DNA from: Nanobdellota archaeon
Lineage (GTDB): Archaea > Nanobdellota > Nanobdellia > Pacearchaeales > GW2011-AR1
Assembly: GCA_038046005.1 (NCBI GenBank)
Contig: JBBSXB010000001.1
Coordinates: 96,001-160,000 of the forward strand
Length of the DNA: 64,000 nt
Direction of reading: 5' to 3'
Of this stretch, positions 1 through 64,000 are shown piece after piece. Position 1 is the stretch's first letter; each line of letters opens with the position of its first letter. The notes under the pieces were generated by a model. That model was not told the origin of the DNA. It worked only from the letters and a program-made list of their open reading frames with translations, and did not search any database. A program made the position numbers and the translations under genes.

Positions 1-656
1 TGATCCTCAACATACATGTAGTCTCTTATGGAATCTGGAGCACCTATGTAGATATCTTTTCCTTTGATCATCTCTGTTATGAGGTACTCGGTAAAAAAAC
101 CCGGATCGTATTTTCTTCCAAACGTGTTGCTATTTCTTAAAATGACCACATTGAAATTATAAACTTTATTTAGCATCCTCATGTAAATATCCATTGCTGC
201 TTTGCTTACAGCGTATGGACTTGAGGCTTCTAATGACATATCTTCTGTGAAAGGAGTAAACTCTTTTATCCCATAAACTTCTGCTGTTGAGGCTACTACT
301 AGCCTAACTTTTTCAGGGCCATAAAGCTCAAGAATAGCCTCAGCCATATTCACTGACCCGAGATAATTTACTTTCTGGTATGCAATAGGATGTTCAAAGC
401 TTAATCTTACTGGGGATAAGGCTGCAAGATGAAAAACAACATCAGGATTAACTTTTTGAAGAGAGTTTTTTATGGAGGTATAATCTACAATGTCGCATAC
501 GATTATTTTTATTTTGTCTTTAATGTCTTCTATGCTTTCTAAATTTCTTCCGATTACATGCCTAACAATTCCGAAAACTTCATGGCCTTCATTCACTAAT
601 TTATGGGCCAATTCGCTTCCTATAAAACCAGTGATTCCAGTAATCATAACTCTCAT
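1..656 (-). CDS. NAD-dependent sugar epimerase/dehydratase (GDP-mannose 4,6-dehydratase-like), 3' end outside the window
   Basis: ATG at 656 reads MRVMITGITGFIGSELA (GxxGxxG). FHLAA, ASTAEVYG and SPYAVSK (YxxxK) follow, and the frame stays open to the window edge. Not in the ORF track. Confidence 0.9.
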   Translation of the reverse strand, partial: MRVMITGITGFIGSELAHKLVNEGHEVFGIVRHVIGRNLESIEDIKDKIKIIVCDIVDYTSIKNSLQKVNPDVVFHLAALSPVRLSFEHPIAYQKVNYLGSVNMAEAILELYGPEKVRLVVASTAEVYGIKEFTPFTEDMSLEASSPYAVSKAAMDIYMRMLNKVYNFNVVILRNSNTFGRKYDPGFFTEYLITEMIKGKDIYIGAPDSIRDYMYVED

Positions 657-696
657 GAGATTGAGTAAGACTTATGATTTATAAGCTTTATTGACA

Positions 697-1176
697 TCAA
701 GTAATGTTTAACCTAGACAGCAAATTATCAAGATATTTTTTTGATCCTTCTATGTCAGATTCTAATGGGGCCCACGGGGCGAATTCTTTGTAGATTTTAG
801 GGTCGTATGGGCCTTGGGTTATTTCCAAAATCACTGCAGGATTATCAATAACAACTAATGAGTGGAAATTTTTTTCCGGGATGTAGACTAAAGATGATAC
901 ATCCCTAGAAGATTCCGAGACAATTTCGTAGTTTTTTATATCTCCTTCGTCTGTGAAATAGATCGGAGCAAGCTTACCTCTGAGAACTAACCAGTATTCA
1001 TCTAATCTTTCACCATGCCTATGGGGCCTGACGTAAGTTCCTGGAAGCATTGCATTTAGTAAAGGTCTTACTCCCGTGTAATCTGCTGGTTTCAAAGCTT
1101 TAGCCTTCCTTAACCGAGGGTCTTTTCTAGCTTCTTCTAACAAATCATCAATAATTTTTTGGTTGACTGATTCCAT
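697..1176 (-). CDS. WbuC-family cupin-fold metalloprotein
   Basis: LNAMLPGTYVRPHRH...E...FHSLV...EITQGPY...FAPWAP signature, in a glycan cluster. Confidence 0.85.
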   Translation of the reverse strand: MESVNQKIIDDLLEEARKDPRLRKAKALKPADYTGVRPLLNAMLPGTYVRPHRHGERLDEYWLVLRGKLAPIYFTDEGDIKNYEIVSESSRDVSSLVYIPEKNFHSLVVIDNPAVILEITQGPYDPKIYKEFAPWAPLESDIEGSKKYLDNLLSRLNIT

Positions 1177-1272
1177 AAAAAGTCCTACAAAAATGAGTTT
1201 TTAAAGATTTGGACTTCTAAGAGTATATTCTAATTACACAATCTTTTTAAAGAATTATTAGTAAGGTAATTT

Positions 1273-1983
1273 ATGATATTTAAAACAGCAGTGATTATTG
1301 CTGGGGGGAAAGGAGAAAGACTGGGAGATATTGGAGAAGGACTACCAAAACCACTTGTAAAAGTTGAAGGAAAACCAATTTTAGAAAGAATAATCTTGTG
1401 GTTGAAAAAGAATGGTGTGGAAAAAATTGTGATAGGGGTTGCCTACAAAAAAGAAATGATTAAAGATTATTTTGGTAATGGTAATAGACTTGGTGTAAAA
1501 ATAATTTACACAGAACATGATGAGAATGGGGGAACTGAAGACGCTTTTAGGACTGCAATAGAAAAGTCTAAGATTGATGATGAAAATTTTTACGCATTGA
1601 ATGGTGATCAAATCACAGATCTTCAACTTGAAGGGGTTACAAATAAACATTTAGTTTCACACGCAACAGTAACCATGATTACCACTAATCTAAGGACCAA
1701 CTTTGGAATTGTGCAGATTGATGACAAGAATAGAATTGCTAACCTAAAAGAGAAGGGAGAAGTGAAAGGATTGCTCATCAATACCGGAATTTATGTTTTC
1801 AATAAAAAAATAAAAAATTATTTGGTCGGGGGAAACATAGAAGAAAAGGCTTTTAGAAAGCTGATAGAGGAAAAAAACATGATTTCATTTTACTATGACG
1901 GGCTGTGGACCAGCTTTAATGACAAAAAAGAACTCGCAGTAGCTGAAAAAGCAATTAGGGAATTTAGCGGACTGATTGATTAA
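1273..1983 (+). CDS. Sugar-phosphate nucleotidyltransferase
   Basis: AVIIAGGKGERL..PKPLV, NGDQI and INTGIYVF motifs. Confidence 0.9.
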   Translation: MIFKTAVIIAGGKGERLGDIGEGLPKPLVKVEGKPILERIILWLKKNGVEKIVIGVAYKKEMIKDYFGNGNRLGVKIIYTEHDENGGTEDAFRTAIEKSKIDDENFYALNGDQITDLQLEGVTNKHLVSHATVTMITTNLRTNFGIVQIDDKNRIANLKEKGEVKGLLINTGIYVFNKKIKNYLVGGNIEEKAFRKLIEEKNMISFYYDGLWTSFNDKKELAVAEKAIREFSGLID

Positions 1984-3100
1984 AATGAAAATCGGAATTG
2001 TGGCAGACGGCCCAAAAATATCGGGAAGCATGAAGTATATATTACAGCTTTATTCTAGAATTAGAAAAAAAGAAAAAACTTCACTTTTACATTTGGCATA
2101 TGAGGGCAGATTAGATTTAAAAGGCTTAGACGTTGAAGAATTAAAACCTATAAAACTACCTTTTTTTAGTTATTTTTTTAACTTTGGAATTTATTATCCG
2201 ATAAAAACTTGCTTTAAGTCACTGTCAAATTCTTTTGATATTATTCACTTTTCAAGGCACTATCCATTTTTTATCCTTTGGCATAAAATTCTAACAAAAA
2301 AAAAGATAGTTATTACATCGCATGATCTTTGGAAGTTAAACCATAGATATTTATTATTTTTAACAAAAATTCTTAAAAGAGTGGACAAAATAATTACTGT
2401 CTCCAATGCAACAAAAAAAGAGCTGGTAGATTTGGGGCTAAATGAAGAAAATATTGAAGTAATTTATCATGGGGTTGATAAAACAATTTTTAAGCCAATA
2501 GGTAGAGATAAAGCATTTAATCTTTTAACTAAAACAAAACTTCATGACAAGGTAAAAATTTTAAAAAATGCAAGTAAAATATTTTTAAGTGTGAGTAATG
2601 ATACTGAAAGAAAAAATACATCTAGGGTGTACGAAGCATTTTCAAAATACCTCAAGAAGGATGATAAAGCATTACTAGTAAGAGTGGTCTCGGCCACTAA
2701 CAAGAAAATTATAGAATCTCAGACTAAAAGATTCAGCAGTAATGTATTATTTTTGCAGGGATTGTCTGAGGAAGAAATTAGTTTGATGTACAATATTTCG
2801 GATTTGTTCGTTTTTCCATCAATTTGTGAAGGGTTCGGTATGCCTTTACTGGAAAGTATAAGCTGTGGAACCCCTTGTGTTACATCAAACTTCCAGCCGA
2901 TGACCGAAGTTGTCGGTGAATCTGGGATTTTAGTGGATCCTTACGATGTTGATTCCATTTATCAAGGTCTAATTTTGTGCCTAAAGAACAGAGATGTTCT
3001 TTCAAAAAAATCTTTAAAAAGGGCAGAACTATTTTCATTAGATAAAACTTTTCTTAAAACGTACGAGGTTTACAAAGATTTACAACAGGCCACAAAATAA
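1976..3100 (+). CDS. Glycosyltransferase family 4 (start may be 1985)
   Basis: FVFPSICEGFGMPLLESISCGTP GT4 motif. Confidence 0.9.
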   Translation: MIKMKIGIVADGPKISGSMKYILQLYSRIRKKEKTSLLHLAYEGRLDLKGLDVEELKPIKLPFFSYFFNFGIYYPIKTCFKSLSNSFDIIHFSRHYPFFILWHKILTKKKIVITSHDLWKLNHRYLLFLTKILKRVDKIITVSNATKKELVDLGLNEENIEVIYHGVDKTIFKPIGRDKAFNLLTKTKLHDKVKILKNASKIFLSVSNDTERKNTSRVYEAFSKYLKKDDKALLVRVVSATNKKIIESQTKRFSSNVLFLQGLSEEEISLMYNISDLFVFPSICEGFGMPLLESISCGTPCVTSNFQPMTEVVGESGILVDPYDVDSIYQGLILCLKNRDVLSKKSLKRAELFSLDKTFLKTYEVYKDLQQATK

Positions 3101-3101
3101 A

Positions 3102-4157
3102 ATGAAAATTCTTATGATTGCTACATATTACTTGCCCCGAGTTGGGGGTGGAGAGGATACTATAAAAAATTATTGCAGGATTTTTAAGAAAAAAGGGCAT
3201 TATGTAGAGGTAATAACAAAAAAATATGATATGTCGCTTAAAGACACTGAAATAATTGAAGGTGTCAAGATTCATAGAGTCCCTTACCACAGAAGTAACA
3301 AGCTAGGATTGGTTAAATTTTGGAGATGGATGTGGAAAAATAGAGCGAAGTTTAAGGATTTTGATGTAGTCATGTACAATGATTTTTCAACTTTTTATTG
3401 GTATTTACCACTTAAATTTTATTTTAAAAAACCAGATGTTATTTTGTACTACGGGTATGAGGGTTTTCCGATAAAAATAAAACACAAAATATTAAGAAGA
3501 ATTGCAAAAGAGTTTACAAAGAAAAGCATTAATGGAGGAAGATATCTTGATAAGTATTACGGATTTAAAACTGATGATTATATTTATGAAGGTGTAGGGG
3601 ATATAGAAAAAGTTCCAGTTAGTAAGAAAAAAAATAAGGCGGTTTTTATAGGCGGTCTTAGAAAAGACACATCTATATTGGAATATTTGAAATTCTTGAA
3701 GATTTTGAAGCAAAATCATGGCATTAACCTTGGCTTAGATGTCTATGGTGGAGGAGATTTGGATAAACTGGCAAAAACATATGCCAAAAATAATAAATTA
3801 AATGTTATTTTTCATGGAGTTGTTCCAAATGCAAAGAGGTTCATTCCAATGTATAAATACGGATTTGCAACTCAATGGGGTTCAATAATGGACTGCATGA
3901 GGTCTAGAACATTGATCTTTGCGCTTTGTAAACTTCCAATTACATTAGACTATGACAGAGAGATTCTTGATGAAGGGCGATATGGAATAATCAGTACAGA
4001 TCCTGGGGAAATGGTTGATAAGTTTATTAAGTGTTACAAAAATGAAAAACTGTTTAAAGACATAACAGCTCAAGCTTATGACCACTCAAAAACAAGAACA
4101 TGGAATAAAATAGCTGGAAAGATACTAACCATATTGGAGCAAGCCATCAAGAGTTAA
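3102..4157 (+). CDS. Glycosyltransferase family 4, divergent
   Basis: MKILMIATYYLPRVGGGE N-terminus and GT-B layout; the C-terminal ExxxxxxxE motif is degenerate. Confidence 0.75.
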   Translation: MKILMIATYYLPRVGGGEDTIKNYCRIFKKKGHYVEVITKKYDMSLKDTEIIEGVKIHRVPYHRSNKLGLVKFWRWMWKNRAKFKDFDVVMYNDFSTFYWYLPLKFYFKKPDVILYYGYEGFPIKIKHKILRRIAKEFTKKSINGGRYLDKYYGFKTDDYIYEGVGDIEKVPVSKKKNKAVFIGGLRKDTSILEYLKFLKILKQNHGINLGLDVYGGGDLDKLAKTYAKNNKLNVIFHGVVPNAKRFIPMYKYGFATQWGSIMDCMRSRTLIFALCKLPITLDYDREILDEGRYGIISTDPGEMVDKFIKCYKNEKLFKDITAQAYDHSKTRTWNKIAGKILTILEQAIKS

Positions 4158-4188
4158 TTTAAAACATTTTTAAGCGTTAAGATTTTAA

Positions 4189-5295
4189 TCAATCAGTTTT
4201 GTTAAAAAAATCATCCAAACAACCACACACTCTTTTCTGATCATCCAGAGTTAACTCACCATGAAGAGGTAGAGAAAGAAGATTGTTGAATAGTAAGCTA
4301 GAATTTGTTAGCCCCCCCATATTTTTCAGATTTGCAAACGCTGGTTGAGTATGAAGCGCAAACGTTCCTATTTGGGATTCTATACCCTCACTGTGCAGAT
4401 AGGAAATCACAGAGTCTCGTATTCCGTTTTCTTTTAGGAGCACAGTATAGGATTGAAAATTATGTTTATTCCCTTCTGAAACATATGGTATTGTAAGGTA
4501 GCCTTTTTCCTTTAAAAGTTGGTTATATGAAAACGCTTTTTCTATTCTTCCGGTCACAATTTTTTCTAATTTTTTTAATTGTTCCAAACCTATTGCTCCA
4601 AGGATGTTGCTAAACTTATAATTTGATCCCAAGGTTACAAATCGACCTTCTTCCATCCCAAAATGTTTGAAAGAATGCATTTTATTGTAAAGAATCAAAT
4701 TGTCGGTGGTTATCATCCCCCCTTCACCAGTAGTAATTACCTTCCTGGGATGAAGACTAAAACAGGTAAGATCAGCAAGCGAACCCACCTTACACCCATC
4801 CAATTCTGACCCAAGGCTACATGCAGCATCTTCAATCAAAGGGATCCCAGCATTTTTTGCAAAGTCATAGATTTCTTTGTCTAAAGGATTTCCCCCCCAT
4901 GATACTGGCATAATTGCTTTTATTTTTGGAGTAATAGCTTCCTTTATTGCTTCGAGGGTTACGTTTCGTGATTTGACATCAACGTCAACAAGAATTGAAT
5001 CGGCTCCAACAAGCATTACAGCTTCTGCTGTTGCAGGGTAGGTAAAATCTGGCATTACTACTTCATCTCCAGGGCCAATATTAAGAACTCTTAATGCTAG
5101 TTCAAGAGCAATGGTACAATTTGGAACCGCCACAGCATATTTTGCACCGACACTTTTTGCAAATTCTTCTTCAAATTTTTTAGTCACAACACCTTCAGTC
5201 AAAAATTTAGAGTCAAAAACTGCCTTTACTGCATTCAACTCTTCATCCCCCATTGTGGGTCTTGATAAGTGTATGTATTTTTGATTCTGTCCCAT
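4189..5295 (-). CDS. DegT/DnrJ/EryC1/StrS PLP-dependent sugar aminotransferase
   Basis: IEDAACSLG and FSLHPRKVITTGEGGM motifs. Confidence 0.95.
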   Translation of the reverse strand: MGQNQKYIHLSRPTMGDEELNAVKAVFDSKFLTEGVVTKKFEEEFAKSVGAKYAVAVPNCTIALELALRVLNIGPGDEVVMPDFTYPATAEAVMLVGADSILVDVDVKSRNVTLEAIKEAITPKIKAIMPVSWGGNPLDKEIYDFAKNAGIPLIEDAACSLGSELDGCKVGSLADLTCFSLHPRKVITTGEGGMITTDNLILYNKMHSFKHFGMEEGRFVTLGSNYKFSNILGAIGLEQLKKLEKIVTGRIEKAFSYNQLLKEKGYLTIPYVSEGNKHNFQSYTVLLKENGIRDSVISYLHSEGIESQIGTFALHTQPAFANLKNMGGLTNSSLLFNNLLSLPLHGELTLDDQKRVCGCLDDFFNKTD

Positions 5296-5357
5296 TGGTT
5301 CTTTAAAAGACTACTATTTAAAAGGATATCTGTTTTGAGGACACAAATGTTTAAAAT

Positions 5358-6134
5358 ATGTATAATCTACAAAAAATAATGAAGAATAACCCTTCAAATC
5401 TCAAGCAGGTATGGGAAGAATATTACGAAGAGGAAAGTGACACTGCAATAAAAGATAAGCCTTTTTTCTTGCTGGAAACAGAAACGATAGAAAAAGAAGT
5501 TGGAAAAATTGCAGAGAATAAAAAAAAGTTGAGTATCTTGGAGTTAGGATGTGGAACTGGCTTTTTAGCAAAAAGATTGATAAAAACTGTCTTCAAAAAT
5601 CAAGAGTACACTTACACTGGAGTAGACATATCAAATAAGGCAATTGATAAAGCAAAAAAAAGAAAAATACCCAAGACTTTTTTCATGGAAGCTGATTTTT
5701 TTAATTTTTTTGAGAAAAGCACAAAAAAATATGATTTAATAATCTCCCAGAGATCCATAATGGCATTATTAAAAAAGGAAGAGCAACTAAAACTTTTAGG
5801 TTTAATTAACTCTAGGCTGACAGATAAGGGCATCGGACTGTTTACAGAGTGTCTACATGAAGCTTCTGAAGAAATAAATGATTATCGAAAACAATTAGGG
5901 ATTGAGCCATTTAAAAAAGTTTGGCACAGTAGATACCTGAGAATTGACGAAATAAAACAAATTTTTGAAAAATACAAGATTGTTGACTTTTGCTCTACTT
6001 ACTGGCTAATAACAAGAATTATCTACCCTTATTTTAAAGAACCAAAACATAACACCCGTTTGTCTAAAGTTGTAGCAGAGTTCCCAGAGTCGGGAAAATA
6101 TGGGCTGGTTAAACTAATAATTGTTCAAAAATGA
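5358..6134 (+). CDS. Class I SAM-dependent methyltransferase
   Basis: ILELGCGTG and GVDIS motifs. Confidence 0.85.
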   Translation: MYNLQKIMKNNPSNLKQVWEEYYEEESDTAIKDKPFFLLETETIEKEVGKIAENKKKLSILELGCGTGFLAKRLIKTVFKNQEYTYTGVDISNKAIDKAKKRKIPKTFFMEADFFNFFEKSTKKYDLIISQRSIMALLKKEEQLKLLGLINSRLTDKGIGLFTECLHEASEEINDYRKQLGIEPFKKVWHSRYLRIDEIKQIFEKYKIVDFCSTYWLITRIIYPYFKEPKHNTRLSKVVAEFPESGKYGLVKLIIVQK

Positions 6135-7012
6135 AATCTATTTTGATAACTGGCGGAAGCGGTTTAGTTGGAAGTAATGTTGCTAAATTTTTTAATAATA
6201 AAGGTTATAAAATTTTTACGGTTGATTTGAAAGAAAGTTCATTTAACAACCATATTGTGTGTGACTTGAGCAAAAAAGAAAATTTAGTAAAGCTGCCAGA
6301 GAAAGTTGATTATGTTTTTCATTTTGCGGCGCATGTGGATGAGAAAGATGAAAATAAGGAGTATTTACTAAGAAATAACGTACTTTCTACATTAAATGTA
6401 TTAGAATATGCTCTTAAAAATAAGGTTGAAAAAGTTGTTTATTCCTCAAGCAGTGCAGTCTATGGAAAGACTGAAGAGTACCCAATAAAAGAAGATTTCT
6501 CAAAAAAGCCCCAGTCAATTTACGGAATATCAAAATATTTTGGAGAAGAACTTTGTAATCTCTATCGGAAAAGAGGGTTGCAAATAATATCATTCAGATT
6601 AGGTTATGTTTTGGCTCCAGTAATCCCAGAAAGGTATTTTATTTACAGAATTATGAAAAAACTAAACAATAATGAGTGTATCACAATCACAAATGGAGTC
6701 AAGAATAGCATGTCATTTGTTGATGTGGAAGACATAGGGGCTTTTTGTGAGGAAGGGTTGAATAAAGACCTAACTGGGAATTTTAATCTGACAGGCCAAA
6801 GAGAAGTGAATTCAAAAGAGGTCATAGATCTTCTAGTTAAAATGTTTAAAGAATATTCTGGAGAAATTAAAGAGGAAGAAAATAATTCAATCATGAGAAA
6901 TTGTTTTTCCAATGAGAGACTTTACTCGACGTTTAATCAGAGGTATAGGCTCGGTATTGAGGATTCTTTAAACAGAATAGTCGCTAGTTTTAAAGACGGT
7001 CTAACGGAGTAA
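6131..7012 (+). CDS. NAD-dependent epimerase/dehydratase
   Basis: ITGGSGLVG, SSSAVYG and YGISK motifs. Confidence 0.9.
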   Translation: MKSILITGGSGLVGSNVAKFFNNKGYKIFTVDLKESSFNNHIVCDLSKKENLVKLPEKVDYVFHFAAHVDEKDENKEYLLRNNVLSTLNVLEYALKNKVEKVVYSSSSAVYGKTEEYPIKEDFSKKPQSIYGISKYFGEELCNLYRKRGLQIISFRLGYVLAPVIPERYFIYRIMKKLNNNECITITNGVKNSMSFVDVEDIGAFCEEGLNKDLTGNFNLTGQREVNSKEVIDLLVKMFKEYSGEIKEEENNSIMRNCFSNERLYSTFNQRYRLGIEDSLNRIVASFKDGLTE

Positions 7013-8045
7013 ATCTTGCTTTTAAAGGAACCATATATTTCATGAATATAACTTCTGCAGGAGTTTTCATCTTTGTATAGAGTTTGTCTGTAAGTGAAAA
7101 ATGGGTGACTCTGTTCCCAAACTTAACACTACTTGCATTTGCTACAGTGATCAAAAGAACATCTGAAGAAGAGCCTTCGATATTTGAGATTACAGTTTTT
7201 GGATCTTGTGTTAATAAGATTTTGAATTGATAGTCTCTTGTGGACAGAACATCTTCCCTCGAAGAAGCATCTTGTCTTGTGTCAATAGTATAACCACTGT
7301 ATTTATTAAGATCACGACCAAATTCTCCTAAAAAGTTGGACATCAAGTTTAATTTTTCTTGTATATCCAGATTTTTATAAGAAGAAAAACCTTCAACCAC
7401 TTTTGCAGGATTACCTCTAGCAAGCGAGTTTGGGAGGACATCTTTTGTCACATTACTCTGGAAAAGAACAATTGCCCTATCTCCGATGGTTACTCCAGGA
7501 GAAACATAAACCGAACCTGTAAGCCAAACATCATTTCCTATAGTGACGGGCGCAATAGAATTAACAACGCATCCTTCCAATAGTTCTCCATGGTATCCAT
7601 GAGAGTATATCTCTGAGCGAGCCCCAATACCAACATTATTACCAATTGTTAACCCTCCAGATGAATTAAGAATAGCATCGCTACCTACCCAGAAATTATG
7701 GCCTATTGAAAGAGGTAAGTGACCTTGAAATCTAACTCCGTCCTGGACTGTCGCATAATCACCAATAGATAATTTAGGAAGGTAAATCTTACAATTTTCC
7801 CACACATCACAAAAATCCCCAAGACTCAATGATTCAAGGTTAATTTTTCTAGAAGAAACAACATTAACTCCTCTCCTGATTCTGGTCCCATCACCAACAT
7901 AAATTTTCTCTCCAGCTAGTGAAACTCCATCTTCAATTATGACATCTTTTCCAATGTATAAATTGGCTGCTTCAATGTAAGCTCGCTTAGACACTTTTGC
8001 AGAATTATCAACGTATGAATTCGTTGCCTTTATATTTTGGGGCAT
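6990..8045 (-). CDS. Hexapeptide-repeat (LbH) acyltransferase with C-terminal extension
   Basis: Repeated IGxx hexapeptides, VTIGNDVW and GNPAKVV. Confidence 0.85.
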   Translation of the reverse strand: MPQNIKATNSYVDNSAKVSKRAYIEAANLYIGKDVIIEDGVSLAGEKIYVGDGTRIRRGVNVVSSRKINLESLSLGDFCDVWENCKIYLPKLSIGDYATVQDGVRFQGHLPLSIGHNFWVGSDAILNSSGGLTIGNNVGIGARSEIYSHGYHGELLEGCVVNSIAPVTIGNDVWLTGSVYVSPGVTIGDRAIVLFQSNVTKDVLPNSLARGNPAKVVEGFSSYKNLDIQEKLNLMSNFLGEFGRDLNKYSGYTIDTRQDASSREDVLSTRDYQFKILLTQDPKTVISNIEGSSSDVLLITVANASSVKFGNRVTHFSLTDKLYTKMKTPAEVIFMKYMVPLKARFTPLDRL

Positions 8046-8099
8046 AGATTAAAAGGAGTAACGGCATTTAAAAAATTATGTGTTTTTAAAAATGGTTAA

Positions 8100-9098
8100 T
8101 TAAGAATTTTTCGATTCATCTCTCCATTGAATTAATTTTGTTAAACCATAAGGTAAACTGTATACTGGTTTGAACCCCAACATTTCTTCAGTTTTTTTAG
8201 TACTACCAATCCTGTTTTTCACAAGAAGTCTTGCGTCACCTTCACTATAGGGGTTAAATTTAACAGTCAAATCTGAATTCTTCAATTTAAGTATTAGGTT
8301 GCATAATTCTCTAATTGTTGTTTGAACACCCGTACCAACATTAAAAAATTCATCGGATAAAGGTGATTTAAGCGCAACAATATTGTACCTGGCAACATCT
8401 TCAACATAAACAAAATCGTAAGCCTGGGTGCCATCTCCATTTATAATTGGTTGTTCATTTGCATCTATTTTGTTAAGCATTATAGGCACAACTCCAGAAT
8501 AAACCGAGTCTTGATTTTGTCCTGGGCCATAAACATTCATGTACCTTAACCCAACATAATCTAAACCAAACCTATCATGAAAAGCTCTGCACATTGCTTC
8601 ACCAGAAATTTTAGTAGCCCCATAAAAATTCCTATTGTTGAAAGGATGATTTTCACTCATTGGAATTTCAACTGCATCACCATAAACAGAAGCGGAAGAA
8701 GAGTAAATAAGTTTACTTATCTTATTTTTTACACAAGATTCAAGAACATTAAACGTTCCTTCTGTATTTACCTTAAAGGCAGTTCGCGGAAAATCTTTGC
8801 AGTGAAGAAGCCACATAGCCGCCAAATGAAAAACATAGTCTACCCCTATCATTGCATCATCGAGGGTGTCTAGATCATTTATGTTGCCACCATTAGGGTA
8901 TATAACGCAACGTGAATCCAACAATAATTTTTCTAGATTTTCCATTTTGCCTCTAGAAAAATTATCATAGACTACTACTTTGCCAACATTCTCTTTAAGA
9001 AGTTCAGAAACAACATGTGAACCAATGAAACCAGCACCACCAGTGACCAAGATTTTTGCCCCATTCAGATTGTTTTCCATTTTAGTGAGATTAAACAC
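8100..9098 (-). CDS. NAD-dependent epimerase/dehydratase (likely start 9080)
   Basis: VTGGAGFIG, SSSASVYG, YGATK and RYMNVYGP motifs. Confidence 0.92.
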   Translation of the reverse strand: MFNLTKMENNLNGAKILVTGGAGFIGSHVVSELLKENVGKVVVYDNFSRGKMENLEKLLLDSRCVIYPNGGNINDLDTLDDAMIGVDYVFHLAAMWLLHCKDFPRTAFKVNTEGTFNVLESCVKNKISKLIYSSSASVYGDAVEIPMSENHPFNNRNFYGATKISGEAMCRAFHDRFGLDYVGLRYMNVYGPGQNQDSVYSGVVPIMLNKIDANEQPIINGDGTQAYDFVYVEDVARYNIVALKSPLSDEFFNVGTGVQTTIRELCNLILKLKNSDLTVKFNPYSEGDARLLVKNRIGSTKKTEEMLGFKPVYSLPYGLTKLIQWRDESKNS

Positions 9099-9156
9099 TT
9101 TGCCTAGTAAAAAAAGAATGTTTAAAAGATTTTCGGTATAAAAACGAATGTATTAG

Positions 9157-11046
9157 CTAAATGTTAGTTGTAGAAACATTCATCTCTTTATACACTCCAT
9201 TATCAATATAAAGATTATGCCAAACTTCAAAACAGAGCATGTTCCAAATGAGGTTGTATTTTCTTGTTAATTTTGGAGAAGGTGGAGAAGAAAGTATTTT
9301 TTTTATGTAATCTTGATTGATCATTCCCTTTTTAACTAAAACTCCATCAATCAATTTTTGTTGTGCTAAATCCCTCACTTCACTTATATAAGTTTCAAAA
9401 TTAGTTGGACCAAAACCTTGTTTAGGTCGATTGATGGAATTTAACCCGATTTTTTCCCGCATAACTTTTTTTAGAAGATATTTTCCCACACCTCCATTGA
9501 TTTTTAATGAATGGGGAATCGAAAAAGCAAAATTTATTAAAGTTTTGTTTAAAAAAGGTACTCTGGATTCTAGAGAATTAGCCATAGATGTAACATCGTC
9601 AACGAATAGGAAATCATCAACCATCTTGACCTTAAAGTCTGCTTTTAACATTTGAGTTAAAACATCATTATTGCCCTTGAAAAATTGCTGGTATTTTGAT
9701 GTTAAATTACTCCATGTAAAATTTTTAAGGGTTTTTCCATATATATCTGAGTATTCTTCTGGAAAGATTTTGTCTAGCGACTTTGAAAGCAAGTAGAAAT
9801 CCGCCTTTTTATTTTGTTTGAGTAGAGAAGACAAAACTTGGCCCAATTCTGCAAAAGAAAGATCATCGGAACTATTTTTTATTTTGGAAATAAGCAGATC
9901 AAATTGCTCTTTAGAAAGAATAACCTTTTGGTCGTTGTTCAAAGCATATAAATACTTGTGATAGTATCCTGCAAAAAGTTCGTCAGAACCAAGTCCACTC
10001 AATACAACTTTAACATGCTTAGATGCTTCCTTTGCAATATAATAAGGATATAAGTTTCTTTTAGGAGTATCAGCATACCAAATAAGCTTAGGAAGTTCTT
10101 CCAAAAAATTGTCTGAGATTATTATGTTTCGATGATCCACATTTAACTTTGACGCCATTTCTTGTGCATGCTTAAATTCATCATTATCTTCGTTGAAACC
10201 CATACAAAAAGTTTTTATTTTGTGGGATGAAAATTTAGAAGCATAATAAGTTATTGTACTACTATCTATCCCACCAGAAAGGTAGACACCAATTGGTACG
10301 TCACTTATTAAATGGGATCTTACTGATTCTTCTAAAAGTTTGGACATATTTTTTTCATAATAAGAAAAATCGTAGTTTGTTTCCTTAACTTTTAAATCCC
10401 AATATTTAACTATTTTTACCCCATTCTCGGAAATTTTTATAAAGTGGCCCGGAAGTAATTTTTTTATTCCTTTAAAAAGTGTTCCCTCGAAGGGGATAAA
10501 TCTGAAGTTCAAAAATTCGTGTGCCGCATTAAGGTCCACTTCCCTTTTTATTTCATCATTTTGTAATATTGCTTTAATTTCTGAAGCAAAAAATAACTTG
10601 TTATTTTGCAGGATATAGAACAGAGGTTTGATCCCAACAGGATCTCTTACTAGGTATAAATTTTTTTTGCTGGTGTCCCATAATGCAATAGCAAACATTC
10701 CTTCAAAAAGATCAAAGCAGTTCTCCCCATATTGCTCATAAGCATGCACTATTGTTTCCGTATCGGAATGAGTTTTGAAAATATGGCCTTTCTTTTCCAA
10801 TTCCCATTTTAATTTCAAAAAATTATAAATTTCTCCATTATACACTACCCAGATTGTACCATTCTCATTAGAGATGGGTTGTTTTCCATTAGAAAGATCG
10901 ATAATACTCAATCTTCTGTTACCCAGTCCAACAATTTTATCAGAATAATATCCGTAATCATCTGGCCCCCTGTGAACTAGGGAGTTGGTCATTTTTTTAA
11001 GAAGAGGCATATCTTCTGTCCCATAAAAACCAGCAATTCCGCACAT
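9157..11046 (-). CDS. asnB: Asparagine synthase-like glutamine amidotransferase (probably sugar amidation)
   Basis: N-terminal MCGIAG, RRLSIID, LSGGIDSS and ESRVPFL; located in a glycan island. Confidence 0.93.
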   Translation of the reverse strand: MCGIAGFYGTEDMPLLKKMTNSLVHRGPDDYGYYSDKIVGLGNRRLSIIDLSNGKQPISNENGTIWVVYNGEIYNFLKLKWELEKKGHIFKTHSDTETIVHAYEQYGENCFDLFEGMFAIALWDTSKKNLYLVRDPVGIKPLFYILQNNKLFFASEIKAILQNDEIKREVDLNAAHEFLNFRFIPFEGTLFKGIKKLLPGHFIKISENGVKIVKYWDLKVKETNYDFSYYEKNMSKLLEESVRSHLISDVPIGVYLSGGIDSSTITYYASKFSSHKIKTFCMGFNEDNDEFKHAQEMASKLNVDHRNIIISDNFLEELPKLIWYADTPKRNLYPYYIAKEASKHVKVVLSGLGSDELFAGYYHKYLYALNNDQKVILSKEQFDLLISKIKNSSDDLSFAELGQVLSSLLKQNKKADFYLLSKSLDKIFPEEYSDIYGKTLKNFTWSNLTSKYQQFFKGNNDVLTQMLKADFKVKMVDDFLFVDDVTSMANSLESRVPFLNKTLINFAFSIPHSLKINGGVGKYLLKKVMREKIGLNSINRPKQGFGPTNFETYISEVRDLAQQKLIDGVLVKKGMINQDYIKKILSSPPSPKLTRKYNLIWNMLCFEVWHNLYIDNGVYKEMNVSTTNI

Positions 11047-11097
11047 TGAAATGAGAATCCTAAAGGCTTTTTAAAGTATGTTATTACTAAACGCCAC

Positions 11098-12459
11098 CTA
11101 ATTAAAAGGCAGCTGATATTTTTTAAACCGCGACCATAGAACTAACATTCCCAAATAAAAAAGATTGCTGATTACTGTAGAGACAGTAACTCCATACACT
11201 TTGGCTAGGCTTCCAGAAGAAGCTAAAAGAAAAATAGCTGCTATGTTTAGTAAGATATTTAAGATTATTGAAAAGACTAGTGAAAAAATAACTTTTCGCA
11301 GTTTTCCCTGTGAAATGTAAAGAGAAGAATAAAGTGAGATTATCGGGGATATCAACAGCACGACAGAGAATATTCTAAGAATGTTTGCTGATGAAATGTA
11401 TTCTTCGCCAAAAATGATTTTTACTAAAAGAGGAGAAAAAACTAAAGTGAATAAAAATGCGAATATTCCAAGCAAAATGGTAATATTACGAGCTTTTTGA
11501 AACCCTTTATATAATCTTTTGCCTTTCAATTTTATAAATAGGGGAAAAAGAACACTTGAGAATGTTAACAGAGGGATAGCAGAAGTAATCAAACTCAAAG
11601 CTGCCCTGTAGTAGGCAATAAATTCTGCGTCAACGAATCTCCCGAGAATTATTATGTCTATATAACCAAACAAAAGCCCAGAGAGAGTTAAAGCAGATAA
11701 AGATATGATAAATTTGTTAACAATACTCTTTTCATTTTTTTTCAATCCATCATTTCTTTTTTTTAGAAAGTTAATTTCTTTTTTGGCACTAAAAAAAATA
11801 TACAAAAACACAGTCAAATAGGAAAAAGAAAGTCCAAGGATTACTGAGGCTATCAAAATATCCGAAGAAAGACGTGATATAAAAAGTAGTATTAGTAATG
11901 GCACTATGATAAGACGTAAAACTTGAAAAATAATTTCTTGGAAAAGACCTTTTTTAAAATTGTTTAAAGCCGGAAAAAGGCTTGCAAAAAGAGAATTCAG
12001 AGAATTAAAAGCGATATAAAAGCTTCCAGCAATTAAAGCATAAAATATGGGTTTTTCATAGTAATAATTTGCTATAAAATATGATAATAAGATCATAATG
12101 AGGATTAATGAGGAGGTTAGAATAACTTTAGTTTTTAATAAGTAAGAAAAATATGCTTTAGACTTTTTTTCAGCCCTTGATGAAACGACGAATTTTATTA
12201 AAGTTTGCCCAATACCGAGATCAGAAAATAATGCAAAAAGAGATATTGTTGAAAGTGCTAAAGAATACAACCCAAAAAGTTCAGGCATTAACAATCTTGC
12301 AGTAATTATCGTAAATATCAGAGAGCCTATTTTAGAAACTAAAATTGTTGCGGTGGTCCAGCCTGAATTTTTAATTGCCTGGCCGGTATTGCCAGAAAAA
12401 TTTCGCTTCTTTATCCTTATCAACACATCTTGCAAAAAAAAAGGTGTTTTTTTTAACAT
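11098..12459 (-). CDS. Oligosaccharide flippase (Wzx/MOP family)
   Basis: About 12 hydrophobic segments; ARLLMPELFGLYS and DLGI motifs. Confidence 0.88.
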   Translation of the reverse strand: MLKKTPFFLQDVLIRIKKRNFSGNTGQAIKNSGWTTATILVSKIGSLIFTIITARLLMPELFGLYSLALSTISLFALFSDLGIGQTLIKFVVSSRAEKKSKAYFSYLLKTKVILTSSLILIMILLSYFIANYYYEKPIFYALIAGSFYIAFNSLNSLFASLFPALNNFKKGLFQEIIFQVLRLIIVPLLILLFISRLSSDILIASVILGLSFSYLTVFLYIFFSAKKEINFLKKRNDGLKKNEKSIVNKFIISLSALTLSGLLFGYIDIIILGRFVDAEFIAYYRAALSLITSAIPLLTFSSVLFPLFIKLKGKRLYKGFQKARNITILLGIFAFLFTLVFSPLLVKIIFGEEYISSANILRIFSVVLLISPIISLYSSLYISQGKLRKVIFSLVFSIILNILLNIAAIFLLASSGSLAKVYGVTVSTVISNLFYLGMLVLWSRFKKYQLPFN

Positions 12460-12524
12460 AATTTAAACAAAAGCTTAACACTTTAAAAAATGATCTTATT
12501 ATAAATAATGTTTTTTTCTATATT

Positions 12525-13319
12525 TCACTCTTCAATTTTTCTTATAAGGTCTGTAAATGCAGGTCTTGTGATTAAGACACCTGCGGTGATTCCTATTAAT
12601 GTTGTAACTGCAAAACCTTTAAGCAAGCCTGCTCCAGCCCACAATAAAGGCAACAATGAAACAAAAACAGTGAAATAAGAACCGAGTATAATTGCAAATG
12701 CTCTCTTCATTTTTTCTTTAAGACTAAGGACCTTTCCATGTTTAGCCTCATCTATGACCACAATTTGCTGATCGACTCCAGTACCAATAGTTGCAAGTAT
12801 TCCTGCAATTCCGGGAAGGTCAATATTCCATTTTATCAAAGCAGCAATTCCCAGAATTATTATCACTTCAGAAAAGCTTGTCAACAACAATGCAAGAGAA
12901 GTTTTGATTTTTTTGTATCTTACAAAGATTATTATAGAGACTGCCAAGAAAGAGGCGATGCCTGTAATAAAAATGGCCCGTGTAAAATCCTTTCCATCAT
13001 TATCTCCTTGGTACATACATCCGCTGCCAAGATGAACAAAGTAAATTCTTCTTAGTGCACATTCTGTGGATAAGTTTATCGCAGCGCTTACATTTGACTG
13101 TAGAGTTTCCTCTTTATGTTTTTCACACCAGTCAATGTTGGGTTTACCAGTTTTGCCAATAGCATTTATAACAACTGATGGTTTTGTTTCATCTAAGAAA
13201 GAGGCTAGATCTTTAATATTCGTTGGATCGACAATTTCTCGGTCAACTATTTCATAACCTAAACTGCTAGAAATTCTCGTACCCAAAAATCCTTTGCCAA
13301 AAACAATTTGTTCATCCAT
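12525..13319 (-). pseudogene. Chimeric ORF: N-terminal half of an RmlD-like NDP-sugar epimerase/reductase fused in frame to a second SecD C-terminal membrane domain
   Basis: Residues 1-108 (GKGFLG, INAIGKTGKPNIDWCE, HLGSGCMY) are RmlD-like. From GKDF (about nt 12995) the sequence aligns without gaps to the last 156 aa of SecD at 14422-15942. Confidence 0.85.
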
Positions 13320-14326
13320 CTTTCAAAGGTCTCCACCAAGATTCATTTTCTCTATACCATTCCACTAAATTTTTTAAACCTGTGTTAAAATCTGAATGTT
13401 TTGGCTCAAAACCTAGCCCTCTAAATTTTGAATCATCTATAGAATATCTAAAATCATGACCCTTTCTGTGATCTACTCTTTGCACCATTTCTTCACCAAC
13501 CCCAAATATATCGAGAAGTGTTTTAGTAACGTCAGTATTTGTTCTCTCATTTCTTCCCGCAATGTTATAAATTTCTCCAGGTTTTCCTTTTTGGGATAGA
13601 TGTCATATTGCTCTACAGTTATCCTTTACATCCAGCCAATCTCTAACATTTAATCCAGGATTTTCTAGAGACCACATCAAGGGAACTTTCTTTCCATCAA
13701 TAAGATGTGTTATAAACAAAGGTAAAAATTTTTCAGGAAATTGAAAAGGGCCGTAGTTGTTTGCACTTCTTGTCACAATTACTGGAAGGCCATGAGTATA
13801 AAAATAAGATCTTGCAAGATGCTCCGCTGCTGCCTTTGTTGCAGAATAAGGGCTTCTAAGGTTTAGCACATCACCTTCTTTTGAAGATGGGCTAAACTCA
13901 TCTAGACTTCCATACACTTCGTCTGTTGAAACTTGTAAAAAAAGACTAACATTACTTTTCAAAGAAGCTTCTAATAGATTACGCGTACCCCTAACATTTG
14001 TTTCAACAAAAGAAGAAGAATCACCAATACATCTGTCAACATGAGTTTCTGCCGCAAAATGAAAAACTATATTAGGTTTATATTCATTAAAAATTTCAGA
14101 CACTTCTGGTGAACAAATGTCTACTTGCTTGAATTTATATCTTGATCGCTTCCCAGTCCCAAGGCCTAATATGCATGCACTCTAAATTTCTTCCCTGCCC
14201 CGCGTATGTTAGATTATCAACATTGCAAACTTGGTTTTCTTCTTTAAATTCTGGGTCGTGAAGTAAATACTCAATAAAGTTGCTCCCTATAAACCCGCTT
14301 CCGCCTGTGACTAGAATTCTTGGCAT
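13312..14326 (-). pseudogene. rmlB: dTDP-glucose 4,6-dehydratase, disrupted
   Basis: MPRILVTGGSGFIG starts at 14326. There is a frame break at about 14140-14180, then HFAAETHVD, STDEVYG, YSATK and FPEKFLP. An in-frame TGA sits at 13603-13605 (RAI*HLSQKG); the frame continues through RKGHDFRYSID to WWRPLKDG* at 13312. Confidence 0.9.
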
Positions 14327-14421
14327 TTTAAAAGCCAACAAAAAAAACTATTTAAAGTATTATGTAGCAGGAATATATATTATTCACTTCTAGATTTTAT
14401 TCTACAAAATCAGCTATTTTT

Positions 14422-15942
14422 CTATTCGTGTATCCTTCTAACAATATCTGCAAATGCGGGCCTCGTGATCAATATTCCAACAGTAACACTTAGTATAGTT
14501 GTTAAAGCAAATCCTTTTAACATTCCTGCCCCTGCCCAAAATAAAGGGAGCATTGCTGCTATAATTGTGAAGAAAGCTCCAAAAATAATGAACAGGGCCC
14601 TTTTTATCCTTTCTTTTGCACTTAAATGTTTATTAGAAGTAGCTTCATCTAGTATAACAATTTGGTCGTTTACCCCCGTTCCCATTCCAGCTATTATTCC
14701 CGCGATACTTGGAGCGTCTAAATTCCAGCCTATTAAAGCAGCAATTCCCAAAGTTATGAATGCTTCTGAGAACATTGTTAAGATTACAGAAAGGGTTAAT
14801 TTTATTTTCCTGTATCTAACAAATAAAATAATTGAGATTATTACAAATACTAAAATTCCCAAAAAGATTATGTTCTTGGTAAACTCTTTCCCAAGATTAG
14901 GAGATAAAGTGTCCAGCTTGACAATTTCCAGTTTATAAGGAAGACTCCCAGTTATCAGTATAGTTTGAAGATTATGCATTGATTCTTCAGCAGCAGTATA
15001 AGCATCTTCTTCTGTTGCACCAGAGCCAGAACCAGAAATAGATATTTGTGTTGTGACTCTTCCCTTAAGGCTGTCCCCAATTAAAAGAGTGTCAACAAGA
15101 TTGTCATCTAGATAAAGGTCTAAATTTTTAGACAAATAACTTCCCTGCGCAGTTAAGTTTACGCTAAGATTTTTTGTTAAGTCAGCATGTCTTTGTGCTG
15201 CTTGTTCACTTAGATAAACTGAAAATCTGAAACTACAGAAAAATCCTCCAGATTGCGAGGGAAAACAGCTTTCCACTCCTGCACAAGTTGCATCATTTCT
15301 GCAAACAGAGGTTATGTCTTTGTCTCCGCCTACAAAAGCGGTGTCGTTCCCTATTTTAGCTTCAAATTTCCCTTGTTGGGAAATAAGAGTTTCCAAATCT
15401 TTAGGTGTTGCACCAGCTATTTCAATTAATACAAAATTATTTCCGCTCAAATCTGAAACTGGAGCAATAACCACATCCGCAATTCCATAAACATTAAACC
15501 TATTACTGATTACATCCACAAGATCTGTCATTTCTGAAGAAGTAAGATCTTTCTCCTTGGCTTTTATCAAAGCCCTAGACCCTCCAGAGAGATCAAGTCC
15601 CGTCTTGATATTTGTTTTAGGGATAGAAGAGACTGTTAAACCCAAAGATTGATTAGAGTAAACAATAAACTCTCCCTCATTTGTTGTTATTATTGTTTTT
15701 AAATATTGATTTGAATAATTTTTAGCGCCGACAATTTTGGAAAAATCTTCTACACTAGAAATTTTTTCACCATCAATAAAAGTAATAACCTGGCCCTGCC
15801 TAAGCCCCTCCGATAATTCTGTGGAATTTCTTTCAACACTTGTTATCACAACCCCCTTTTCTAAAGACTTCCAAGGAGCGATTATTAAAAAGGCCAAAAG
15901 TAAAACAGTTAGCAAAATCCAAATCCTAAGCCCTAATTTCAT
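14422..15942 (-). CDS. secD: Protein translocase subunit SecD
   Basis: TGLDLSGG, GKFEAKI and C-terminal TM block (GTGVNDQIVI..ITRPAF); adjacent to secF. Confidence 0.93.
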   Translation of the reverse strand: MKLGLRIWILLTVLLLAFLIIAPWKSLEKGVVITSVERNSTELSEGLRQGQVITFIDGEKISSVEDFSKIVGAKNYSNQYLKTIITTNEGEFIVYSNQSLGLTVSSIPKTNIKTGLDLSGGSRALIKAKEKDLTSSEMTDLVDVISNRFNVYGIADVVIAPVSDLSGNNFVLIEIAGATPKDLETLISQQGKFEAKIGNDTAFVGGDKDITSVCRNDATCAGVESCFPSQSGGFFCSFRFSVYLSEQAAQRHADLTKNLSVNLTAQGSYLSKNLDLYLDDNLVDTLLIGDSLKGRVTTQISISGSGSGATEEDAYTAAEESMHNLQTILITGSLPYKLEIVKLDTLSPNLGKEFTKNIIFLGILVFVIISIILFVRYRKIKLTLSVILTMFSEAFITLGIAALIGWNLDAPSIAGIIAGMGTGVNDQIVILDEATSNKHLSAKERIKRALFIIFGAFFTIIAAMLPLFWAGAGMLKGFALTTILSVTVGILITRPAFADIVRRIHE

Positions 15943-16892
15943 TTTATTCCTCTTTTGTCACAGTACCATTTAATTATACTGGCGTTTGTGAGCCATGTGT
16001 TGAAGATATCTGCGCATAAACCGATAGCCAGTATTAAAAAAATCTGCCTAAATGAATCTGGAAGACCGGTGACTAGGAAAAAAGCAGGAAGTACGGCTGC
16101 CAAGGCAGTTAAAGTCATTAATATACCTGTTTTGAATGCACCGTAAATTCTTTTGTTCAAAGAATCTTCATGAGATTTTAATGCCCTAGATGTTAGCAAT
16201 ATGTCTGTATCAACAGAATAACCTATAAGCATTAAGAAAGCTGCAATTCCTGCGGCAGATATTTTTACCTCGAAAAAGTTTAATACTGCTAAAGGCATAA
16301 CTATGTCTGCAAAGACTGCAAATATGACTGCAATGCTTGGAATAAATGTTCTAAAAAGAAATAATATAACAAAAGACATTAAGATAAATGATATTATAAG
16401 AGCCATTATTAATTGCTTGTAAAAACCTTGACTCAAAGTTGATCCGGTAAACTCTATTGTAGAATTTGCATCTGTTAATTCATAACCAAGTACTTTTTCA
16501 ATTTCTAGTTTTAATGTTTGTGGTTCTGCCGAGCTTTCAATTATTAGTGCAATTTGTTTTTGGGATGTAATATCACTAAGACTTGTGAATGATACATCTG
16601 GAAATTTTGTTTTTAGTCCTGTTTCTAAGACTTCCCTGTTTATGTTTCCTTGCAATGTTATGGATGACCCACCTGAGAGAGAAACATCTTTGTAAATGAA
16701 ATCGCCATGATTTTGATAGAATATAACTAAATAGACCAGACATAAAGCCAGGACAATTAGAGGAATTAAAAGCAGAGTCTTATGGTGTTTGTCATACCAA
16801 TGTTTATGTTCTTTGAATGTTTTATGTTTTTGCTCTTGCGCATGCTCTTTTTTTTCTTCTGTTTTTTCCGCGTGTTGCTCGCTGTTTTCCAT
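15939..16892 (-). CDS. secF: Protein translocase subunit SecF
   Basis: DVSLSGG and LMLIGYSVDTDILLT motifs. Confidence 0.93.
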   Translation of the reverse strand: MENSEQHAEKTEEKKEHAQEQKHKTFKEHKHWYDKHHKTLLLIPLIVLALCLVYLVIFYQNHGDFIYKDVSLSGGSSITLQGNINREVLETGLKTKFPDVSFTSLSDITSQKQIALIIESSAEPQTLKLEIEKVLGYELTDANSTIEFTGSTLSQGFYKQLIMALIISFILMSFVILFLFRTFIPSIAVIFAVFADIVMPLAVLNFFEVKISAAGIAAFLMLIGYSVDTDILLTSRALKSHEDSLNKRIYGAFKTGILMTLTALAAVLPAFFLVTGLPDSFRQIFLILAIGLCADIFNTWLTNASIIKWYCDKRGIK

Positions 16893-16921
16893 TTTTTAAT
16901 ATAATAAATTGCCTTATTAAA

Positions 16922-16992
16922 TGCGCCGGCCGGGAGTCGAACCCGGGCAATTTGCTTGGAAGGCAAATGTCATACCGTTAGACCACCAGCGC
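16922..16992 (-). tRNA. tRNA-Gly(TCC)
   Basis: GCGCTGG acceptor stem, anticodon arm TTTGC-CTTCCAA-GCAAA, T arm GGTTCGACTCC. Confidence 0.95.
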
Positions 16993-17046
16993 GAGTAAAT
17001 TACAAATATAGCAGCGAAAAACAAGTTTTAAAGGTTTTCTGTAAAG

Positions 17047-17475
17047 TTAAAGAATATTGTGCTTCTTGAGAAATTCCAGATGAGTGGGAATTATATTATT
17101 TATTTCATTTTTTGTAAGAATTAACTCGCTCGCCTCATCATTAAGGAAAATTTTTCCGGGTTTTAATCCACAAAGAAAAACCAGTGAAATTGCATGCTGA
17201 CCGCCCCTTTTCCAATCATCAAATTCCATAAATCCTAAAAATTTTTTAACATCTAAACCAATTCCTAACTCTCTGCCTGAAATTCTTTGAATTGATTCTT
17301 GGACAATTTCACCAAACAAGACAGTTCCTCCAGGAAGATGCCATTTTCCTAAGTAGGGAGGGATTGACCTTTTAGTTAGTAAAATTCCTTCTTTGCTTTT
17401 TATAATTAGATCAACACAAAGTCTGGGAACCTTTGAGTAAATTTCCTTAAATTCTTCAGGCGAAAGTTTTTTCAT
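17047..17475 (-). CDS. NUDIX hydrolase (GDP-mannose mannosyl hydrolase-like)
   Basis: PRLCVDLII and WHLPGG..GE...RISGRELG, a modified Nudix box. Confidence 0.85.
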   Translation of the reverse strand: MKKLSPEEFKEIYSKVPRLCVDLIIKSKEGILLTKRSIPPYLGKWHLPGGTVLFGEIVQESIQRISGRELGIGLDVKKFLGFMEFDDWKRGGQHAISLVFLCGLKPGKIFLNDEASELILTKNEINNIIPTHLEFLKKHNIL

Positions 17476-17508
17476 TCTACGAAGATGAAAATTTATTTTA
17501 AATAATTA

Positions 17509-17583
17509 TGCCCGAGACAGGAGTTGAACCTGCGACCCCAAGGTTAGGAACCTTGTGCTCTATCCAGGCTGAGCTACCCGGGC
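17509..17583 (-). tRNA. tRNA-Arg(CCT)
   Basis: GCCCGGG..CTCGGGCA acceptor; anticodon arm CAAGG-TTCCTAA-CCTTG. Confidence 0.95.
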
Positions 17584-17593
17584 TTAAACTAAA

Positions 17594-17677
17594 TGCGGAG
17601 TACAGGATTTGAACCTGCGCAGGCACTAAGCCAATGGAGCCTTAATCCATCCCATTTGACCACTCTGGCAACTCCGC
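17594..17677 (-). tRNA. tRNA-Leu(AAG)
   Basis: GCGGAGT/ACTCCGC-A acceptor, long variable arm, anticodon arm ATGGA-TTAAGGC-TCCAT, T arm GGTTCAAATCC. Confidence 0.9.
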
Positions 17678-17773
17678 GTAAAAACCTACGGTTTTTTATC
17701 CCTCAAGCAACTTCCTCTCTTTGCCTCCAAAGGAAGTTTTAACAAAATTATCAAATATTAGCTGTATAAAAAG

Positions 17774-17783
17774 CTTTATAAAT
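17774..17783 (+). promoter_or_regulatory. TATA box (with A-rich BRE upstream) of the 5S rRNA gene
   Basis: AAAAAG-CTTTATAAAT about 25 nt upstream of the 5S 5' end. Confidence 0.6.
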
Positions 17784-17803
17784 GCTATAAATCATAAACT
17801 TTT

Positions 17804-17917
17804 GGAGACGGCCATAGTAGATTGGAAACACCTGGTCTCTTTCCGAACCCAGAAGTTAAGCTTTCTACGCCGTTGGTGTTAGTGGCCGAAAAGCTGCGAA
17901 GCTTCGGTGCTGTCTCT
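17804..17917 (+). rRNA. rrf: 5S rRNA, stand-alone
   Basis: GAGACGGC/GCTGTCTC terminal helix, GGCCATAG, CACCTGGT..TTCCGAACCCAGAAGTTAAG core and TTAGT loop E region. Confidence 0.9.
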
Positions 17918-17919
17918 CA

Positions 17920-17930
17920 TTTTTTTTCTT
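17920..17930 (+). terminator. Oligo-T terminator after 5S rRNA
   Basis: T8-C-TT tract directly after the 3' helix. Confidence 0.55.
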
Positions 17931-17973
17931 AAGTTTTCGCAAAGAATATAAAATAGTTTTAATTGATATAATA

Positions 17974-18285
17974 ATGAAGAAAAAAATAACAAAAAAAGAA
18001 GCTGAGAAACAAGTAGAAGAATTCTTCCATAATATTCATGAAAAAAGTTCTAAGGATGTCAAAAAAATAAAAAGACTTGCAATGTCATACAATATAAAAC
18101 TTGGAGAAAAAAGAAAATTATTCTGCAAAGAGTGCTTTACCCCTTACAAAGAACCAAGTGTTAGAATCAAAAATGATTTTATAACAATAACCTGCGACAA
18201 GTGTGAGCATAAAAACAGATGGAAATTTGAAGGGGAATTAGACCTTAGCTCAATGACTCATGAAGAAGATGAATGTGAGTGTTGA
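17974..18285 (+). CDS. rnp4: Ribonuclease P protein component 4 (Rpp21)
   Basis: KRLAMSYNIKL..KRKLFCKEC...ITCDKC zinc ribbon. Confidence 0.8.
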   Translation: MKKKITKKEAEKQVEEFFHNIHEKSSKDVKKIKRLAMSYNIKLGEKRKLFCKECFTPYKEPSVRIKNDFITITCDKCEHKNRWKFEGELDLSSMTHEEDECEC

Positions 18286-18486
18286 CTAACTCTTCTTGAA
18301 TTTTCCAATCAATTCTATGTAATCAGCTTGTCCTAGCAACATTGATCTGCAGCAATATCTTTCAATTCCGAGTTCTTCGAAAACTTTTTGAGCAGACTCT
18401 CCGTTTTCATTAACTCTTTTCTTGAATTCTTCCCATAAATGTCCTATGGGTTTACCGCATGAAAAGCATCTGACTGGAACTATCAT
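18286..18486 (-). CDS. rpoN: RNA polymerase subunit N (Rpo10)
   Basis: MIVPVRCFSCGK...RYCCRSM. Confidence 0.97.
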   Translation of the reverse strand: MIVPVRCFSCGKPIGHLWEEFKKRVNENGESAQKVFEELGIERYCCRSMLLGQADYIELIGKFKKS

Positions 18487-18560
18487 AATAATAAACCTGG
18501 ATGTTGGTTTTTAAAGTTTACTATAGATAACTTTAAATAAAATGAGTGAAAAATAATATC

Positions 18561-19303
18561 ATGACTCCAGACAAGTTAATAGAACTAAAAAATGTTGCAA
18601 AGTATTATGAGATGGGCTAGGCGACAGTCAAGGCTCTTGACTCCATTAATTTAGTAATAGAAAAGGGGATTTTGTCGCAATTATGGGGCCCAGCGGATCT
18701 GGAAAAAGCACAGCAATGAATCTAACAGGAAGTCTTGATTTGGCGACGAAAGGAGATATTTTTCTTTCCAATGAAAACATTGAAGATATGACTGAATCTG
18801 AACTGGCACAGCTGCGCGGGAAAAAAATAGGATTGATTTTTCAGCAATTTAACCTTATCCCAAATTTAACTGCGAAAGAAAATATAATGCTGCCAATGTT
18901 ATTCCAGGGCATTAGCAAAGACGAAAGAGAAAGAAAAGCTAAAGAACTTTTGAAGCTTGTAGAATTGACCGACAGAGAAGAACATTACCCAAACCAGCTT
19001 TCCGGAGGGCAGCAACAAAGAGTGGCGATTGCTCGTTCTTTGGCTAATGATCCAGAGATAATTTTAGCAGATGAGCCCACGGGAAATTTAGACAGCAAGA
19101 CCGGTAAAAAAGTCATGGAATTTCTAAAAAAACTTAATGAAAAAGATAGAACAATAATAATTGTGACGCACGATCCAAATTTAGCTAGAGAGTATGCAAA
19201 AACAATTTATTCTCTAAGAGATGGAGTAATTGAGTCAGTTGAGAGAAAAACAAAAAATTCTTGGAAAAAAATAAGGGAAGAGAAAAACAAAAAAGGGGGA
19301 TAA
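18561..19303 (+). pseudogene. LolD/SalX-type ABC transporter ATPase, disrupted near the 5' end
   Basis: ATG 18561 reads MTPDKLIELKNVAKYYEMG, then TAG at 18618-18620 and a frameshift in AAAAGGGG (about 18661-18668) before GPSGSGKST. LSGGQ and DEPTG are intact. Confidence 0.85.
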
Positions 19304-19338
19304 ACTGTCAAAATTGATTCTGGCTTTTAATTTTTACA

Positions 19339-20557
19339 ATGATTAAAGATTATTTTACACTTGCTTTTGGGAGTGTCAGGCATAGGGGGTTAAGAAGTTG
19401 GCTCACGATGCTTGGGGTTTTTATTGGAATCGCTGCAGTTGTTTCATTAATCTCCATGGGCCAAGGATTGAAAACAGCCGTTACTGGCCAATTTGGAGCT
19501 TTATCAGTTGACAAATTAACTATCCAGAACAAAGGAACAGCATTTGGGCCTCCTGGAAGCACTGTTGTTGAAAAATTAAATGACGGGGATGTAAGAATAA
19601 TAACAGAGGCTAGGGGGGTTGATAAAGTGGTCACGAGGCTGATAAGAGTTGTAAATTTAGAGTATAATAAAGTTGCAGAGTTTACGTATATGGGAGACAT
19701 TCCCAATACTCAAGAAGGAGCAAATTTGGTTTATACAAGTCTTAATGTTGGCGCAAAAGAAGGCAGACTTTTAAAACCTGATGACAGTGGAAAAGTCTTA
19801 TTGGGAAATAATTTTGAAAACAACCAAAATTTTGGGAAGAAAGTTCAAGTTGGGAAAACAATAAAATTAAACGGAAAAGATTTTGAGATTGTTGGAATTC
19901 TTGAGAAAAGCAGCAGTTTACAAATTAATGGAGTAGCTTTAACCACAACTAAAGATTTGGAAGATTTGCTCAATATAAAAAATGAGTATGATTTGATTAT
20001 TGCACAGGTAACAGATCAAAATGAGATAGAAAGTGTTGCAGCAGATATTGAGAACAGACTAAGAAAAGCTCGGAATGAAAAAGTTGGGGAAGAAAGTTTT
20101 AGTGTACAAACGCCCATTGAGGCATTGGGTTCTGTCACAACTATACTAGATATTGTCAACATAGTGGTTGTGGGTATTGCAATGATTTCATTGCTCGTCG
20201 GAGGAATTGGAATTGCAAACACAATGTACACAAGTGTAATTGAGAGGAGAAAACAAATAGGCGTAATGAAAGCTGTTGGAGCAAGAAATAAAGATATTTT
20301 ACATATTTTTGATTGAGTCTGGGCTTTTGGGTTTCACTGGAGCAGCTATGGGGGTTTTATTGGGATTTTTAGCGAGCAAAATGATAGAGTACATTGCAAT
20401 TAATATGTTAAAAACAAATTTGCTTCAAGTTGCCGCGCCAGTTTACCTTATTTTAGGGTGTTTAACTTTTGGTTTTTTAATTGGGGCTATATCTGGGACT
20501 TTCCCAGCAATAAGAGCGTCAAAAGTTAACATTGTTGATGCTTTGCGTTACGAATAA
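19339..20557 (+). pseudogene. MacB/FtsX-type ABC permease, frameshifted at about 20295-20310
   Basis: RSWLTMLGVFIGIAAVV and GIANTMYTSVIERRKQIGVMKAVGA are in one frame; the continuation YIFLIESGLLG...DALRYE is in the next frame. Confidence 0.85.
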
Positions 20558-20644
20558 TTAAAAAATATTAACAAACAGTGAACACAAATCTTTATAAATA
20601 GGATTTTACTTTGAAAGACTAATAAAAAGAAGTTGGAAAATAAA

Positions 20645-20836
20645 ATGAAAAAGTGTATTTATTGCAGTGCCGAAATTCCTTCTGAGAGTGTAATTGATTT
20701 CTGCCACAGATGTGGTGTTGGTGTTTGGGGAGAAAAAATGTTCAAAGCAATACTTCAAAATATGGAGGATGCAAGAGCTAAAGGAGACCTTTGTGATCCT
20801 GGAAACACAAGAGGCGAGATTTCTGGAAGAAGATAA
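20645..20836 (+). CDS. Small zinc-finger-like protein
   Basis: CIYC...CHRC; TATA-like TTTATAAA upstream at about 20591. Confidence 0.6.
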   Translation: MKKCIYCSAEIPSESVIDFCHRCGVGVWGEKMFKAILQNMEDARAKGDLCDPGNTRGEISGRR

Positions 20837-20874
20837 ATCAATAGTTTTTTAAAGGAACTTTTTCTGACTAATTC

Positions 20875-21138
20875 ATGAGAAAAAAACCTGTTAAACAAAA
20901 GGGAAAATTAAGCTTTAGTAGGTACTTTCAAGAGCTGAATCCAGGAGATTTTGTTTCAGTTATAAAAGAGCTGTCAGTTCCATCAACCTTCCCAAAAAGA
21001 CTTCAAGGCAGAACTGGAGTTGTTGAAGGAAAAAGGGGAAGAACCTATGTTGTAAATATAAAAGACCAGGAAAAAAGTAAGAAATTTTTGATAGAAGCCA
21101 TACATTTAAAAAAAATAAAAGCTATGGAGAAAGCATGA
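20875..21138 (+). CDS. rpl21e: 50S ribosomal protein L21e
   Basis: RYFQELNPGD..PKRLQGRTGVV..IHLK; conserved rpl21e-rpoF-DUF655 order. Confidence 0.93.
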   Translation: MRKKPVKQKGKLSFSRYFQELNPGDFVSVIKELSVPSTFPKRLQGRTGVVEGKRGRTYVVNIKDQEKSKKFLIEAIHLKKIKAMEKA

Positions 21139-21440
21139 TAAAAAACACCGAAGCCATAAGTATGGCAGAATCAATAGAATATTTAAAAGAAGCAAAAGAT
21201 GAAGGAAAAGAAACAATTGCTTTTATAAAAAAGTTCAACAAACTTTCACCAAAAGATGGAAAAGAAATGAGGGCAAAATTGGAGAAAGCAGATATTATAA
21301 AACTTGATGAAAAAAGCATAAGCAAGATAATTGATGTTTTACCAGAAAATGCTGAAGAGATAAACAAAATTTTTGTAGGAGTAAGTTTAGATGAAGAAGA
21401 GAGCAAAAAAATAGTAGAAATTGTAAAGGGGATTAAATGA
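21135..21440 (+). CDS. rpoF: RNA polymerase subunit F (Rpo4)
   Basis: KIIDVLPENAEEI HRDC-like motif and synteny. Confidence 0.85.
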   Translation: MIKNTEAISMAESIEYLKEAKDEGKETIAFIKKFNKLSPKDGKEMRAKLEKADIIKLDEKSISKIIDVLPENAEEINKIFVGVSLDEEESKKIVEIVKGIK

Positions 21441-21503
21441 CACCACATGAAACAACATCAAAGATTTTCATTCACCAAGATAAAAGCGAGAGGATTAATT
21501 TAA

Positions 21504-22037
21504 ATGAAAGAGGAATATGCAATAATACTAGAATTTTTACCAAATGGCTATCCTTTAGAGAGAAAAATGATGCCGATAGCACAAGCTATAGGAAAAAGTC
21601 ATTTAACTCTTTTGGAGCTAGTTCCCCGAAGAGGAATTTCTTTGGAAATTGGGGAAGAAGTTTATATTGGTGAAGGTAAAAGACCAAAAGTTTATTATAT
21701 TTTTGGTAGGTTGGACCGGGAAAGACTTACCGAAACTGCAAAATCACAACTACAGGAGTTTATAGAAAAGGTAGTAGCTGAAAAGGAAAAAGATTATGTT
21801 GCGTTTTTCAATAAAGCTGAAGCGATAAATAAAAGAATACACCAGATTGAGTTAATTCCAGGATTGGGAAAAAAACACATGCAAGAAATAATAAAACAAC
21901 GAGAAGAAAAATTATTCGAGTCATTCGAAGATTTGAAAAAAAGAATACCAAATCTTCCAGACCCTAAAAAAGCAATAGAGAAAAGGATTTTTAAAGAGCT
22001 GACAACAATCGAGAGATATAATTTATTTGTAATATAA
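21504..22037 (+). CDS. DUF655 family RNA-binding protein
   Basis: EEYAIILEFLPNG, AQAIG and HQIELIPGLGKK (HhH). Confidence 0.9.
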   Translation: MKEEYAIILEFLPNGYPLERKMMPIAQAIGKSHLTLLELVPRRGISLEIGEEVYIGEGKRPKVYYIFGRLDRERLTETAKSQLQEFIEKVVAEKEKDYVAFFNKAEAINKRIHQIELIPGLGKKHMQEIIKQREEKLFESFEDLKKRIPNLPDPKKAIEKRIFKELTTIERYNLFVI

Positions 22038-22038
22038 A

Positions 22039-22527
22039 ATGGAAGTAAAAATACAAACACCAAAAGATGAAGGAAGAGTAGTTAGAATTTTGTCAAAAGA
22101 TATAGAAGGAAAAATGAAGATGTATGTGGGGTTGACAAAAATAAAAGGAATATCTTGGAGTTTGTCGAATGCTATTTGTAGAAAACTTGGAATTGATAAA
22201 AATAGAAAGATAGGATCTTTGAGTGATGAAGAGATAAAAAAGGTTTCTGAGTTTGTGAAAAATCCAGATTTACCAAAGCAAATGTTTAACAGACAAAAAG
22301 ATTTTGAAAGCGGAGAAAACAAGCACCTTGTTGGAAGCGATTTTGACCTGAGAAGAGATTTCGATATAAAGAGACTTAAACAAATTAAAAGTTATAGAGG
22401 GGCAAGGCACACAAGCAAACTGCCGGTAAGAGGACAGAGAACCAAAGGCCACTTTAGATCAAACAGAAAAAAAGGTTCTGGAATTAAAAAGAAAGTTACA
22501 GTCGAAACTAAAAAAAATATAAAATGA
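22039..22527 (+). CDS. rps13: 30S ribosomal protein S13
   Basis: GLTKIKGI and SYRGARH..LPVRGQRTK. Confidence 0.97.
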   Translation: MEVKIQTPKDEGRVVRILSKDIEGKMKMYVGLTKIKGISWSLSNAICRKLGIDKNRKIGSLSDEEIKKVSEFVKNPDLPKQMFNRQKDFESGENKHLVGSDFDLRRDFDIKRLKQIKSYRGARHTSKLPVRGQRTKGHFRSNRKKGSGIKKKVTVETKKNIK

Positions 22528-22579
22528 AAGCAAATATAAAATTTTCATCCATTAGAAATGAAAAGGGAGAATATTCCAA

Positions 22580-23065
22580 ATGAAGAGAAAACACAAGACA
22601 TATTCAAGGCCAAAAAGACCTTTTGATAAAGTAAGAATTGAAGAAGAAGGAAAAATAAAAGAAGAATTTGGACTCAAAAATAAAACTGAGATATGGAAGG
22701 CTGAAGCTAGGGTAAAAGATATAAGAGAAAAAGCGAAAAAGCTTATTAAATCATCTCACGAAGATCAAAAAGTACTTTTTGCAAAACTTCAAAAATTGGG
22801 TTTCAAAGTTAGCTCAATTGGTGAGGCATTGTCATTAGACAAAAAAGATTACCTAAATAAAAGACTTCAGACAATTGTTGCAAGAAAAAAAATTGCGCCA
22901 ACAATCAAATCTGCAAGACAATTAATAACACATAGAAAAATATTAGTTGATGAACGAATAGTTGACAGTCCCTCTTATATTGTTCCTATTGATCTTGAAA
23001 ATAAAATATCTATCAGAAAAAATAATAAAGTTAAGGTCGCACAAAAAATCGGAGTAGAAGAATGA
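22580..23065 (+). CDS. rps4: 30S ribosomal protein S4
   Basis: FGLKNKTEIW, RLQTIV, ARQLITH and SPSYIV. Confidence 0.97.
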   Translation: MKRKHKTYSRPKRPFDKVRIEEEGKIKEEFGLKNKTEIWKAEARVKDIREKAKKLIKSSHEDQKVLFAKLQKLGFKVSSIGEALSLDKKDYLNKRLQTIVARKKIAPTIKSARQLITHRKILVDERIVDSPSYIVPIDLENKISIRKNNKVKVAQKIGVEE

Positions 23066-23535
23066 CTGAACAAGAAGTTGCAGAACTGAAAAAAGATGAA
23101 GTGGTTGAGTCTGACTCTGAAGAAAAAAACAAAGATAAGGAAAAAGTAAAAAAGAAAGGACAAGAGATAGAGGCAGTTGTGAATATTTATACTTCTTTCA
23201 ATAACACAATAGTTCATGTGACTGACATGTCTGGAAAAACCATAACAAAGGTTACTGGGGGTATGATAACAAAACACGACAGATTAAAGGCTAATCCGAC
23301 AATAGCAATGTTTATTGCAAAAAGAGTTTCAGAAAACATAAGAGAGCTTGGAATAAAATCTCTTTATATAAGAATAAGAGCAAAAACAAATAGTCCTGCG
23401 CCAGGCCCAGGGGCTAACGCATTAATAAAAAGTCTCTCTAGAGAAGGATTTAAAATTTTGAATATTCTTGACACAACAAGGATGCCTAGAGGCGGACCAA
23501 AGAAAAAAGGAGGAAGAAGAGGAAGAAGAGTTTAA
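23062..23535 (+). CDS. rps11: 30S ribosomal protein S11
   Basis: SFNNTIVHVTD, PGPGA and KGGRRGRRV. Confidence 0.97.
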   Translation: MTEQEVAELKKDEVVESDSEEKNKDKEKVKKKGQEIEAVVNIYTSFNNTIVHVTDMSGKTITKVTGGMITKHDRLKANPTIAMFIAKRVSENIRELGIKSLYIRIRAKTNSPAPGPGANALIKSLSREGFKILNILDTTRMPRGGPKKKGGRRGRRV

Positions 23536-23611
23536 ATCTTCCAAAACGGTTTACTTTGTGAAAACGTTTAGAGGAAGAAGAGTTTAAAAAGCTCTTTTAT
23601 CAATTTTTAGT

Positions 23612-24328
23612 ATGGAAATAATAGAAAAGAAAGAAAATAAGATAATTTTTAAGGCAAAGATGGACACAAGCTTAAGCAACGCTATAAGAAGATATGTTTT
23701 TCACATTCCTGTTTTAGCGATTGATGAAGTGGAAATACACAAAAATGATTCTGCCCTATATGACGAAACAATAGCCCACAGAATAGGATTGATTCCATTA
23801 GACTCAAAAAAAGTTTCTCAAAAAAAAGAAGTTAATCTGAAGCTTGATGTTAAAAAAGAAGGCATTGTGTACAGTGGAGAATTTCATGGAGACGTAAAGC
23901 CAGCATATGACAAAATCCCAATAACTTCTTTAGGTAAAGGGCAAGAGATAGAATTAACAGCAATAGCCAGAATGGGCCAAGGAAGCACTCATGCAAAATT
24001 TTCTCCAGGGTTTATGACCTATAGAGAAGCTATGGAAGTTAAGGTTGATAAAAATATTCCGAAAGAATTTTTGGATGAATTGCCAGAACAAGTTGTAAAA
24101 AAAGGAGAAGCCATTGTTTATGATCCTTCTGTCTTGGAAAAAGTTGAATATTGTGCAGAAATAGCAAATAAAAAAGATAAAGAGTATGTAAAAATAACTC
24201 CTAGTGGCGAAGTGGTATTGAGTGTTGAAAGCTTTGGGCAAATTACTCCCGAAGAAATTTTTAAGAAAGCCATGGAAGCTTTAAAAGATGATATGGAAGA
24301 CTTATCTAAATCTATTTCAAAATCTTAA
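23612..24328 (+). CDS. rpoD: RNA polymerase subunit D (Rpo3)
   Basis: NAIRR, NDSALYDETIAHRIGLIPL and HAKFSP. Confidence 0.96.
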   Translation: MEIIEKKENKIIFKAKMDTSLSNAIRRYVFHIPVLAIDEVEIHKNDSALYDETIAHRIGLIPLDSKKVSQKKEVNLKLDVKKEGIVYSGEFHGDVKPAYDKIPITSLGKGQEIELTAIARMGQGSTHAKFSPGFMTYREAMEVKVDKNIPKEFLDELPEQVVKKGEAIVYDPSVLEKVEYCAEIANKKDKEYVKITPSGEVVLSVESFGQITPEEIFKKAMEALKDDMEDLSKSISKS

Positions 24329-24375
24329 TTCTAAAGGTTTTTATATATAAGAGACGCGTTTTTTATAGACAATCC

Positions 24376-24459
24376 GCAGGAGTAGCGAAGTGGTCAAACG
24401 CGTAAGACTCAAAATCTTATGGCTTAGTGCCTTCAGAGGTTCGAATCCTCTCTCCTGCA
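24376..24459 (+). tRNA. tRNA-Leu(CAA)
   Basis: GCAGGAG/CTCCTGC-A acceptor, anticodon arm TAAGA-CTCAAAA-TCTTA, long variable arm. Confidence 0.95.
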
Positions 24460-24504
24460 TTTTTGAGAAAGAAAAAATTTAAAAGAGAGAGAGTTAAATT
24501 ATAC

Positions 24505-24833
24505 ATGGGAGAAAAGAGAGAATGGAGTAAACTAGCTGTTTGGAGTTTTGTTTTAGTTATTTCATCAATAGTTCTTATGAGTCTAGCATATATTTTAGAG
24601 ATAATCAGTTCAGACAGATACTACTCATTTTATTCCGAATTTCCTGCATTTATATTTTTATTTGGGCTTCTTCCATTATATCTAACTTTAGTGGGCTTAT
24701 TTTAGCAATAATTTCGCTGAAAAAAATAAAAAAAGAAAATTTAAGAGGAAGGGTTCTTGCCTGGATTGCGATAGTCATACCTGTTATAATATTTTCTATA
24801 CAAATAATCATGATTTTCCTACCTTCACAATAA
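24505..24833 (+). pseudogene. DUF4190-like small membrane protein, frameshifted at about 24690
   Basis: MGEKREWSKLAVWSFVL... continues in a shifted frame as GLILAIISLKKIKKENLRGRVLAWIAI. Confidence 0.65.
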
Positions 24834-24884
24834 CACCCAAATCGAACATTTTATAAACCCATTTCTTCTCCAAATTTTACAACC

Positions 24885-24930
24885 TGCGAGCTAACGCGAT
24901 AGTAGGCAAAAACTACTTCTGTTAGCAATT
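24885..24930 (+). promoter_or_regulatory. Structured 5' leader of the rpl18e-rpl13-rps9 operon
   Basis: TATA (TTTATAAA, about 24850) followed by GCTAAC(24890-95)/GTTAGC(24921-26) and AGTAG(24901-05)/CTACT(24913-17) stems. Confidence 0.5.
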
Positions 24931-24933
24931 AAG

Positions 24934-25302
24934 ATGAAATCGAAAACAAAAATTAATAAACAATTACAGAGAAAAACAAATTCAAGTTTAGTTGAAACTG
25001 TAAGAGGCGCTGCAAAAAATGAAAAATGGAAAGAAGTTGCAAACATTCTTTCTTATCCTAGAAGACAAAGAACAGAAGTGAATCTTGATAAATTAAGCTC
25101 AGAATCTAAAGTGGGAGAAGTTGTAATTATTCCGGGAAAAGTTCTTTCTAATGGAGAAATAAATAAAAAAATAAAAGTGGCGGCATTTTCTTTTTCACAA
25201 AAAGCCAGGGAAAAGTTATTAAGTGCTGGCTGTCAAGTTTTAAGTATTGAAGAAGAAATTAAAAATAATCCAGAAGCAAAAGGAGTGAAGATTCTAAAAT
25301 GA
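24934..25302 (+). CDS. rpl18e: 50S ribosomal protein L18e
   Basis: VNLDKL, IPGKVLS and VAAFSFS. Confidence 0.96.
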   Translation: MKSKTKINKQLQRKTNSSLVETVRGAAKNEKWKEVANILSYPRRQRTEVNLDKLSSESKVGEVVIIPGKVLSNGEINKKIKVAAFSFSQKAREKLLSAGCQVLSIEEEIKNNPEAKGVKILK

Positions 25303-25688
25303 AAATAATCGATGGAAAAAATGCAGTTCTTGGAAGACTTGGAGCTTATGTCGCCAAAGAGGCATTAAAGGGAGAAGAAATTGTGGTTTTAAATTGTGAA
25401 CAAATTATAATTACTGGGAATAAAAAAGAGATACAGGAAAAGTTTAGGGAAAAAAGAACAAAGATTGGAAGCGGGCAAACAGGGCCAAAACATTCAAGGC
25501 TTTCCCACTTGATTGTAAAAAGGGCAATAAGAGGAATGTTGCCAAGAGCCAGTATGGGACGAGGCAGGGAAGCGTTTAAGAGAATAAAATGCTATTCTGG
25601 GGTTCCAAAAGAATTTGAACAGGCAAAAAAAATATCTCTTGATGAGAAAAAAAGTAAATTTATATTAGTCAAAGAAATTGTAGAATGA
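25299..25688 (+). CDS. rpl13: 50S ribosomal protein L13
   Basis: IIDGKNAVLGRL and VKRAIRGMLP. Confidence 0.97.
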   Translation: MKIIDGKNAVLGRLGAYVAKEALKGEEIVVLNCEQIIITGNKKEIQEKFREKRTKIGSGQTGPKHSRLSHLIVKRAIRGMLPRASMGRGREAFKRIKCYSGVPKEFEQAKKISLDEKKSKFILVKEIVE

Positions 25689-26086
25689 AAAAAATAGTCA
25701 AATCAGGAAAAAGAAAAATGGCAGTTGCAAGAGCAGTGTTAGTAGACGGAACAGGAAAAATTATGATAAATAAAAAAGACTACAAAAATTTACATATTTT
25801 TGACAAACTTAAAATTGAAGAACCTTTGAGAATCTATCAGGCAATGATTGGAGATTTAAATTTTGACGTCGAGATATTTGTAAGAGGTGGTGGAGAAAAG
25901 GGACAAATAGAGGCTGCGAAAATTGCTTTGTCCAGATCGATTATTGAATTTGCAAAATCTGCCGAATTAAGAAAAGCATTCATAGAATATGACAGAAGTT
26001 TACTTGTTGCAGATGTAAGAAGAAAAGAAGCTTACAAACCTGGAGACAGTAAGGCAAGAAGTAAAAGACAAAAGTCGTACAGATAA
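25685..26086 (+). CDS. rps9: 30S ribosomal protein S9
   Basis: SGKRKMAVARA, YDRSLLVAD and QKSYR. Confidence 0.97.
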   Translation: MKKIVKSGKRKMAVARAVLVDGTGKIMINKKDYKNLHIFDKLKIEEPLRIYQAMIGDLNFDVEIFVRGGGEKGQIEAAKIALSRSIIEFAKSAELRKAFIEYDRSLLVADVRRKEAYKPGDSKARSKRQKSYR

Positions 26087-26866
26087 TCAATCTTTTATTT
26101 TATTTATTCCCAGCGTTTCAAATTTATTCTGGACATGATTAAACAGCGTCGAGGAAATCAAAGGTTGATGCACTCCGGGATGTGTTTGATTATCAAATTT
26201 TACTTTTCCCAAATAAGCCTGATTAGTGAGAATTTTCTTTAGGCCGTTTACAGAAAAACCATATTTTTTTGACAGCTGTGTTAAACTTATTTTCTGGTTT
26301 AAAAAATCTTGGAATACTTCATTGACAAGGTAAGAATTTTCTGCTGGAATAAGTTTTTTATCGACCATTTTATAGCCAAATGGTGCCCTCGTTATTGGAT
26401 TTCCATCACGGGCTTTTTTATCCATACTGAACTTTGTTCTTTCCCCAGTAACATTTCTTTCAAATTCTGCAAAAGCAGATATTATATGAAACATTAACTT
26501 TCCTGAAGCGCTTGTTGTTTCAATTTTGTCCTGCAAAGATATGAAATCAACACCCCATTGTTTTAGTTTTTCTATGGTTTCTATTAAATCTCGCAAAGAA
26601 CGGGAAAATCTATCAAGTTTGTATACGAAAATTGCCTGGAATTTGTGATTTCTCGCATCTTCAAGTAACTCAACTATTTCTGGCCTACCTTTGATATCTT
26701 TGGCAGACTTACCTTCGTCTTTGTATATTCTTAGAACTTCGTAACCTAAAGCAGAAGCATAGTTTTTAAGTGCTTCTTCTTGTGCCGACATCGAAATTCC
26801 ATGCTTGACTTGTTCTTCTGTTGAGACTCTTATGTAAATTGCTGCTAGGGGTTTTATTTGATTCAT
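26087..26866 (-). CDS. Serine recombinase: catalytic plus recombinase domain, lacking the Zn-ribbon/coiled-coil domain
   Basis: YIRVSTEEQ (catalytic Ser), DEGKS..RP, KLDRFSR and FAEFER, then PFGY..ILTNQAYLG..HQPLIS. Likely start is the ATG at 26866, overlapping the upstream stop (ATGA). Confidence 0.92.
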   Translation of the reverse strand: MNQIKPLAAIYIRVSTEEQVKHGISMSAQEEALKNYASALGYEVLRIYKDEGKSAKDIKGRPEIVELLEDARNHKFQAIFVYKLDRFSRSLRDLIETIEKLKQWGVDFISLQDKIETTSASGKLMFHIISAFAEFERNVTGERTKFSMDKKARDGNPITRAPFGYKMVDKKLIPAENSYLVNEVFQDFLNQKISLTQLSKKYGFSVNGLKKILTNQAYLGKVKFDNQTHPGVHQPLISSTLFNHVQNKFETLGINKIKD

Positions 26867-27513
26867 GCTTTCACGCCTATCAAAACCGTCCAAACAGGAC
26901 CAACAGATTTAATTTTCAGGTCTTGGCAATAATTTGAAAGAAGAACCTTAATGTTAGTTAAGTCTACTCTATCAAATGAAGCTTTGTCTAAGACAGTTTT
27001 GTCTTCCTTTATAGACATAACCTTAAAGCCCAAGTAGGAATAATATTTTCTTAAAAAGGTTGTTGTTCTTTTGTCTCTTTTCCAAGTGAATATCAAAATT
27101 GTGCCTCCTCTTTTTGTTACTCTTAAAATTTCTCTTAATAGTTTCTCTTTGGAATCAATGCTTCCAATGAGATTATAAGCCGCATAAGTTACGTCAAAAA
27201 AATTGTCTGGAAAAGTCATGTTGAAAGCATCCATGTTTAAAATCTCAACATTAGGAGAGTTTGCAAGATTTTTTCGAGCAATTTTTAATACTGATTCGTT
27301 ATTATCTATGCCAACAAGTTTTTTCACGAACTGAAACAACTTGTCTGCAGGTCTACCTGTCCCACAACCAACATCTAGGACAACTTTGTTTTGGCATATT
27401 TTTTTTAAAAGGTTGAACTCATATTTGAATGACTCTTTAGCCTCCTTTAATGGTTTTTCTACTGCTTTTACTTGCTCTCTGACATACTCTTGACCATAAT
27501 CTCTCTTTTCCAC
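26863..27513 (-). CDS. Class I SAM-dependent methyltransferase (UbiE-like)
   Basis: VLDVGCGTG, FPDNFFDV and EILRVTKRGG; GTG start. Confidence 0.85.
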   Translation of the reverse strand: MEKRDYGQEYVREQVKAVEKPLKEAKESFKYEFNLLKKICQNKVVLDVGCGTGRPADKLFQFVKKLVGIDNNESVLKIARKNLANSPNVEILNMDAFNMTFPDNFFDVTYAAYNLIGSIDSKEKLLREILRVTKRGGTILIFTWKRDKRTTTFLRKYYSYLGFKVMSIKEDKTVLDKASFDRVDLTNIKVLLSNYCQDLKIKSVGPVWTVLIGVKA

Positions 27514-27521
27514 ATACTTAT

Positions 27522-27580
27522 TTGTGCACTTAGGTTTAAAAAGTTATTGTGCACGTGGATTTAGGACACCCTAAGTGCGC
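27522..27580. repeat. Half-sites of the recombinase-associated repeat, bracketing the operon promoter
   Basis: TTGTGCACTTAGGTT (27522-36) and TTGTGCAC...TTAGG-ACAC-CCTAAGTGC (27547-78); GCACTTAGG and CCTAAGTGC are inverted. Confidence 0.75.
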
Positions 27581-27682
27581 GTTTTTAACGAGGGAAATGT
27601 GGTTTTTGAGGATTTTGGGAGTAATTTTATGAACTAAGATAAGCAAAGTGAAGAGAAGAAATATCTAAATAGCGTAAATAGA

Positions 27683-27988
27683 TTATTCTGCTTCTTTAGA
27701 GATTACTTTAACTAAGTCATATCTTGAAGAACTTGCGTCAGCTGGCGGATTTTTAATTTTTGTTATTTTTACTTCAAGAACATATGAATATCCTTCTTCA
27801 TAATCAAATCCATCAATAGAATTATAGAAACGTTCCCCATTCACTATCAAACACTTCATTGGGACTCCACCAACACAATCAACCTTATTTGGACCAATAG
27901 TAATGGTTTCAGTACTAGGAAAAGTTGTAAAGAGTAGTATTATTATAAAAATTATAATGTAAAACCACCATTTTTTTAGTAAATTCAT
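27683..27988 (-). CDS. DUF4377-like membrane-anchored/secreted protein
   Basis: N-terminal TM, CVGGVPMKCL, FYNSIDGFDYEEGYSY.L.V and PPADASS..Y.L. Confidence 0.8.
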   Translation of the reverse strand: MNLLKKWWFYIIIFIIILLFTTFPSTETITIGPNKVDCVGGVPMKCLIVNGERFYNSIDGFDYEEGYSYVLEVKITKIKNPPADASSSRYDLVKVISKEAE

Positions 27989-28050
27989 AATTAGTTTAAT
28001 AAAACAGAGTTTAAAATATTTCCCCTAAAATTTTCCAATTTCTTTTGTGA

Positions 28051-28083
28051 CCTGCCATGGTTGTGCACTTAGGTTGGCTAAGT
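28051..28083 (+). repeat. 33-bp direct repeat copy 1, candidate recombination site
   Basis: CCTGCCATGGTTGTGCACTTAGGTTGGCTAAGT; internal inverted repeat CACTTAG-N5-CTAAGT(G). Confidence 0.9.
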
Positions 28084-28163
28084 GAATACGCAAAATACAG
28101 AGATATTAGAAAAAAAATTGAAATAAGTTTAAAGAAAAAATAAAATTAAAGATCGAACTGGAA

Positions 28164-28331
28164 CTATTTCTTTCTCGATTGATAGTTTCTCATCAATTTG
28201 CCTACACCTACAATGAGCCAAGCCAAAGCAATTAGCCATGCGGAAAGTGTTATACCAATATCAAGGCCAATAAGTGGTAGTATAAGTAAAACACCGACTA
28301 ATGTGACAAGCCAAGCTGTTACCTTTGCCAT
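28164..28331 (-). CDS. 55-aa two-helix hydrophobic protein (not in ORF track)
   Basis: MAKVTAWLVTLVGVLLILPLIGLDIGITLSAWLIALAWLIVGVGKLMRNYQSRKK. AGGAGGG SD and TTATAA upstream; paralog at 50627-50773. Confidence 0.8.
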   Translation of the reverse strand: MAKVTAWLVTLVGVLLILPLIGLDIGITLSAWLIALAWLIVGVGKLMRNYQSRKK

Positions 28332-28516
28332 TTCAACCCTCCTTTGATATACCCTAAAGAAAACAAGGGTTATAAGGTTTTTGCTAGCTTGAAGATTAGA
28401 GATTCAATTGTGTTATTAATTTGTAAAACATACAATTAATGCGGCGAGAGTTGGAATATTCTGATAACAATAATCTTACAAATTTCGCGCCATTTTTCGA
28501 CATCAATCTCTTTAGG

Positions 28517-28549
28517 CCTGCCACAGTTGTGCACTTAGGTTGGCTAAGT
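28517..28549 (+). repeat. 33-bp direct repeat copy 2
   Basis: CCTGCCACAGTTGTGCACTTAGGTTGGCTAAGT, 31/33 identical to 28051-28083. Confidence 0.9.
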
Positions 28550-28582
28550 ATATGCTGAGCTAGTTAAGACATGTAGAAAATG

Positions 28583-28712
28583 GTTGTTTAAACATGTGTT
28601 TTTGTGTTTAATCGACGGAAAAATTGATTAGAAATCGCTAAGAAAAACAGGTGTTGATTAGGGTGTTTGTCCGTTTAAACAGTGTTTATGGTTGTTTTAA
28701 ACAGCTGTTTTG
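28583..28712. repeat. Cluster of AAACA-N2-TGTTT palindromic boxes
   Basis: 28590 AAACATGTGTTT, 28645 AAACAGGTGTTG, 28677 AAACAGTGTTT and 28699 AAACAGCTGTTT. Confidence 0.7.
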
Positions 28713-28872
28713 CCATTAAAAATAGGGAAAAACATCATATTTTAAGACAAAAACATGCTAAAAAATAAATGAATTTCCCTCCAAAAAATTGGGTGCGAGA
28801 TAGATAAAAATTGAGGTAAGATGAAATTTACGACGTAAAAAAAGAAATATTTATAAAGGTTGAAAATCTAAA

Positions 28873-29511
28873 TTGAGTATGTTTGATTGGTTCTTTAAAA
28901 AAAGAGAGAAAAAAGAGTTAAAACACATAGAAGAAGATACAAAAAAGGGTTTTGAAAGTGTCAAAAAAGATATAACAGCTGTAATAGGATGGATCAAACA
29001 CCTAGATTCTGAGAAAAATCTGCAACAAAAAGAGATTGAAGACATAAAAGAGGATTTGTCGACGGTAAAAAATGACATTGAAAGCATTAAAAATATCATA
29101 ACTATGATGAATGAATTAAAACCTCAAGGAGTGTTTAAAACAAACAGACAGGTGTTTAAAGAACAAACACCTGTTTATGCTGTTCAAACAGTTGACCAAA
29201 CAGGCGTTCAAACACCAAATTTAAACCAATTTTCAGTAACTGAAAGAGCAATTCTATGGATTCTCTTAAACTCAGAAATGAAACTGGGATATGAAGATCT
29301 AGCTGCAATGTTGGGAAAAGAAAAGTCCACCATAAGGGGGCAGATAAATAGTATAAAACAAAAAAGTGAAAATTTGATAAGTGAAATTACTGAAAAAAAT
29401 GGAAAAAAGAGAGTATATATAAGTGAAGAAATGAGGGAAAAAATGCTGAAAAAGTCAAAAGTGAGAGTTGGAAATAAGAAAAAAACTGAGAAAAAAGAAG
29501 AAAAAGTCTGA
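28873..29511 (+). CDS. Coiled-coil plus C-terminal winged-helix protein (start may be 28879)
   Basis: Heptad-rich N-half, repeat-encoded linker, and FSVTERAILWILL..YEDLAAMLGKEKSTIRGQINSIK..KNGKKRVY HTH/wing. Confidence 0.75.
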   Translation: MSMFDWFFKKREKKELKHIEEDTKKGFESVKKDITAVIGWIKHLDSEKNLQQKEIEDIKEDLSTVKNDIESIKNIITMMNELKPQGVFKTNRQVFKEQTPVYAVQTVDQTGVQTPNLNQFSVTERAILWILLNSEMKLGYEDLAAMLGKEKSTIRGQINSIKQKSENLISEITEKNGKKRVYISEEMREKMLKKSKVRVGNKKKTEKKEEKV

Positions 29512-29708
29512 AAAGTAAGGAAAAATCAATAAAAAACGATTAAAAAAACAAAAAGTGAGAGTTAAATTACAAGAAAAACAATAAAAAATAAATTACTAAG
29601 TGAAAAGTGAGATGAAAAAATAAAAATGAATTTAAAAAGATTACAAAAGTCTGAAAATGAGAGATACAATAAATGGTAAAAACATAGTTAAAAATAGAAA
29701 AATGAGAG
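29456..29708 (+). repeat. A-rich array of AAAA(G)TGAGA / AAAAGTCTGAAAA direct repeats
   Basis: Copies near 29456, 29502, 29550, 29602, 29645 and 29698 in a strongly purine-skewed segment running from the 3' end of 28873-29511 into the intergenic gap. Confidence 0.6.
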
Positions 29709-29853
29709 AAAAATAAACTTTGAAAAATTGGACTAACTTGAAAAATTAAAAAATAGGCTTTTTAGGGGCTAAAAAGACAAAATTTATAGGTATGAAAAAA
29801 TAAACAAGAAGAAAATGTTCTATTAGAAATTGTTTTGTTGAACGAATAACTAT

Positions 29854-30585
29854 TTACAATTCTCTAAGTTTTAATATTGTTTGAAGGGAGGCAATTTTCT
29901 TTAAGCCGGCTGAAACGTTTAAATGGACATTCTTATTGTTAAGTTTGATTTTATCGACGGGAATTCCCTTTGAGATGATCTTACTGATATAATCTCTTAT
30001 GGAGCTTTCAGTAAGGTTAAGCTTCAGGGCAATGGCCTTATAATCAGCATATCCTTGCTCTTCCTCTAGCTGGTATAATGTTGAAAATACTAAAATTTCC
30101 TTTTCTGTAAGCTTCTTGAATTTCAGCCTTATTTCTTTTTTTAAGGTATCTAAAGATTCAAGTATTTTGGAGGCATCGTGAAGGGTAGTTTTGGGAATCT
30201 CTAAAGGAAAAATCAAGCTATTTTGTGTCTGTTGGTCTGTCTGTTGGTCTGTCTGTCTGTCTGCTGGAACCCCATCATTTCCTATGGAAATAGCTTGATT
30301 TTGGGGTTTTAAAGCCTTAAAAGACTCATTATCTGCTGGGCTTTGTGTTGAGGTTGTCTTATTCTCCAAACTATGTGATGGAGTTAAAAAAGTTGAATTT
30401 TGAAGTATTTTAGAAGAAATAGAAATTAATTCCCTGTTTAAATCCTTTAACTCTCTAACCTCTTCCCCTAAATTGGAAAGTTTCCAATTCAACTCCACTA
30501 GGTTGGTTTTTAGAGAATTTAACTCGTAACTAAGAGAAGAGATGTCTTGTTTAACTTTTTGAAAGGCCTCTTTTATCTCATCCAT
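29854..30585 (-). CDS. Coiled-coil plus C-terminal winged-helix protein
   Basis: Heptad N-terminus, GNDGVPADRQTDQQTDQQT linker, and LTEKEILVFSTLY..YKAIALKLNLTESSIRDYISKIISKG HTH. Confidence 0.75.
   Translation of the reverse strand: MDEIKEAFQKVKQDISSLSYELNSLKTNLVELNWKLSNLGEEVRELKDLNRELISISSKILQNSTFLTPSHSLENKTTSTQSPADNESFKALKPQNQAISIGNDGVPADRQTDQQTDQQTQNSLIFPLEIPKTTLHDASKILESLDTLKKEIRLKFKKLTEKEILVFSTLYQLEEEQGYADYKAIALKLNLTESSIRDYISKIISKGIPVDKIKLNNKNVHLNVSAGLKKIASLQTILKLREL
30226..30267. repeat. Intragenic TGTCTG(T/C)TGG / GTCT tandem repeats
   Basis: TGTCTGTTGG at 30226 and 30238, TGTCTGCTGG at 30258, with a related TATCTGCTGG at 30330. Confidence 0.7.
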
Positions 30586-30634
30586 TTTAATTTATAATAA
30601 AAAGAGTATAAAAAGATTATAGTAATGGAGAATA

Positions 30635-30913
30635 TTAAAAATTTTGAGGTTGACTTTTTTTATAGGAGGAATAAGCTTCATCGCTTAATTTCCACCGGGA
30701 TCTTCTTAGATAGACTTTTCCGAGTGGATTTTTGTTTACCTCTACAATAAGTTTCTTGGCTTTCAGATCCTTGAGAAGTCTTTTAACAAATTCCTCATCC
30801 CGAGCTATTTCTCTTGCTACATAATACGTAAACATAGGTTGGGGTGAAACAGAATAGAGAAAAGCTAGAATCTGTTCGCATATCTTCTGCTTTTTCTCTT
30901 TTGATATGTACAT
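30635..30913 (-). CDS. Small winged-helix-like protein (likely start MYISKEKK at 30913)
   Basis: EQILAFLY..MFTYYVAREIARDEEFVKRLLKDLKAKKLIVEV HTH-like pattern. Confidence 0.65.
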   Translation of the reverse strand: MYISKEKKQKICEQILAFLYSVSPQPMFTYYVAREIARDEEFVKRLLKDLKAKKLIVEVNKNPLGKVYLRRSRWKLSDEAYSSYKKSQPQNF

Positions 30914-30971
30914 TAAAGGAAAAATAAAAGGGTTTATATAAAGGTTTTTGAAAGAAAGATTATTATGGGGG

Positions 30972-31388
30972 TTAATTCTCAATCTCGTCCTTTTTTAAAG
31001 AAGGTAATTGAATATGGAGGGGTATGCCCAGCTCTTCTTCTAATTGAAGCGCCTTGAGGGTCGATTTCCTTAAAATAGAGTTAAGGATAAAGAGATTGAA
31101 GGCTTCTGGAGCATTTTTATCCTTCCATGTACTCAACACTTCTTTGGATATTTTAGGGTCAACAGAAACAAGAGTATTTCCCTCAAAAAAGATCTTGGCG
31201 AAGTCCGGTTCATAATTAAGAGAAAAACTGAATTTCAAGTTCAAAAGAGATTCTTTAGAGTTAAATATATCTGCCTTAGCTTCACTGATATCGAGTATAT
31301 CCATTTTGGTGTTTATATTTACACCTTTAAAGTTGGTGGAATTTCGTTCCGCGTTTATCCTTGTAAAATTAAATCCTAAGAGTTTCAT
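30972..31388 (-). CDS. Conserved hypothetical protein, possible SecB-like fold
   Basis: Beta-rich 138-aa protein ending in helix plus PLHIQLP. The fold is only an inference. Confidence 0.55.
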   Translation of the reverse strand: MKLLGFNFTRINAERNSTNFKGVNINTKMDILDISEAKADIFNSKESLLNLKFSFSLNYEPDFAKIFFEGNTLVSVDPKISKEVLSTWKDKNAPEAFNLFILNSILRKSTLKALQLEEELGIPLHIQLPSLKKDEIEN

Positions 31389-31427
31389 ACTAAATGGTAA
31401 AGAAAATTATTTTTAAATATTTAGGTA

Positions 31428-31697
31428 CTAAATTAAGTCTTCCTCAGATACTATAACAAAATCGCCTATGGCGATTATAGCACTATAAGGGACTAATAAG
31501 TCATTTGAAGAAGTTTTTTCAAGATTTAAGTTCCTCGTGTAAGGTGTTGCATCTTTAACAACTAAACTGATAAGCTCACCAGATCTAGTCTCAAAGGTAA
31601 CATCTTTGACAAAACCAAGTCTTTTACCCTCTTTCGTGACAATCATCTTGCCTAAAAGCGCACTAAATGGATTTTTATTGTCTTGCATGTTAAGCAT
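31428..31697 (-). CDS. PRC-barrel domain protein (CdpB-like)
   Basis: LLGKMIVTKEGKRLGFVKDVTFETRSGEL..VPYSAIIAIGDFVIV. Confidence 0.85.
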   Translation of the reverse strand: MLNMQDNKNPFSALLGKMIVTKEGKRLGFVKDVTFETRSGELISLVVKDATPYTRNLNLEKTSSNDLLVPYSAIIAIGDFVIVSEEDLI

Positions 31698-31788
31698 AGA
31701 AGAGATTTGTTTATAAATTTTTCTGTACCAACAAATAGATTTGAAAGAATATAGATAACTGGATTAATGGAAGATAATAACGAGCAGA

Positions 31789-32297
31789 CACACTCCTTGA
31801 TTTCGTTTGGAAAAGATTTATAAAGGATTTTTTAATTTTTTTTGTTTTTGTTTTATTTATAAATTTTTCTATAATAATATAATATAATATAATATAATTA
31901 ACTTATCTTGAATTATTATTATTATTATTATTATTATTAATTTGTATTAAGCCGCTAATTTTATTGTGGGATTTAAAAGAACAAAATGCTAATCTGGAGT
32001 TCACAAGGACTTTAATGGTTCTTATTCATGATAGTTATTATTAAATTTTCTAACAAAAGATATTCCAATCTCCCATATAACATTAAAGTTGAAGTTTTAA
32101 AAATTAAAATTATCATAAAAGCCATGATAACTTATATTTACCAATAATCATCTTATCTTTAAAGAAGCGTTTTCCATTAGAAATTAAGGCGTCTTTCTTT
32201 CTTAGTAGTCATAATCCTTTATAAAAAGAATACTTCTTTTTCCGTTGAGGAAATTTTTGAATAAACAATCTCCAGTGGAAATTAGCGTGTGGGTGTG
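31789..32297. other. Chromosomal replication origin (oriC): ORB elements flanking an AT-rich DUE
   Basis: Inverted ORB at 31789-31813 (rc TTTCCAAACGAAATCAAGGAGTGTG); ORBs at 32171-93 (TTTCCATTAGAAATTAAGGCGTC) and 32269-97 (TCTCCAGTGGAAATTAGCGTGTGGG); near-pure AT tract at about 31830-31950; directly upstream of cdc6. Confidence 0.85.
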
Positions 32298-32308
32298 AAA
32301 AGAATAAA

Positions 32309-33520
32309 ATGACTAACGAACTAGACCAAATTTTTGAATCGTTTACGAAAAATAATATTTTCAAAGATAAATCTCTATTACAGGCCTCATATAAACCGGA
32401 CAAAATTCTTCATAGAGATCAACAAGTCAACCAGATTGCGTCTATTTTAGCCCCCGTTCTCCGAGGAGAGAAAACCAGTAATTTATTTCTTTATGGAAAA
32501 ACTGGGACTGGGAAAACCCTTTCTGTTTATTATGTTAGGGAAGAATTGATGAAGAGAATTAATAAAAGCGAGGATTTTAAATTGAGAATAGAATATCTCA
32601 ATTGTAAATTAAAGAAAGTTTCAGACACCGAATATAGAATTTTGGCAGAACTTGTAAAGAAATTTGGTGGAGAAGTGCCTGCAACGGGGCTTCCTACAGA
32701 GTCTGTTTATAATAAATTTATAGAACTCATAGACAAAGAGAAACAAATTATAGTCTTGATTTTAGATGAGATTGATCAAACTGTCAAAAAGATTTCTAGC
32801 GATTTTTTGTACAACCTAACAAGGTTAAACTCAGAACTTTCAAAAACGCAACTTTGCATTGTTGGAATAAGCAACAATTTGACTTTTTTGGAGGAACTTG
32901 ACCCAAGAGTCAGGAGTTCCTTATCTGAAGAAGAAATTGTTTTTCCACCTTATAATGCTTTACAACTTAAAGATATCTTAAACCGGAGATCAGAGCACGC
33001 ATTCAAGGAAGGAGTTTTACAACCTGGAGTCATTGACAAATGCTCGGCTTTTGCAGCAAGGGAGCATGGTGATGCAAGAAGGGCCTTGGACCTTTTGCGA
33101 ATTGCTGGTGAGCTGGCCGAAAGGGAAGGGAGTAAAAAAATTTTGTTAAAACATATTGATGAGGCAAATGACAAAATTGAGAAAGACAAAATACTAGATG
33201 TTATAAAAACAGAGCCAAAACAATTCCAACTTGTTCTTTACTCTATAATGAAACTTTCAGACAAAAAAAACGGAGAGCCCCTGTTTACTGGAGATGTCTA
33301 TAATTTGTATCAGGAAATTTGTTTAAAAAATAAACTAGAAGTTTTAACCCAAAGAAGGATGAGTGACATAATCCAGGAATTTGACATGTTGGGGATTATT
33401 AATGTTAAGGTTATTTCAAAGGGGAGAGGGGGGAGGATGAGAGAAATTAAACTGGCTATCTCGAAGGATGTTCTCTTCAAAGCAAGAGAAATTGTTGAAG
33501 ATTCTTTAGATTATAAATAA
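32309..33520 (+). CDS. cdc6: Orc1/Cdc6 replication initiator
   Basis: YGKTGTGKT, ILDEID, DPRVRSSL, GDARRALDLLR and a wHTH C-terminus. Confidence 0.97.
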   Translation: MTNELDQIFESFTKNNIFKDKSLLQASYKPDKILHRDQQVNQIASILAPVLRGEKTSNLFLYGKTGTGKTLSVYYVREELMKRINKSEDFKLRIEYLNCKLKKVSDTEYRILAELVKKFGGEVPATGLPTESVYNKFIELIDKEKQIIVLILDEIDQTVKKISSDFLYNLTRLNSELSKTQLCIVGISNNLTFLEELDPRVRSSLSEEEIVFPPYNALQLKDILNRRSEHAFKEGVLQPGVIDKCSAFAAREHGDARRALDLLRIAGELAEREGSKKILLKHIDEANDKIEKDKILDVIKTEPKQFQLVLYSIMKLSDKKNGEPLFTGDVYNLYQEICLKNKLEVLTQRRMSDIIQEFDMLGIINVKVISKGRGGRMREIKLAISKDVLFKAREIVEDSLDYK

Positions 33521-33525
33521 CTAAA

Positions 33526-35076
33526 ATGGACGCAAAAGAAATACTAAAATTTTGTTTAGAAAGAGGACTTTTAGTCGATCAAGAAGTTTTAACTTTGCTT
33601 AGTGGCGAGTCTGATTTAGAGTCTGTTAAACTTATGATTGAAAAAATAAAGACCCATACACAAAAAAAGATTATAACTAAAGAACTTTTTATTCAAAATA
33701 AAGATAAAGTCGGCAAATTTTTTTTAACTCTGCCGGAAGAGAACCAACAACAACTTGAGAAGCTGAAAATAAAACTTGGATTAAGCATAGAAATATCTAA
33801 GGAAATTTCTATTTCTGGCGAGAAAACAATCCCAGATGACATCGGACATAAAGGAGATGTTAAAATTTTGTCGCTTAGCGGGCCTATTGGAAAAAGGTTT
33901 GATTCTGGAGATTTTGTTAACTATTTCAAAGGGAGATTTTCTGAGATGAGGGGATTTTTACAGAGCAATCCTATTCTTGAAAATTTAGTTTCAATAGACA
34001 AGATATCTGGAGTTCGTCATGGAATTTCTATAATCGGGATGGTTTATGAAAAAAGAGTCACTAAAAATCAGAATATTATTTTAGATATTGAAGATTCTAC
34101 TGGAACAATAAAAGTTTTAATCAATAAAGACAAAGCGGAACTTTTGAAAAAAGCTGAGGAAATTGCATTGGATTCTGTAATTGGTTTTAAATGTTCTGGG
34201 GGCAGGGAGATGCTTTTTGTCAATGATATAATTTTTCCGGAGGCAATGTTATTAGAAAAAAGAAAATCTCCTGTCGAAGAATATGCTTTGTTTGTAAGCG
34301 ATGTTCACTATGGCAGCAAGAATTTTATGAAAGAAAATTTTTTGAGATTTATTGATTATCTAAATAGTGATGACCTTGAAGTTTCAAAAATAAAATATGT
34401 TTTTATAATCGGTGATTTGGTTGCGGGTGTTGGGGTTTATCCTAATCAAGAAAAAGATCTAGTAGTTGTTGATTTAGAAGATCAGTACACTGGAATTGCC
34501 GAACTTCTTGGAAAGATAAGGAAAGACATAATATTGATAATTTCAACAGGAGATCATGAGGGAGTAAGAATTATGGAGCCACAACCTCTTTACGATGAGA
34601 AACATGCTTGGGCCTTGCACCAAATGGATAATGTCATTCTTACTGAAAATCCTGCTTTGGTGAGTGTTGGGACAAAAAAGGATTTTTCTGGAATTAAAGT
34701 TTTATCTTATCACGGTCATTCTTACCCATTTTATGCCAATAGTGTCCCAAGGCTCATGAAGATGAAAGCAATGAATTATCCTGAAAAAATTATGGAATAC
34801 TTGCTTAAACATAGACATCTTGCACCAACTCATGGGTCAACACAGTACTTTCCGACAAAAGATGTGCATATAATCAGAGAAATTCCAGACATTTTTGTTT
34901 CTGGACATACCCACAAAAGCGGAGTTACTTATTTTAATAACGTACTCGTTATTTCGTGTTCGTGCTGGGAAACTCTTACTTCTTACCAGGAAAAAGTAGG
35001 CAATATGCCTGACCATTGCAAAGTTCCTTTAGTAAATTTGAAGACGAGAGCAGTTAAAATTTTGGACTTTGAGTGA
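33526..35076 (+). CDS. polB: DNA polymerase D small subunit DP1
   Basis: OB fold plus metallophosphoesterase domain (SDVHYG, GDLV, RHLAPTHG, SGHTH). Confidence 0.93.
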   Translation: MDAKEILKFCLERGLLVDQEVLTLLSGESDLESVKLMIEKIKTHTQKKIITKELFIQNKDKVGKFFLTLPEENQQQLEKLKIKLGLSIEISKEISISGEKTIPDDIGHKGDVKILSLSGPIGKRFDSGDFVNYFKGRFSEMRGFLQSNPILENLVSIDKISGVRHGISIIGMVYEKRVTKNQNIILDIEDSTGTIKVLINKDKAELLKKAEEIALDSVIGFKCSGGREMLFVNDIIFPEAMLLEKRKSPVEEYALFVSDVHYGSKNFMKENFLRFIDYLNSDDLEVSKIKYVFIIGDLVAGVGVYPNQEKDLVVVDLEDQYTGIAELLGKIRKDIILIISTGDHEGVRIMEPQPLYDEKHAWALHQMDNVILTENPALVSVGTKKDFSGIKVLSYHGHSYPFYANSVPRLMKMKAMNYPEKIMEYLLKHRHLAPTHGSTQYFPTKDVHIIREIPDIFVSGHTHKSGVTYFNNVLVISCSCWETLTSYQEKVGNMPDHCKVPLVNLKTRAVKILDFE

Positions 35077-35077
35077 A

Positions 35078-35659
35078 ATGGAAGAAAAAAGAAAAATAGG
35101 TATTGATATTGATGAATGTGTGGTGGAATTTGTAAGAGGTTATTTAGAAATTTATAAAAAAAGTTCTGGAAGAGAATTCTCTTTTGATCAAATCACTTCT
35201 TATAATTTTTGGGAGTGTTTGCCTATCTCTAAAGTTGAGGCCATCTCTTTAGCAAACATATTTTATGAAAGTGATAGATTTAGAAATCTTCCTTTAATTG
35301 ATGGCGCAAAAGACGCATTACGTTGCCTTTCTACAAATTATAATCTTTTTCTCATAACTTCTAGACCAATTAAAGTAAAAGATAAGACTCAGGATTTTTT
35401 TAAACGAAACTTTCCAGTAATGGATTTAAAAATCCTTTTTTCAGGAGATTTTTTTAAAGGAGGGCTGAAAAAATCTGAAATTTGTAAACAAAGGGGAATT
35501 GAGATAATGGTTGAAGATAATGGAGTTTACGCGGAAAATTGTGCTAATGCTGGGGTTAGTGTTCTCTTATTAGACAAACCTTGGAATAGGGGATATAATC
35601 ATAACCAAAACATACACCGAGTTAAAAATTGGGGAGAAATTTTACAACATTTAAAATGA
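35078..35659 (+). CDS. HAD-family 5'(3')-deoxyribonucleotidase-like protein
   Basis: IGIDIDEC, ITSRP, VEDN and KPWN motifs. Confidence 0.85.
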   Translation: MEEKRKIGIDIDECVVEFVRGYLEIYKKSSGREFSFDQITSYNFWECLPISKVEAISLANIFYESDRFRNLPLIDGAKDALRCLSTNYNLFLITSRPIKVKDKTQDFFKRNFPVMDLKILFSGDFFKGGLKKSEICKQRGIEIMVEDNGVYAENCANAGVSVLLLDKPWNRGYNHNQNIHRVKNWGEILQHLK

Positions 35660-38600
35660 ACACGCAACAATATTTCAAACATATTGAGAAAGAAGTCAAG
35701 AAAGTTTATGAGGTGGCTGAGATGGCAAGGGCTAAAGGGCTGGATCCAGTCGACAAAGTTGAGATTCCATTAGCTATGTCAATGGCTGAAAAAGTTGTTG
35801 GCCTTATTTCTACAATATACCCTCAGATGGAAGGAAGCGGTATTGCCAAAAGAATCTTGGATCTTGAAAAAGAATACGGTAAATTGGATCCTGCTGTCTG
35901 TTTACAAATTGCGGAAGAAGTTGCAAAACAAAAGTTTTGCAAATTTTCAAGCATACTAGAATCTATAGACGCTGGCGCGAGAATTGGCTTTGCTTACATA
36001 ACTTTAGGTGTGGTGTCTTCCCCAATTGAAGGGCTAACTGAAATCAAGATTGTAAAAACAAGATGGGGAAAAGATTATTTATCTGCTTTCTTTTCAGGCC
36101 CAGTAAGAAGTGCCGGTGGAACAGGAGAAGCCTTCTCTGTAGTTATTATAGACCATCTAAGAGAAATTTTTGGTTTTGAAAAGTATGATCCTACTGAGGA
36201 TGAAATTAAAAGAACAGTCGCTGAACTTAATGACTATCATGAAAGAATTACTAATTTGCAGTATATGCCAACAGAAGAAGAAATAATATTTTTGGCAAAA
36301 AACATTCCGATTCAAGTTAATGGTGAACCTTCTGAAAAACTTGAAGTTTCTAATTACAAAAATCTAGACAGAATAAATACAAATTTTTTGAGGAGCGGAT
36401 TTTGCCTTGTTCTTGGAGAAGGTATTGCTCAAAAAGCTGCAAAAATTAAAAGATATATTACTGCTTTGCGTATCAAAGGTTTTAAATTGACTGGATGGGA
36501 TTTTTTGGAGGAATATTTAAAGATTCATGATAAAAGAGAAAAAGGGAAATCAGATGATTCTCCGACTTATATAAAAGATTTAGTCGCAGGCAGGCCAGTA
36601 TTTGGACATCCTAGCAGAAGCGGAGGATTTAGATTCAGATATGGGCGTTGTAGGACTAATGGATTTAGCGCGACTTCTATTCATCCAGCAACAATGGGAA
36701 TAACTGAAGGATTTATTGCTATAGGTACTCAGTTAAAAATTGAAAAACCTACAAAGGGTTGTGCTGTAACTAGTTGTGATGGGATTGATGGCCCAATAGT
36801 TAAGTTGTTTAGCGGTAGTGTAACAAAAGTTAATACTAAAGATGATGCAAAAAAACTTTATCCTGATGTTGAAGAAATAATTTATTTAGGTGACATGCTT
36901 TTTCCTTTTGGAGATTTGGCCAATAGAAATGCTGATCTAATTACTCCCGGATATGTTGAAGAATGGTGGAAGTTGGACCTTAGAAAAGTTAATGCAGATT
37001 TCGAAAAAACCATTGATCCTTTTAATATTAATTTTGAAGAAGCTGTAGAAATTAGTAAAACGTTTGGAGTTCCATTACATCCTAAATATATTTTTTACTG
37101 GACTCAAATTTCTAAAAATGAATTTAGAGATTTGATGGATTGGATTAAATATGCTAGATTAGAGGATAAAATAATTCTTCCGTTTACAAAGAAAGATCAA
37201 GAGAGATTTGGGCTGGGCAAAAGAGCTTTAGAACTTTTAGGTGTTGAACATGATGTTACAATTGAAAACGTTGTCATAAACAAAGAGAATAGCAAGGCAT
37301 TACTTTTTAATATCGGAGTTGATCCGAGAATTTTAGTCAAACAAAATTTATTGGGGGAAGAGTCGAATTTTGGAAACTATGATTTTGAAAAAGACCCTTT
37401 AGAACTAATTAACTCTGTTTCAAAAGCTAAAATAAAAGATAAGGCTGGAGAGTTTATTGGTACAAGAATGGGTAGGCCAGAAAAAGCCAAGCTTAGAAAA
37501 TTAATAGGAAGTCCCAATGTTTTATTTCCGGTTGGAAGTGAAGGCGGAAGGTTGAGAAGCGTTCGTGAAGCCTGCAATGTTGGAAAAATTAGGAGTTCTT
37601 TTCCGTTGTTTTATTGTCAGTCTTGCAAAAAGGAAGGAATTTATAATTCTTGCGAAGTTTGTGGCAGTAACTGCGTTAAACAGTTCTTTTTTTATGAAAC
37701 AAAAGAGAAAAATTTTTCTAGCCATATTAATGGGATTGAAAAAAAGGGCGTACCATATTCTATGCAAGATTTAGATATTAATTATTATTTTAACACCGCA
37801 GTTCAAAAAATTGGGCTCTCTAAAAATGAGATTCCTGTTTTGATTAAAGGTGTGAGAGGCTTAAGCTCTAGTGATAAGAGTGTTGAGAATTTGGCTAAAG
37901 GGCTACTTCGCGCCAAGTATAATTTACAAGTAAACAAAGATGGTACAATTAGATATGATGTTACCGAATTGCCATTGGTTGCATTTAAGCCCAAGGAGAT
38001 TTCTGTTAGTGTAGAAAAACTTAGGGAGTTAGGTTATGCTGAGGACATTCATGGCAAACTTTTAGAGGGAGATGATCAAATTCTGGAATTAAAACCACAT
38101 GATATCTTATTACCAAGTTGTCAGGATTCTTTGGACGAAAAAGCTGATGATGTCTTTATGAGAATTTGTGATTTTATAGATGAGGAATTGGGAAGATTTT
38201 ACAATCTGAAAAGTTTTCATAATATAAACAAAAAAGAAGACTTAGTTGGGCAGATTGGAGTTTGCATGGCCCCACATAATTGTGCAGGTGTCGTCTGTAG
38301 ATTTATTGGATTTTCTAATACTCTTGGGTTGATGGCAAGTCCATTTATGCATGCTGCGATAAGAAGAGATTGTGACGGAGATGAAGCTGCAATAATGCTG
38401 CTTTCTGATGTTCTTTTAAATTTCTCTAGAAAATTTTTACCAAATCATAGAGGTGGAACTCAAGATGCTCCTTTAGTTTTGAATGCTAAAATGGATGCTG
38501 GTGAAGTTGATGAACAGATATTGGATTTAGAGATGGTGAAAGAATATCCTCTTGAGCTTTATGAGGCTGCAGAAAGAAAAGAACATTCTTCTAAAATTAA

Positions 38601-39123
38601 AATTAAAATGGTGAGAGATATTTTGAGGGGCGAAGGGGATCCATTTACAAACTTATTTTTTACACATAATACCTCAAACTTTAATGAAGGTGTTTCGTGC
38701 TCCAGCTATAAGACTTTGGCAACTATGAAGGATAAAGTTGAACACCAAATGAATCTAGTGGAAAAAATAAGGGCTGTGGATACTTCTGACACTGCTAGAC
38801 TAATTATTGAGAGACATTTTATAAAAGATTTAAAGGGTAACCTTAGGAATTTTTCAATGCAGAGTTTTAGATGCGTTTCCTGCAATGAAATTTATAGGAG
38901 ACCTCCTTTAAAAGGGATTTGTCGAATGTGTGGTGGGAAATTGATTTTTACTGTTAATGAGGGGGGCATAAAAAAATATCTTGAGCCTGCTCTTGAATTG
39001 GCAAAGAAGTATGAGCTTTCTCCATATATAAAACAAAATCTGGAACTTATCAAAAGTTACATCGATAGCATTTTTGGGAAAGAACTTGAAAAGCAAAAAA
39101 CTATGTCTGATTGGTTGAAGTAG
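35656..39123 (+). CDS. polC: DNA polymerase D large subunit DP2
   Basis: FIGTRMGRPEKAK, RRDCDGDE catalytic motif and C-terminal Zn finger; ATG at 35656 preferred. Confidence 0.97.
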   Translation: MNTQQYFKHIEKEVKKVYEVAEMARAKGLDPVDKVEIPLAMSMAEKVVGLISTIYPQMEGSGIAKRILDLEKEYGKLDPAVCLQIAEEVAKQKFCKFSSILESIDAGARIGFAYITLGVVSSPIEGLTEIKIVKTRWGKDYLSAFFSGPVRSAGGTGEAFSVVIIDHLREIFGFEKYDPTEDEIKRTVAELNDYHERITNLQYMPTEEEIIFLAKNIPIQVNGEPSEKLEVSNYKNLDRINTNFLRSGFCLVLGEGIAQKAAKIKRYITALRIKGFKLTGWDFLEEYLKIHDKREKGKSDDSPTYIKDLVAGRPVFGHPSRSGGFRFRYGRCRTNGFSATSIHPATMGITEGFIAIGTQLKIEKPTKGCAVTSCDGIDGPIVKLFSGSVTKVNTKDDAKKLYPDVEEIIYLGDMLFPFGDLANRNADLITPGYVEEWWKLDLRKVNADFEKTIDPFNINFEEAVEISKTFGVPLHPKYIFYWTQISKNEFRDLMDWIKYARLEDKIILPFTKKDQERFGLGKRALELLGVEHDVTIENVVINKENSKALLFNIGVDPRILVKQNLLGEESNFGNYDFEKDPLELINSVSKAKIKDKAGEFIGTRMGRPEKAKLRKLIGSPNVLFPVGSEGGRLRSVREACNVGKIRSSFPLFYCQSCKKEGIYNSCEVCGSNCVKQFFFYETKEKNFSSHINGIEKKGVPYSMQDLDINYYFNTAVQKIGLSKNEIPVLIKGVRGLSSSDKSVENLAKGLLRAKYNLQVNKDGTIRYDVTELPLVAFKPKEISVSVEKLRELGYAEDIHGKLLEGDDQILELKPHDILLPSCQDSLDEKADDVFMRICDFIDEELGRFYNLKSFHNINKKEDLVGQIGVCMAPHNCAGVVCRFIGFSNTLGLMASPFMHAAIRRDCDGDEAAIMLLSDVLLNFSRKFLPNHRGGTQDAPLVLNAKMDAGEVDEQILDLEMVKEYPLELYEAAERKEHSSKIKIKMVRDILRGEGDPFTNLFFTHNTSNFNEGVSCSSYKTLATMKDKVEHQMNLVEKIRAVDTSDTARLIIERHFIKDLKGNLRNFSMQSFRCVSCNEIYRRPPLKGICRMCGGKLIFTVNEGGIKKYLEPALELAKKYELSPYIKQNLELIKSYIDSIFGKELEKQKTMSDWLK

Positions 39124-39165
39124 TTTTAGTATAAAAGTATTTAAAAAGAGATTTTAGCATGAGTT

Positions 39166-39450
39166 TTGATGATAAGGGCTAGAACAGATTCAACAATTAA
39201 CCGATCTAGGACCACTCTTGTCATTCCAGAATATCTGAATTCGATTCTTGATCTTTACTCTATTTATTCTAGGCTGGGGGAGAATAAAGAAGGCATTCCC
39301 AAAAGTAAAATATTTCAAATTTCTTTAGAAAACTTTTTGCTAAATGATGGAGAGTTTATAGAATTCCTTTCAAAATTTAGTGAATTGAATCCGCGATTTA
39401 AAACGTTTTATGACCAATTAGTTGCTTCTCGTGATGAAAGAAATAAATAA
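39166..39450 (+). CDS. Hypothetical protein, possible ribbon-helix-helix
   Basis: RTTLVIPEYLNSILD...PKSKIFQISL pattern. Confidence 0.45.
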   Translation: MMIRARTDSTINRSRTTLVIPEYLNSILDLYSIYSRLGENKEGIPKSKIFQISLENFLLNDGEFIEFLSKFSELNPRFKTFYDQLVASRDERNK

Positions 39451-39460
39451 TAATTTCTTT

Positions 39461-40645
39461 TCAAAACAAATACAAAATTATTGTTGGAATCAACAAACAG
39501 GCCATCATATTTGTCCTCCTTACCCCTAAAGAAATGCAGTAAAATCCCGTTAAAGTTGAAATTATGAAAATAATAAGCCCCAGAAATCCGGAAAATAAAA
39601 TTACTACTAAAGTTATAAATATTATAACAAAATATTGAAGTTTTGTATAATTTATTTTTGCAAATATTTTTATAAATCTTTTTGCCAAAAATGAAGTTAG
39701 AAAGAAAGATATGACCCCCGCCATAAAGGATGTTGCAAGTATGAGAATCAAAATATTTTTATCTAAAGACCCAATAAGGTTGTTTATCGTTGCCGCAGAA
39801 CCTGTTCTCATTTTATGAATAGTATATAGGGAGATAAAAGAAAAACCCATAACTAAAGTGTTGGTTGCTCCAATCAAAGTTAAAAATTCTTTTTTGTCAG
39901 AATTGACTATTGTGTTCCCAACGACTGCTGCTTGACTGCTTCCCAAGCCAGGAAGAAATCCGCAAAGAGGGGATGCAATCATCGTAGCTAATATTGGCTT
40001 TAAGAATTTTGGTTTTATTTTGGAAATTTTTTGCTTTGGAATTTTTACTTTTGTCTTGATTGATATCAATAATGAAGATGCCCCAAACAGCCCAGATAAT
40101 AGCGGAAGCAAAGATTCTTTCATGTTTAAATTAAGAGTAATATAACCTAAAACTCCTGTGATGGCTATTACAAAAAATGCTAATACTTTTTTGCTTTCAG
40201 AAAAAATCATAAAGAAAACGACAAATATTAAAATGTAGGGAATAAAACTTTTTATTAGATTATATCCTTTTTCAACAAATAAAATCAAAGGAATAGAAGT
40301 CAATAACAACAAAAAAACTGCGATTAAACCTCCGTAAACTGCAAGCATTATGGCTTCATACCCATTCCCTTCTTTTAACAGTTCGTGCCCAGGCAAGACT
40401 GAAAGAGCAGTATCTGTGTCGGGGCATCCCAAAAATACGGATGGAATAAAGTCTAAAAAAGTGTGGGCAATAGACATTGTTACAACAAATACTACAAGGT
40501 AGATGGGGTTTATCGGAGAAAGAATGCCTATTGAGAGAGAAACAAGAATCGCGCCAACCAAGTTTATATGGATTCCGGGCAGTAAGCCCGTAATTGTGCC
40601 AGCAATAAGGCCTGCACTTAAAGCCAAAAATAATTCAATTAACAT
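39461..40645 (-). CDS. TctA/DUF112 family membrane protein
   Basis: GTITGLLPGIHIN, FIPSVFLGCPD and VLPGH motifs. Confidence 0.88.
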   Translation of the reverse strand: MLIELFLALSAGLIAGTITGLLPGIHINLVGAILVSLSIGILSPINPIYLVVFVVTMSIAHTFLDFIPSVFLGCPDTDTALSVLPGHELLKEGNGYEAIMLAVYGGLIAVFLLLLTSIPLILFVEKGYNLIKSFIPYILIFVVFFMIFSESKKVLAFFVIAITGVLGYITLNLNMKESLLPLLSGLFGASSLLISIKTKVKIPKQKISKIKPKFLKPILATMIASPLCGFLPGLGSSQAAVVGNTIVNSDKKEFLTLIGATNTLVMGFSFISLYTIHKMRTGSAATINNLIGSLDKNILILILATSFMAGVISFFLTSFLAKRFIKIFAKINYTKLQYFVIIFITLVVILFSGFLGLIIFIISTLTGFYCISLGVRRTNMMACLLIPTIILYLF

Positions 40646-40728
40646 CTTATTTTAATTGTACTAGGCTTGTAATCCTTTAAAAAGATTAGTAACTTTTATA
40701 AATGGCTGTTATACTGGTAGGCTAGCAA

Positions 40729-41481
40729 ATGAAAACTCACAAATATCCCAAGATTGCTGTTGCCCAGATAAAGTATTTTGATATTTCTAGAAGAAATAAT
40801 GTTGAAAAAATAAAAAAATATATCAGAAAAGCAAAGAAATTAAATGCAGATATTGTGTGTTTTCCAGAATCGTGTGTTCACAAAACCGAAACCCTTTATT
40901 TTAATGACACTTTGATCAGAGAAATAAAAGAGGAGTGCAAAAAAAATTCTATTTGGTGTATAATCACTGAAGATTTGGAAATAAGAAAGAAAAAGTATAA
41001 TACTTCTATCCTGATAGACCGGGAAGGAAACATAAAGGGGAACTATAAAAAAATACATCTTTATGGAGACAAAGTTGATGCGGGCTCGAGAGTTAAAATT
41101 TTTGATACTGATTTTGCTAAAATTGGAATTGTCATATGCTGGGATTTAGCATTTCCTCAGATGTTTAGGAAGCTAAAACAAGCTGGGGCAGAAATAGTCT
41201 TTTGTCCCTCACAATGGGAATATGAATCCAGGGCCCACAAGGAAAAACCTAAAGCAATGGAAGAAAAACTTTTAGAGTCTGTAATTATGACCAGAGCTTT
41301 TGAAAATATCTATTTTGTAGCGTTATGCAACCCCGTAATGGACTCTAAGTTTCAAGTTTCATATTCAGCTATAGCAGGCCCCCACAAAATTCTTAAAAAA
41401 ATTGTTGGCAAAGAAGGGTTAATAGTGGCTAAGATAAACCTCGATGAGATAAAAAGGGTTGAAAAAATTTATAATAGTTAA
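40729..41481 (+). CDS. Carbon-nitrogen hydrolase (nitrilase superfamily)
   Basis: CFPE, YKKIHL and ICWDLAFP (E-K-C triad). Confidence 0.92.
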   Translation: MKTHKYPKIAVAQIKYFDISRRNNVEKIKKYIRKAKKLNADIVCFPESCVHKTETLYFNDTLIREIKEECKKNSIWCIITEDLEIRKKKYNTSILIDREGNIKGNYKKIHLYGDKVDAGSRVKIFDTDFAKIGIVICWDLAFPQMFRKLKQAGAEIVFCPSQWEYESRAHKEKPKAMEEKLLESVIMTRAFENIYFVALCNPVMDSKFQVSYSAIAGPHKILKKIVGKEGLIVAKINLDEIKRVEKIYNS

Positions 41482-42326
41482 TTTCTAGCTTCTTTCTTAA
41501 GAAAATCCAGGACTTTGCCAAGTATCTTCTCCCTTTCCGATTCAAAAAAATCAAAACCTGGGGCAGAGTTTATTTCAAGTGCAAGCCATTGGCCGTCTTT
41601 TTTTAAAAAATCAATCCCACAAATTTTTATTTTTGAAATTTTATTTATTTTTTTTATAATATCATTTAATTTTTTGTCTATCTTAAATTTTTTAATTATT
41701 TTTGCATAAACTCCTGTTGCTTTCCACCCTTTGCTTTGTTTTAAAGCTGTTTGGACAATTTGATTGTTTATAAGTGTGACTCTGTAACTGGGTGATTTTA
41801 TGAATTCTTGGGCAATTATAGGTATGGATGAATTCTTTTTACCCCATTTTTTAATTATTTTTATTGATTCCGCTATAGTCTCTGTCTTTTCCACAAATTC
41901 TCCGCACGTTCCTTCAACCCTTTTTAGGACCACTGGCCATTTATCAAAATTCTTTAGTTCTCCCTTTACTATGTTCAAATCATCCGAAAGAAGTATTGTT
42001 TCTGGTGTAGGAATTCCATGTTCTTTGCATTTTAAATAAAAAATCCATTTATCTTCGTTGGTGTAATGTGTTCTTGTCGTGTCTATAACCTTTTTCCCAA
42101 GCTCTTCAATTGTTTTTTCAAATTCAATTGAGAAATCTTCGGCACTATTGTTGTATATTACCTCACATTTTTTTATTTTTTCTTTTAATTTTCCTTCATC
42201 TAAATCTCTTTCCAAATCAAGAAAAACCATCTCAATATTTTTTTTCTTTGAGAGCTTAATAAACATTTCCTCGTCTTCTCCCAAATATTTTCCTTTGAAT
42301 ATACATCCAATCACTACTTTTTTCAT
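41478..42326 (-). CDS. RimK/LysX-type ATP-grasp protein
   Basis: GIPTPET, PVVLK..G..G, IAQEFI, CGIDF and LEINSAPG. Confidence 0.88.
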   Translation of the reverse strand: MKKVVIGCIFKGKYLGEDEEMFIKLSKKKNIEMVFLDLERDLDEGKLKEKIKKCEVIYNNSAEDFSIEFEKTIEELGKKVIDTTRTHYTNEDKWIFYLKCKEHGIPTPETILLSDDLNIVKGELKNFDKWPVVLKRVEGTCGEFVEKTETIAESIKIIKKWGKKNSSIPIIAQEFIKSPSYRVTLINNQIVQTALKQSKGWKATGVYAKIIKKFKIDKKLNDIIKKINKISKIKICGIDFLKKDGQWLALEINSAPGFDFFESEREKILGKVLDFLKKEARN

Positions 42327-42343
42327 AATTATTTTGTAAAATT

Positions 42344-43144
42344 TTAAATATAAGGCGAAATATAAACTTCAATCAGGCCGGCTAATATCAATATAAAAAT
42401 AGAAATTGCTATAAGGATAAGGACGTCTATCATAAGCTTTTTCTTCTTTTCTTCAGTTTTTAAATTTCCTTTCCAAATTGCAGAGTATATTAATCCCCCA
42501 GCAAGAGCCGTCATCAAATATGCCAACATTTCAGGTATTCCATGGACAAAATATTTTGCAAACGAAATTGGCAATGCTGTGATTCCTAAAGTGTTTCTTG
42601 CAAGATTTCCAATTACAAAACCCATAACACTCGCGTTCCAAACCAAGACATATATTGCCCCTGCTCCATAAAACAAAGCGAAAATTAATGATATTAGAAG
42701 GACCTTAATATTATTGAAAAGAATTGCCAAGAATGTGGAAGATGATGAGAATGATCCGACTATCGCTGCTCTTATTCCCTCCACTGTCGTTTCTTGGAAT
42801 GAGAAAATGCTTGAGACTTTATCTACTGGAAGCAAAAAACTCCATAATGTGAATGAAATGGTAAACCCTAAGAATAAAAATAACAACAAGTAAATGAGCT
42901 TAGAATGTTCTTTCAGAAGGGATTTTTCTGACCTATTTGCTTCTTTTTTCTCCTCTATATTTATTGCGCTTTGAATCAAGTAAAGACAGGAGAACACTGT
43001 GAGAAATATCATCGCTATTGATGCATAATTTGGAAATATCCATAGTGCAAAGAGTATGGAAAATGAAGAGTAGACTATAGCTATAAAGAGAACTTCTAGA
43101 GGATGTCTTTCGGCTTTTTTAGGATTGAAAATTAGTCTTAGCAT
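42344..43144 (-). CDS. SpoIIM/DUF95 family membrane protein
   Basis: ILFNNIKV, WNASVMG, HGIPEM and AGLIEVY. Confidence 0.85.
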   Translation of the reverse strand: MLRLIFNPKKAERHPLEVLFIAIVYSSFSILFALWIFPNYASIAMIFLTVFSCLYLIQSAINIEEKKEANRSEKSLLKEHSKLIYLLLFLFLGFTISFTLWSFLLPVDKVSSIFSFQETTVEGIRAAIVGSFSSSSTFLAILFNNIKVLLISLIFALFYGAGAIYVLVWNASVMGFVIGNLARNTLGITALPISFAKYFVHGIPEMLAYLMTALAGGLIYSAIWKGNLKTEEKKKKLMIDVLILIAISIFILILAGLIEVYISPYI

Positions 43145-43218
43145 AATTTAAAACAGAAAAGAAAATTTATAATTGTTTGGGTGGAAAGTTTTAATAACTA
43201 AAAAGAGTTATTTTGTTT

Positions 43219-44184
43219 ATGGTGCTGAATAATGAAGAAAAGCTTGAATTAATCAAAAAAAATACTGAGGAAATAGTCAGTTTTGATGCTTTGAGAGAAA
43301 TTTTGAAAAAGAAAAAAAATCCCAGGGTTTACTGCGGCTATGAACCTAATGGGCCTTTGCATCTTGGTCATTTTGTCACGATAACTAAATTGATGGACAT
43401 GCAGAAAGCAGGTTTTGATGTTGTTATTTTACTGGCAGACATTCATGCCTTGCTCAACAGAAAGGGGCAAGAAGGCGAAATAAAAAAAGAAGTGGAGAAT
43501 TGGAAAAAAACTTTGAAAGCAATTGGCGTTAAAGCAGAAATTGTTCTTGGCAGTGATTTTCAGTTCAATAAAGATTATCAGTTAGATGTCATGAAACTTG
43601 CACAAAATTCTACAATCAACAGAGGATTGAGGAGCATGCAGGAAATTGCAAGAGATGTCGAGAATGCAACAATTTCTCAGTTATGGTATCCTCTGATGCA
43701 GGTAGCTGACATTAAACACCTGAAAGTTGATGTTGCTTTGGGTGGCTTAGAACAAAGGAAGATTCACATGATGGCTAAAGATATGGCAAAGACTTTGAAT
43801 TATGAGTTTGTTGCCTTGCATACTCCATTAATAACTTCTCTGAAAGGACCTGGGCAAAAAATGTCAAAGAGCGTTCAAGGATCAGGAATTAGTGTTACTG
43901 ATTCACTTGATGAAATTAAAAAAACAATAAAAGACGCATATTGCCCAGAAAAAGAAATTAAAGACAATCCTATCTTGCAAATGTCAAGATTGATAATCTT
44001 CCCAAGGTTTGAAAGTTTTGAAGTTAAAAGACCTGAAAAGTTTGGGGGGAATTTGGACTTTAAAAATTATGAAGAATTGGAAAATATTTACGGCCATGGA
44101 AAATTACATCCTCTTGATTTGAAGAATGCAGTCGTAGATTATCTTTGGAAGATAATTGAGCCTATAAGAAAGAAGTGGGTGTGA
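43219..44184 (+). CDS. tyrS: Tyrosine--tRNA ligase
   Basis: YCGYEP..HLGH, YPLMQVAD, GGLEQRKIH and KMSKS. Confidence 0.96.
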   Translation: MVLNNEEKLELIKKNTEEIVSFDALREILKKKKNPRVYCGYEPNGPLHLGHFVTITKLMDMQKAGFDVVILLADIHALLNRKGQEGEIKKEVENWKKTLKAIGVKAEIVLGSDFQFNKDYQLDVMKLAQNSTINRGLRSMQEIARDVENATISQLWYPLMQVADIKHLKVDVALGGLEQRKIHMMAKDMAKTLNYEFVALHTPLITSLKGPGQKMSKSVQGSGISVTDSLDEIKKTIKDAYCPEKEIKDNPILQMSRLIIFPRFESFEVKRPEKFGGNLDFKNYEELENIYGHGKLHPLDLKNAVVDYLWKIIEPIRKKWV

Positions 44185-45099
44185 TTATCTAGTCTTAAAT
44201 TCAACAACATCCAAGTCTTTTAGTTCATGATTCAATGAAACTTTTTGGCCTGGGAATTTTGAGCTTGGCCCCCATATCTTTGTTTCCTTTATTTTTGAGG
44301 CAAATCCTTTGAATATTTTTTCAGCTATGTTTTTTATTGTTGAGCCCGGCCTAAGAATTATTGGATTGTTTGACTTCTCTTTTCCCGGCTCTTTTGTGAA
44401 AACTCTTATCCTGTCAAAACTTAAAAATAATTTTTCTTTTAGCTCATTTATTCCTTCTTTGGTTTCTGTTGATATCATAACAAAATTGTATTTCTTGCTT
44501 TGCAAGTTTGCATAGATTCTTCTTTTTTCTTCGTTGTTTAATAAGTCTGTCTTATTGAAAGCTATGATTTTTTTACCTGGAATATTCTCCATCAAATCTT
44601 GTATTTTTTGGATCTGGGATAAACTTTCTATTAAAATTATTATGGAATCTGCAATATGTGTTATGCTTCTGTCATAAAATTCCGACTCTATTGCGGGAAT
44701 TTCAACAAGCTGAATTTGTATCCCCTGATATGACATCATTCCCACTATTGGTTCTCTTGTTGCAAATTCAATTCCCGATATCTTTGGATTAGCATTGGTC
44801 AACAAAGAAAGCAATGAAGATTTTCCGGAGTTTGTGAAGCCGATTATTGCGGCCTGCATCTCTTCTTTTTTGATTCCTGGTTTTTTGGAGCCTTTAGAAG
44901 TTTTTCTTTGGGAAGCTATTTTTTCTTTTAGCTTTACGTATCTTGTTTTAAGATTAGCAAGCATTTTTTCAGATGATTTATGTTTAGGACATTCCCGCAT
45001 CATTTCTTCAAGCCACTTTAATTTATCTTCATTAGTCTTAGAGTTTAAGAATTTTAACTCTGCCTGTTTGTAGAATGGGGACTGATTTGTTGATGCCAT
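44185..45099 (-). CDS. DRG/OBG-family GTPase with TGS domain
   Basis: PKHKSSE, GFTNSGKS, NKTD and IWGPSSKFPGQKV..H.L.D.DVVE. Confidence 0.9.
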   Translation of the reverse strand: MASTNQSPFYKQAELKFLNSKTNEDKLKWLEEMMRECPKHKSSEKMLANLKTRYVKLKEKIASQRKTSKGSKKPGIKKEEMQAAIIGFTNSGKSSLLSLLTNANPKISGIEFATREPIVGMMSYQGIQIQLVEIPAIESEFYDRSITHIADSIIILIESLSQIQKIQDLMENIPGKKIIAFNKTDLLNNEEKRRIYANLQSKKYNFVMISTETKEGINELKEKLFLSFDRIRVFTKEPGKEKSNNPIILRPGSTIKNIAEKIFKGFASKIKETKIWGPSSKFPGQKVSLNHELKDLDVVEFKTR

Positions 45100-45151
45100 C
45101 TTGGTTTTGTATATAATTTATAAATAATCATTGATTAAAAATTTTGTTAAT

Positions 45152-45922
45152 ATGGAAAAAGATGAAATAATCAAAGAAATCATGAAGAAAAGAGAGTTTT
45201 CACAACTTCCCATTAAAGATGTTGGAGTAGCTTACTCTATCTTTGAGAGAAGACAGGTTGGTGAGGAAGAAAAAATAAGACTTACTAGGGAGTTTTTGCA
45301 TAAGATTTTTGGAGCTTTTTTAAGTAAAAAGCTTTTATCCTTAAAAGATAAAGATTCAGACTGGATTTTGAGAAAACATCTTTCAACTAGAGAAAGGTTA
45401 CCTTATTATGGGGAGTTGTATAACAGGATTTTTAAGAATTTTAATGAAAAAAATATAACAATTTTTGATCTAGGTGCTGGAATTAATGGGTTTAGCTATA
45501 ATTATTTTGGCCATAAAGTAAGATATATTGGGGTTGAGGCTGTTGGGCAGTTAGTTGACTTAATGAACTATCATTTCAAGAAAGAAAAATTAAATGCTTC
45601 AGCGATTCATGAAAGCTTATTTGAATTAGAGAAAATAAAAAAAACAATTTCAATGCAAAAAGGAAAGAAAATTGTGTTTTTGTTCAAAGTTCTAGATGCT
45701 TTGGAAGAATTTGAAATAGATTATTCTAAAAAACTTCTAAAAGAAATCACTCCTTTAGTTGATATGGTTGTTGTTAGTTTTGCAACAAGAAGCATGATGG
45801 CTAAAAAGAAGTTTAAAGTTAACAGGAATTGGATATTTGATTTCATAAAACAGGAATTCAATGTTTTGGATGATTTTGGGCTGGGTGGGGAAAGATATAT
45901 TGTTTTTGGGAAACAGATTTAA
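45152..45922 (+). CDS. ArmA/RmtB/Sgm (FmrO)-like rRNA methyltransferase homolog
   Basis: HLSTRERL, DLGAGIN, LFKVLDALE and VVSFATRS resemble the FmrO-family motif series. Confidence 0.7.
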   Translation: MEKDEIIKEIMKKREFSQLPIKDVGVAYSIFERRQVGEEEKIRLTREFLHKIFGAFLSKKLLSLKDKDSDWILRKHLSTRERLPYYGELYNRIFKNFNEKNITIFDLGAGINGFSYNYFGHKVRYIGVEAVGQLVDLMNYHFKKEKLNASAIHESLFELEKIKKTISMQKGKKIVFLFKVLDALEEFEIDYSKKLLKEITPLVDMVVVSFATRSMMAKKKFKVNRNWIFDFIKQEFNVLDDFGLGGERYIVFGKQI

Positions 45923-45946
45923 AAACTTGATTTGATTCTATGAATC

Positions 45947-47152
45947 ATGAAACCAAAATTTTTCAGAAAAGTCTTGAAAAATGGAATGACTGTGCTTTTT
46001 GAAAAAAGAGAGCTTCCTGTTGTCAGCGTTGCCTTTGCAGTTAGATGCGGAGGAATCAATGAAGATGCCAAAGAAAAAGGAATATCTCACTTTATTGAAC
46101 ATATGCTTTACAAAGGAACTCCTACCAGAAATGCAAGCCAGATTTCCACTGAAATAGAAAAAAATGGAGGAGTTCTGAATGGTTTTACTTCTGAAACCAT
46201 TACTGCTTACTGGTGCAAGATGCCTTCAAATAAAATAAATGTCGCTTTAGATGTTTTGAGTGATATGGTAAAAAATCCGCTATTTAATGAGGCAGAAATG
46301 AATAAAGAAAGAAAAGTTATTTTTGAGGAAATAAAAATGAGAAAAGACAATCCCAGAATTCATGTTGATGATAGGATACAAAATTTTCTCTATGATGCCC
46401 CTTTAGGAATTGATTTAATCGGGACCCATGAAACCATGAATCCAATAAACCGAGAGAAAATGCTGAAGAGGTTTAATGAAGTTTACAATCCAAATAACAT
46501 GATTCTTTGTGTTGTTGGGGATGCTGATTTTGAAAAACTTGTTGAGTTTTCTGAAAAAAACTTTAATAATAAAGCAGGAAAAATTCCTGAGTATAAAGTA
46601 AAGAAAAAAAATAATTCTGCAGTAGAAAAAAGAAAAGGATTGGACCAGGCTAATGTTGTTTTTGCTTATCATGCCCCATTGTCAAATGATAAAAAAAGCT
46701 ATGCTGCGAGAGTCTTAAGCGCCGTTCTTGCAGAGGGAATGTCCTCCAGACTATTTTCAGAGATAAGGGAAAAAAGAAATCTGGCCTATTCTATTTCTGG
46801 AGAGGCTACTTCATGCAAATATTTTTCATACAATAAAATTTATGCTGGAACCCAGAAAGAAAATATTGGTAAAGTCAAAGAGTTAATTCTTGAAGAGTTT
46901 AAAAAAGTTGGGGCTGGATTGGAAGAAAAAGAGTTGAGAAGCATTAAAGAGCAGTTAATTGGAAATTATAACATTGCGATGGAGGAATCTGTCTCTCAAA
47001 TGGCTAATCTTCTTTACTATGAGGCTGATGGAAATGCACAAGAATTTTATGAATTTGAAAAGAACATAAAAGAAGTCAAGCTGGAAGATGTGAAAGAGCT
47101 GGCAAAAAAAGCCATTAAAGAATACAGCTTTTTTGCGTTGGTGCCTGAGTAA
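45947..47152 (+). CDS. M16 family zinc peptidase
   Basis: HFIEH inverted zinc motif, NGFTS, ERKVIFEE and SSRLFSEIREKR. Confidence 0.95.
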   Translation: MKPKFFRKVLKNGMTVLFEKRELPVVSVAFAVRCGGINEDAKEKGISHFIEHMLYKGTPTRNASQISTEIEKNGGVLNGFTSETITAYWCKMPSNKINVALDVLSDMVKNPLFNEAEMNKERKVIFEEIKMRKDNPRIHVDDRIQNFLYDAPLGIDLIGTHETMNPINREKMLKRFNEVYNPNNMILCVVGDADFEKLVEFSEKNFNNKAGKIPEYKVKKKNNSAVEKRKGLDQANVVFAYHAPLSNDKKSYAARVLSAVLAEGMSSRLFSEIREKRNLAYSISGEATSCKYFSYNKIYAGTQKENIGKVKELILEEFKKVGAGLEEKELRSIKEQLIGNYNIAMEESVSQMANLLYYEADGNAQEFYEFEKNIKEVKLEDVKELAKKAIKEYSFFALVPE

Positions 47153-47170
47153 GTTTTATAGAAAAGTTTA
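47130..47170 (+). repeat. 41-bp direct repeat copy 1 (peptidase 3' end plus promoter)
   Basis: TTTTTGCGTTGGTGCCTGAGTAAGTTTTATAGAAAAGTTTA. Confidence 0.95.
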
Positions 47171-47198
47171 TAAGTAAGGAAATTCTTACTCTGTTATT

Positions 47199-47432
47199 AT
47201 GGAAGTAAAAATAATAAAAGTTACGGATAAGGGGCAGATCTCTTTACCAATTGGAATGAGAGAATCTTTGAAGATTAACAATGGTGATGAATTAATCATT
47301 GCAAAAAATGAAGATTCAATTGTAATTAAAAAAATTAGGAGATCTGATTTTTCAGATTTATTAAAACACTCTGAGAAAGTTGCAAAAAAACTTTGGAGTA
47401 ATAAAGAAGATGAAATCTGGAATAACATATAA
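47199..47432 (+). CDS. AbrB/MazE-type antitoxin
   Basis: KVTDKGQISLP..MRESL; C-terminal WSNKEDEIW; overlaps the toxin gene. Confidence 0.88.
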   Translation: MEVKIIKVTDKGQISLPIGMRESLKINNGDELIIAKNEDSIVIKKIRRSDFSDLLKHSEKVAKKLWSNKEDEIWNNI

Positions 47433-47757
47433 ACAAGGAGAGATATTAATAGTCCCATTTCCTTTTTCTGATTTAAGCAGCATTAAACAAAGGCCAGTTT
47501 TAGTCTTGTCAAAAAATGATTATAATGATAAATATGAAGATATTGTCACTTGCGGAATAACCTCTAATCTAAAAGATCCAAGTTTTTCTGTTTTAATTGA
47601 CAATAACAGTTTAGATGAAGGAAGTGTTCCTGTGAAAAGCAGAATAAAAGCTGATAAGTTGTTTACAATTAATAAAGGTGTAATAAGGAAGAAGATTGGC
47701 AGGATTAATAAAGAAACTTTTTTAAGTGTTAAAAAAGAATTCTTGACACTAGTTTAA
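47410..47757 (+). CDS. PemK/MazF-family toxin
   Basis: GEILIVPFPFSD..KQRPVLVLS and CGITS. Confidence 0.9.
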   Translation: MKSGITYKQGEILIVPFPFSDLSSIKQRPVLVLSKNDYNDKYEDIVTCGITSNLKDPSFSVLIDNNSLDEGSVPVKSRIKADKLFTINKGVIRKKIGRINKETFLSVKKEFLTLV

Positions 47758-47769
47758 TTTTGAAAAAAC

Positions 47770-47810
47770 TTTTTGCGTTGGTGCCTGAGTAAGTTTTATA
47801 GAAAAGTTTA
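47770..47810 (+). repeat. 41-bp direct repeat copy 2
   Basis: Identical to 47130-47170, 640 bp downstream. Confidence 0.95.
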
Positions 47811-47838
47811 AATATGTGTTTGTATTGCAAATATTACA

Positions 47839-48090
47839 ATGTCAGACATAACTATTTCAGTAAGAATTGACAAAAGCCTTTATGAAAAGATGAAACTTCA
47901 TGAACATTTAAACTGGAGTGCTCTGCTTAGGAGATATCTTTTGCAGCAAGTAGAAAAACTAGAAGAAATTGACACAGAAAAAGCAAAACAAGCTGCAGAT
48001 ATAATGGATAAAATCCGCAAATTAAATGCTTTTGATAGGGGGAAATCTGGCACAGAGATAATAAGAGGATGGAGAAACAAAAGAAAGTAG
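47839..48090 (+). CDS. VapB-like RHH antitoxin
   Basis: TISVRIDKSLYEKM..NWSALLR and SGTEIIR; overlaps the PIN gene. Confidence 0.85.
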   Translation: MSDITISVRIDKSLYEKMKLHEHLNWSALLRRYLLQQVEKLEEIDTEKAKQAADIMDKIRKLNAFDRGKSGTEIIRGWRNKRK

Positions 48091-48476
48091 TTGATGCTTC
48101 GGTAATTGTAAAATGGTTTGTTAGTGAAAAGGATTCTGACAAGGCTGTAAAAATAAGGGATGAGCATGTTGCAGGAAAAACTCTTCTAATAGCCCCAGAA
48201 TTAGCATTTATTGAAGTTCTCAATGCCTTAAAATACAAAGGAGTGAGCGAGGAAAAACTTCTTGAAGTTAATAAATCGCTTTGGGATTTACAATTAAAGA
48301 TAGAGAATATTCGCGCTTCCTTACTAGATAAGGCAATCAATTGCTCTTTAAAAAATAAAATAACCCTTTATGATGCTATTTATGTGGTTTTGGCGCAAAT
48401 GTTTGGCAGTGAATTAATAACTGCAGATTCAGAGCTTTATAAAATTCCAAATGTTGTTCCTTTGGAAAAGGCCTAA
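48069..48476 (+). CDS. VapC PIN-domain toxin
   Basis: VVDASVIVKW, EVLNAL, YDAIYV and LITAD. Confidence 0.92.
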   Translation: MEKQKKVVDASVIVKWFVSEKDSDKAVKIRDEHVAGKTLLIAPELAFIEVLNALKYKGVSEEKLLEVNKSLWDLQLKIENIRASLLDKAINCSLKNKITLYDAIYVVLAQMFGSELITADSELYKIPNVVPLEKA

Positions 48477-48559
48477 GATTTTTTGTTACAACTTTTTTGC
48501 TCAAAATTTGCCCAGCTAAAAAAAAAAACATTTATATACTTTTAATTTGTAGATAAGTT

Positions 48560-50563
48560 ATGAAAAGAGGGAGTAGATTATTTCTTGGTGTTGTAATTTT
48601 ATTAGTAATTTTATCATTATCTGTTGTTTCTGCGTCATGGTTTTCTGATGTGTGGGGAAAGATTACCGGGCAGCCTGTTAAAGTTGTAGATGATGGAAGC
48701 TTTGTTGGTTCAACAGCATCAACACCGTCTTGCACTGATTCTGATGGTGGGTTGAATTATATTTTGAAAGGAACTGTTTATGGGCAGGATACAAATTCTA
48801 CTAACTATATTATAAATGATTCTTGTTCAGGCAACTCTGTGGTCGAATATTATTGTAATCAGAATACTTCAAGCTTTGCTGCTGTGACTTATGCCTGCAC
48901 TAATTTAGGAGCAAATTATGTTTGTAGTAATGGGGCTTGTATAAATAGCAGTCAAACAAATACTACATCCTATTTTGACTTGGCAACGACGGCAATTACA
49001 TTTTCAGATAACACTCCTGAAGTTGGACAATTAGTTATGATTACTAAAACGGTAAAAAATCTTGGAAATGTTAATGGGTACATTACAGGAGGATCTGCTT
49101 CAACATGTCTTCTTGGTGATTCTAGTGGTTGTGCTGGAGGAGGTTGGGGTAGTAAGAGTCCGGGCGAATTAATTTTGGCTGGAGGAATAAAGTACGATTA
49201 TGAGAATTACACATTCAATAAAGCTGGTACATGGGAGTTAAAGAGAAGTTATAATGGGAAAGGCATTCATAACGAGACTGATATAAATTTGGCAAATAAT
49301 TTTAAAACAGTTTATATTAATGTTTCTGCAAATTCAACCCACGTAACATGCGCTGATAGTGATGGTGGTTATAATTATAATATTCAAGGAACAGCAACTT
49401 ATCAAGGACAAACTTATAATGACTACTGTGTTCAGAATGGAACGTATGCTGGCTGGGTTTATGAGTATGCTTGCAATAGTGGGGCTTTGGGAACGGGGGT
49501 TTACAATTGCGCTTCTAGTGGTGGTGTTTGTAACAATGGGGCTTGTGTGAGTTCCAACAATACTTTCAGTTGGAATCCTTTCTATTTGACTTACATATCT
49601 TATCCTGGTTCCTCCATTTTAGATGTTATATGGTTAGGAGATATCCAAACCTATTTGAGCAGTAAAAACATCCCTTCTTTGATTGTCGACAGCAAAAATG
49701 TTACTAGACAAAAAATATGGAATACTACTTCCGTGATTTCTGTCAATAAGAGCACGATTGTTGTTTATCCTGGAAACTGGATGTCGATCTTGTATGCGGT
49801 AGAAGCCGGAAATATTCAAACTTACCTTAAATCTTATGTTGATTCTCATTCAGGGTTTAGGACTTGTAATCAATTAATTAGTGCAGAAAGCTTAACAAGT
49901 GACAATTTCAATGACGCTTTTAGCCTATGTTCTTCTTGGTATGGATTTTCTTCAACATGTACCGTAACTTCGTCAGACGTTAAAGAAGTCCCTGAAGGAA
50001 CAACTAAATCAATTTTAGGTCTTAATGTTTATGTTGCTTCTGCTGACGAAAATAATCTGGTTTTGCGTGCAATGATAAGTGTGAATGGGCAATATTTTAA
50101 TCTGTCTACTGATCCCTTAGGTTCTGATTTATCTTTTAAAATCATCTCTGTTGATGGTGGAATAAATTGGTATAGGATTGATCTGGTTTCAGCTTCAGAT
50201 ACAATGGCCACAATTAAAGTTGGTTCTTGTGCTTCAAGTGATATGACTTTATCTTGTTCCGACTCCGACGGAGGATGGTATCCGTATGCAAGAGGAACAG
50301 CAACAGTGGGAAGCAACCCTGAATTAAGGTATACTGATTTTTGTTTGGCTAATGGTTCTAGTAACACTTTGCATGAATATTCGTGTTCCGCTGATAATAT
50401 TCTGGCTGGTGGAGATTTTGCATGCCCATATGGGTGTTTAAATGGAGTATGCAAGACAAATCCTCAATCAAAATGCACTTTCTTCGGAAGGATCTTTAAA
50501 TCTGCTGCATGTAAAGCTGCTGTTGCTGCAGAGAAAAGCACAGGGTCTGATCTGAATAATTAA
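48560..50563 (+). CDS. Large secreted Cys-rich surface protein with three CxDSDGG modules and a CARDB/Ig-like domain
   Basis: Signal peptide plus ITG motif; CTDSDGG, CADSDGG and CSDSDGG modules each ending in C..G.C; DLA....KTVKNLG...NN; many NxS/T sequons. Confidence 0.8.
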   Translation: MKRGSRLFLGVVILLVILSLSVVSASWFSDVWGKITGQPVKVVDDGSFVGSTASTPSCTDSDGGLNYILKGTVYGQDTNSTNYIINDSCSGNSVVEYYCNQNTSSFAAVTYACTNLGANYVCSNGACINSSQTNTTSYFDLATTAITFSDNTPEVGQLVMITKTVKNLGNVNGYITGGSASTCLLGDSSGCAGGGWGSKSPGELILAGGIKYDYENYTFNKAGTWELKRSYNGKGIHNETDINLANNFKTVYINVSANSTHVTCADSDGGYNYNIQGTATYQGQTYNDYCVQNGTYAGWVYEYACNSGALGTGVYNCASSGGVCNNGACVSSNNTFSWNPFYLTYISYPGSSILDVIWLGDIQTYLSSKNIPSLIVDSKNVTRQKIWNTTSVISVNKSTIVVYPGNWMSILYAVEAGNIQTYLKSYVDSHSGFRTCNQLISAESLTSDNFNDAFSLCSSWYGFSSTCTVTSSDVKEVPEGTTKSILGLNVYVASADENNLVLRAMISVNGQYFNLSTDPLGSDLSFKIISVDGGINWYRIDLVSASDTMATIKVGSCASSDMTLSCSDSDGGWYPYARGTATVGSNPELRYTDFCLANGSSNTLHEYSCSADNILAGGDFACPYGCLNGVCKTNPQSKCTFFGRIFKSAACKAAVAAEKSTGSDLNN

Positions 50564-50626
50564 AAATTAATTCTTAGACCTTACTTATTTTAAAGAATAA
50601 TAAAAAATAAAAATAAAAAAGCGTTT

Positions 50627-50773
50627 TTATTTGGCTGTGATTTTAAGTACACCAATTACAACAAACGCAAGCATCGTGAGCCAACCTCCTAATGTACCTA
50701 CGCTAACTCCAATTAAAGGGAGCAACATAAGGATACCGATAAGAAGGAATAGCCATCCGGTTATTTTGTGCAT
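50627..50773 (-). CDS. 48-aa two-helix hydrophobic protein (not in ORF track)
   Basis: MHKITGWLFLLIGILMLLPLIGVSVGTLGGWLTMLAFVVIGVLKITAK; AAGGAGGAG SD; paralog of 28164-28331. Confidence 0.8.
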   Translation of the reverse strand: MHKITGWLFLLIGILMLLPLIGVSVGTLGGWLTMLAFVVIGVLKITAK

Positions 50774-50888
50774 TTTATCTCCTCCTTTCAACCTCTTGTT
50801 ATAGTTATAGGGGAAACTCTATTTATATGCTTTTTGCTCTTTGGAAGTTAGGAGGTAATTTTTTAAATTATGATTATTAGAAAGTATT

Positions 50889-51686
50889 ATGTTTATTGTC
50901 AAAGTTCCTGGAGTTAATGGCGGAAAAGACTGCGAGAAGGCGGGAAACGCCATTATAGAGAAACTTTCTGCATTCGGAAGCAATGAGCAAGGCAAACTAA
51001 TTGACAAGAATTTGTTAGATATAGAGGAAATTCATGTTAATAATAAAGATTTGGAACTAACTAATAAGTTAATTTATGAAAATGCTTTGGAAACTTTTGA
51101 GGCGAAGCCAAAATCTATTTTTTTGGGTGGTGATCATTCTATAAGCTACTCTTTGGTCAGAGCTTTTCTGAATTATTGCAGAGATGAAAGCAAAGAGCCT
51201 TGTTTGATAGTTTTTGATTCAAATCCAAATTGCGAGGTACCAGATAATTTTCCCAACAATAGGCAATGGCTTAGAAAAGTTATAGAAGCTGGTTTTCCAA
51301 AAGAAAATGTATTGCTTGTTGGGGTCAGGAATTCCGGAAGAGAGGAGCTAATCTTCTTAAAGGATAAAAAAATTAAAGTGATAGACACTAATAAACTCAC
51401 TCTTGATATTGAGAATATCTGTGACACTATCATGGAATTTTCAAATAGAAAAGAGCTGTATCTTTCAATAGACATTAGTGTTATTGACCCTGCCTTTGCT
51501 CCGTCCACTTCTTTTAATGAGCCGGGAGGTTTAACAAGCAGGCAATTTATTTATCTAATCCAAAGACTGAATAAAGTTAATGGGCTTAGGGCTGTTGATA
51601 TTGTCGAAATTAACACTCAGAAGGATAAAACAAACGGCAATATTACAGCCAATCTTGGCGCTAAAATTTTAGGGGAGTTTTTATGA
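50889..51686 (+). CDS. Arginase/agmatinase-fold protein with a degenerate metal site
   Basis: GGDHS, DSNPN (for DAHxD), SIDISVIDP (for SxDxD), EPGG and DIVEIN. Confidence 0.85.
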   Translation: MFIVKVPGVNGGKDCEKAGNAIIEKLSAFGSNEQGKLIDKNLLDIEEIHVNNKDLELTNKLIYENALETFEAKPKSIFLGGDHSISYSLVRAFLNYCRDESKEPCLIVFDSNPNCEVPDNFPNNRQWLRKVIEAGFPKENVLLVGVRNSGREELIFLKDKKIKVIDTNKLTLDIENICDTIMEFSNRKELYLSIDISVIDPAFAPSTSFNEPGGLTSRQFIYLIQRLNKVNGLRAVDIVEINTQKDKTNGNITANLGAKILGEFL

Positions 51687-52207
51687 CGCGAACTTTCATA
51701 TCAATAGATTTGCCTGAAAATGTTAAGAAGGAAGTGCAAAAAATTCAAAATCAATTACCGGAATTTTTTGGGAAGAAAATAGAACTGGGCAATTTGCATT
51801 TAACCCTTAAATTTCTTGGTGAGATTGATGAAGAAAAAATCAAACTTGTGAAAGAGAAACTCAAAATAATAAACACTTCAAGTTTTGACTTAGAACTAGA
51901 TGAAATTGGAGTTTTCTCCCCCCATCATATTAGAATAGTTTGGCTTCACATTAAAGGGGCTGACGAATTACAAAAAGTTGTTGACAGTGTTTTGGGAGAG
52001 ATATTCAAACCAGAAGAAAGATTTATGGGACATCTGACTATTGCAAGAGTTAAGAATATTAAAAGTAAAAAAGAATTTTTGGAAAGCCTGAGAAAAATAG
52101 AAATACCGAGAATAAAATTCAAAGCACATTGTTTTAGACTTATGAAGTCAGAATTAAGGCCAGATGGCCCAATTTACAGTGTTCTAGAAGAATATAAGTT
52201 GAAATAA
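51683..52207 (+). CDS. thpR: RNA 2',3'-cyclic phosphodiesterase (2H family)
   Basis: RTFISI, HLTLKFLG and HLTIAR. Confidence 0.92.
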   Translation: MTRTFISIDLPENVKKEVQKIQNQLPEFFGKKIELGNLHLTLKFLGEIDEEKIKLVKEKLKIINTSSFDLELDEIGVFSPHHIRIVWLHIKGADELQKVVDSVLGEIFKPEERFMGHLTIARVKNIKSKKEFLESLRKIEIPRIKFKAHCFRLMKSELRPDGPIYSVLEEYKLK

Positions 52208-52308
52208 AAAATAATAAAGCATTTTGTCTTTTATATGATTGTTGAATTCTAAAATATATATTGCAGTATATAGCTTATTATAAACATAAAAAGTTTTTCT
52301 TTATTTTA

Positions 52309-52557
52309 ATGGATGAAGAAAGAGACAAACCTGGTGGAATGGAATGCAAGGTTATCAAGATTGATGATACTAGTGCAGTTGTTTTTGCTGGCATTGATTC
52401 AATTTTTTTCTCCCAGTGGTATGCCCAATTACAAACCTTTAGAAATTATGGCGGATTTCAATCGCACATTCATCCAGAAGTAGAAAAAATAGTGCGGTCA
52501 GGATTTAACATTAACAAATATTATCTTAACAGTAACGATGTTTGGACAGCTTCCTAG
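52309..52557 (+). CDS. Hypothetical protein
   Basis: ORF from the ATG at 52309 with a TATA-like sequence upstream; no motif recognised. Confidence 0.4.
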   Translation: MDEERDKPGGMECKVIKIDDTSAVVFAGIDSIFFSQWYAQLQTFRNYGGFQSHIHPEVEKIVRSGFNINKYYLNSNDVWTAS

Positions 52558-53231
52558 TAATTATCATTAATTATTCTGAAAATTTCCGCCTTTTTTCCAA
52601 TAATCTCTTGAAGCTCTTCTAATGGAGAATTAAAAATTTCGTGCAGTGTTTTGTATTTTTCAAGAAGTTTTTTTGCTGTTTTTGGGCCAATGCCCGGAAA
52701 ACCTTCAAGAATAAACTGCATTTGCTCTTTTTTATTCAGAGATTTCTTTTTTACATTTAGAGACATTTCTGATTCTTTCTTTTTTGCAAGCAAGAAAATA
52801 AATTTGGCAGTGTCTTCAGAATTTTTTGAAAAGATTATTGGGACTTTGTGTTTTAAAACTATTGAAAGCAAAAAACCTCTTATGGCATTTCCATTTATTC
52901 CTTCAGCGTCGTCATTGTAAAGTTCTTTTTCGTCCATTCCTTCTATTATCAGAAGTCTATTGGGATATTGTCCTAGCTCTTCTAATTGTTTTAATAATCT
53001 TTTGTTTATCATTGAAGAAATAAAATCCGAAACTGTCTTTCTTTCAATAGCGACGTTATTAACAATATAGTCTGCAACTTTTAATTCTTTAACTTCAACA
53101 TCTATCCCTAAAGAAATTAGTTCGGATATAACCAGCGAGTTTTTCTCTCTATAATCTGCAATTATTTTTAATTGCTCTTTTATTATTTTTTCTGGCCTTT
53201 TGGAAAAAATATCCAAGAATTTTGGGGTCAT
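52554..53231 (-). CDS. ERCC4/XPF nuclease plus HhH (C-terminal half of a split Hef)
   Basis: IADYRE, VADY, AIERKT..DF and FPGIGPK. Confidence 0.92.
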   Translation of the reverse strand: MTPKFLDIFSKRPEKIIKEQLKIIADYREKNSLVISELISLGIDVEVKELKVADYIVNNVAIERKTVSDFISSMINKRLLKQLEELGQYPNRLLIIEGMDEKELYNDDAEGINGNAIRGFLLSIVLKHKVPIIFSKNSEDTAKFIFLLAKKKESEMSLNVKKKSLNKKEQMQFILEGFPGIGPKTAKKLLEKYKTLHEIFNSPLEELQEIIGKKAEIFRIINDNY

Positions 53232-53758
53232 TTTAAAAATTTCAGCAATTTATCTGCTGTTTCATTTATTGACAAGTTGGTTGTATTTATCTCTATATCA
53301 TACTGTGATTTGTCTAAAAAATTAATTTTGTAGTACTTTTTAAATTGGGCATATGTCTCGTTTAATCTATTCTTTAACAATTTTTGCATCTCTTCTATTG
53401 TTTTGCAATAAGGCTCATCTTTCCTCTGGTCATTAAAAATTCTTTCTGCCCCAATTTTTTCACTAACTTCTAAAAAAATCTTTTTTGAATTTTGGATAAA
53501 GTGGTAGGCTATCCATCCTTCAATTATAAAATTATCTTTTGTTTTTCCAATCTCAATAGTCTTTTTATCTGCTTCTTTATGGGCCCAACTTTCCCTTTCA
53601 CCAATTTTGTTCAATTCATCAATTGTAAGCCCCTTTTCCGTCGCTATCTCTCCTCTCAACTCGCCTATAGAAATAAATTTGTAGCCAAGTCTTTTTGCCA
53701 GCTCTTTTCCAACACTTGTTTTTCCCGCCCCCTGTTTTCCAGAAATCGTTATTATCAT
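53228..53758 (-). CDS. cmk: Archaeal-type cytidylate kinase
   Basis: ITISGKQGAGKT, IIEG, R..KYY.I and YDIEINT. Confidence 0.85.
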   Translation of the reverse strand: MIITISGKQGAGKTSVGKELAKRLGYKFISIGELRGEIATEKGLTIDELNKIGERESWAHKEADKKTIEIGKTKDNFIIEGWIAYHFIQNSKKIFLEVSEKIGAERIFNDQRKDEPYCKTIEEMQKLLKNRLNETYAQFKKYYKINFLDKSQYDIEINTTNLSINETADKLLKFLK

Positions 53759-55305
53759 AATGTTTTTTGTTCTTCTTGTTTATTTTTTAATCCTAAAGAT
53801 TCTTTTATGCTGCTTATCGCTGCGTGCATTTCTCTCTCTTTTGATCTTGAAACATAATAAAATGCCTCGTCCCTTGTCCCTTTTGTTATGAGTATTATAA
53901 GTTTTCCTTTTATTAACCTGGCTGTTCTTCCTGCTCTTTGAATTGATCTTATCGCCGAAGGTACTGGCTCGTAAAAAATCACCCCATTAACTTCCGGGAT
54001 GTCCAATCCTTCTTCTCCGATAGATGTTGCGCATAAAATATTTACCTCGCCCCTTTCAAATTCAGATATTATTCTTTTTTGATCTTTTTGACTTAATCCA
54101 GAGCCTGACTTTTTTGCTTGCCCGACGAAAACCCTTGCCCTTATTCCATGAATCTTGTTTAGGCCATTTGTTATCTCCAAAGCGGTGTCTCTAAATTGTG
54201 CAAAAACAATCATCTTGAAATTTTCGTTTGATTTTTGTTCACTTGTGATAATATCCCGTAATATCTTCATTTTAGGATGCTCAAAATCTTTGGCTAGAAG
54301 TTCATTCACCTTTGAATAAACAAAATTGAATTCCTGCTTTGAGACGAGTTTAACTACTCCTTTGCTTTGTTTTTTTGCGGCTTGCTCGAATAACGCCTTT
54401 AGATATTTATTCAGACTTGGAAGAGTCTGGGTTTCTAATAATTCTAAAGCATGCTGTAACTTGATTGCTTGGGCACATGCACTTGCTCCCAACAAATATT
54501 GGAAGTTTTTATTGCCTCTGGCTATTGTGGCAAAAATTTTCTTTTGCAGATTAATGAGCCCTATTTTTGTTGCCGGGCCAAACAAGACTTTTCTGAGCCT
54601 TAATTCTTCCACATACTCTTCATAAATTTTCTTTAAAACATGTCTTAATTCTTGCAGTTCTGTGGGAAAGTCTATTAAGACTTTTTCGAATTTTAGCTCT
54701 TGGAGGTATATTCTTACATCTTCACTTTCTCTTGTCCTTAATTCTACAGCTTCTATGGCGAGGTTTTTGCATATATCTCTTATCTTTTGAGCCTCTGATC
54801 CTGGGGAGGCTGTTAATCCTATTATTCTTGGATGTTTTGCTTCTTCTATGTATCTCTTTGCTATGAAATTATAGTCATAATTTCTTATGCATCTATGTGC
54901 CTCGTCTTCAACGAGAAGGCAAACTTCCTTTAAATTATACAATTCATTTTTTAAATCATTTGCAATGCATTGTGGCGTTGAGAAAATTATATTGGCATTT
55001 TCCCAAATTTTTCTTCTTAAATTAGGCTCTACAGATCCTGTGAAAAGCTGGAGTTCTGCAAAAAGTTCTGTAAGATGTTTTCTAAAATAATTTAAGTGCT
55101 GTTCTGCAAGAGGTTTTGTGGGAGCTAAGAAAACTATTTTTTCTTCAGGGAATTTTTGTAACCTTTCTACTACCAACATCAGCGCTATAAGTGTCTTACC
55201 CAGTCCTGTTGGGAGAACCACAAGGCAATTTTTTTCGGAGCAAGTTTGATATATAGATTTTTGATATTCTCTTGGTTCTATTCCCACAAGAAATTTTGTT
55301 GGCAT
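53755..55305 (-). CDS. Hef/FANCM-like SF2 helicase (N-terminal half of a split Hef)
   Basis: PREYQ, LPTGLGKT, DEAHR, TASPG, EEGLDIP and QRAGRTAR. Confidence 0.93.
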   Translation of the reverse strand: MPTKFLVGIEPREYQKSIYQTCSEKNCLVVLPTGLGKTLIALMLVVERLQKFPEEKIVFLAPTKPLAEQHLNYFRKHLTELFAELQLFTGSVEPNLRRKIWENANIIFSTPQCIANDLKNELYNLKEVCLLVEDEAHRCIRNYDYNFIAKRYIEEAKHPRIIGLTASPGSEAQKIRDICKNLAIEAVELRTRESEDVRIYLQELKFEKVLIDFPTELQELRHVLKKIYEEYVEELRLRKVLFGPATKIGLINLQKKIFATIARGNKNFQYLLGASACAQAIKLQHALELLETQTLPSLNKYLKALFEQAAKKQSKGVVKLVSKQEFNFVYSKVNELLAKDFEHPKMKILRDIITSEQKSNENFKMIVFAQFRDTALEITNGLNKIHGIRARVFVGQAKKSGSGLSQKDQKRIISEFERGEVNILCATSIGEEGLDIPEVNGVIFYEPVPSAIRSIQRAGRTARLIKGKLIILITKGTRDEAFYYVSRSKEREMHAAISSIKESLGLKNKQEEQKTL

Positions 55306-55336
55306 TTCTCAGAAAAATTGTTATAGTATAAATAGA

Positions 55337-55564
55337 TTATTCTTTCCTAACTATTGCATAAATTATCAAAATTGTCGAACAAACAACTAGAAGCAATCCG
55401 ATTACTGAAACAAGATCGAATGGCGTCGAGCCGTTTGAAACATAATTTCCAGTAACTTTCCCTGTAAGATAGCTTTCATTTAAGAAATAAAACCCTCCTA
55501 AAAGGGCTAAAACTCCAAATGCTGCCACAACGCTTCTTTTCTCAAAAAAACTTTTGTTTGTCAT
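55337..55564 (-). CDS. Small two-TM protein
   Basis: Two hydrophobic segments around LTGKVTGNYV. Confidence 0.6.
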   Translation of the reverse strand: MTNKSFFEKRSVVAAFGVLALLGGFYFLNESYLTGKVTGNYVSNGSTPFDLVSVIGLLLVVCSTILIIYAIVRKE

Positions 55565-55565
55565 G

Positions 55566-56192
55566 TTATATCAGTAAAAAAGCATATCCTAATCCTATTA
55601 AAGTCAGAATTGCTAAGAAACTCCAGAGCACAATGCTCCCGAAGAATATCTTATTTCCGTCAAGGTCTGAGATTGGAAGCATATTGAAGAAAGCATAGAA
55701 TATGCTTATTCTTGCAAAGCTTTCAAAGCCTAGAAGATATCCAACTAGAGCGAAAAATAAGGTAGCAAAAATTCCTGCTGCGGCGATTATTCCTATGTGC
55801 CCTTCAGTCATTTCAGAGAAAGCATAGATTCCCCATCTTTTGGCTGTTCTTGAAACATTTGCCTTTACCTCAAAGATTAGGGAAGCGAGCCAGTAGACTT
55901 TTCCAACGGTTATGAACACTATAAGCAAGGGGAAGATGATTCCTGCTGGAATTGGTTTTCTGAACATTTGGGGGGGTTTAAACCCATATCTGCTTATTTC
56001 CCAGAGCTTAATGTCTATTCTGGAGTCAAGAATGAAAGCGGTTATTTTTTTAACTAAACTGTTTATCAAAATTATCACAAAAACTATAAGAAGAACGGTG
56101 AAAAAAGATTTCAGCGACGTTAATAGTGTAATTGTAAATGCTAAAACTACAGATGCCAACACCACAAAACTGATTTCTTTTACATTCATCAT
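55566..56192 (-). CDS. M50/S2P-like membrane protein lacking HExxH
   Basis: IAAAG and AFFNMLPISDLDGNKI; INSLVKK in place of HExxH. Confidence 0.7.
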   Translation of the reverse strand: MMNVKEISFVVLASVVLAFTITLLTSLKSFFTVLLIVFVIILINSLVKKITAFILDSRIDIKLWEISRYGFKPPQMFRKPIPAGIIFPLLIVFITVGKVYWLASLIFEVKANVSRTAKRWGIYAFSEMTEGHIGIIAAAGIFATLFFALVGYLLGFESFARISIFYAFFNMLPISDLDGNKIFFGSIVLWSFLAILTLIGLGYAFLLI

Positions 56193-56288
56193 TATAAAGC
56201 TAGTTTTTAGTTTTTTATAAATTTTGTTATTGAATATCTTATAATGCATTACGGAAAAGTATTTAAATAAATAAATAGTGAATTTTAT

Positions 56289-56570
56289 ATGCGATTAAGA
56301 AAAATAAGTGAAGTTATAGGACTTAAGGTGTTTACAGATTCTGGTGAATACTTTGGAGAGGTCGAAGAAGCCAATCTTCTTGAAAACAAGATCGATGGTT
56401 GGAGGATAAGAGTTGGTGGATCTGTTACTTCTTTGATTGGTGGCGCAAGAGGAGTTATAATTCCTCACCATTTCGTCAAAGCTATAAGTGATGTTTTCAT
56501 TATAAGCAAAACCGCTCTTCCAAACCCCATAGAATCTGAAATGGATGAAGTTCCTGAAGAAATGCTTTAA
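56289..56570 (+). CDS. PRC-barrel domain protein (CdpB-like)
   Basis: GLKVFTDSGEYFGEVEE..GVIIPHHFVKAISDVFIIS. Confidence 0.88.
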   Translation: MRLRKISEVIGLKVFTDSGEYFGEVEEANLLENKIDGWRIRVGGSVTSLIGGARGVIIPHHFVKAISDVFIISKTALPNPIESEMDEVPEEML

Positions 56571-56644
56571 CAAAGAGAGGTATTTGCTAAAAGCTTAGTA
56601 TATTTGAAAAGATATAAATAGTGAGCCTACATTTTTTAAACATA

Positions 56645-57142
56645 ATGGCAGACAATATTTTACAGAGTCCTGTTCTTACGAATTTTATATATCCATTTTT
56701 GCTGATATTTTTCATAGCTTTTGCCATACTCGAGAAGACAAAAATTTTCGGAAGTGATAAAAAACAAGTTAATGCATTTACTTCTTTAGTTATTGGGTTG
56801 ATTTTTGTTGGGGCTATTTTTCCAAAATACATAGTAACTAATTTAGTTCTATTTTTGTCTGTTGGATTGGTCATAGTATTTGTTGTTCTTCTACTCTGGG
56901 GATTTATAACGGGTGGTGAGGCTAAATTTGAAGGAAAAGGCATAAAGATTGGTGCAGGAATAGTTGTTATTCTTGCTGTTGTTATTGCTCTGTTTTTGAT
57001 TACTGGAATATGGGATGACGTCATCAATACTTTATTCAAACAAAGCTGGAGCAGTGATGTTTGGAGCAATATAATACTCGTAGTTTTGATAGCTGCAGCG
57101 TTAGCTATTGTTTTATCTAGCAGCAAGAGTGGTGAGAAGTAA
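56645..57142 (+). CDS. Multi-pass membrane protein, paralog of 57655-58221
   Basis: PFLLIFFIAFAILEK..IF...QVNA..SLVIGL. Confidence 0.7.
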   Translation: MADNILQSPVLTNFIYPFLLIFFIAFAILEKTKIFGSDKKQVNAFTSLVIGLIFVGAIFPKYIVTNLVLFLSVGLVIVFVVLLLWGFITGGEAKFEGKGIKIGAGIVVILAVVIALFLITGIWDDVINTLFKQSWSSDVWSNIILVVLIAAALAIVLSSSKSGEK

Positions 57143-57208
57143 TTTTGGATTAGATTTGGATAGTTTATAGAAATAAGTGATTGGATTTGATGGGATATTT
57201 ATCTTTAA

Positions 57209-57532
57209 CTAAACTTCAATTTCAATATTCCAATCCATAGGGATAAGAGTTAGGTTTATTTTATGGTCAAAAAGCTTTTTCTTTTTCCAATTTTGCAATT
57301 CGGTTTTTATTTCTTTTATTAATTTGTCACGGTTTTCTATTTTATGCGCACTCATTCGAATAAAAATTTCAATTGGTGCAATCTTTACCTTAATTTTAGA
57401 TGAATTTGCATAAACAAAAACATCATTAATATTGGTAGATTTTGAAACAATCTTTTGTATAGCTTCTGAGAGCGATAATATTTCCTGTTCCTCTAGTCTT
57501 TCATCGTTATACTCAATATTGATCATTGGCAT
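57209..57532 (-). CDS. Tautomerase/CHMI-fold-like protein
   Basis: MP.I.IEY N-terminal proline and beta-alpha-beta pattern. Confidence 0.5.
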   Translation of the reverse strand: MPMINIEYNDERLEEQEILSLSEAIQKIVSKSTNINDVFVYANSSKIKVKIAPIEIFIRMSAHKIENRDKLIKEIKTELQNWKKKKLFDHKINLTLIPMDWNIEIEV

Positions 57533-57654
57533 TCTTTATTTTATGAACCCTAATTTATAAAAGAATCGGAACTTTTCAATTCGTTAAAAGCTCACTTTAT
57601 TCATCTTGGTTCACACATAGAAACATATTTAAAATAATTTTGTTTAGTAACGGC

Positions 57655-58221
57655 ATGATAGAGGTGGGTTTTTTAGCATGGAGTGGTTTCTATGGCGGGA
57701 CTATTGGAAACTTACTGCTTCAATGGGAGCAATTTGGAATTTTTAGTTATCTTATTCCATTCTTAATGATTTTCGCACTTGTATTTGGAATACTAAATCA
57801 GATGAAGCTTTTCCAAGAGAATAAAGCAATCAATTCTATTCTTGCTTTGGCTGTGGGATTAATGTCTTTGCAGTTTGATTTCGTGCCGAGATTTTTTTCA
57901 GAAGTGTTTCCTAGGGTCGGAGTTGGATTAGCAATAATACTTGTTATAATAATACTTGCTGGGTTATTTATAGATCCTTCAAAACCTGGGATTGGTTGGA
58001 CGCTTTTGGCTGTGGGGGCTGTAATAATTATTGTCGTGTTAATTAATACATCTACATCTTTAGGATGGAACATTGGATCTGGCTGGTTGCAACAGAATTG
58101 GGATGTCATACTTGGGCTTATCATATTCTTGGTCTTGATTGGGGTAATTGTTGGTTCTAGCAAGCCTAGGAGTGACATGAAACCATATGCCCCAGTAATG
58201 TTCAGGCACTATAGTCATTAA
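57655..58221 (+). CDS. Multi-pass membrane protein, paralog of 56645-57142
   Basis: PFLMIFALVFGIL..LF..NKAINSILALAVGL. Confidence 0.7.
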   Translation: MIEVGFLAWSGFYGGTIGNLLLQWEQFGIFSYLIPFLMIFALVFGILNQMKLFQENKAINSILALAVGLMSLQFDFVPRFFSEVFPRVGVGLAIILVIIILAGLFIDPSKPGIGWTLLAVGAVIIIVVLINTSTSLGWNIGSGWLQQNWDVILGLIIFLVLIGVIVGSSKPRSDMKPYAPVMFRHYSH

Positions 58222-58307
58222 GGTTGGTTTTTGTAAGAAATTTTTTTGATGTTTATGTTTTACGCAATTTGACAATATAGATGAAGGTTTATACTTAGTA
58301 ATGTCAA

Positions 58308-58976
58308 CTATCTTCTGGGGTCTACCATCTTACTGAAAGATGACTGCATCATTTCCATTTCTTTTTTTATTGAGTTAAGATTACTGCCATACGAGCCGAT
58401 TTTGTCAAGTATAGAAATCTGAAGACTGTCTATTATTGATTCAATCCTCTGAAGCTTTTCTTCCATTATTTTCAATTTTGTTTCTGACAAAACTTTGAAT
58501 TCGTTTAAAGCATCTAGTGGCCTTTCAATTTTTTTTATTTTATCAGAAAATACCTGTTCTGCAACTTCTATAAGGGTTGACGTATCTGTTCCAGATGAAG
58601 TGTATTCTTGCTCTTGGGGATAATATTCTTGTGTTTCTTGAGGATAATAAGTATTATCTTGCTGATAATTTTGGTATTGCTGTGGGTACTGTTGTTGGGG
58701 TTGGTAAATTTGCTGTGTCGCCTGATTTTGGGAAAGGTTATTTGGCTGGGGGGCATAAGTATCTTGATTAGACGAAGGATAAGCCTCAGGGGACTGAGAG
58801 TAATCTATTATTGACTGCTGCATCTCATCTCCATAAACTGCGTTTTTTATTTGTGCCTGGTTTAATGCATCCTGAATCTCTTTTGGAGGGACTCCCTGAT
58901 TTTGGAGATACCTAATTATCTCAGAGTCATTCTTTCCAGAATTTTTCATCTGCATCACATAATCTAACACTCCCAT
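58308..58976 (-). CDS. Hypothetical protein: helical N-domain, Q/Y/P-rich linker, C-terminal coiled coil
   Basis: YPQQQYPQ low-complexity region followed by heptads. Confidence 0.7.
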   Translation of the reverse strand: MGVLDYVMQMKNSGKNDSEIIRYLQNQGVPPKEIQDALNQAQIKNAVYGDEMQQSIIDYSQSPEAYPSSNQDTYAPQPNNLSQNQATQQIYQPQQQYPQQYQNYQQDNTYYPQETQEYYPQEQEYTSSGTDTSTLIEVAEQVFSDKIKKIERPLDALNEFKVLSETKLKIMEEKLQRIESIIDSLQISILDKIGSYGSNLNSIKKEMEMMQSSFSKMVDPRR

Positions 58977-59013
58977 TTTTCTTTTTTACCTTTTTTGTTA
59001 ATTTAATGAGTTC

Positions 59014-59355
59014 TTAGTTCTTTTTTAATTTTTCTAAGTCTGATTTTCTTAAAAAATCCAAAGGCTGGAACATTTTTGCCTGTTTTGACAATATTTCCAA
59101 ATCTTCTTTCCTTGCAAATTTAGAGAACTCTGAAGAAGCTGTTTCAACAAAATTTTTTAACCTGTTTAATGTTGATTTTATTTCTTCAAAGTCTTTTTTT
59201 AATATTAACACATCTTGGGTGAAATTTTCTTTTACTTCTACTAAGTTTTCACCTATCAAAAGAAGTCGGTCTTTTAGTATCCTATTTTTTTCTTCGAGGT
59301 CCCTGAGCTTCAAATTGATGTCTGTGTAATACTGGAAATTATAGTCTTCAGTCAT
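59014..59355 (-). CDS. Coiled-coil hypothetical protein
   Basis: LRDLEEKNRILKDRLLLIG...FARKEDLEIL..QAKMFQP. Confidence 0.7.
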   Translation of the reverse strand: MTEDYNFQYYTDINLKLRDLEEKNRILKDRLLLIGENLVEVKENFTQDVLILKKDFEEIKSTLNRLKNFVETASSEFSKFARKEDLEILSKQAKMFQPLDFLRKSDLEKLKKN

Positions 59356-59437
59356 TAGATAGTTAGTATTTATGAGTTTAAAATGTTTTTCGTGTTGATA
59401 TACAAAATAATTTAAACTTTCAAATACTCTTCAAACA

Positions 59438-61723
59438 ATGATACCCAATGAAACGCAATTATACTCTTCTGAGGTGAAAAGACAGGGGGGAGAGGATGTT
59501 CTTTACATTAACTATCTTGGTGCACCTTTTGTTCCAGATGTCGCCGAAAGTCCAGAAGTTATGGAAAGAGTAGTTGACTCTTTGATAAAAAATCCTAACG
59601 TTTCGAGGGTTGTTTTAGTGCAACAAAAAAATTATAATTATGATTCTAGGGAAGTTAATTTTCTTTTAGAGACTGCTCAGCTTTATGTTTTCCTGATAAA
59701 ACAGGAAAGAATTCTTTCTCAAGATAAAATTGTGACTAATATTCCCCAATTTTTTGCAGAAAGATACAACAGGCTTTTTTCGTTTTTGTTTTTGCTGAAG
59801 AAAGATCCAGTCTATGCCTACTTTGAACTGAGGAAAGATCTGATTTCAGCGAGAGTCATGCTTGAAAGAGTCGATGCTTTTTATAAACTGGACCAGGCTA
59901 ATTATGTTCACTTTTTAGAGAAGATATTTCAGTTACTAGAAAATTCTAGGCTAATACAATTTCTTCTTCCTTATTTTGAAGATTATAAAAGTGGAAGCAG
60001 AGAAATTTATCATAAAATATTCAAGCCTGACGTGATACCAAATTTTACTTTTACCCGGCTGGTTTCTGATCTTCCAGATGATGTGGAAATTATTGACCAA
60101 TACAAAATTAATCCTGAAAATTTTGAGGAAGCCATTGTGACAATATTAAAAAGAAAGAATGATGCGAAACTGATATATCATTTAGTTCCTCCTGAAAATT
60201 CCCTTCCAGAAGAACATAACATTCTTTTGAATCTCGCGAGAAGAGTTCTTATAGAGCATCAGCCAAAGGCGGAAGAATTCACAGACACTGAAAGAACTAG
60301 GCAGGTTTTTTTCAACATTTCCAAAGATTTATTGCAAGACTTGGCACAAAGCCAGAGAATAAAACTGAATTATGATGATCTTAATAAACTTGCGACTATT
60401 TTAGTAAGACACACTATTGGATTTGGTATTGTTGAAGTCTTGCTTCAGGATAAAAATCTTCAAGATATCTCTCTCAACGCACCAATTTCTCAAACCCCGA
60501 TTTTTGTAAGACATCAAAAATATGACGAGTGTGTGACAAATGTTTTGCCCAGCCAAGAGGATGCTGATTCTTGGGCAGCCAAATTTAGAGTTATTTCTGG
60601 GAGACCTTTGGACGAAGCTAATCCTATATTGGACACTCAGCTTGAAATTGGGAAAATTCGAGCGAGAATTGCTATCATCCAGAGACCTTTGTCTCCTGAT
60701 GGTTTAGCTTATTCAATAAGGAGGCATAGGGATGAACCATGGACGCTACCATTGTTTATACAAACAAAAATGTTAAATCCATTTTCGGCCGGGCTTTTGA
60801 GTTTTTTAATTGATGGGGCAAGGACAATGTTGATAGCCGGAACAAGAAGCTCTGGAAAAACTTCTTTGCTTGGAAGTTTGATGTTGGAGATAATTCCTAA
60901 ATATCGGGTCATTGTTATTGAAGATTCCTTAGAGCTGCCTTTTGATTCCTTAAGGAAATTGGGTTATGATATTTTAAGAATGAAGGTCCGGTCATCTTTA
61001 CTTAAGGAAACTTCAGAAGTTTCTGCAGATGATGGAATAAGGACTAGCCTGAGACTTGGGGATTCTTGTCTGATAATTGGGGAGGTCAGGAGTCTTGAAG
61101 CCAAGGCCCTTTACGAAGCTATGAGGGTTGGTGCACTGGCAAATGTCGTTGCTGGAACAATACACGGAGCCTCACCTTACGGAGTTTTTGACAGGGTTGT
61201 AAATGATCTCGAAGTGCCTGCAACAAGTTTTAAAGCAACAGACATTATCGCTGTTGCGAACCCTATTAAAACTGCTGATGGCCTGCATTCTTGGAGAAGA
61301 CTTGTCCAGATTTCTGAAGTCAGGAAACACTGGAGAAAAGATCCATTGGAAGAAAAAGGGTTTGTTGATTTGCTTAACTATAATGTTGAGAAGGATGAGC
61401 TAGAGGCCAGCGAAGATTTAATCAATGGGGACAGCGAAATTATAAAATCAGTTGCCTCAACAGTCAAAGGCTGGGCGGGAAATTGGGATGCAGTTTATGA
61501 TAATGTATTATTAAGGGCCAACATAAAAAAAGAAGTTGTTAATATGGCTGAGAAATTAAAAAATCCTCGGCTTCTTGAAGCCGAATTCACTGTCCTGGCC
61601 AATGATGCTTTTCATAAAATATCTTCTAAGGTCAGAGAAGAGATTGGATTGCCATTAAGTGAGAGGGTTTTTCCAGAATGGCAAAAGTGGTTGAACACAC
61701 AAATTAAGAAAAAGACAATTTGA
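59438..61723 (+). CDS. Type II/IV secretion (VirB11/TadA/ArlI-like) ATPase
   Basis: AGTRSSGKT Walker A, IEDSLEL Asp box, SLRLGD..IIGEVR and GTIHG His box. Confidence 0.93.
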   Translation: MIPNETQLYSSEVKRQGGEDVLYINYLGAPFVPDVAESPEVMERVVDSLIKNPNVSRVVLVQQKNYNYDSREVNFLLETAQLYVFLIKQERILSQDKIVTNIPQFFAERYNRLFSFLFLLKKDPVYAYFELRKDLISARVMLERVDAFYKLDQANYVHFLEKIFQLLENSRLIQFLLPYFEDYKSGSREIYHKIFKPDVIPNFTFTRLVSDLPDDVEIIDQYKINPENFEEAIVTILKRKNDAKLIYHLVPPENSLPEEHNILLNLARRVLIEHQPKAEEFTDTERTRQVFFNISKDLLQDLAQSQRIKLNYDDLNKLATILVRHTIGFGIVEVLLQDKNLQDISLNAPISQTPIFVRHQKYDECVTNVLPSQEDADSWAAKFRVISGRPLDEANPILDTQLEIGKIRARIAIIQRPLSPDGLAYSIRRHRDEPWTLPLFIQTKMLNPFSAGLLSFLIDGARTMLIAGTRSSGKTSLLGSLMLEIIPKYRVIVIEDSLELPFDSLRKLGYDILRMKVRSSLLKETSEVSADDGIRTSLRLGDSCLIIGEVRSLEAKALYEAMRVGALANVVAGTIHGASPYGVFDRVVNDLEVPATSFKATDIIAVANPIKTADGLHSWRRLVQISEVRKHWRKDPLEEKGFVDLLNYNVEKDELEASEDLINGDSEIIKSVASTVKGWAGNWDAVYDNVLLRANIKKEVVNMAEKLKNPRLLEAEFTVLANDAFHKISSKVREEIGLPLSERVFPEWQKWLNTQIKKKTI

Positions 61724-61836
61724 TTAATGTTGATTCTTTAATTCACTAACTTTATAAATTATCATCGCTATATTGGCCAGACTGAAATTCCTTGAATTTC
61801 GTCAAATCAGTTTATTGCAGGAGGTTAAAACGTATT

Positions 61837-62862
61837 ATGAAGAGGTGGCTCAGTCTTGTATTCGGTCTTTTGGTGATAGGTATCTTAGTTTACGTACTAA
61901 AGGATATTGATTTATATGAGCTTTATCTTATATTTACTTACCTTAATCCATTTTGGCTTTCTTTGGCATTTATTGCAATGTTCTTGACTTTTGTGATATG
62001 GGCTCTGAAATTGATTTATATTTTTAGGCCGTACATAAAGGGAAATTTTTGGTTCTTTCTCCAGGCAATTTTCGCAGGAGCTTTTTTTGCAACGTTAACC
62101 CCAGATCCTGGTTTTAGCGCTGAGCCCGTTAAAGCTTATTTTATTTCTGAGAAATACAAAAAACCAAAAACTAAAGTTTTCAGCTATGTCTTAGCAGAGG
62201 CTTTTTTCAGAATCTTAGCCTTAATTTTGCTGACATTTATTGCAGTTTTTCTTGTTTTTGTATACCTCGACATTTCTGAAACTTTAAGAATTATTTTTTA
62301 TGCAATTTTGGTTTCTATCACTTTAGGGTCAGCTATAGCTTTTTATCTTATAATGAAAAAAAGCCATTTTAAAATAGGGGTACTTTTTAAGAGATTGCAC
62401 ATTTTCAGATTTATAAAAAAGAGATTCAAAACCGCTGATGATTTTGAGAAATTCATCAATCATCATGTAAGAAGTTTCGTGAATACGTTCAGGAAGATTG
62501 TGAAGGATAAAAAGAAGGCCTTTATCGGCATTTCTCTTTCAATCGTATTCTGGGTGTTAAATTTCTTGGTTGCTTATTTTTTATTTTTATCTTTTGGAAG
62601 GGAAGTTAATATTTTTTCCATCGCAGTAGTGTTTGTCATGGGGAGTTTAGTCGGAAGCTTTTCGCCTGTTCCTGGAGGAATTGGAATCACCGAGGGCAGC
62701 ATGACCCTTCTCTATTCGGCATTGGGTGTCCCTTTTGCGTTTGCTTTGGTCATATCTTTCCTGCAAAGAATAGTATATTATCTATTCTCTTTGGTTGTCG
62801 GAGGTATTTGTTTTATTAATCTCAAAAGGTCAAACAACGGCGGGAAATTTAGCTTATTCTAA
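61837..62862 (+). CDS. UPF0104 / lysylphosphatidylglycerol-synthase TM (flippase-like) protein
   Basis: TP....EPVKAY and PVPGGIGITEG..R motifs. Confidence 0.85.
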   Translation: MKRWLSLVFGLLVIGILVYVLKDIDLYELYLIFTYLNPFWLSLAFIAMFLTFVIWALKLIYIFRPYIKGNFWFFLQAIFAGAFFATLTPDPGFSAEPVKAYFISEKYKKPKTKVFSYVLAEAFFRILALILLTFIAVFLVFVYLDISETLRIIFYAILVSITLGSAIAFYLIMKKSHFKIGVLFKRLHIFRFIKKRFKTADDFEKFINHHVRSFVNTFRKIVKDKKKAFIGISLSIVFWVLNFLVAYFLFLSFGREVNIFSIAVVFVMGSLVGSFSPVPGGIGITEGSMTLLYSALGVPFAFALVISFLQRIVYYLFSLVVGGICFINLKRSNNGGKFSLF

Positions 62863-62911
62863 AGATTTATTAATTGTTTTTGGTTTGTTTAATAATAAAA
62901 ATTGGTGAAAA

Positions 62912-64000
62912 ATGCCTCCCAGAAAATCTAGTGTTGAAGACATTCTAAAAAAATATGGGGCAAGAATAGAGAGTCAAATACAGACTTCTGATTCTGGCTA
63001 TAGCAGCGAGTATACAAAGTTTAAGGATGAACTTTCTCCTGAACTAACAAGATATGAAAAGCTCTGCAGATCTTTAGGAAGTTTCATCAGATTAAATATT
63101 TCTGAAAAAGATAAACAAGCCGTAAGTTCTCAGTTGCGAGCAGCCCATGTTGATGTCGAGCCCTGGCAGGCTTTGAATCTGGCTGTGATGTCTTTTGTGT
63201 TTGTATTTGTTTTGGGAATCTTGATTTCAATCGGAACAGTCTCGATTAATGGAGACTTTGCAAGTTTTCCATTTTTGTTTTTTCTGCTGACTATGATTTT
63301 AGCAACGTTCTTGTTTTATTTCATGAAAGGATATCCAGCAAGACTTGCAAACAGATGGAGACTTAAAGCCTCTTCTCAAATGGTTCCGGCGATACTTTAC
63401 ATTGTGATTTATATGAGGCACACACCTAATTTAGAAAAGGCCATAGCTTTTGCTTCGGAAAATTTGCAGCCTCCTTTAGCCCTGGATTTTAAAAAAGTTT
63501 TTTATGATGTTGAAATTGGTAAATTTTCTAGCATAAAAGATAGCTTGGATAATTATCTTGAAAACTGGAGAGGATATTCTACGGAGTTTATAGAGGCCTT
63601 TCATCTTATTGAAAGCAGCTTGTTTGAACCAGACAATTCCAGAAGAATAATTACTCTGGAAAAAGCGTTGCAAGTTGTCTTGGACGGGATTTATGACAAG
63701 ATGCTTAAATTTACTCATACTGTTCGGTCCCCTTTGACTAATGTTTACATGTTAGGAGTTGTTCTTCCAACCTTGGCATTGGCTTTACTTCCATTGGCAT
63801 CTGCAATGCTTGGGGGAATTTTAACTTGGGTTCATGTTGTTATAATTTTTAACTTGATAATTCCATTTTTTGTTTTTTATTTAACGGACAAAATTATGTT
63901 TTTGAGGCCTGGTGGGCATGGAGAAACTTCTTTGCTTGAAAGACACCCATTATACAAAGAATATTCCAGCAAGAAACATTATGTCAATACATTTATCTTA
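62912..64000 (+). CDS. TadC/type II secretion F-family membrane platform protein, 3' end outside the window
   Basis: ATG 62912 reads MPPRKSSVEDILKKYG, with QMVPAILYIVIYMRHTPNLEKAI and LTNVYMLGVVLPTL; follows the secretion ATPase. Not in the ORF track. Confidence 0.8.
   Translation, partial: MPPRKSSVEDILKKYGARIESQIQTSDSGYSSEYTKFKDELSPELTRYEKLCRSLGSFIRLNISEKDKQAVSSQLRAAHVDVEPWQALNLAVMSFVFVFVLGILISIGTVSINGDFASFPFLFFLLTMILATFLFYFMKGYPARLANRWRLKASSQMVPAILYIVIYMRHTPNLEKAIAFASENLQPPLALDFKKVFYDVEIGKFSSIKDSLDNYLENWRGYSTEFIEAFHLIESSLFEPDNSRRIITLEKALQVVLDGIYDKMLKFTHTVRSPLTNVYMLGVVLPTLALALLPLASAMLGGILTWVHVVIIFNLIIPFFVFYLTDKIMFLRPGGHGETSLLERHPLYKEYSSKKHYVNTFIL

Follow-up and report, generated by a model that had tools for sequence, protein, structure and literature searches.

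We find that a short serine recombinase of a Nanobdellota archaeon is encoded at a conserved chromosomal locus, among small dyad sites that point almost entirely one way and genes that differ even between congeners. This arrangement suggests a novel type of gene-capture platform. On balance, we think it probably is a site-specific cassette platform run by the serine recombinase, which would also control its own promoter. In the window, by which we mean the whole 64-kb stretch of DNA analysed, the locus comprises the following features:

26087..26866, minus strand: serine recombinase gene, 259 aa, ATG at 26866
26863..27513, minus strand: SAM-dependent methyltransferase gene (“slot 1”), Methyltransf_11 match at 1e-20
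27524..27580, plus strand: composite A region, with a left-arm motif at 27524-27536, a TATA-like run at 27535-27542 and a further dyad at 27549-27580
27629..27653, plus strand: degenerate dyad copy bordering the DUF4377 cassette on its left, 16/25 positions identical to site B by eye
27683..27988, minus strand: DUF4377 cassette gene, 101 aa, Pfam DUF4377 at 4.6e-24
28051..28087, plus strand: site B, with a 33-bp direct repeat (28051-28083) and a 25-bp dyad core (28063-28087)
28164..28331, minus strand: cassette gene for a 55-aa hydrophobic protein, no Pfam family
28517..28553, plus strand: site C, with a 33-bp direct repeat (28517-28549) and a 25-bp dyad core (28529-28553)
28873..29511, plus strand: conserved divergent neighbour, 212 aa, coiled-coil and C-terminal wHTH-like region

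In the recombinase, an N-terminal catalytic domain is followed by a long αE helix and then by a recombinase domain (RD); the reading frame extends further, as far as a TTG at 26893, and from there would encode 268 aa. Pfam assigns Resolvase (PF00239, 1.4e-42) and Recombinase (PF07508, 1.1e-7), and at E<=0.01 no further family, Zn-ribbon and coiled-coil included. Sequence matches in the PDB are to the TP901-1 catalytic domain (1.6e-25) and, for residues 159-264, to the RD of A118 integrase (4kis). The AlphaFold model (mean pLDDT 81) has large serine integrases as its top Foldseek matches, with an RD that aligns to 6dnw at 2.6 Å over 125 columns. The polypeptide stops where the RD stops, the model contains no additional domain, and the C-terminal 100 aa form an integrase-type RD rather than the ~40-aa helix-turn-helix of small resolvases and invertases such as Tn3, gamma-delta, Hin, Gin and Sin. 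In NCBIfam, the best-scoring models, all far under their cut-offs, are CcrB, CcrC and XisF, matched over their first ~240 residues. The architecture is that of a large serine integrase minus the Zn-ribbon and coiled-coil module, and the sequence-only reading of this DNA, which had noted that the module was missing, is upheld by Pfam, the PDB sequence matches and the structure model alike.

That reading had also called the enzyme truncated, which did not hold up. Among 2041 database relatives, the best 120 are all 253-273 aa long, and orthologs with identity down to 41% share the same end point, marking the protein as a conserved short form. Judged by its sequence, the recombinase is complete and belongs to a family of short serine recombinases that is widespread. 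Residues R13, S15, D85, R86 and R89, which we take to be the equivalents of the catalytic residues of gamma-delta resolvase, are invariant across 26 recombinase sequences of identity down to 41%; given this conservation, the enzyme looks active. An IS607-type serine transposase, in which a MerR-like HTH comes before the catalytic domain and TnpB is usually present, was considered and rejected: the catalytic domain here is N-terminal, and the score with the IS607 model, 37.8 bits, falls short of the cut-off (110).

The 33-bp direct repeats of sites B and C match at 31/33 positions and are spaced 466 bp apart, just as first described, and their 23-nt core is identical. Further copies of this core with <=3 mismatches are absent from the window, and 100 shuffles gave 0 matches. 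The window contains 3 copies of the 12-mer TGTGCACTTAGG (0.18 expected), and the whole genome (874,611 bp) likewise has 3, every one at the recombinase locus (reversed control, 0). In the source genome, G000, a 13-mer scan allowing <=2 mismatches returned 4 matches at the locus and 5 weaker ones elsewhere, of which 0 have a matching right arm. The source locus holds three or four dyad copies; a dif site is a single copy close to the terminus. The dyad has perfect 7-nt arms and a 5-nt spacer, and the resulting odd-numbered centre looks more like the core of a tyrosine-recombinase site than the central dinucleotide of a serine recombinase. An Rfam scan of 25500-29500 gave no match, and no tRNA lies in or beside the variable interval, the closest being tRNA-Leu at 24376-24459, and we set aside tRNA-linked integration.

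The recombinase operon begins with the methyltransferase gene, whose stop codon overlaps the recombinase ATG. Two further proposals of the sequence-only reading stand at its promoter: partial sites (27524-27536 and 27549-27580) flank the TATA-like run at 27535-27542, and the A region formed by these elements covers the TATA box of the operon. B-type sites keep variable distances to genes, lying 63 nt and 186 nt upstream of two start codons at the source locus.

We searched 301 genomes of one DPANN archaeal family, whose records are titled Nanoarchaeota, Pacearchaeota or Woesearchaeota, and found the recombinase in 64 of them (E<=1e-60). The locus is syntenic across dozens of genera, lying between the rps9 operon and the conserved wHTH gene; the interval between these two measures 502-3375 bp and contains 1-4 copies of the ~25-bp dyad. 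The wHTH gene forms the right border of the variable interval and shares a piece with the recombinase in 48/53 loci; a family search of its product returned Sta1 as a sole, weak match. In other families of the order, the recombinase (47-61% identity) has the same neighbours on its right (orf212, orf243 and orf115), and one of four such loci (G060) also adjoins rps9.

Dyad sites are present in 56/69 non-redundant loci, with 122 in forward and 6 in reverse orientation, and were classed as 39 A-type and 83 B-type. The A-region layout, in which three arm-like elements surround a TATA run, is kept in 39 non-redundant loci; by eye, the first gene usually has its start codon ~10-25 nt to the left of the region. 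Across 61 related genomes the exact 13-mer matches 21 times, against 1 match for the reversed control; 16 of these 21 lie <=4 kb from the recombinase module on the same contig, and the other 5 are on other contigs of two fragmented assemblies. The motif is not scattered independently of the recombinase, the outcome that had been named as fatal to the proposal: it is confined to the locus in G000 and linked to it in relatives.

The gene content between these fixed elements turns over. Clustering of the 234 interval ORFs gives 141 groups, of which 111 have a single member. Three congeners whose recombinases are 90-95% identical carry unrelated genes in two slots; homology among them breaks off inside the degenerate site at 27629-27653 and resumes at the site blocks, and the A region is nearly identical in all three despite the differing genes on either side. 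Slot 1 is occupied by an unrelated 176-aa ORF in congener L125 and by unrelated 230-aa and 75-aa ORFs in congener G001, and the position of the DUF4377 gene is also taken by unrelated genes. The 55-aa ORF is retained in G001 (91% aa identity) and L125. A second genus shows the same pattern of turnover with syntenic flanks, and same-genus loci have differing maps in all seven genera compared. Slot 1, which lies between the recombinase and its promoter, is thus variable too, a point absent from the sequence-only reading. It is exchanged although no B-type site flanks it, and site-independent change therefore also takes place at the locus. The comparison of orthologs next to rps9 that had been suggested as a check thus recovered the same motif array, with cassettes that vary in number and content even between congeners.

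Cassette genes are mostly single, co-oriented and directed toward the recombinase. The DUF4377 protein, which has a hydrophobic segment at its N-terminal end, has homologs in 0/300 other family genomes (E<=1e-5), and its best database relatives are ~50% identical. Turnover is modest, with arrays that carry at most about three cassettes. Two genes recur across many genera, a ~93-aa membrane protein (25 loci) and a HAD hydrolase (21 loci), and look vertically inherited. One cassette family is shared between L125 (96 aa) and L073 (98 aa); its members are strongly diverged, so we see no sign of recent transfer, and dropped horizontal spread as an explanation for this family.

B-type cores are more similar within loci than between them (0.79 against 0.74; 0/2000 permutations reach the observed value), an excess that is small, and matching centres are found in some loci only. 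In each of the three congeners, both B-type sites share one central pair (TT, CT and TC, respectively). By these shared centres and their within-locus similarity, B-type sites seem to behave like recombining partners. The breakpoints at conserved blocks are weak evidence for a platform, being expected from homologous recombination too. Assembled contigs, compared for four runs, gave no direct sign of recombination: one contig (X1) equals 25000-29247 with zero differences, leaving the window's form intact. Joints in X5 (26855>27519 and 27608>28494) were rejected as rearrangements because they belong to a co-occurring relative that is 85-90% identical, and a short joint starting at 28549 was discarded as it has only 25 letters on one side.

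The sites, their restriction to this locus, their orientation and conservation, the variable gene content and the intact catalytic residues are observed; binding, autoregulation and recombination at the dyads we infer as follows. Recombinase dimers would bind the ~25-bp dyads via the RD, and the ~12-bp dyad arm fits the 13-bp RD footprint of solved integrase-DNA complexes; in the available text of PMC3783163, the RD contacts 13 bp of the half-site and the Zn-ribbon reads positions 16-24. Directly repeated B-type sites, with one gene per pair, would serve as crossover sites. The A region wraps the operon's TATA box, where the enzyme could repress its own operon in the way that resolvases autoregulate at res sites. 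In serine integrases, a Zn-ribbon with an embedded coiled-coil sets attP x attB directionality; because the present enzyme has no coiled-coil to tell attP from attB, it would recombine identical sites without directionality. Recombination of two identical sites would release one gene as a circle with one site, and the reverse reaction would let a gene circle enter at any resident site. The predicted outcome is a short array of cassettes in the chromosome, with a content that changes from one species to the next.

Most sister genomes have dyad sites at the same locus and no serine recombinase, so the sites are not exclusive to the serine enzyme. Their locus encodes a XerA-type tyrosine recombinase (246.7 bits against the NCBI archaeal XerA model, cut-off 220) in an operon with an HNH-RD fusion, whose RD is 72% identical to that of the serine recombinase over 116 aa. 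These HNH-RD genomes retain B-type sites without a serine catalytic domain, and the RD and the dyad sites appear to travel together. In G000, which is 98% complete in 15 contigs, a search with the archaeal XerA model (E<=1e-20) yielded no XerA-type gene, and one with the sister locus tyrosine recombinase (E<=1e-3) no homolog; its two PF00589 matches are weak (36-38 bits) and both off-locus.

By hand tally, the locus-type XerA enzyme (E<=1e-100) occurs in 119/237 genomes without the serine recombinase and in 1/64 with it, an anti-correlation that is overstated because related genomes are not independent. A strong XerA-model match elsewhere is kept in 26/64 serine-recombinase genomes, and we therefore rejected, as a general rule, the idea that the serine enzyme took the place of a sole Xer. 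There are 2-4 XerA-model matches in many genomes that carry the locus enzyme, which makes that enzyme an extra paralog rather than the sole Xer. More tentatively, and we would sooner doubt this than accept it, the platform might consist of the dyad site and the RD, with the catalytic machinery swapped during evolution between a XerA-type enzyme plus HNH-RD and the serine enzyme; on this reading, the serine enzyme may also stand in for the missing Xer in genomes like G000. Such a swap, if true, would be a rare and testable case of recombinase replacement, in which the same sites at the same locus are recombined by two unrelated chemistries.

The dyads could instead be an operator array and nothing else, through which the RD protein or the wHTH protein controls the small genes, with turnover arising from homologous or illegitimate recombination of the ordinary kind in a permissive region. 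We consider this rather unlikely. It accommodates the placement of the A region over the TATA box at a fixed distance to the first start codon in 39 loci, the persistence of sites in HNH-RD genomes that have no serine catalytic domain, and the exchange of slot 1 without flanking sites. However, the spacing from B-type sites to genes (63 nt, 186 nt) is not fixed, and regulation alone needs none of the catalytic residues that are invariant down to 41% identity. The 122-to-6 orientation bias, moreover, is relevant to recombination but much less so to an operator that is palindromic. The conserved wHTH neighbour is a possible binder of the dyad sites, but another repeated palindrome, distinct from the dyads, lies upstream of its gene and is a better candidate site for the wHTH protein.

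Alternatively, the dyads may be a dif-like resolution site on which the XerA-type enzyme acts in most of the family and the serine enzyme acts here; the genes between sites would then be modules integrated at the site, like IMEX elements or the dif modules of Acinetobacter. The XerA-type enzyme at the same sites and locus in sister genomes, the lack of both a XerA-type gene and a locus-enzyme homolog in G000 at the thresholds above, and the 119/237 versus 1/64 tally, inflated as it is by kinship among genomes, argue for this reading. So does the resemblance of the arms and 5-6-bp spacer to dif, which has 11-bp arms and a 6-bp spacer in the available text of PMC2958812. Against it, the 26/64 serine-recombinase genomes noted above keep a strong XerA-model match elsewhere; the cumulative GC skew of contig C1, a weak terminus guide in archaea, climbs straight through the locus with no turn; and a dimer-resolution site present as identical direct repeats would lose the DNA between them. 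Overall, we regard a dif-like site as distinctly unlikely. Very improbable is a mobile-element remnant, with the 33-mers as attL and attR, or a chance repeat: an integrated element typically leaves direct repeats beside its recombinase, but this reading is already contradicted by the synteny of gene and sites, which spans dozens of genera and has ribosomal-protein genes as one flank, by syntenic flanks with 0 phage, plasmid or transposase genes (in line with the initial statement that no phage or transposon genes were nearby) and by repeats merely 466 bp apart, and chance by the 0/100 shuffles.

Returning to the cassette platform served by a serine recombinase, the known cassette platforms rely on tyrosine recombinases, IntI in integrons and Xer in dif modules, and a conserved chromosomal array of this kind would, if true, be a third, independent solution. 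Its hosts would be DPANN archaea, with tiny genomes thought to rely on the exchange of genes. As a natural “minimal” serine integrase of catalytic domain and RD alone, with putative 25-bp identical sites, the enzyme is a compact study candidate for the origin of serine-integrase directionality; it might also find use as a small recombinase tool. Our literature searches on serine recombinases in DPANN and on site-specific recombinases in Pacearchaeota found nothing relevant, nor did the matches listed for serine recombinases and gene cassettes in archaea; those on integrons or attC in Archaea, Nanoarchaeota included, returned canonical integrons only.

Among known systems, the Xer/dif modules of Acinetobacter plasmids likewise consist of small gene modules flanked by short dyads on which a recombinase encoded by the host acts, as described in the accessible parts of PMC6449649 and PMC13141974. 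Archaeal XerA/dif (PMC2958812) is close in that the sister genomes pair the same dyad sites with a XerA-type enzyme. G000 differs in having a serine enzyme and no XerA-type gene at the thresholds given above, and the sites here all point in one direction. We know of no counterpart of the HNH-RD partner protein in Xer systems.

Integrons, which the available text of PMC9668308 reports in Archaea, share with this locus a fixed recombinase gene beside a promoter-linked site, co-oriented and mostly single-gene cassettes, and a cassette content that varies between relatives. Their recombinase is the tyrosine enzyme IntI with its extra domain, whereas here it is a serine enzyme; their attC sites are folded, single-stranded and variable, whereas the sites here are short double-stranded dyads of conserved sequence. 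The cassettes here face the recombinase, in short arrays of at most about three.

With the small resolvases (Tn3, gamma-delta, Sin) and their res sites, the locus has in common the serine catalytic core and identical directly repeated sites (putative targets here); the composite site over the enzyme's own promoter may be res-like, which would suggest autoregulation. Unlike in resolvases, the DNA-binding domain is an integrase-type RD and not a ~40-aa HTH, and one A region is accompanied by several simple sites, with no transposase and no plasmid context. The large serine integrases (A118/LI, TP901-1, phiC31, Bxb1 and SPbeta, together with CcrA/B/C and XisF) are alike in the sequence and fold of the catalytic domain, αE and RD. 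They are ~450-700 aa long and act on distinct 40-50-bp attP and attB sites, whereas the enzyme described here has 259 aa, no Zn-ribbon or coiled-coil and identical ~25-bp sites, and is encoded by a fixed chromosomal gene outside any phage or element.

The recombinase locus of the window carries the following genes and sites.

Minus strand: Resolvase plus Recombinase-domain protein (the recombinase)
Minus strand: SAM methyltransferase, its stop codon overlapping the recombinase ATG
Minus strand: DUF4377 protein
Minus strand: 55-aa hydrophobic ORF
27524-27536, plus strand: partial site, left of a TATA-like run
27549-27580, plus strand: partial site, right of the TATA-like run
27629-27653: further degenerate dyad copy
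28051-28083, plus strand: 33-bp repeat, copy 1 (in site B), identical to copy 2 at 31/33 positions
28517-28549, plus strand: 33-bp repeat, copy 2 (in site C), 466 bp from copy 1

The gene calls of the sequence-only reading (recombinase, methyltransferase, DUF4377 protein and 55-aa ORF) were upheld, and we recovered at these positions both its direct repeats and the partial sites (together, the A region) that it had placed around the TATA box of the methyltransferase-recombinase operon; the TATA-like run lies immediately upstream of the methyltransferase start. The two repeats share an identical 23-nt core, of which the whole window holds no third copy at up to three mismatches (100 shuffles gave zero matches). 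Of the 12-mer TGTGCACTTAGG the window has three copies where 0.18 would be expected, and the entire 874,611-bp genome (G000; 15 contigs, 98% complete) also has three, every one of them at the recombinase locus. A looser 13-mer scan gave four matches there and, in other places, five weak ones that all lack the matching right arm.

The recombinase had been read as truncated, which our searches do not bear out. Of 2041 database relatives (E≤1e-10), the best 120 are all 253-273 aa long, with 'recombinase family protein' as their sole annotation. Orthologs as low as 41% identity share the same end point, and R13, S15, D85, R86 and R89 (numbered as in the 259-aa form) are invariant in 26 sequences down to that identity. 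In sequence the protein resembles TP901-1 over the catalytic domain and the A118 integrase over the recombinase domain; in its AlphaFold model (pLDDT 81) a long αE helix (121-153) lies between the catalytic domain and a mixed α/β domain, and the top fold matches are large serine integrases. Neither a Zn-ribbon nor a coiled-coil was found in a family search of the sequence or in the model. Given these uniform lengths and end points, the recombinase is a complete, conserved form made of a catalytic domain plus recombinase domain (RD). In an A118-family integrase-DNA structure, the RD contacts 13 bp and the Zn-ribbon, missing from the window enzyme, reads positions 16-24 (PMC3783163); the dyad arm of ~12 bp fits this 13-bp contact area.

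The recombinase gene is present in 64 of the 301 family genomes searched (E≤1e-60) and, at 47-61% identity, in other families of the order; records of close relatives are named Nanoarchaeota, Pacearchaeota or Woesearchaeota. Eleven wide loci share the order rps4-rps11-rpoD-rpl18e-rpl13-rps9, recombinase, variable interval, orf212-orf243-orf115-orf138-orf89. In 48/53 loci the retrieved sequence holds both the recombinase and the divergent orf212; the gap from one gene to the other is 502 to 3375 bp. The recombinase is thus a fixed chromosomal gene beside a variable interval. At the far end of this interval, a second repeated palindrome around GTTTAAAC, with CAG/CTG flanking (window 28583-28735 and 29132-29190), fills the stretch from the last B-type site (the simple dyad of sites B and C) to the orf212 start and recurs within the orf212 coding region. 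It is kept upstream of orf212 in several genera (loci L116, L117, L118, L160, L026 and L036/L077) and may be the operator of the wHTH protein orf212 itself. The orf243 gene (minus strand) contains a tandem GTCTGT-type repeat (window 30227-30266) encoding a Q/T/D-rich low-complexity linker.

The 13-mer, at up to two mismatches, occurs in the interval of 44/53 loci. Adding metagenome loci gave 81, or 69 after removal of near-duplicates; sites turned up in 56 of these 69, 122 of them forward and 6 reverse. The 39 A-type sites occur one per locus: the left arm leads into the TATA box, beyond which another outer hexamer is separated by 6 nt from an inner dyad; by eye from the site listing, the first gene's start codon mostly lies ~10-25 nt to their left. 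The 83 B-type sites, in 49 loci, are simple dyads of ~25 bp. A search of 61 related genomes with the exact 13-mer gave 21 matches, versus one for a reversed control: 16 share a contig with the recombinase module and are no more than 4 kb away from it, and five come from two fragmented assemblies in which the module is at the end of one contig and the matches are on different ones. The motif is therefore linked to the recombinase, as had been proposed, and not scattered genome-wide. Immediately left of many B-type sites in several genera is a short G+C-rich element (window 28051-28058 and 28517-28524; loci L073, L078 and L118), often itself a small palindrome preceded by a T-run; an accessory protein may bind there. 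The shared left flank reaches ~60 bp in two congeners.

The usual map starts at the recombinase, passes through optional slot 1 gene(s) and the A region to between one and three units, each a single gene with a B-type site after it, and ends at orf212. Three congeners (the window, G001/L126 and L125), whose recombinases are 90-95% identical, have in common the recombinase, A block, site B, 55-aa gene, site C and orf212 side, and carry unrelated DNA in slot 1 (methyltransferase; 230-aa and 75-aa ORFs; 176-aa ORF) and between the degenerate site and site B (DUF4377; 145-aa ORF; 96-aa ORF). The same pattern recurs in a second genus, where just one of the genomes G006 and G218 carries a HAD hydrolase in slot 1 and the stretch from A block to site B holds different genes. 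Maps differ between same-genus loci in all seven genera compared, and the predicted variation in cassette number and content thus extends even to congeners. The DUF4377 gene is absent from 300/300 other family genomes (E≤1e-5), and its protein's best database relatives are only ~50% identical. The 234 interval ORFs of at least 40 aa, some of the short ones surely spurious, form 141 clusters with 111 singletons; some interval genes look vertically inherited.

In each of the three congeners, both B-type sites share their two central bases (TT, CT or TC, by genome). B-type cores are slightly yet consistently more alike within than between loci (0.79 vs 0.74), as are their left flanks (0.43 vs 0.36), and none of 2000 label permutations, which ignore kinship, reached either observed excess. 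These likenesses hint that B-type sites recombine. A site-specific recombination module is the best-supported explanation, and one toward which we lean: the short serine recombinase would bind the dyads via its RD, control its own promoter at the A region and recombine B-type sites in direct repeat, letting single genes leave as circles or enter. Against it, slot 1 turns over although no sites flank it, the dyad centre is odd, more typical of tyrosine-recombinase cores, homologous replacement would also put breakpoints at conserved blocks, and the seemingly vertical inheritance of some interval genes counts here too. Among the assembled contigs of the sequencing runs we saw no recombination product; such joints as appeared are those of a congener present alongside the window strain. 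This congener, 85-90% identical to the window strain with different cassettes, shares one groundwater sample with it (runs X5/X6) at similar depth (about 17 vs 14-15). An operator array at which recombination is absent would suit the A-type sites around the promoter; we think it unlikely. A dif-like resolution site with hitchhiking modules, in keeping with the odd centre, is also unlikely. A dead mobile element is contradicted by the synteny and hardly credible.

Many family genomes match the recombinase query by its C-terminal half only. At the same locus they encode a 210-252-aa fusion of an HNH-endonuclease domain to an RD 72% identical to the window's (116 aa). We know of no description of such a fusion. 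Directly upstream they carry a tyrosine recombinase of 275 aa, which scores above the cut-off of the NCBI archaeal XerA model (246.7 vs 220 bits) and often has a HAD gene before it, as in two sister genomes:

L116:3923-5384 and L160:3098-5357: operon of HAD hydrolase, XerA-type tyrosine recombinase and HNH-RD fusion

Near orf212, loci of this kind still hold B-type sites, one to four each, and the orientation is unchanged; six such loci showed no A-type composite. By hand tally, the locus-type tyrosine enzyme (E≤1e-100) occurs in 119/237 genomes without the serine recombinase versus 1/64 with it, and 37 of those 64 have no such match at E≤1e-30. A strong XerA-model match elsewhere is kept by 26 of the 64, and many genomes have several, so the locus enzyme is an extra paralog; we rejected the serine enzyme as a general replacement for Xer on the same count. 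In G000 itself neither the archaeal XerA model (E≤1e-20) nor the locus enzyme of sister genomes (E≤1e-3) finds a XerA-type gene, and the genome has two weak phage-integrase family matches only (C4:42283-42762, 373-aa ORF; C11:30137-30643, 405-aa ORF). L168 (G317:C6) and L169 (G066:C2) combine a serine recombinase with a strong Xer gene of the locus type, 4 kb and 10 kb away respectively. In G317 the sites adjoin the serine recombinase, the Xer-type gene and a 229-aa HAD-sized neighbour adjoin rps9, and an ORF scan from rps9 to the Xer-type gene gave no ORF of at least 90 aa that could be HNH-RD. Sites and RD are what stays constant throughout the family. On the boldest reading, serine chemistry may act on these sites in part of the genomes, and tyrosine-plus-HNH chemistry on the same sites in others.

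The literature searched yielded no published description of such a serine-recombinase cassette system, and the published archaeal integrons are canonical IntI/attC systems (PMC9668308). Tests for the recombinase types that define the integron, dif-module and resolvase families came out negative, and the window system is a member of none of them. Its identical dyads of ~25 bp also differ from the two distinct 40-50-bp attP and attB sites of large serine integrases. It would work like an integron with a recombinase other than the integron-defining one, and like a dif-module array in a genome, G000, without the Xer-type recombinase; its regulation may resemble that of a resolvase at res.

Follow-up and report, generated by a model that had tools for sequence, protein, structure and literature searches.

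Conserved DNA elements inside the coding sequences of a gene pair beside cdc6 in Nanoarchaeota (DPANN)

Results

A convergent gene pair linked to cdc6

Coordinates refer to the window, the whole 64,000-nucleotide stretch analyzed here, which belongs to a genome of 874,611 bases. Gene 1 (28879-29511, + strand; 210 aa from the ATG, with an ORF that also extends from 28873) and gene 2 (29854-30585, − strand; 243 aa) are convergent, and each encodes a coiled coil, a disordered linker, and a MarR-like winged helix; the order coiled coil, linker, winged helix was noted in a preliminary description of the locus and is confirmed by the ORFs and by AlphaFold2 models. In the models, a long N-terminal helix (residues 2-80 in gene 1, 2-63 in gene 2) precedes a region with pLDDT below 50 (residues 83-112 and 64-133, respectively), the conserved linker segments are modeled as disordered (pLDDT 37-43), and the C-terminal domain of both is a three-helix, two-strand winged helix. 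Foldseek comparison of this domain with the PDB returned MepR (3eco, E 3.6e-4) for gene 1 and a MarR-family structure (3nqo, E 4.1e-4) and MarR (3bpx, E 4.4e-4) for gene 2, all with probability 1.0; the matches cover 80-120 columns and include DNA-bound MarR-type dimers (MepR, MarR, AbfR2; E 4e-4). The likeness to MarR regulators (MepR 3eco and 4lll, MarR 3bpx, AbfR2 6cmv) lies in the C-terminal fold, and MarR dimers bind palindromes. The two proteins differ from that family in that no MarR model of Pfam or NCBIfam exceeded its cut-off and in that dimerization would use an N-terminal coiled coil of 60-80 residues beyond the disordered linker rather than helices flanking the MarR domain. No Pfam or NCBIfam model of any kind reached its cut-off; the best sub-threshold Pfam matches were HTH_11 for gene 1 (15.3 bits, cut-off 25) and HTH_36 and HTH_11 for gene 2 (19.4 and 19.3 bits, cut-off 25 each), with no MarR model among the Pfam matches listed. 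The case for a resemblance of the two proteins beyond their common architecture is weak, as BLASTP finds no match between them and hhalign gives 55% probability across 32 HTH columns. Gene 1 has 1904 relatives at E ≤ 0.001, and none was found in the viral contig collection searched.

Beyond gene 2 lie a small winged-helix-like protein gene (30635-30982), an ORF without family (30972-31388), and a PRC-barrel protein gene (31428-31697; PRC, E 2.2e-9), all on the − strand and each found in 69 of 80 loci. They are followed by the canonical cdc6-adjacent intergenic origin (31698-32308), with boxes resembling the origin recognition box or ORB, at which Orc1/Cdc6 binds, and AT-rich DNA, the orc1/cdc6 initiator gene (32309-33520, + strand; Pfam Cdc6_C 5.5e-27, Cdc6_lid 1.6e-26, AAA domains), and the PolD small subunit gene (33526-35076), so that the module had been placed correctly at 1.2-3 kb from oriC-cdc6-polD. 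Within the origin are an ORB-like box at 31789-31814 (− strand), AT-only microsatellites at about 31870-31940, and a box, CTCCAGTGGAAAT...GGGTG, at 32266-32293 (+ strand); GC skew gave no independent origin position. The module encodes three winged-helix proteins but no partition ATPase, the seven proteins scanned giving no match to an ATPase family.

The order gene 1, gene 2, small winged helix, ORF, PRC barrel, cdc6, PolD small subunit is conserved. Gene 2 faces gene 1 convergently in 78 of the 80 species loci and in all 18 divergent ones. cdc6 is present in 55 of the 80 species loci, most others being cut by contig ends, and lies 5.3-9 kb from the pair in the same orientation in five of five divergent genomes. 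The linkage of orthologs to cdc6, which had been put forward as a check, is therefore kept, at class depth and in genomes of 0.6-0.9 Mb, and the pair is conserved beside cdc6 in Nanoarchaeota (DPANN). Among the 18 loci with a gene 1 identity of no more than 31-51%, the pair is found in 18, the gene 2 ORB described below in 17, and at least one in-gene palindrome in 18.

Palindromes within and upstream of gene 1

Two palindrome arrays occur at gene 1, one in non-coding DNA 170-290 bp before the ATG (28583-28712; four copies of AAACA-N(1-2)-TGTT(T/G)) and one within the gene (29125-29210; codons about 83-111). All four upstream palindromes reported previously were found: AAACATGTGTTT (28590-28601) and AAACAGCTGTTT (28699-28710) are exact, AAACAGGTGTTG (28645-28656) has one mismatch, and AAACAGTGTTT (28677-28687) has a center of 1 nt instead of the usual 2 nt. 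Of the three reported inside the gene, AAACACCTGTTT (29165) is exact, AGACAGGTGTTT (29146) carries one mismatch, and AAACAGGCGTTC (29198) is degenerate with two. With up to one mismatch, the 64-kb window contains 17 matches where shuffles give 11.8 ± 3.5, overall not a significant excess; five of the 17, including all three exact ones, fall within 28590-29176. The whole genome has seven exact palindromes, three of them at the gene 1 locus, and AACAGSTGTT occurs only twice outside that locus, close to the base-composition expectation by our own estimate. Genome-wide motif density, another check proposed at the outset, thus places the motifs essentially at the gene 1/gene 2 locus alone.

Across relatives, the gene 1 linker carries 3-5 copies of AAACA-NN-TGTT(T), with family consensus site centers at +264, +283, +304, and +316, and 72 of 80 sequences have 3-5 ACA-NN-TGT sites inside gene 1. 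Of 80 orthologous sequences, 63 have one or more such sites in the 600 bp upstream; the positions vary, and the number ranges from 0 to 5. AACAGSTGTT has 322 matches in the 822,631 bases of the 80 sequences. Gene 1 itself holds 189 of them; another 106 lie upstream at no more than 500 bp and 27 at greater distance, with none downstream. The cdc6-upstream origin DNA contains no palindromes. One group of lineages (L081-L095) has no real palindromes in the 700 bp before gene 1, which rules out autoregulation via upstream sites as the ancestral role. Some relatives have palindromes in other, unrelated genes nearby, up to 6 kb upstream, read as KQLFKQ in HAD hydrolase, Xer-type integrase, and serine recombinase genes, which suggests that the binder is not dedicated to gene 1 alone. 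Within gene 1 itself, AAACAG[G/C]TGTT occurs in two reading frames, encoding K-Q-V/L-F in one and Q-T-G/A-V in the other. The recognition helix of gene 1 and the core ACA-NN-TGT are both invariant, so their co-variation is uninformative about the binder, for which each of the three winged-helix proteins is a candidate.

Other conserved signals surround the gene. A MAFFT alignment of 76 upstream regions has conserved columns in the non-coding region 28528-28625, comprising GTGCACTTAGGTT..CT.AGT (about 28528-28560) and TTTAATCGACGGAAAAA (28607-28623), and in an AAAA.AAAA..TTTTTAAA block just upstream of the ATG. A purine-rich stretch with BRE/TATA-like TTTATAAA (28836-28862, + strand) lies about 25-30 nt before the ATG; we take it to be a promoter from general knowledge of archaeal promoters, and its distance from the ATG suggests that the gene 1 mRNA is probably leaderless or near-leaderless. 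At the 3′-end, the directional word AAAGTGAGAGTT occurs on the + strand at 29458-29469 (coding, K-V-R-V) and at 29552-29563 (non-coding), with a degenerate copy at 29654 (region 29458-29665). Its form AAGTGAG[AT]G has 132 matches in the 80 sequences, 124 of which lie within −200 to +200 of the gene 1 stop, all of these on the + strand. V195 of gene 1 is GTG in 78 of 80 sequences, and the word is present in 17 of 18 divergent loci, where it is read as KVRV, as KSES-stop, or is non-coding.

An ORB and a tetranucleotide tract within gene 2

The linker of gene 2 contains a full ORB, ATTTCCATAGGAAATGATGGGGTTCC (30266-30291, − strand; codons about 99-107), whose G-string is followed by a tetranucleotide tract of CAGA type (30226-30265, − strand; translated DRQTDQQTDQQT). 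A perfect 15-bp inverted repeat (30209-30223 and 30288-30302, spanning 30209-30302) brackets the tract and overlaps the ORB. The TGTCTG(T/C)TGG copies from which the preliminary description built this linker are real (30227-30266) but were misread: on the sense strand they form a (CAGA)n-type tract with a 12-nt super-period, and the full ORB directly beside it was missed. Within the tract, (GTCT)4 at 30247-30262 is the genome's sole exact tetranucleotide array of at least four units.

The ORB is composed of the dyad TTTCCA-NN-GGAAAT, then GAA, then the G-string. The dyad, TTTCCA[CT][AT]GGAAAT (window copy TTTCCATAGGAAAT), includes the mini-ORB core TTCCA-N(2-3)-GGAAA and has 95-100% column identity in 74 sequences; GGGG, right after GAA, reaches 99-100% in the same 74. 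The element matches the euryarchaeal ORB consensus GTTCCAGTGGAAAC-AAA----GGGGG as quoted in Norais et al. (2007; PMC1868953). A matrix from other species scores it at 41.4 bits, the best in the genome, with the next best at 11.9 bits. At a threshold of 10 bits, the gene 2 matrix has 139 matches, of which 79 are in gene 2, 46 in cdc6-upstream intergenic DNA, 9 upstream of gene 1, and 5 elsewhere; 40 shuffled loci have none. The same element is present in the cdc6-adjacent origin of related loci (e.g., L003 at +3354, 36 bits). The window's own cdc6-proximal boxes match weakly (11.5 bits at 31789, below 7 bits at 32266), and the link to origin ORBs consequently rests in part on the related loci. 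The gene 2 box has the same orientation as the left-hand origin box at 31789, but it is single, 1.5 kb from the AT-rich DNA at 31870-31940, and not half of an inverted pair around an AT-rich unwinding element; at that distance and unpaired, it need not take part in initiation.

The tract unit varies by lineage (CACG/CACT, CAAA, CAAT, CATT, CAGA, CCAA), and its position after the ORB is kept. The post-ORB peptide is wholly different from lineage to lineage (ARTH, SLTH, NKQT, INQS, HSFI, TDRQ, PTNQ), whereas the 4-nt DNA repeat persists. Four related contigs end exactly at the tract, which hints at length heterogeneity in populations. The notion that each protein binds its own gene finds no support at gene 2, where the motif sits beside a canonical ORB and no co-variation is seen between the recognition helix and the tract unit. 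Because the motif adjoins an ORB of origin type, the expected binder is Orc1/Cdc6, and the gene 2 element is likely to be a working Orc1/Cdc6 site.

Constraint on silent positions

Silent codon positions in both linkers are nearly fixed across 74-80 species. In gene 1 (80 sequences), Q103, Q107, and Q111 are each CAA in 79/79, Q91 is CAG in 50/51, A101 is GCT in 56/56, and G105 is GGT in 47/48; in gene 2 (74 sequences), S100 is TCC in 74/74, G105 is GGG in 73/74, D109 is GAC in 71/71, Q111 is CAG in 73/74, and T112 is ACA in 74/74. Control genes use TCC for 6% of Ser, GGG for 20% of Gly, GAC for 20% of Asp, GTG for 11% of Val, and CGT for 4% of Arg. The codon counts come from related sequences and are not independent events, and the argument is one of contrast with same-locus controls, not of probability. 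Averaged over 9 codons, third-position entropy falls to a minimum of 0.12 bits in gene 2, of 0.37 bits in gene 1, where the linker forms a trough of 0.37-0.47 bits versus a gene mean of 1.05, and of 0.78-1.09 bits in six control genes from the same loci. These controls, with the strongly conserved cdc6 and PRC-barrel genes among them, have no silent-site trough; in the PolD small-subunit gene, likewise without one, the lowest value is 0.84. Elsewhere in genes 1 and 2 the third-position entropy is about 1.2 bits, which argues against very recent ancestry as the cause of the codon counts. Inside the palindromes, constraint is inverted relative to protein-level constraint: the residue at the center varies (G, A, P, or R, encoded by GGT, GCT, CCT, or CGT), and the third base T is fixed.

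The fixed silent sites, the use of several frames, and the non-coding copies together argue that the repeats act as nucleic acid and not as peptide, upholding the initial proposal. The DNA-level alignment of orthologs suggested at that time has likewise yielded conserved nucleotide motifs, suppressed silent change, and variable copy number and frame. We conclude that the constraint almost certainly acts on DNA.

Discussion

We propose, with a probability of about 65%, that both linkers are origin-neighborhood protein-binding DNA elements inside ORFs and that the linker peptides are largely by-products of translation. With conserved DNA sites lying inside coding sequence, the "floppy linkers" would be translated DNA signals. 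Which proteins bind, and to what effect, we infer as follows. Codons 99-107 of gene 2 make up a complete ORB, which Orc1/Cdc6 would bind as a distal ORB, and the adjoining tetranucleotide tract is a DNA feature whose unit drifts between lineages. Codons about 83-111 of gene 1 provide 3-5 dyad-symmetric 12-bp sites, 12-21 bp apart, with the site repeated in upstream non-coding DNA, and a winged-helix protein in dimeric form would be expected to bind them. The gene 1 product, dimerized via its coiled coil, is the most economical candidate; on its own sites it would regulate its own gene and might build a loop or a larger nucleoprotein complex next to the origin. We give even odds that this protein binds the palindromes.

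An alternative role for gene 1 would be that of an ordinary self-regulating MarR-like repressor or activator, with the palindromes as operators for its own gene and a few neighbors, the in-gene copies as auxiliary operators or roadblocks comparable to lacO2 in lacZ, and closeness to the origin as inherited gene order that serves neither replication nor segregation. The MarR-like fold, the upstream palindromes in 63/80 sequences, the extra sites in or near neighboring genes of relatives, the palindrome-free origin DNA upstream of cdc6, and a module without a partition ATPase all fit such a regulator. The anciently conserved part, however, is the in-gene array and not the upstream sites, which lie 100-400 bp before the ATG and not over the TATA-like box; the two AACAGSTGTT copies outside the locus leave no regulon beyond the neighborhood, the pair stays linked to cdc6 at class depth in genomes of 0.6-0.9 Mb, and the partner gene carries an ORB. 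We consider this role unlikely, if still deserving of serious attention. The unique site cluster adjoining the origin, its conservation at class depth, the extra sites on one side of gene 1 only (27 upstream versus 0 downstream), and a long coiled coil that in the models could bridge DNA would also suit an origin-proximal centromere or domain organizer, in which the arrays are a tether and the coiled-coil winged-helix protein or proteins bridge or hold sister origins. Comparable arrangements would be parS in spo0J, the SegB sites, MatP/matS, and MaoP/maoS. ParABS, SegAB, and AspA-ParBA resemble gene 1 in having clustered repeats at or in the protein's own gene, but differ from it in their partition NTPase gene: the conserved block here has no ParA/SegA-type ATPase. 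No homology to known centromere-binding proteins was found either, and the idea has no experimental handle; we regard it as improbable.

Explanations at the level of RNA or protein fare worse. An mRNA structure, an embedded small RNA, or the site of an RNA-binding protein could in principle fix silent positions, and AAAGTGAGAGTT, strictly directional in 124 of 124 copies near the gene 1 stop, would suit an RNA- or terminator-related signal; this 3′ word specifically may act as RNA. For the linkers RNA structure is not supported: the in-gene array of gene 1 has no conserved RNA fold (RNAalifold on 37 linker sequences, −1.72 kcal/mol, 0 pairs with compensatory change), 27900-32400 contains no tRNA and matches no Rfam family at E ≤ 1, and a palindrome of 5+2+5 form is unable to fold back upon itself. 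Palindrome copies also lie upstream of the TATA-like box of the probably leaderless gene and on the opposite strand in other genes, and the counterparts of the gene 2 element are DNA boxes in origin DNA that is not transcribed, all of which makes an RNA-level element very improbable. The remaining alternative is that the linkers are short linear motifs for a partner protein, with codon bias explaining the rest, as FKT..KQTxVYAVQTGVQTGVQTPNL and S(T)GNEGVPTDRQT hardly vary among family members. Conservation of this kind is contradicted by the codon data, the linker codons being rare ones (TCC, GAC, GTG, CGT). In addition, the residues that vary are those at palindrome centers, the same words recur in other frames and in non-coding DNA, the post-ORB peptide changes wholly between lineages under a constant 4-nt period, and the segments are modeled as disordered. 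We find a peptide function scarcely credible.

Two precedents exist for origin elements inside genes. The Pyrococcus/Thermococcus gene dp1, encoding the PolD small subunit, contains an intragenic ORB3/mini-ORB cluster, which binds Cdc6/Orc1 by ChIP and gel shift in Pyrococcus (Matsunaga et al. 2007; PMC1904270). As in gene 2, an ORB lies in a coding gene a few kilobases from cdc6, is conserved at the level of an order (Thermococcales for dp1), and forms a second ORB location beside the intergenic origin. The present case differs in its host, an uncharacterized gene for a coiled-coil winged-helix protein situated across the origin, and in having one full ORB with a tetranucleotide tract in place of a cluster; the gene 2 ORB, identified by sequence, lies in a disordered linker whose peptide looks like a by-product. 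The second precedent is the lambdoid phage origin inside the initiator gene O, with iterons and an AT-rich region mid-gene (PMC7466680). This analogy, drawn in the preliminary description, is apt for gene 1, whose dyad-site array lies in the linker-coding middle. Both have about four dyad sites roughly two helical turns apart in the part coding for an inter-domain linker, with extra sites adding extra residues. In contrast to O, the gene 1 array has no adjoining AT-rich unwinding tract, the winged-helix codons following directly. Gene 1 also has no homology to O, no phage replication-protein family appears among its Pfam/NCBIfam matches, it belongs to the chromosome, is conserved at class depth, and has no relative in the viral contigs searched, its own product is a candidate binder, and a canonical Orc1/ORB origin lies 2.5 kb away.

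The gene 2 element shares with canonical ORBs the TTCCA-NN-GGAAA dyad, the GAA/AAA spacer, the G-string, and proximity to cdc6, and its matrix also finds boxes of intergenic origins. It differs in lying in coding DNA 1.5 kb from the AT-rich region, in not being half of an inverted pair, in extending into the tetranucleotide tract, and in having its G-string directly after the spacer, the consensus quoted in Norais et al. having an additional four bases there. GT stretches after some haloarchaeal ORBs are mentioned in that paper (PMC1868953), and ORB polarity and the ORB2-DUE-ORB3 layout are summarized by Dhanaraju et al. (2025; PMC12141716). The latter describe UBP, an accessory origin-binding protein of Sulfolobales with its ucm motif, as binding within the unwinding element and also at over 300 sites elsewhere in the genome, and the authors ask about analogues in other archaeal lineages. 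Accessory origin factors of archaea, such as UBP/ucm (PMC12141716), are only now coming to light. The likeness to gene 1/gene 2, for which binding is proposed, is that a DNA-binding protein other than the initiator, specific to a lineage, goes with a conserved motif at or close to an archaeal origin. Judged by the paper's description only, the folds are unrelated, and the palindromes here are, unlike the UBP sites, absent from origin intergenic DNA and almost unique in the genome. The literature searched contained no description of such sites-in-genes, or of this pair, in DPANN, the known precedents being the dp1 ORB cluster and the lambda O origin.

A wider reading, which we offer tentatively and hold to be less likely than not, is that the pair constitutes an undescribed accessory origin module of Nanoarchaeota (DPANN), in which Orc1/Cdc6 at the gene 2 ORB and winged-helix dimers would form an oriC-flanking assembly. 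Coiled-coil winged-helix dimers would sit on the palindrome arrays in and to the left of gene 1, and the resulting complex would either give initiation a boundary or loop or hold sister origins together. Next to the ORB, the tetranucleotide tract might then serve as a tunable spacer, and the genes would have been molded around the sites, leaving their most conserved residues without protein function.

The sites are a 26-bp ORB and a 12-bp palindrome, and the module proteins are few and small. The locus is a clear case from nature of DNA signals taking precedence over coding. In two protein families, the "peptide motifs" that are conserved best are probably not features of the protein, with consequences for function inference from conserved disordered motifs, for family models, and for selection tests on gene 1 and gene 2. 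To our knowledge, nothing is known experimentally of DPANN replication control. Should the module act in origin firing or in segregation, the Orc1/ORB paradigm would gain a component present throughout the lineage.

Locus organization and proteins

Gene 1 (28879-29511, plus strand, 210 aa) and gene 2 (29854-30585, minus strand, 243 aa) converge on each other in a genome of 875 kb, 33% G+C and 15 contigs, of which the window covers C1:96001-160000. To the right of gene 2, all on the minus strand, lie a small winged-helix-like gene (30635-30982), an ORF without family and a PRC-barrel gene (31428-31697; Pfam PRC, 2.2e-9), which is the nearest gene to the origin on the side opposite cdc6 and is 69-98% identical in 69 of 80 related loci. 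A 610-bp intergenic region precedes orc1/cdc6 (32309-33520; Cdc6_C, Cdc6_lid and AAA domains), beyond which lies the gene for the PolD small subunit. This region has the sequence marks of an archaeal origin, with a box resembling an origin recognition box (ORB) at 31789 on the minus strand, the feature CTCCAGTGGAAAT...GGGTG at 32266 on the plus strand and, at about 31870-31940, a putative unwinding element composed of AT-only microsatellites, first (TAATA)n and then (ATT)n. GC skew has no turning point at the origin, either in the window or in contig C1.

The order gene 1, gene 2, winged helix, ORF, PRC barrel, cdc6, PolD is maintained among the 80 closer loci; gene 2 is present in 78 of them, each of the next three genes in 69, cdc6 in 55 and PolD in 53. 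Absences fall mostly where the available locus sequence stops; two loci (L043 and L046) lack the other genes of the module over about 5.9 kb of downstream sequence. The proposed linkage to cdc6 is borne out by those 55 loci and by 5/5 divergent genomes checked, where the distance between the pair and the main cdc6 is 5.3-9 kb and side and orientation are unchanged. A serine recombinase gene (26087-26893, minus strand; Resolvase 1.4e-42 plus a Recombinase domain) lies 2 kb to the left of gene 1 and is present in 46 of the 80 related loci.

AlphaFold2 models built on alignments give both proteins the same tripartite layout, in which a disordered middle separates a long N-terminal helix from a C-terminal winged helix, in agreement with the architecture proposed earlier for the two convergent genes, and Foldseek places the winged helix near MarR-type regulators such as MepR, MarR and AbfR2. 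A sequence relationship between the two proteins is not demonstrable, as BLASTP of one against the other gave no significant similarity and hhalign gave 55% probability across 32 helix-turn-helix (HTH) columns. No Pfam or NCBIfam model scored above cut-off for either protein; a PDB sequence search with both profiles returned weak HTH or coiled-coil matches alone (E 0.005 or worse), and the protein atlas returned unnamed Nanobdellota clusters alone, with partial HTH_11/HTH_24 labels. A sequence search with gene 1 found 1904 proteins at E≤0.001, of which the 120 listed are 65-100% identical; relatives are named Nanoarchaeota, Pacearchaeota, Woesearchaeota or similar, or else are hypothetical. 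A mobile-element origin of the gene pair was considered and set aside, as the viral contig collection contained no relatives of it.

Silent-site constraint in both linkers

Codon-by-codon alignments were made from 80 species loci of the GTDB genome collection. One locus with an ORF truncated by the contig end was excluded and the window was included, so that gene 1 is represented by 80 sequences and gene 2 by 74 complete ORFs. The middle of each gene is its best-conserved part as peptide (FKT..KQTxVYAVQTGVQTGVQTPNL in gene 1; S-T-G-N-E-G-V-P-T-D-R-Q-T in gene 2), and synonymous change there is far from free. Third-position entropy is 0.37-0.47 bits at gene 1 codons 98-113 against 1.05 for the whole gene (n=80) and falls to 0.12 bits at gene 2 codons 99-117 against 1.30 (n=74), whereas in six control genes from the same loci (cdc6, PolD small subunit, PRC barrel, neighbouring ORF, ribosomal protein S9 and serine recombinase) the lowest 9-codon window is not below 0.78 bits. 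The fixed codons are often rare ones: Ser is TCC in 74/74 (6% of Ser codons in the controls), Asp is GAC in 71/71 (20%), Gly is GGG in 73/74 (20%) and Val is GTG in 78/80 (11%). At the palindrome centres of gene 1 the usual pattern is inverted, in that the amino acid varies (Gly, Ala, Pro, Arg) and the third base stays T. The alignments indicate that the linkers of both genes are conserved as DNA.

Palindromes of gene 1

The gene 1 element has the consensus (T)AAACAG[G/C]TGTT(T), with the palindrome duplex AAACAGCTGTTT. In the family, sites are centred at +264, +283, +304 and +316 from the ATG (spacings 19, 21 and 12 bp), and 72 of 80 gene 1 sequences carry 3-5 of them. Gene 1 uses two reading frames for the word, giving K-Q-V/L-F in one and Q-T-G/A-V in the other. 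Across the 80 sequences (822,631 bases), AACAGSTGTT matches 322 times: 189 within gene 1, 106 no more than 500 bp upstream, in non-coding DNA and variable in number and position, 27 further upstream and none downstream. The fixed silent sites, the two frames and the non-coding copies uphold the earlier proposal that the repeat acts as DNA rather than as peptide. The 27 far-upstream matches, at -842 to -5986, are of good quality and share the flanks of the other sites; several fall within unrelated genes on the other strand, where they read KQLFKQ, and the genes concerned encode HAD hydrolases, Xer-type integrases and the C-terminus of a serine recombinase. The C-terminal codons of the recombinase contain the palindrome in some relatives (e.g., the related locus L022), and in others an Xer-type integrase in that neighbourhood carries it instead. 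The window has no extra far-upstream sites.

The palindrome positions in the preliminary description are all correct, with small corrections as to match quality: upstream, the site at 28645 has one mismatch and that at 28677 a 1-nt centre, and within the gene the sites at 29146 and 29198 have one and two mismatches, respectively. Enrichment holds locally and not window-wide. With up to one mismatch allowed, the window has 17 matches against 11.8 ± 3.5 expected, so that the word is not over-represented overall; its exact copies are sharply clustered, with three of the genome's seven in the window, all inside 600 bp.

A TATA-like box precedes the gene 1 ATG by about 25-30 nt, and other conserved blocks are present upstream, among them a TTT..CG.CG block directly before the box. 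Given this spacing, the upstream palindromes would lie outside the probable leaderless transcript, from a promoter that we infer. An RNA element in the linker found no support: RNAalifold gave no supported fold in 37 sequences, with -1.72 kcal/mol and not one compensatory pair, and neither Rfam at E≤1 nor ARAGORN on 27-33 kb gave a match. Nor is the palindrome a mini-ORB, as it has neither the TTCC nor the GAA core, both named as invariant in the mini-ORB (PMC1904270), and does not occur in cdc6-upstream DNA.

The 3' end of gene 1 and the sequence beyond it are marked by a third word, AAAGTGAGAGTT, which always lies on the plus strand and by lineage is read as K-V-R-V, as K-S-E-S-stop or is untranslated. 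Other words recur nearby. Of the five copies of GCACT[AT]AGGT in the genome, three lie here (27526, 28065 and 28531, plus strand), each in the intergenic DNA preceding a minus-strand gene; the three genes are consecutive and encode a methyltransferase, a DUF4377 protein and a small membrane protein. The copy at 28531 belongs to a block that related genomes conserve ahead of gene 1. A near copy, TTTTATCGACGGGAA, of the sequence TTTAATCGACGGAAA (28607-28621, likewise upstream of gene 1) lies at 29949-29963 in the 3' part of gene 2, whose other strand is read as G-I-P-V-D-K; the pair may be a fourth site type.

An origin recognition box within gene 2

The repeat reported earlier in the gene 2 linker is real, and it follows an invariant stretch that reads, on the gene 2 sense strand, ATTTCCA[CT][AT]GGAAAT.AAGGGGTTCC, then ACAGACAGACAG... 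(window copy ATTTCCATAGGAAATGATGGGGTTCC, 30266-30291). By its TTCCA..GGAAA dyad, GAA spacer and G-string, this element is identifiable as an ORB; Norais et al. quote the euryarchaeal consensus as GTTCCAGTGGAAAC-AAA----GGGGG (PMC1868953). A position-weight matrix built from the in-gene elements, at a threshold of 10 bits or more, gave 139 matches in the 80 sequences (79 gene 2 elements, 46 in the cdc6-upstream intergenic region, 9 upstream of gene 1 and 5 elsewhere) and none in shuffled copies of 40 sequences. When the window was excluded from the matrix, the gene 2 box was still the genome's top match at 41.4 bits, the next scoring 11.9. It is oriented like the left-hand box in the intergenic origin, its G-string directed away from cdc6.

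The tract that follows the box holds the genome's only exact tetranucleotide array of at least four units. We compared helix and unit in 91 gene 2 orthologues, 86 of which have RDY-type helices, 73 of these IRDY[IV]. The IRDY[IV] helix occurs with a CAGA tract in 60 sequences and also with CCAA (4), CAAA (3) and CAAC, CACT, CATC, CAAT and CACC (1 each). Because the unit changes while the recognition helix stays the same, a gene 2 protein that reads its own tract is unsupported and, the element being an ORB, the earlier suggestion that this protein binds its own gene is likewise unsupported.

Other features surround the box. A perfect 15-bp inverted repeat (30209-30223 and 30288-30302, 64 nt between the arms) brackets the tract and overlaps the ORB. 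Three related loci (L010, L097 and L098) carry within gene 2 a second, weaker ORB-like box near the main one, at +1030, +1248 and +1274, respectively, counted from the gene 1 ATG; the box is on the opposite strand in L010 and L098 and would there form a convergent pair around the tract. In four others (L026, L068, L073 and L080) the contig breaks off inside gene 2, between residues 92 and 113 and precisely at the ORB and tract, which hints at heterogeneity and proves nothing; these may be assembly breaks at a length-variable repeat.

Depth of conservation

A gene 1 relative is present in 49 of a sample of 301 phylum genomes, and in 11/12 of the window's own family. In 18 divergent loci, where gene 1 is 31-51% identical, the convergent pair is found in 18/18, the ORB in gene 2 in 17/18 and at least one in-gene AAACA-NN-TGT(C/T)(C/T) site in 18/18, with Arg at the palindrome centre always encoded by CGT. 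Real palindromes within 700 bp upstream are limited to the three closest of these loci, so that the older of the two is the in-gene array. Tract units in divergent lineages are CACG/CACT, CAAA, CAAT, CATT, CAGA, CCAA and one 12-mer, and the peptides after the ORB are wholly different by lineage (ARTH, SLTH, NKQT, INQS, HSFI, TDRQ, PTNQ).

Discussion

Both linkers are best read as protein-binding DNA, given the constraint at the nucleotide level, the independence from reading frame, the copies in non-coding DNA and the absence of a supported RNA fold. The site in gene 2 is of a known class, for which Orc1/Cdc6 would be the expected binder. At gene 1 a coiled-coil-dimerised MarR-like domain would fit the 12-bp dyad and self-binding is an economical guess, but three winged-helix proteins are encoded in the module. 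Co-variation of the gene 1 helix and the palindrome is uninformative because both sides are invariant. A co-loss of the small winged-helix gene and the palindromes in the related loci L038 and L039 was rejected, as the sites there are degenerate rather than lost, and these loci are close kin and count as at most one event.

Known systems offer comparisons for both elements. A precedent for an ORB inside a gene is the ORB3/mini-ORB cluster within the Thermococcales dp1 gene, shown in vivo and in vitro to bind Cdc6/Orc1 (PMC1904270). The lambda O gene, with the ori-lambda iterons in its middle (PMC7466680), is formally a close analogue of gene 1, although gene 1 has no adjoining AT-rich tract, no homology to O and no sign of a mobile origin. 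In the literature on DPANN origins and winged helices, within the titles and abstract openings among the matches listed, we found no published description of the module. Neither an ORB within a gene nor an origin within an initiator gene is new, and the present case is a variant of these known arrangements. In these archaea the sites may act in autoregulation, with an auxiliary site inside the gene, as part of an origin-accessory complex, or as a tether.

Follow-up and report, generated by a model that had tools for sequence, protein, structure and literature searches.

Nucleotide-level constraint in the linkers of two winged-helix genes near orc1/cdc6 of a Nanobdellota archaeon points to protein-binding DNA within coding sequence

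In a Nanobdellota archaeon, the DNA encoding the disordered linkers of two convergent genes close to orc1/cdc6 is constrained at the nucleotide level, shares its motifs with neighbouring non-coding DNA, and includes an element that resembles an origin recognition box (ORB). The window, i.e., the whole stretch of DNA that was analysed, comprises 64,000 nt of assembly GCA_038046005.1 (contig JBBSXB010000001.1, positions 96,001-160,000; genome of 874,611 bp), and its features are collected in Table 1. The best explanation, to which we assign a probability of roughly 0.55 with the proposed binders and their role included, is that the linker-coding DNA performs a double duty and carries protein-binding elements of the origin region. 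The narrower claim that the constraint acts on protein-binding DNA elements is one we hold with considerably greater confidence. From these data we infer which proteins would bind, and that their role would lie in initiation control or origin organisation rather than in plain transcription control.

Table 1. Features of the gene 1-gene 2 locus and its surroundings (window positions)
Feature	Position	Strand	Remarks
Upstream non-coding array (28590, 28645, 28677, 28699)	28583..28712		half-sites as in the gene 1 linker; from motif and orthologue counts
Palindrome AAACATGTGTTT	28590		exact AAACA-NN-TGTTT
Palindrome AAACAGGTGTTG	28645		1 mismatch
Palindrome AAACAGTGTTT	28677		spacer of 1 base instead of 2
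Palindrome AAACAGCTGTTT	28699		exact
TATA box TTTATAAA	28850..28857	+	29 nt before gene 1 ATG
Gene 1	28879..29511	+	ORF, 210 aa; Lys-rich tail after the winged helix
Gene 1 linker array, AAACA-NN-TGTTT / GTTCAAACAGGT units	29128..29235	+	aa 84-119; synonymous sites frozen
Palindrome AGACAGGTGTTT	29146		1 mismatch
Palindrome AAACACCTGTTT	29165		exact
Palindrome AAACAGTTGACC	29186		extra degenerate copy
Palindrome AAACAGGCGTTC	29198		2 mismatches
Five direct copies of AAA[AG]TGAGA[GT]	29458..29708 (29458, 29552, 29604, 29654, 29699)	+	5 of 31 genome matches
Gene 2	29854..30585	-	ORF, 243 aa; ends the co-directional run PRC-barrel, orf138, orf115, gene 2
Tetranucleotide repeat (CAGA/CCAA on the coding strand)	30226..30265	-	read as (QTD[RQ])n; Tandem Repeats Finder
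ORB-like element ATTTCCATAGGAAATGATGGGG	30270..30291	-	gene 2 linker; encodes I-S-I-G-N-D-G; core TTCCATAGGAAATGATGGGG
AT-only simple repeats (ATAAT)5, (ATT)9	31828..31940		PRC-barrel-cdc6 spacer; candidate unwinding element
cdc6-proximal ORB CTCCAGTGGAAATTAGCGTGTGGGTG (including CTCCAGTGGAAAT)	32270..32295	+	14 nt before cdc6 ATG; opposite in orientation to the gene 2 element
orc1/cdc6	32309..33520	+	Pfam Cdc6_C 5.5e-27, Cdc6_lid 1.6e-26

A first-pass annotation of this DNA had described a convergent gene pair with a coiled coil, a linker, and a winged helix in a cdc6-polD neighbourhood. The ORFs and AlphaFold2 models bear out this architecture, and Pfam confirms both cdc6 and PolD. The gene 1 model consists of a long helix (residues 2-80), a linker (81-119, pLDDT below 50 over most of its length), and a winged helix (120-190), and that of gene 2 of a helix (2-63), a linker (64-132, pLDDT below 50), and a winged helix (135-242); both linkers are predicted to be disordered despite their near-invariant sequence. 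Homologues are numerous (1904 for gene 1, 1771 for gene 2), and the two genes are convergent in 79 of 80 loci. Their N-terminal helices are homologous according to profile-profile comparison (hhalign probability 90.5%, E 1.3e-6), which alone links them, as BLASTP of gene 1 against gene 2 gives no significant match (best E 0.14). The top Foldseek matches of gene 1 are MarR-type winged helices (MepR 3eco/4lll, E 6e-4). The best Pfam scores for the winged helix are those of HTH_11 (15.3 and 19.3 bits) and HTH_36 (19.4 bits), each below its cut-off of 25, and the best NCBIfam profile, Sta1, reaches 18.9 bits against a cut-off of 80; the fold is a winged helix, and no family profile for MarR/winged-helix regulators is matched above its cut-off. 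A PDB sequence search with the gene 2 profile returned only generic HTH and coiled-coil matches (E of at least 0.003), and no longer or fused form of gene 1 was found at E ≤0.001 among 2063 candidates, which is weak evidence. The start of cdc6 lies 1.7 kb from the start of gene 2 and 3.4 kb from that of gene 1. Orthologues conserve ...CAAAACATTTTTAAA about 30 nt ahead of the gene 1 ATG, and the gene 1 mRNA is probably leaderless, with a transcription start that is itself deduced from the sequence.

The presence of DNA motifs in both linkers is confirmed and is stronger than the first-pass annotation could see. Across about 75 species, the linker codons are nearly fixed at synonymous sites, whereas those of the winged-helix domains vary freely, which is the suppression of synonymous change that had been predicted for binding sites. 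When two species share the same amino acid, the fraction of identical codons is 0.847 in the gene 1 linker versus 0.572 in its winged helix (5 of 80 loci, L017, L055, L066, L069, and L077, were left out of the codon alignment) and 0.908 versus 0.481 in gene 2 (5 of the 79 loci with a gene 2 match left out). Among 76 orthologues of gene 1, Q103, Q107, and Q111 are encoded by CAA in 75/75, 74/74, and 74/74 sequences, A101 by GCT in 50/50, G105 by GGT in 47/48, and Q91 by CAG in 43/44. In the gene 2 linker it is rare codons that are fixed, namely Ser TCC (74/74), Gly GGG (73/74), Asp GAC (69/69), and Gln CAG (71/73), whose shares in the gene 1 family are 5%, 16%, 22%, and 25%, respectively. Sliding 8-column segments with a codon-entropy deficit below -0.8 bit number 16 in gene 1 and 15 in gene 2, all of them in the linkers; the control genes orf115, orf138, PRC-barrel, cdc6, PolD small subunit, and recombinase have none. 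Contigs of other organisms from four metagenome runs (Logan contigs) pile up exactly on the frozen stretches. Contig joints at 28300-28549 are explained by a repeated 33-nt element.

The palindromes AAACA-NN-TGTTT that had been reported upstream of and within gene 1 are all present, although the copies at 28645, 28677, 29146, and 29198 are imperfect. Counted across the window with at most 1 mismatch, the motif is not significantly frequent (17 occurrences versus 11.8 expected, a number reached by 8 of 100 shuffles); the notable feature is its clustering, as all 3 exact matches in the window, which are 3 of the 7 in the genome, fall within 28590-29176. Similarly, 4 of 5 genome-wide strand-hits of AAACAG[GC]TGTT lie within 28300-30650. 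In the orthologues, 214 strand-hits were counted in 44,660 nt of upstream DNA and 290 in 47.3 kb of gene, versus 50 in 753,160 nt elsewhere, and in the 74 loci used for upstream analyses (each with at least 450 nt of upstream sequence) the palindromes fill 300 non-coding bp with a spacing period of 10.8 bp (R 0.47, matched by 0 of 2000 random sets), numbers whose independence is overstated since the species are related. The locus is thereby enriched in the motifs relative to the rest of the genome and to flanking DNA, and copy number differs between species, both as anticipated for binding sites. The anticipated change of frame is seen within gene 1, where one DNA word is written as AAA CAG GTG TTT (KQVF) and as cAA ACA GCT GTT Tat (QTAVY). 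The x codon of QTxVY is CCT in 9, GCT in 9, and GGT in 7 of 25 sequences, and this free centre fits the uncontacted centre of a protein site and argues against a selected hairpin. Most loci carry GGCTGTTTAAACAGCC near -175. Non-coding DNA contains 45 copies of AAACAGGTGTT against 4 of its complement, a strand bias that is not predicted by a symmetric homodimer site. The upstream arrays are absent from distant families, so that self-regulation through such arrays would not be universal.

The gene 2 linker had been described as built from the motif TGTCTG(T/C)TGG. This motif is present, but it forms part of an in-frame tetranucleotide repeat (Tandem Repeats Finder: period 12 at 100% matches; period 4, TGTC, 9.5 copies), and the adjoining ORB-like element had been missed. 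The tract codons ACA (T), GAC (D), and CAG (Q) are frozen, and other families carry (CAAA)n, (CCAA)n, (CAAT)n, (CATT)n, (TCAC)n, or (GCAC)n at the same place. The gene 2 recognition helix comes in several versions (…ESSIRDY…, …ESGVRHY…, …GCIRSY…); the gene 1 helix (STIRGQIN) and the ACA-NN-TGT core are both invariant. The ORB core TTTCCATAGGAAAT (30278-30291, minus strand) contains a dyad with the 'TTCC' and 'GAA' motifs of published ORBs, and the consensus of the element in 75 orthologues reads aTT TCC Acn GGA AAt. A GGGG run follows 3 nt past GGAAAT; long ORBs of Sulfolobus and Aeropyrum likewise carry a G-rich string a few bases 3' of the dyad. The element is the sole match to TTCC-N3-GGAAA[TC]GA-N-GGGG in the genome. 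The fixed Ser TCC and Gly GGG codons mentioned above belong to it, together with Gly GGA (72/72) and Val GTT (69/69). In the near family, 67 of 74 pattern matches fall in the gene 2 linker, all on the gene 2 coding strand, and the box is found with the same codons in 12 of 13 distant loci, where protein identity is only 27-40%. These 13 loci have no second box of this kind within about 9 kb, nor a cdc6 within 4 kb, so that it does not constitute one arm of a compact ORB-unwinding element-ORB origin there. The best-conserved element of the gene 2 linker thus looks like an Orc1/Cdc6-type site rather than a gene 2-specific iteron.

Further boxes are located next to cdc6 itself. Of 55 near-family loci, 41 have boxes of the type TTTCCAYAGGAAAT... 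ahead of cdc6, at distances of 30-60 bp and about 130-200 bp. These boxes contain the core of the gene 2 element, as do boxes upstream of cdc6 in 5 distant genomes, which brings the lineages with this shared core to six. In some loci the full box with its G-run is also found upstream of gene 1. Archaeal origins, as far as they are outlined in a recent study, have inverted boxes that closely flank an AT-rich unwinding element (PMC12141716), and it is by analogy to that layout that the AT-only repeats are considered a candidate for this role. The gene 2 box and the cdc6-proximal box are inverted with the AT repeats between them; in the near family, about 1.5 kb and three genes separate the gene 2 box from these repeats, a distance far above that in described origins. 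The claimed linkage of orthologues to cdc6 is seen in 53 of the 55 near-family loci that reach far enough, but in distant families the pair lies 5-24 kb away; of 5 distant genomes, 4 have it on the side of the chromosome that holds cdc6. GC skew along contig C1 follows the gene strand, has no turning point at the locus, and is uninformative. Moreover, the first of the five direct AAA[AG]TGAGA[GT] copies lies in K-V-R-V codons of gene 1, where the K194 and V195 codons are frozen, and the other four between gene 1 and gene 2. Of 107 AAGTGAGAG matches in orthologues, 100 fall at +400..+800 relative to the start of gene 1, without exception on the plus strand. The AT-rich spacer between the two genes was considered as a universal unwinding element and dropped, since the genes abut or overlap in distant families.

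Other explanations for these patterns have to be weighed. Conservation of the peptide alone, with a functional QT-repeat linker whose codon identity stems from codon bias or an overlapping frame, would account for the nearly invariant linker peptides and for the Q-T-rich composition of both linkers. It is, however, already contradicted by the codon, frame, and pairwise-identity data, and we give it next to no weight: rare codons are fixed, Gln is encoded by CAG at some positions and by CAA at others, the winged-helix domains have free synonymous sites under a stronger fold constraint, and the words recur in non-coding DNA. An overlapping ORF in another frame or strand was rejected, since no more than 16 of 75 species keep any alternative frame open throughout the frozen stretch. 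The gene 2 tract could also be a slippage-prone contingency repeat that acts as an on/off switch similar to bacterial phase variation. A pure tetranucleotide tract within an ORF (exact period-4 runs of 4-40 nt in 75 orthologues) with a unit that differs between families at a kept position fits such a switch. Yet all 75 extracted orthologues are in frame, the tracts are mostly short (12-16 nt being commonest), and the tract codons hardly change between species, as would be expected from selection for a specific sequence more than from free slippage. Contigs of 4 metagenome runs break at 30231-30268, at the tract, which hides any length polymorphism. We regard this switch as improbable; it would be compatible with the double-duty explanation.

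Constraint at the RNA level, where linker segments of the mRNA form hairpins or bind a protein and thereby affect, for example, translation pausing between domains or mRNA stability, would explain a perfect 12-bp stem in the window (29146-29157 with 29165-29176) and the ability of adjacent units to pair as RNA or single-stranded DNA, with folding z-scores of -3.84 (L003) and -2.58 (L095) in two orthologous loci. It would also agree with a central change from ACAGCTGT to ACACGTGT in two distant loci that preserves self-complementarity, and with the strand specificity of the AAAGTGAGAG motif and of AAACAGGTGTT. Nevertheless, these words are also found 100-300 nt ahead of a TATA box positioned 29 nt before the ATG and are thus probably untranscribed there, the central dinucleotide (CC/GC/GG) has no preference for a pairing partner, the folding z-scores of the window itself are weak (-1.68 and -1.29), and the gene 2 box has counterparts in intergenic DNA at cdc6. 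Rfam gives 0 matches in 27500-32500 at E ≤1, so that a known RNA family was discarded, and selection on RNA appears rather unlikely to us. A somewhat better case, though still an unlikely one, can be made for plain transcriptional autoregulation, in which gene 1 encodes a self-repressor with upstream and intragenic operators, the gene 2 box is an ORB-like operator for gene 2 or another factor, and no link to replication exists. The MarR-like winged helix, the concentration of palindromes near the gene 1 promoter (3 of the 7 exact sites in the genome) in place of a wide regulon, and the distance of 5-24 kb to cdc6 in distant families are all in line with it. What speaks against it is that the arrays sit at -100 to -300 and stay clear of the TATA box, that the gene 2 box shares its core with boxes directly upstream of cdc6 in six lineages, that full boxes with G-run stand upstream of gene 1 in some loci, and that the pair keeps to the cdc6 side in 4 of 5 distant genomes.

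Under the double-duty explanation, the one ORB-type box of the gene 2 linker (dyad TTCC-N3-GGAA, then GGGG), which a lineage-specific tetranucleotide tract adjoins, is most likely bound by Orc1/Cdc6. The gene 1 linker carries 3-5 tightly packed ACA-NN-TGT palindromes, with sites of identical type upstream of the promoter phased on one helix face. These palindromes are most likely bound by a dimeric winged-helix protein, for which the gene 1 product is the obvious candidate, and such a protein would control its own expression and assemble a nucleoprotein array at the locus. Since nearly any sequence is acceptable in a disordered linker, selection on the DNA can dictate its codons, and the near-invariant linker peptides (QTxVYAVQTGVQTGVQTPNL; ISTGNEGVPTDRQTD) would largely be a by-product of that selection. 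The earlier interpretation is upheld only in part. A DNA-level function is supported, but the proposed binding of each protein to its own gene is not; the gene 2 element is Orc1/Cdc6-like, and distant families lack the upstream arrays and have the pair 5-24 kb from cdc6. The proposed centromere/segregation system has no specific support; Pfam detects no ParA-like ATPase in five flanking frames (orf115, orf138, the PRC-barrel gene, and two small upstream genes) and the HTH_ParB profile scores 14.2 bits against a cut-off of 22.6.

Several known systems offer a comparison. In Pyrococcus and Thermococcus, clusters of ORBs and mini-ORBs inside dp1 (PolD small subunit) are bound by Cdc6/Orc1, and the Pyrococcus core carries 'TTCC' and 'GAA' motifs, as reported by Matsunaga et al. 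(2007, PMC1904270). As far as that arrangement is described there, it shares with the present locus an Orc1/Cdc6-type box within a coding gene flanking cdc6, further boxes across cdc6, and a layout conserved across an order. Unlike the dp1 clusters, the box reported here is single, lies in the disordered linker of an uncharacterised winged-helix gene, is a putative binding site, and is kept even with cdc6 5-24 kb away; no box was found in dp1 in the loci scanned. The ori-encoded part of the lambda O protein is a flexible linker. Ori lambda is located within gene O (PMC4488673), and the likeness, within the scope of that account, is that a DNA-binding protein encoded in the replication region has repeated sites, putative in the present case, written into its gene, where changes can hit the DNA function and spare the protein. 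The differences are a cellular chromosome with an Orc1/Cdc6 initiator, two paralogous genes, 12-bp palindromes and a tetranucleotide tract instead of 19-bp iterons, encoded proteins that are candidate binders only, and no AT-rich unwinding segment within gene 1 or gene 2. Sulfolobus oriC1 contains the accessory motif ucm, which is bound by the non-initiator protein UBP (Dhanaraju et al. 2025, PMC12141716). An archaeal origin that needs a non-ORB cis motif and a non-initiator binder provides a model for accessory origin-binding factors, although UBP as portrayed in that study is a general nucleoid protein with hundreds of sites, whereas the sites here are nearly confined to one locus and the proteins combine a coiled coil with a winged helix. 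Finally, the C-terminal domain has the fold of MarR-type regulators such as MepR, a family that typically binds palindromes as dimers. In contrast to these regulators, Pfam MarR is unmatched and HTH_11 and HTH_36 remain below their cut-offs, dimerisation would rely on a long helix at the N-terminus, with about 40-70 disordered residues between it and the winged helix, and the half-site centres are only about 7 bp apart.

A more far-reaching reading, which we offer tentatively, is a cellular counterpart of lambda O, in which two paralogous proteins carry their own putative binding arrays and an Orc1/Cdc6 box in their own linkers and form an origin-organising complex with Orc1/Cdc6. The proteins could then load in cis during their synthesis, and the complex may serve licensing, origin pairing, or segregation. 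If true, this would be an undescribed class of archaeal origin accessory system and a clear case of cis elements dictating a protein segment.

A literature search retrieved no papers on DPANN origin recognition boxes, and those on Woesearchaeota replication origins and Cdc6 contain no origin layout; DPANN origins have not been dissected. For an entire class of ultra-small archaea without cultivated members, the locus provides conserved and easily recognised candidate origin elements along with two putative accessory proteins, and the predictions lend themselves to direct tests in vitro. At the same time, it is an exceptionally clear example from nature of a disordered linker whose sequence is fixed by its own DNA, which bears on the reading of 'conserved disordered motifs', on gene annotation, and on dN/dS-based inference.

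The two neighboring genes beside cdc6, gene 1 and gene 2, have one common plan in AlphaFold2 models built on the family alignments: a helix (residues 2-80), a low-confidence linker (81-119), and a winged helix (120-190) in gene 1, and likewise a helix (2-63), linker (64-132), and winged helix (135-242) in gene 2. In the PDB, the gene 1 model is matched best by winged helices of the MarR type (MepR, E 6e-4), and scans of the pair against Pfam and NCBIfam gave zero models at or above cut-off. Similarity between gene 1 and gene 2 was not detected by BLASTP; the two are probably old paralogues, because profile-profile comparison shows homology between their N-terminal helices (probability 90.5%, E 1.3e-6). 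The source genome comprises 875 kb in 15 contigs (33% GC), and homologues of the window's genes come from MAGs labeled Pacearchaeota and Woesearchaeota, which places it in the Nanoarchaeota/Nanobdellota.

Features of the gene pair and its surroundings in the window
Feature	Position	Strand	Remarks
Serine recombinase, conserved	26087-26893	-	Pfam Resolvase 1.4e-42; at the far end of the 33-nt array in 50/80 loci
33-nt element, partial copy	near 27526	+	
33-nt element, partial copy	near 27578	-	
33-nt element	28051-28083	+	
33-nt element	28517-28549	+	
T[AT]ATCGACGG[AG]AA	28609-28621	+	upstream of gene 1
TATA box TTTATAAA	28850		29 nt before gene 1 ATG; conserved in orthologues
Gene 1	28879..29511	+	210 aa
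AAA[AG]TGAGA[GT]	29458-29708	+	five direct copies, ~45-95 bp apart
Inverted repeat GTTGAACGAATAAC	29829-29853		degenerate form, after gene 2 stop codon
Gene 2	29854..30585	-	243 aa; convergent with gene 1
T[AT]ATCGACGG[AG]AA	29951-29963	+	in gene 2 winged-helix codons I-P-V-D-K
TGTCTG(T/C)TGG repeat	30226-30265		gene 2 linker
Gene 2 box ATTTCCATAGGAAATGATGGGG	30270-30291	-	window form of the frozen core
orf115, orf138, PRC-barrel gene		-	downstream of the pair; strand applies to all three
Spacer, 610 bp			after the PRC-barrel gene; then cdc6 and PolD subunits (Pfam-confirmed)
Pure AT simple repeats	31828-31940		PRC-barrel-cdc6 spacer; (ATAAT)5, (ATT)9, TTTTTG/TTTTTTAATT runs
cdc6-proximal box CTCCAGTGGAAATTAGCGTGTGGGTG			14 nt before cdc6 ATG

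The first-pass annotation had proposed that the palindrome in the gene 1 linker acts as DNA rather than as peptide, and that binding sites in the linkers should show up as suppressed synonymous change. Codon alignments were made from 80 orthologous loci of different species (the near family), with n=76 for gene 1, from which 5 loci were left out for lack of a correctly called ORF, and n=75 for gene 2. Across orthologues, third positions are near-frozen over gene 1 residues 84-119: Gln103, Gln107, and Gln111 are encoded by CAA in 75/75, 74/74, and 74/74 sequences, Ala101 by GCT (50/50), and Gly105 by GGT (47/48), while Gln91 is encoded by CAG (43/44) and Val92 by GTG (37/42). Codon entropy in the gene 1 winged helix equals the family background (2.2 versus 2.24 for Leu, 1.93 versus 1.79 for Gly, and 2.35 versus 2.32 for Ser). 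The freeze is stronger in gene 2 (Ser100 TCC 74/74, Gly102 GGA 72/72, Gly105 GGG 73/74, Val106 GTT 69/69, Thr108 ACA 69/69, Asp109 GAC 69/69, Arg110 AGA 60/60, and Gln111 CAG 71/73), and several of its fixed linker codons are rare in the AT-rich lineage of the window. Over all species pairs, an identical amino acid is written with an identical codon at a frequency of 0.847 for the gene 1 linker versus 0.572 for its winged helix, and of 0.908 versus 0.481 for gene 2. Eight-column windows in which the mean entropy deficit lies below -0.8 bit number 16 in gene 1 and 15 in gene 2, exclusively in the linkers, and six neighboring control genes contain none. Synonymous change is thus suppressed as predicted, and the pattern that would have refuted the proposal, a conserved peptide with unconstrained synonymous sites, is clearly not what the orthologue alignments show. 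Since the synonymous sites of the linkers are frozen, their constraint acts on nucleotides, and protein-binding DNA elements embedded in both linkers would be the simplest account.

The gene 1 linker has the consensus AAA CAG GTG TTT AAA ACA CCy AAA CAG GTG TTT AAy, continuing as AAA CAA ACA GCT GTT TAT GCT GTT CAA ACA GGT GTT CAA ACA GGT GTT CAA ACA CCA AAT TTA. Here, the word AAACAG[GC]TGTT(T) recurs at +237, +258, +277, +298, and +310 from the ATG, not always in the same one of the two frames that it uses, with 1-5 good copies per species. It also fills the non-coding DNA from -100 to -300 of gene 1, and GGCTGTTTAAACAGCC near -175 is nearly universal among the orthologous loci. With each perfect palindrome counted on both strands, the upstream DNA (44.7 kb) yields 214 strand-hits and gene 1 (47.3 kb) yields 290, compared with 50 for the other 753 kb of locus DNA. 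Neighboring upstream sites tend to be separated by multiples of 10.8 bp; 0/2000 random sets attain the observed R of 0.47, although this significance is overstated because the species are related. In the window, the palindromes reported by the first-pass annotation lie where it placed them, but only those at 28590, 28699, and 29165 match exactly: one mismatch occurs at 28645 and at 29146 and two at 29198, and the spacer at 28677 is a single base. With up to one mismatch allowed, the palindrome is not over-represented window-wide (17 versus 11.8 expected; 8/100 shuffles equal or exceed this count). Its clustering, by contrast, is conspicuous: 3/3 exact copies in the window and 3/7 in the whole genome lie inside 590 bp. 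The annotated gene 2 repeat TGTCTG(T/C)TGG is likewise present.

The frozen core of the gene 2 linker has the sequence aTT TCC Acn GGA AAt gaa GGG GTT cCa ACA GAC AgA CAG ACA, and the pattern TTCC-N3-GGAAA[TC]GA-N-GGGG has its sole genome match in the gene 2 box. Judged by its sequence, this box is of the type found directly upstream of cdc6, where TTTCCAYAGGAAAT occurs in 41/55 near-family loci at 30-60 bp and again ~130-200 bp before the gene; five distant genomes also carry related boxes beside AT repeats upstream of cdc6. The invariant core of the Pyrococcus origin recognition box (ORB) and mini-ORB repeats was described as 'TTCC' plus 'GAA' (Matsunaga et al., PMC1904270), and both motifs are found in the gene 2 box. 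According to the same source, a second Pyrococcus ORB cluster lies within the dp1 gene and is bound by Cdc6/Orc1, which is the closest precedent for the gene 2 box. The gene 2 box and the cdc6-proximal box face in opposite directions on either side of the (ATAAT)5 and (ATT)9 tract. In this orientation they match the archaeal layout described in PMC12141716, where an unwinding element is flanked by inverted ORBs; the gene 2 box, however, is ~1.5 kb from the AT tract. The AT repeats of the PRC-barrel-cdc6 spacer are likely the origin unwinding element. After the gene 2 box follows an in-frame tetranucleotide tract. In the window, it consists of (CAGA/CCAA)n and corresponds to the annotated TGTCTG(T/C)TGG repeat; other families have (CAAA)n, (CCAA)n, (CAAT)n, (CATT)n, (TCAC)n, or (GCAC)n at this position.

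The gene 1 family was found in 46/301 sampled genomes of the phylum, among them 11/12 of the window's own family. Gene 2 lies convergently downstream of gene 1 in 79/80 near-family loci, the single exception being a locus that ends 604 nt past the gene 1 start. The expected linkage to cdc6 holds in the near family, where cdc6 follows the pair in 53/55 loci reaching far enough (median 3.3 kb). In two related loci (L041 and L043), both genes are present, but the 6.5 kb downstream contain none of orf115, orf138, the PRC-barrel gene, or cdc6; these loci show additional palindrome sites 0.7-3 kb upstream. Both genes also remain neighbors in convergent orientation, in many cases with an overlap, in 13 loci from distant families (27-40% identity). 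The box (A)GT TCC AyA GGA AAT GAA GGG GTy has identical codons in 12/13 of them, with no second such box within ~9 kb, and the gene 1 linker is a tandem array of GTCCAAACAGCT or, in two loci, of GTCCAAACACGT, a symmetric change that retains the ACA-NN-TGT palindrome. Upstream palindrome arrays are missing in these distant families; cdc6 lies 5.3, 7.4, 8.2, and 23.5 kb away in four genomes with both on the same contig, and on another contig in a fifth. Tight cdc6 linkage and upstream arrays are therefore near-family features, whereas the embedded elements, being kept without them, belong to the genes themselves.

Less probably, the linker segments may act at the RNA level. Neighboring units can pair as RNA; the z-scores reach -3.84 and -2.58 in two orthologues, whereas those of the window are no lower than -1.68 and -1.29. 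The upstream sites all lie farther 5' than the conserved TATA box and are therefore probably untranscribed, and the center codon of the QTxVY site varies (CCT 9, GCT 9, and GGT 7 among 25 sequences), as expected for a protein site with an uncontacted center and not for a selected hairpin. On the other hand, AAACAGGTGTT outnumbers its complement in non-coding DNA (45 versus 4) and AAAGTGAGAG occurs on one strand only, a bias that a symmetric DNA site does not predict. Two points speak against the ORB reading: the long distance between the gene 2 box and the AT tract, and the lack of a second such box nearby in distant families. The tetranucleotide tract, at which available contigs break, could also render gene 2 phase-variable. 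An overlapping reading frame was rejected, as an alternative frame is open over the frozen stretches in at most 16/75 species, and an Rfam scan of the locus gave zero matches.

Several other repeats were observed at the locus. Upstream of gene 1, the conserved 33-nt element CCTGCCAyrGTTGTGCACTTAGGTTGGCTAAGT occupies the gaps between small minus-strand genes (DUF4377 and a 55-aa membrane protein), and every genome copy of GCACTTAGG sits in this region. The orthologous loci hold 169 copies, nearly all on the plus strand, which delimit 98 segments (median 454 bp) whose longest ORFs form 41 clusters; the repeat could be a shared promoter/operator or an integron-like cassette array. The motif AAA[AG]TGAGA[GT] has its first copy in the frozen K-V-R-V codons ending gene 1 and the others in the A-rich spacer between the genes; it is strand-specific in all orthologues (100/107 matches at +400..+800) and is similar to the 3' portion of the boxes next to cdc6 (A[AC]GTGTGAGG). 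T[AT]ATCGACGG[AG]AA is found near -258 of gene 1 in 29/74 orthologous loci, with 2/5 genome copies within the 2.35-kb gene pair stretch, and the I-P-V-D-K codons of gene 2 are partly frozen (P CCC 47/71, V GTC 42/51, and K AAA 70/75). Immediately after the gene 2 stop codon, most orthologues have a conserved inverted repeat, AGTTATTCG-N-CGAATAACT, which might serve as a terminator hairpin or as another binding site. Moreover, many species (e.g., L003, L004, L005, L007, L016, and L025) carry ATGTG[CT]TGGAAT repeats at -450 to -100 of gene 1, the reverse complement of ATT CCA ACA CAT ('IPTH') recurrent in the gene 2 linker, and 5-6 loci (strict pattern) have the full box TTCCAYAGGAAA-N4-GGGG/GGTC-TTCGACACAT near -130; neither is present in the window.

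As for the proteins that would bind the embedded elements, Orc1/Cdc6 is the likeliest candidate for the gene 2 element by analogy with published ORB biology, because this element is an ORB-type box. The compact gene 1 palindromes are common to the linker and the gene's own upstream region and nearly confined to the locus, and a dimer of a locally encoded winged-helix protein would be the obvious candidate. Across the class, the recognition helix of gene 1 (STIRGQIN) shows the same invariance as the ACA-NN-TGT core, and the gene 2 recognition helix is variable, as are the tetranucleotide units, a correlation that is confounded by phylogeny. The cdc6-proximal boxes are of two kinds, a dyad followed by GTGTG/GTGGG (24/55 loci) or by GGYGTY (14/55), the latter being the gene 1 half-site (background rate ~0.002 per nt), which gives a speculative hint that accessory proteins may bind next to Orc1/Cdc6.

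ORBs within coding DNA are already known from Pyrococcus dp1 (PMC1904270), and ori lambda within gene O is a known origin inside coding DNA (PMC4488673). In the main texts of the openly accessible literature, no description was found of the gene 1/gene 2 pair, of DPANN origin elements, or of linker peptides whose sequence is set by cis elements in their coding DNA. Origin and operator elements inside coding DNA are thus not new, and this gene pair and the DPANN origin elements are apparently undescribed in the literature covered. A putative complex might control initiation, organize or segregate the origin region, or only regulate both genes. If both linkers do carry protein-binding DNA elements, their invariant peptides would be largely dictated by these elements.
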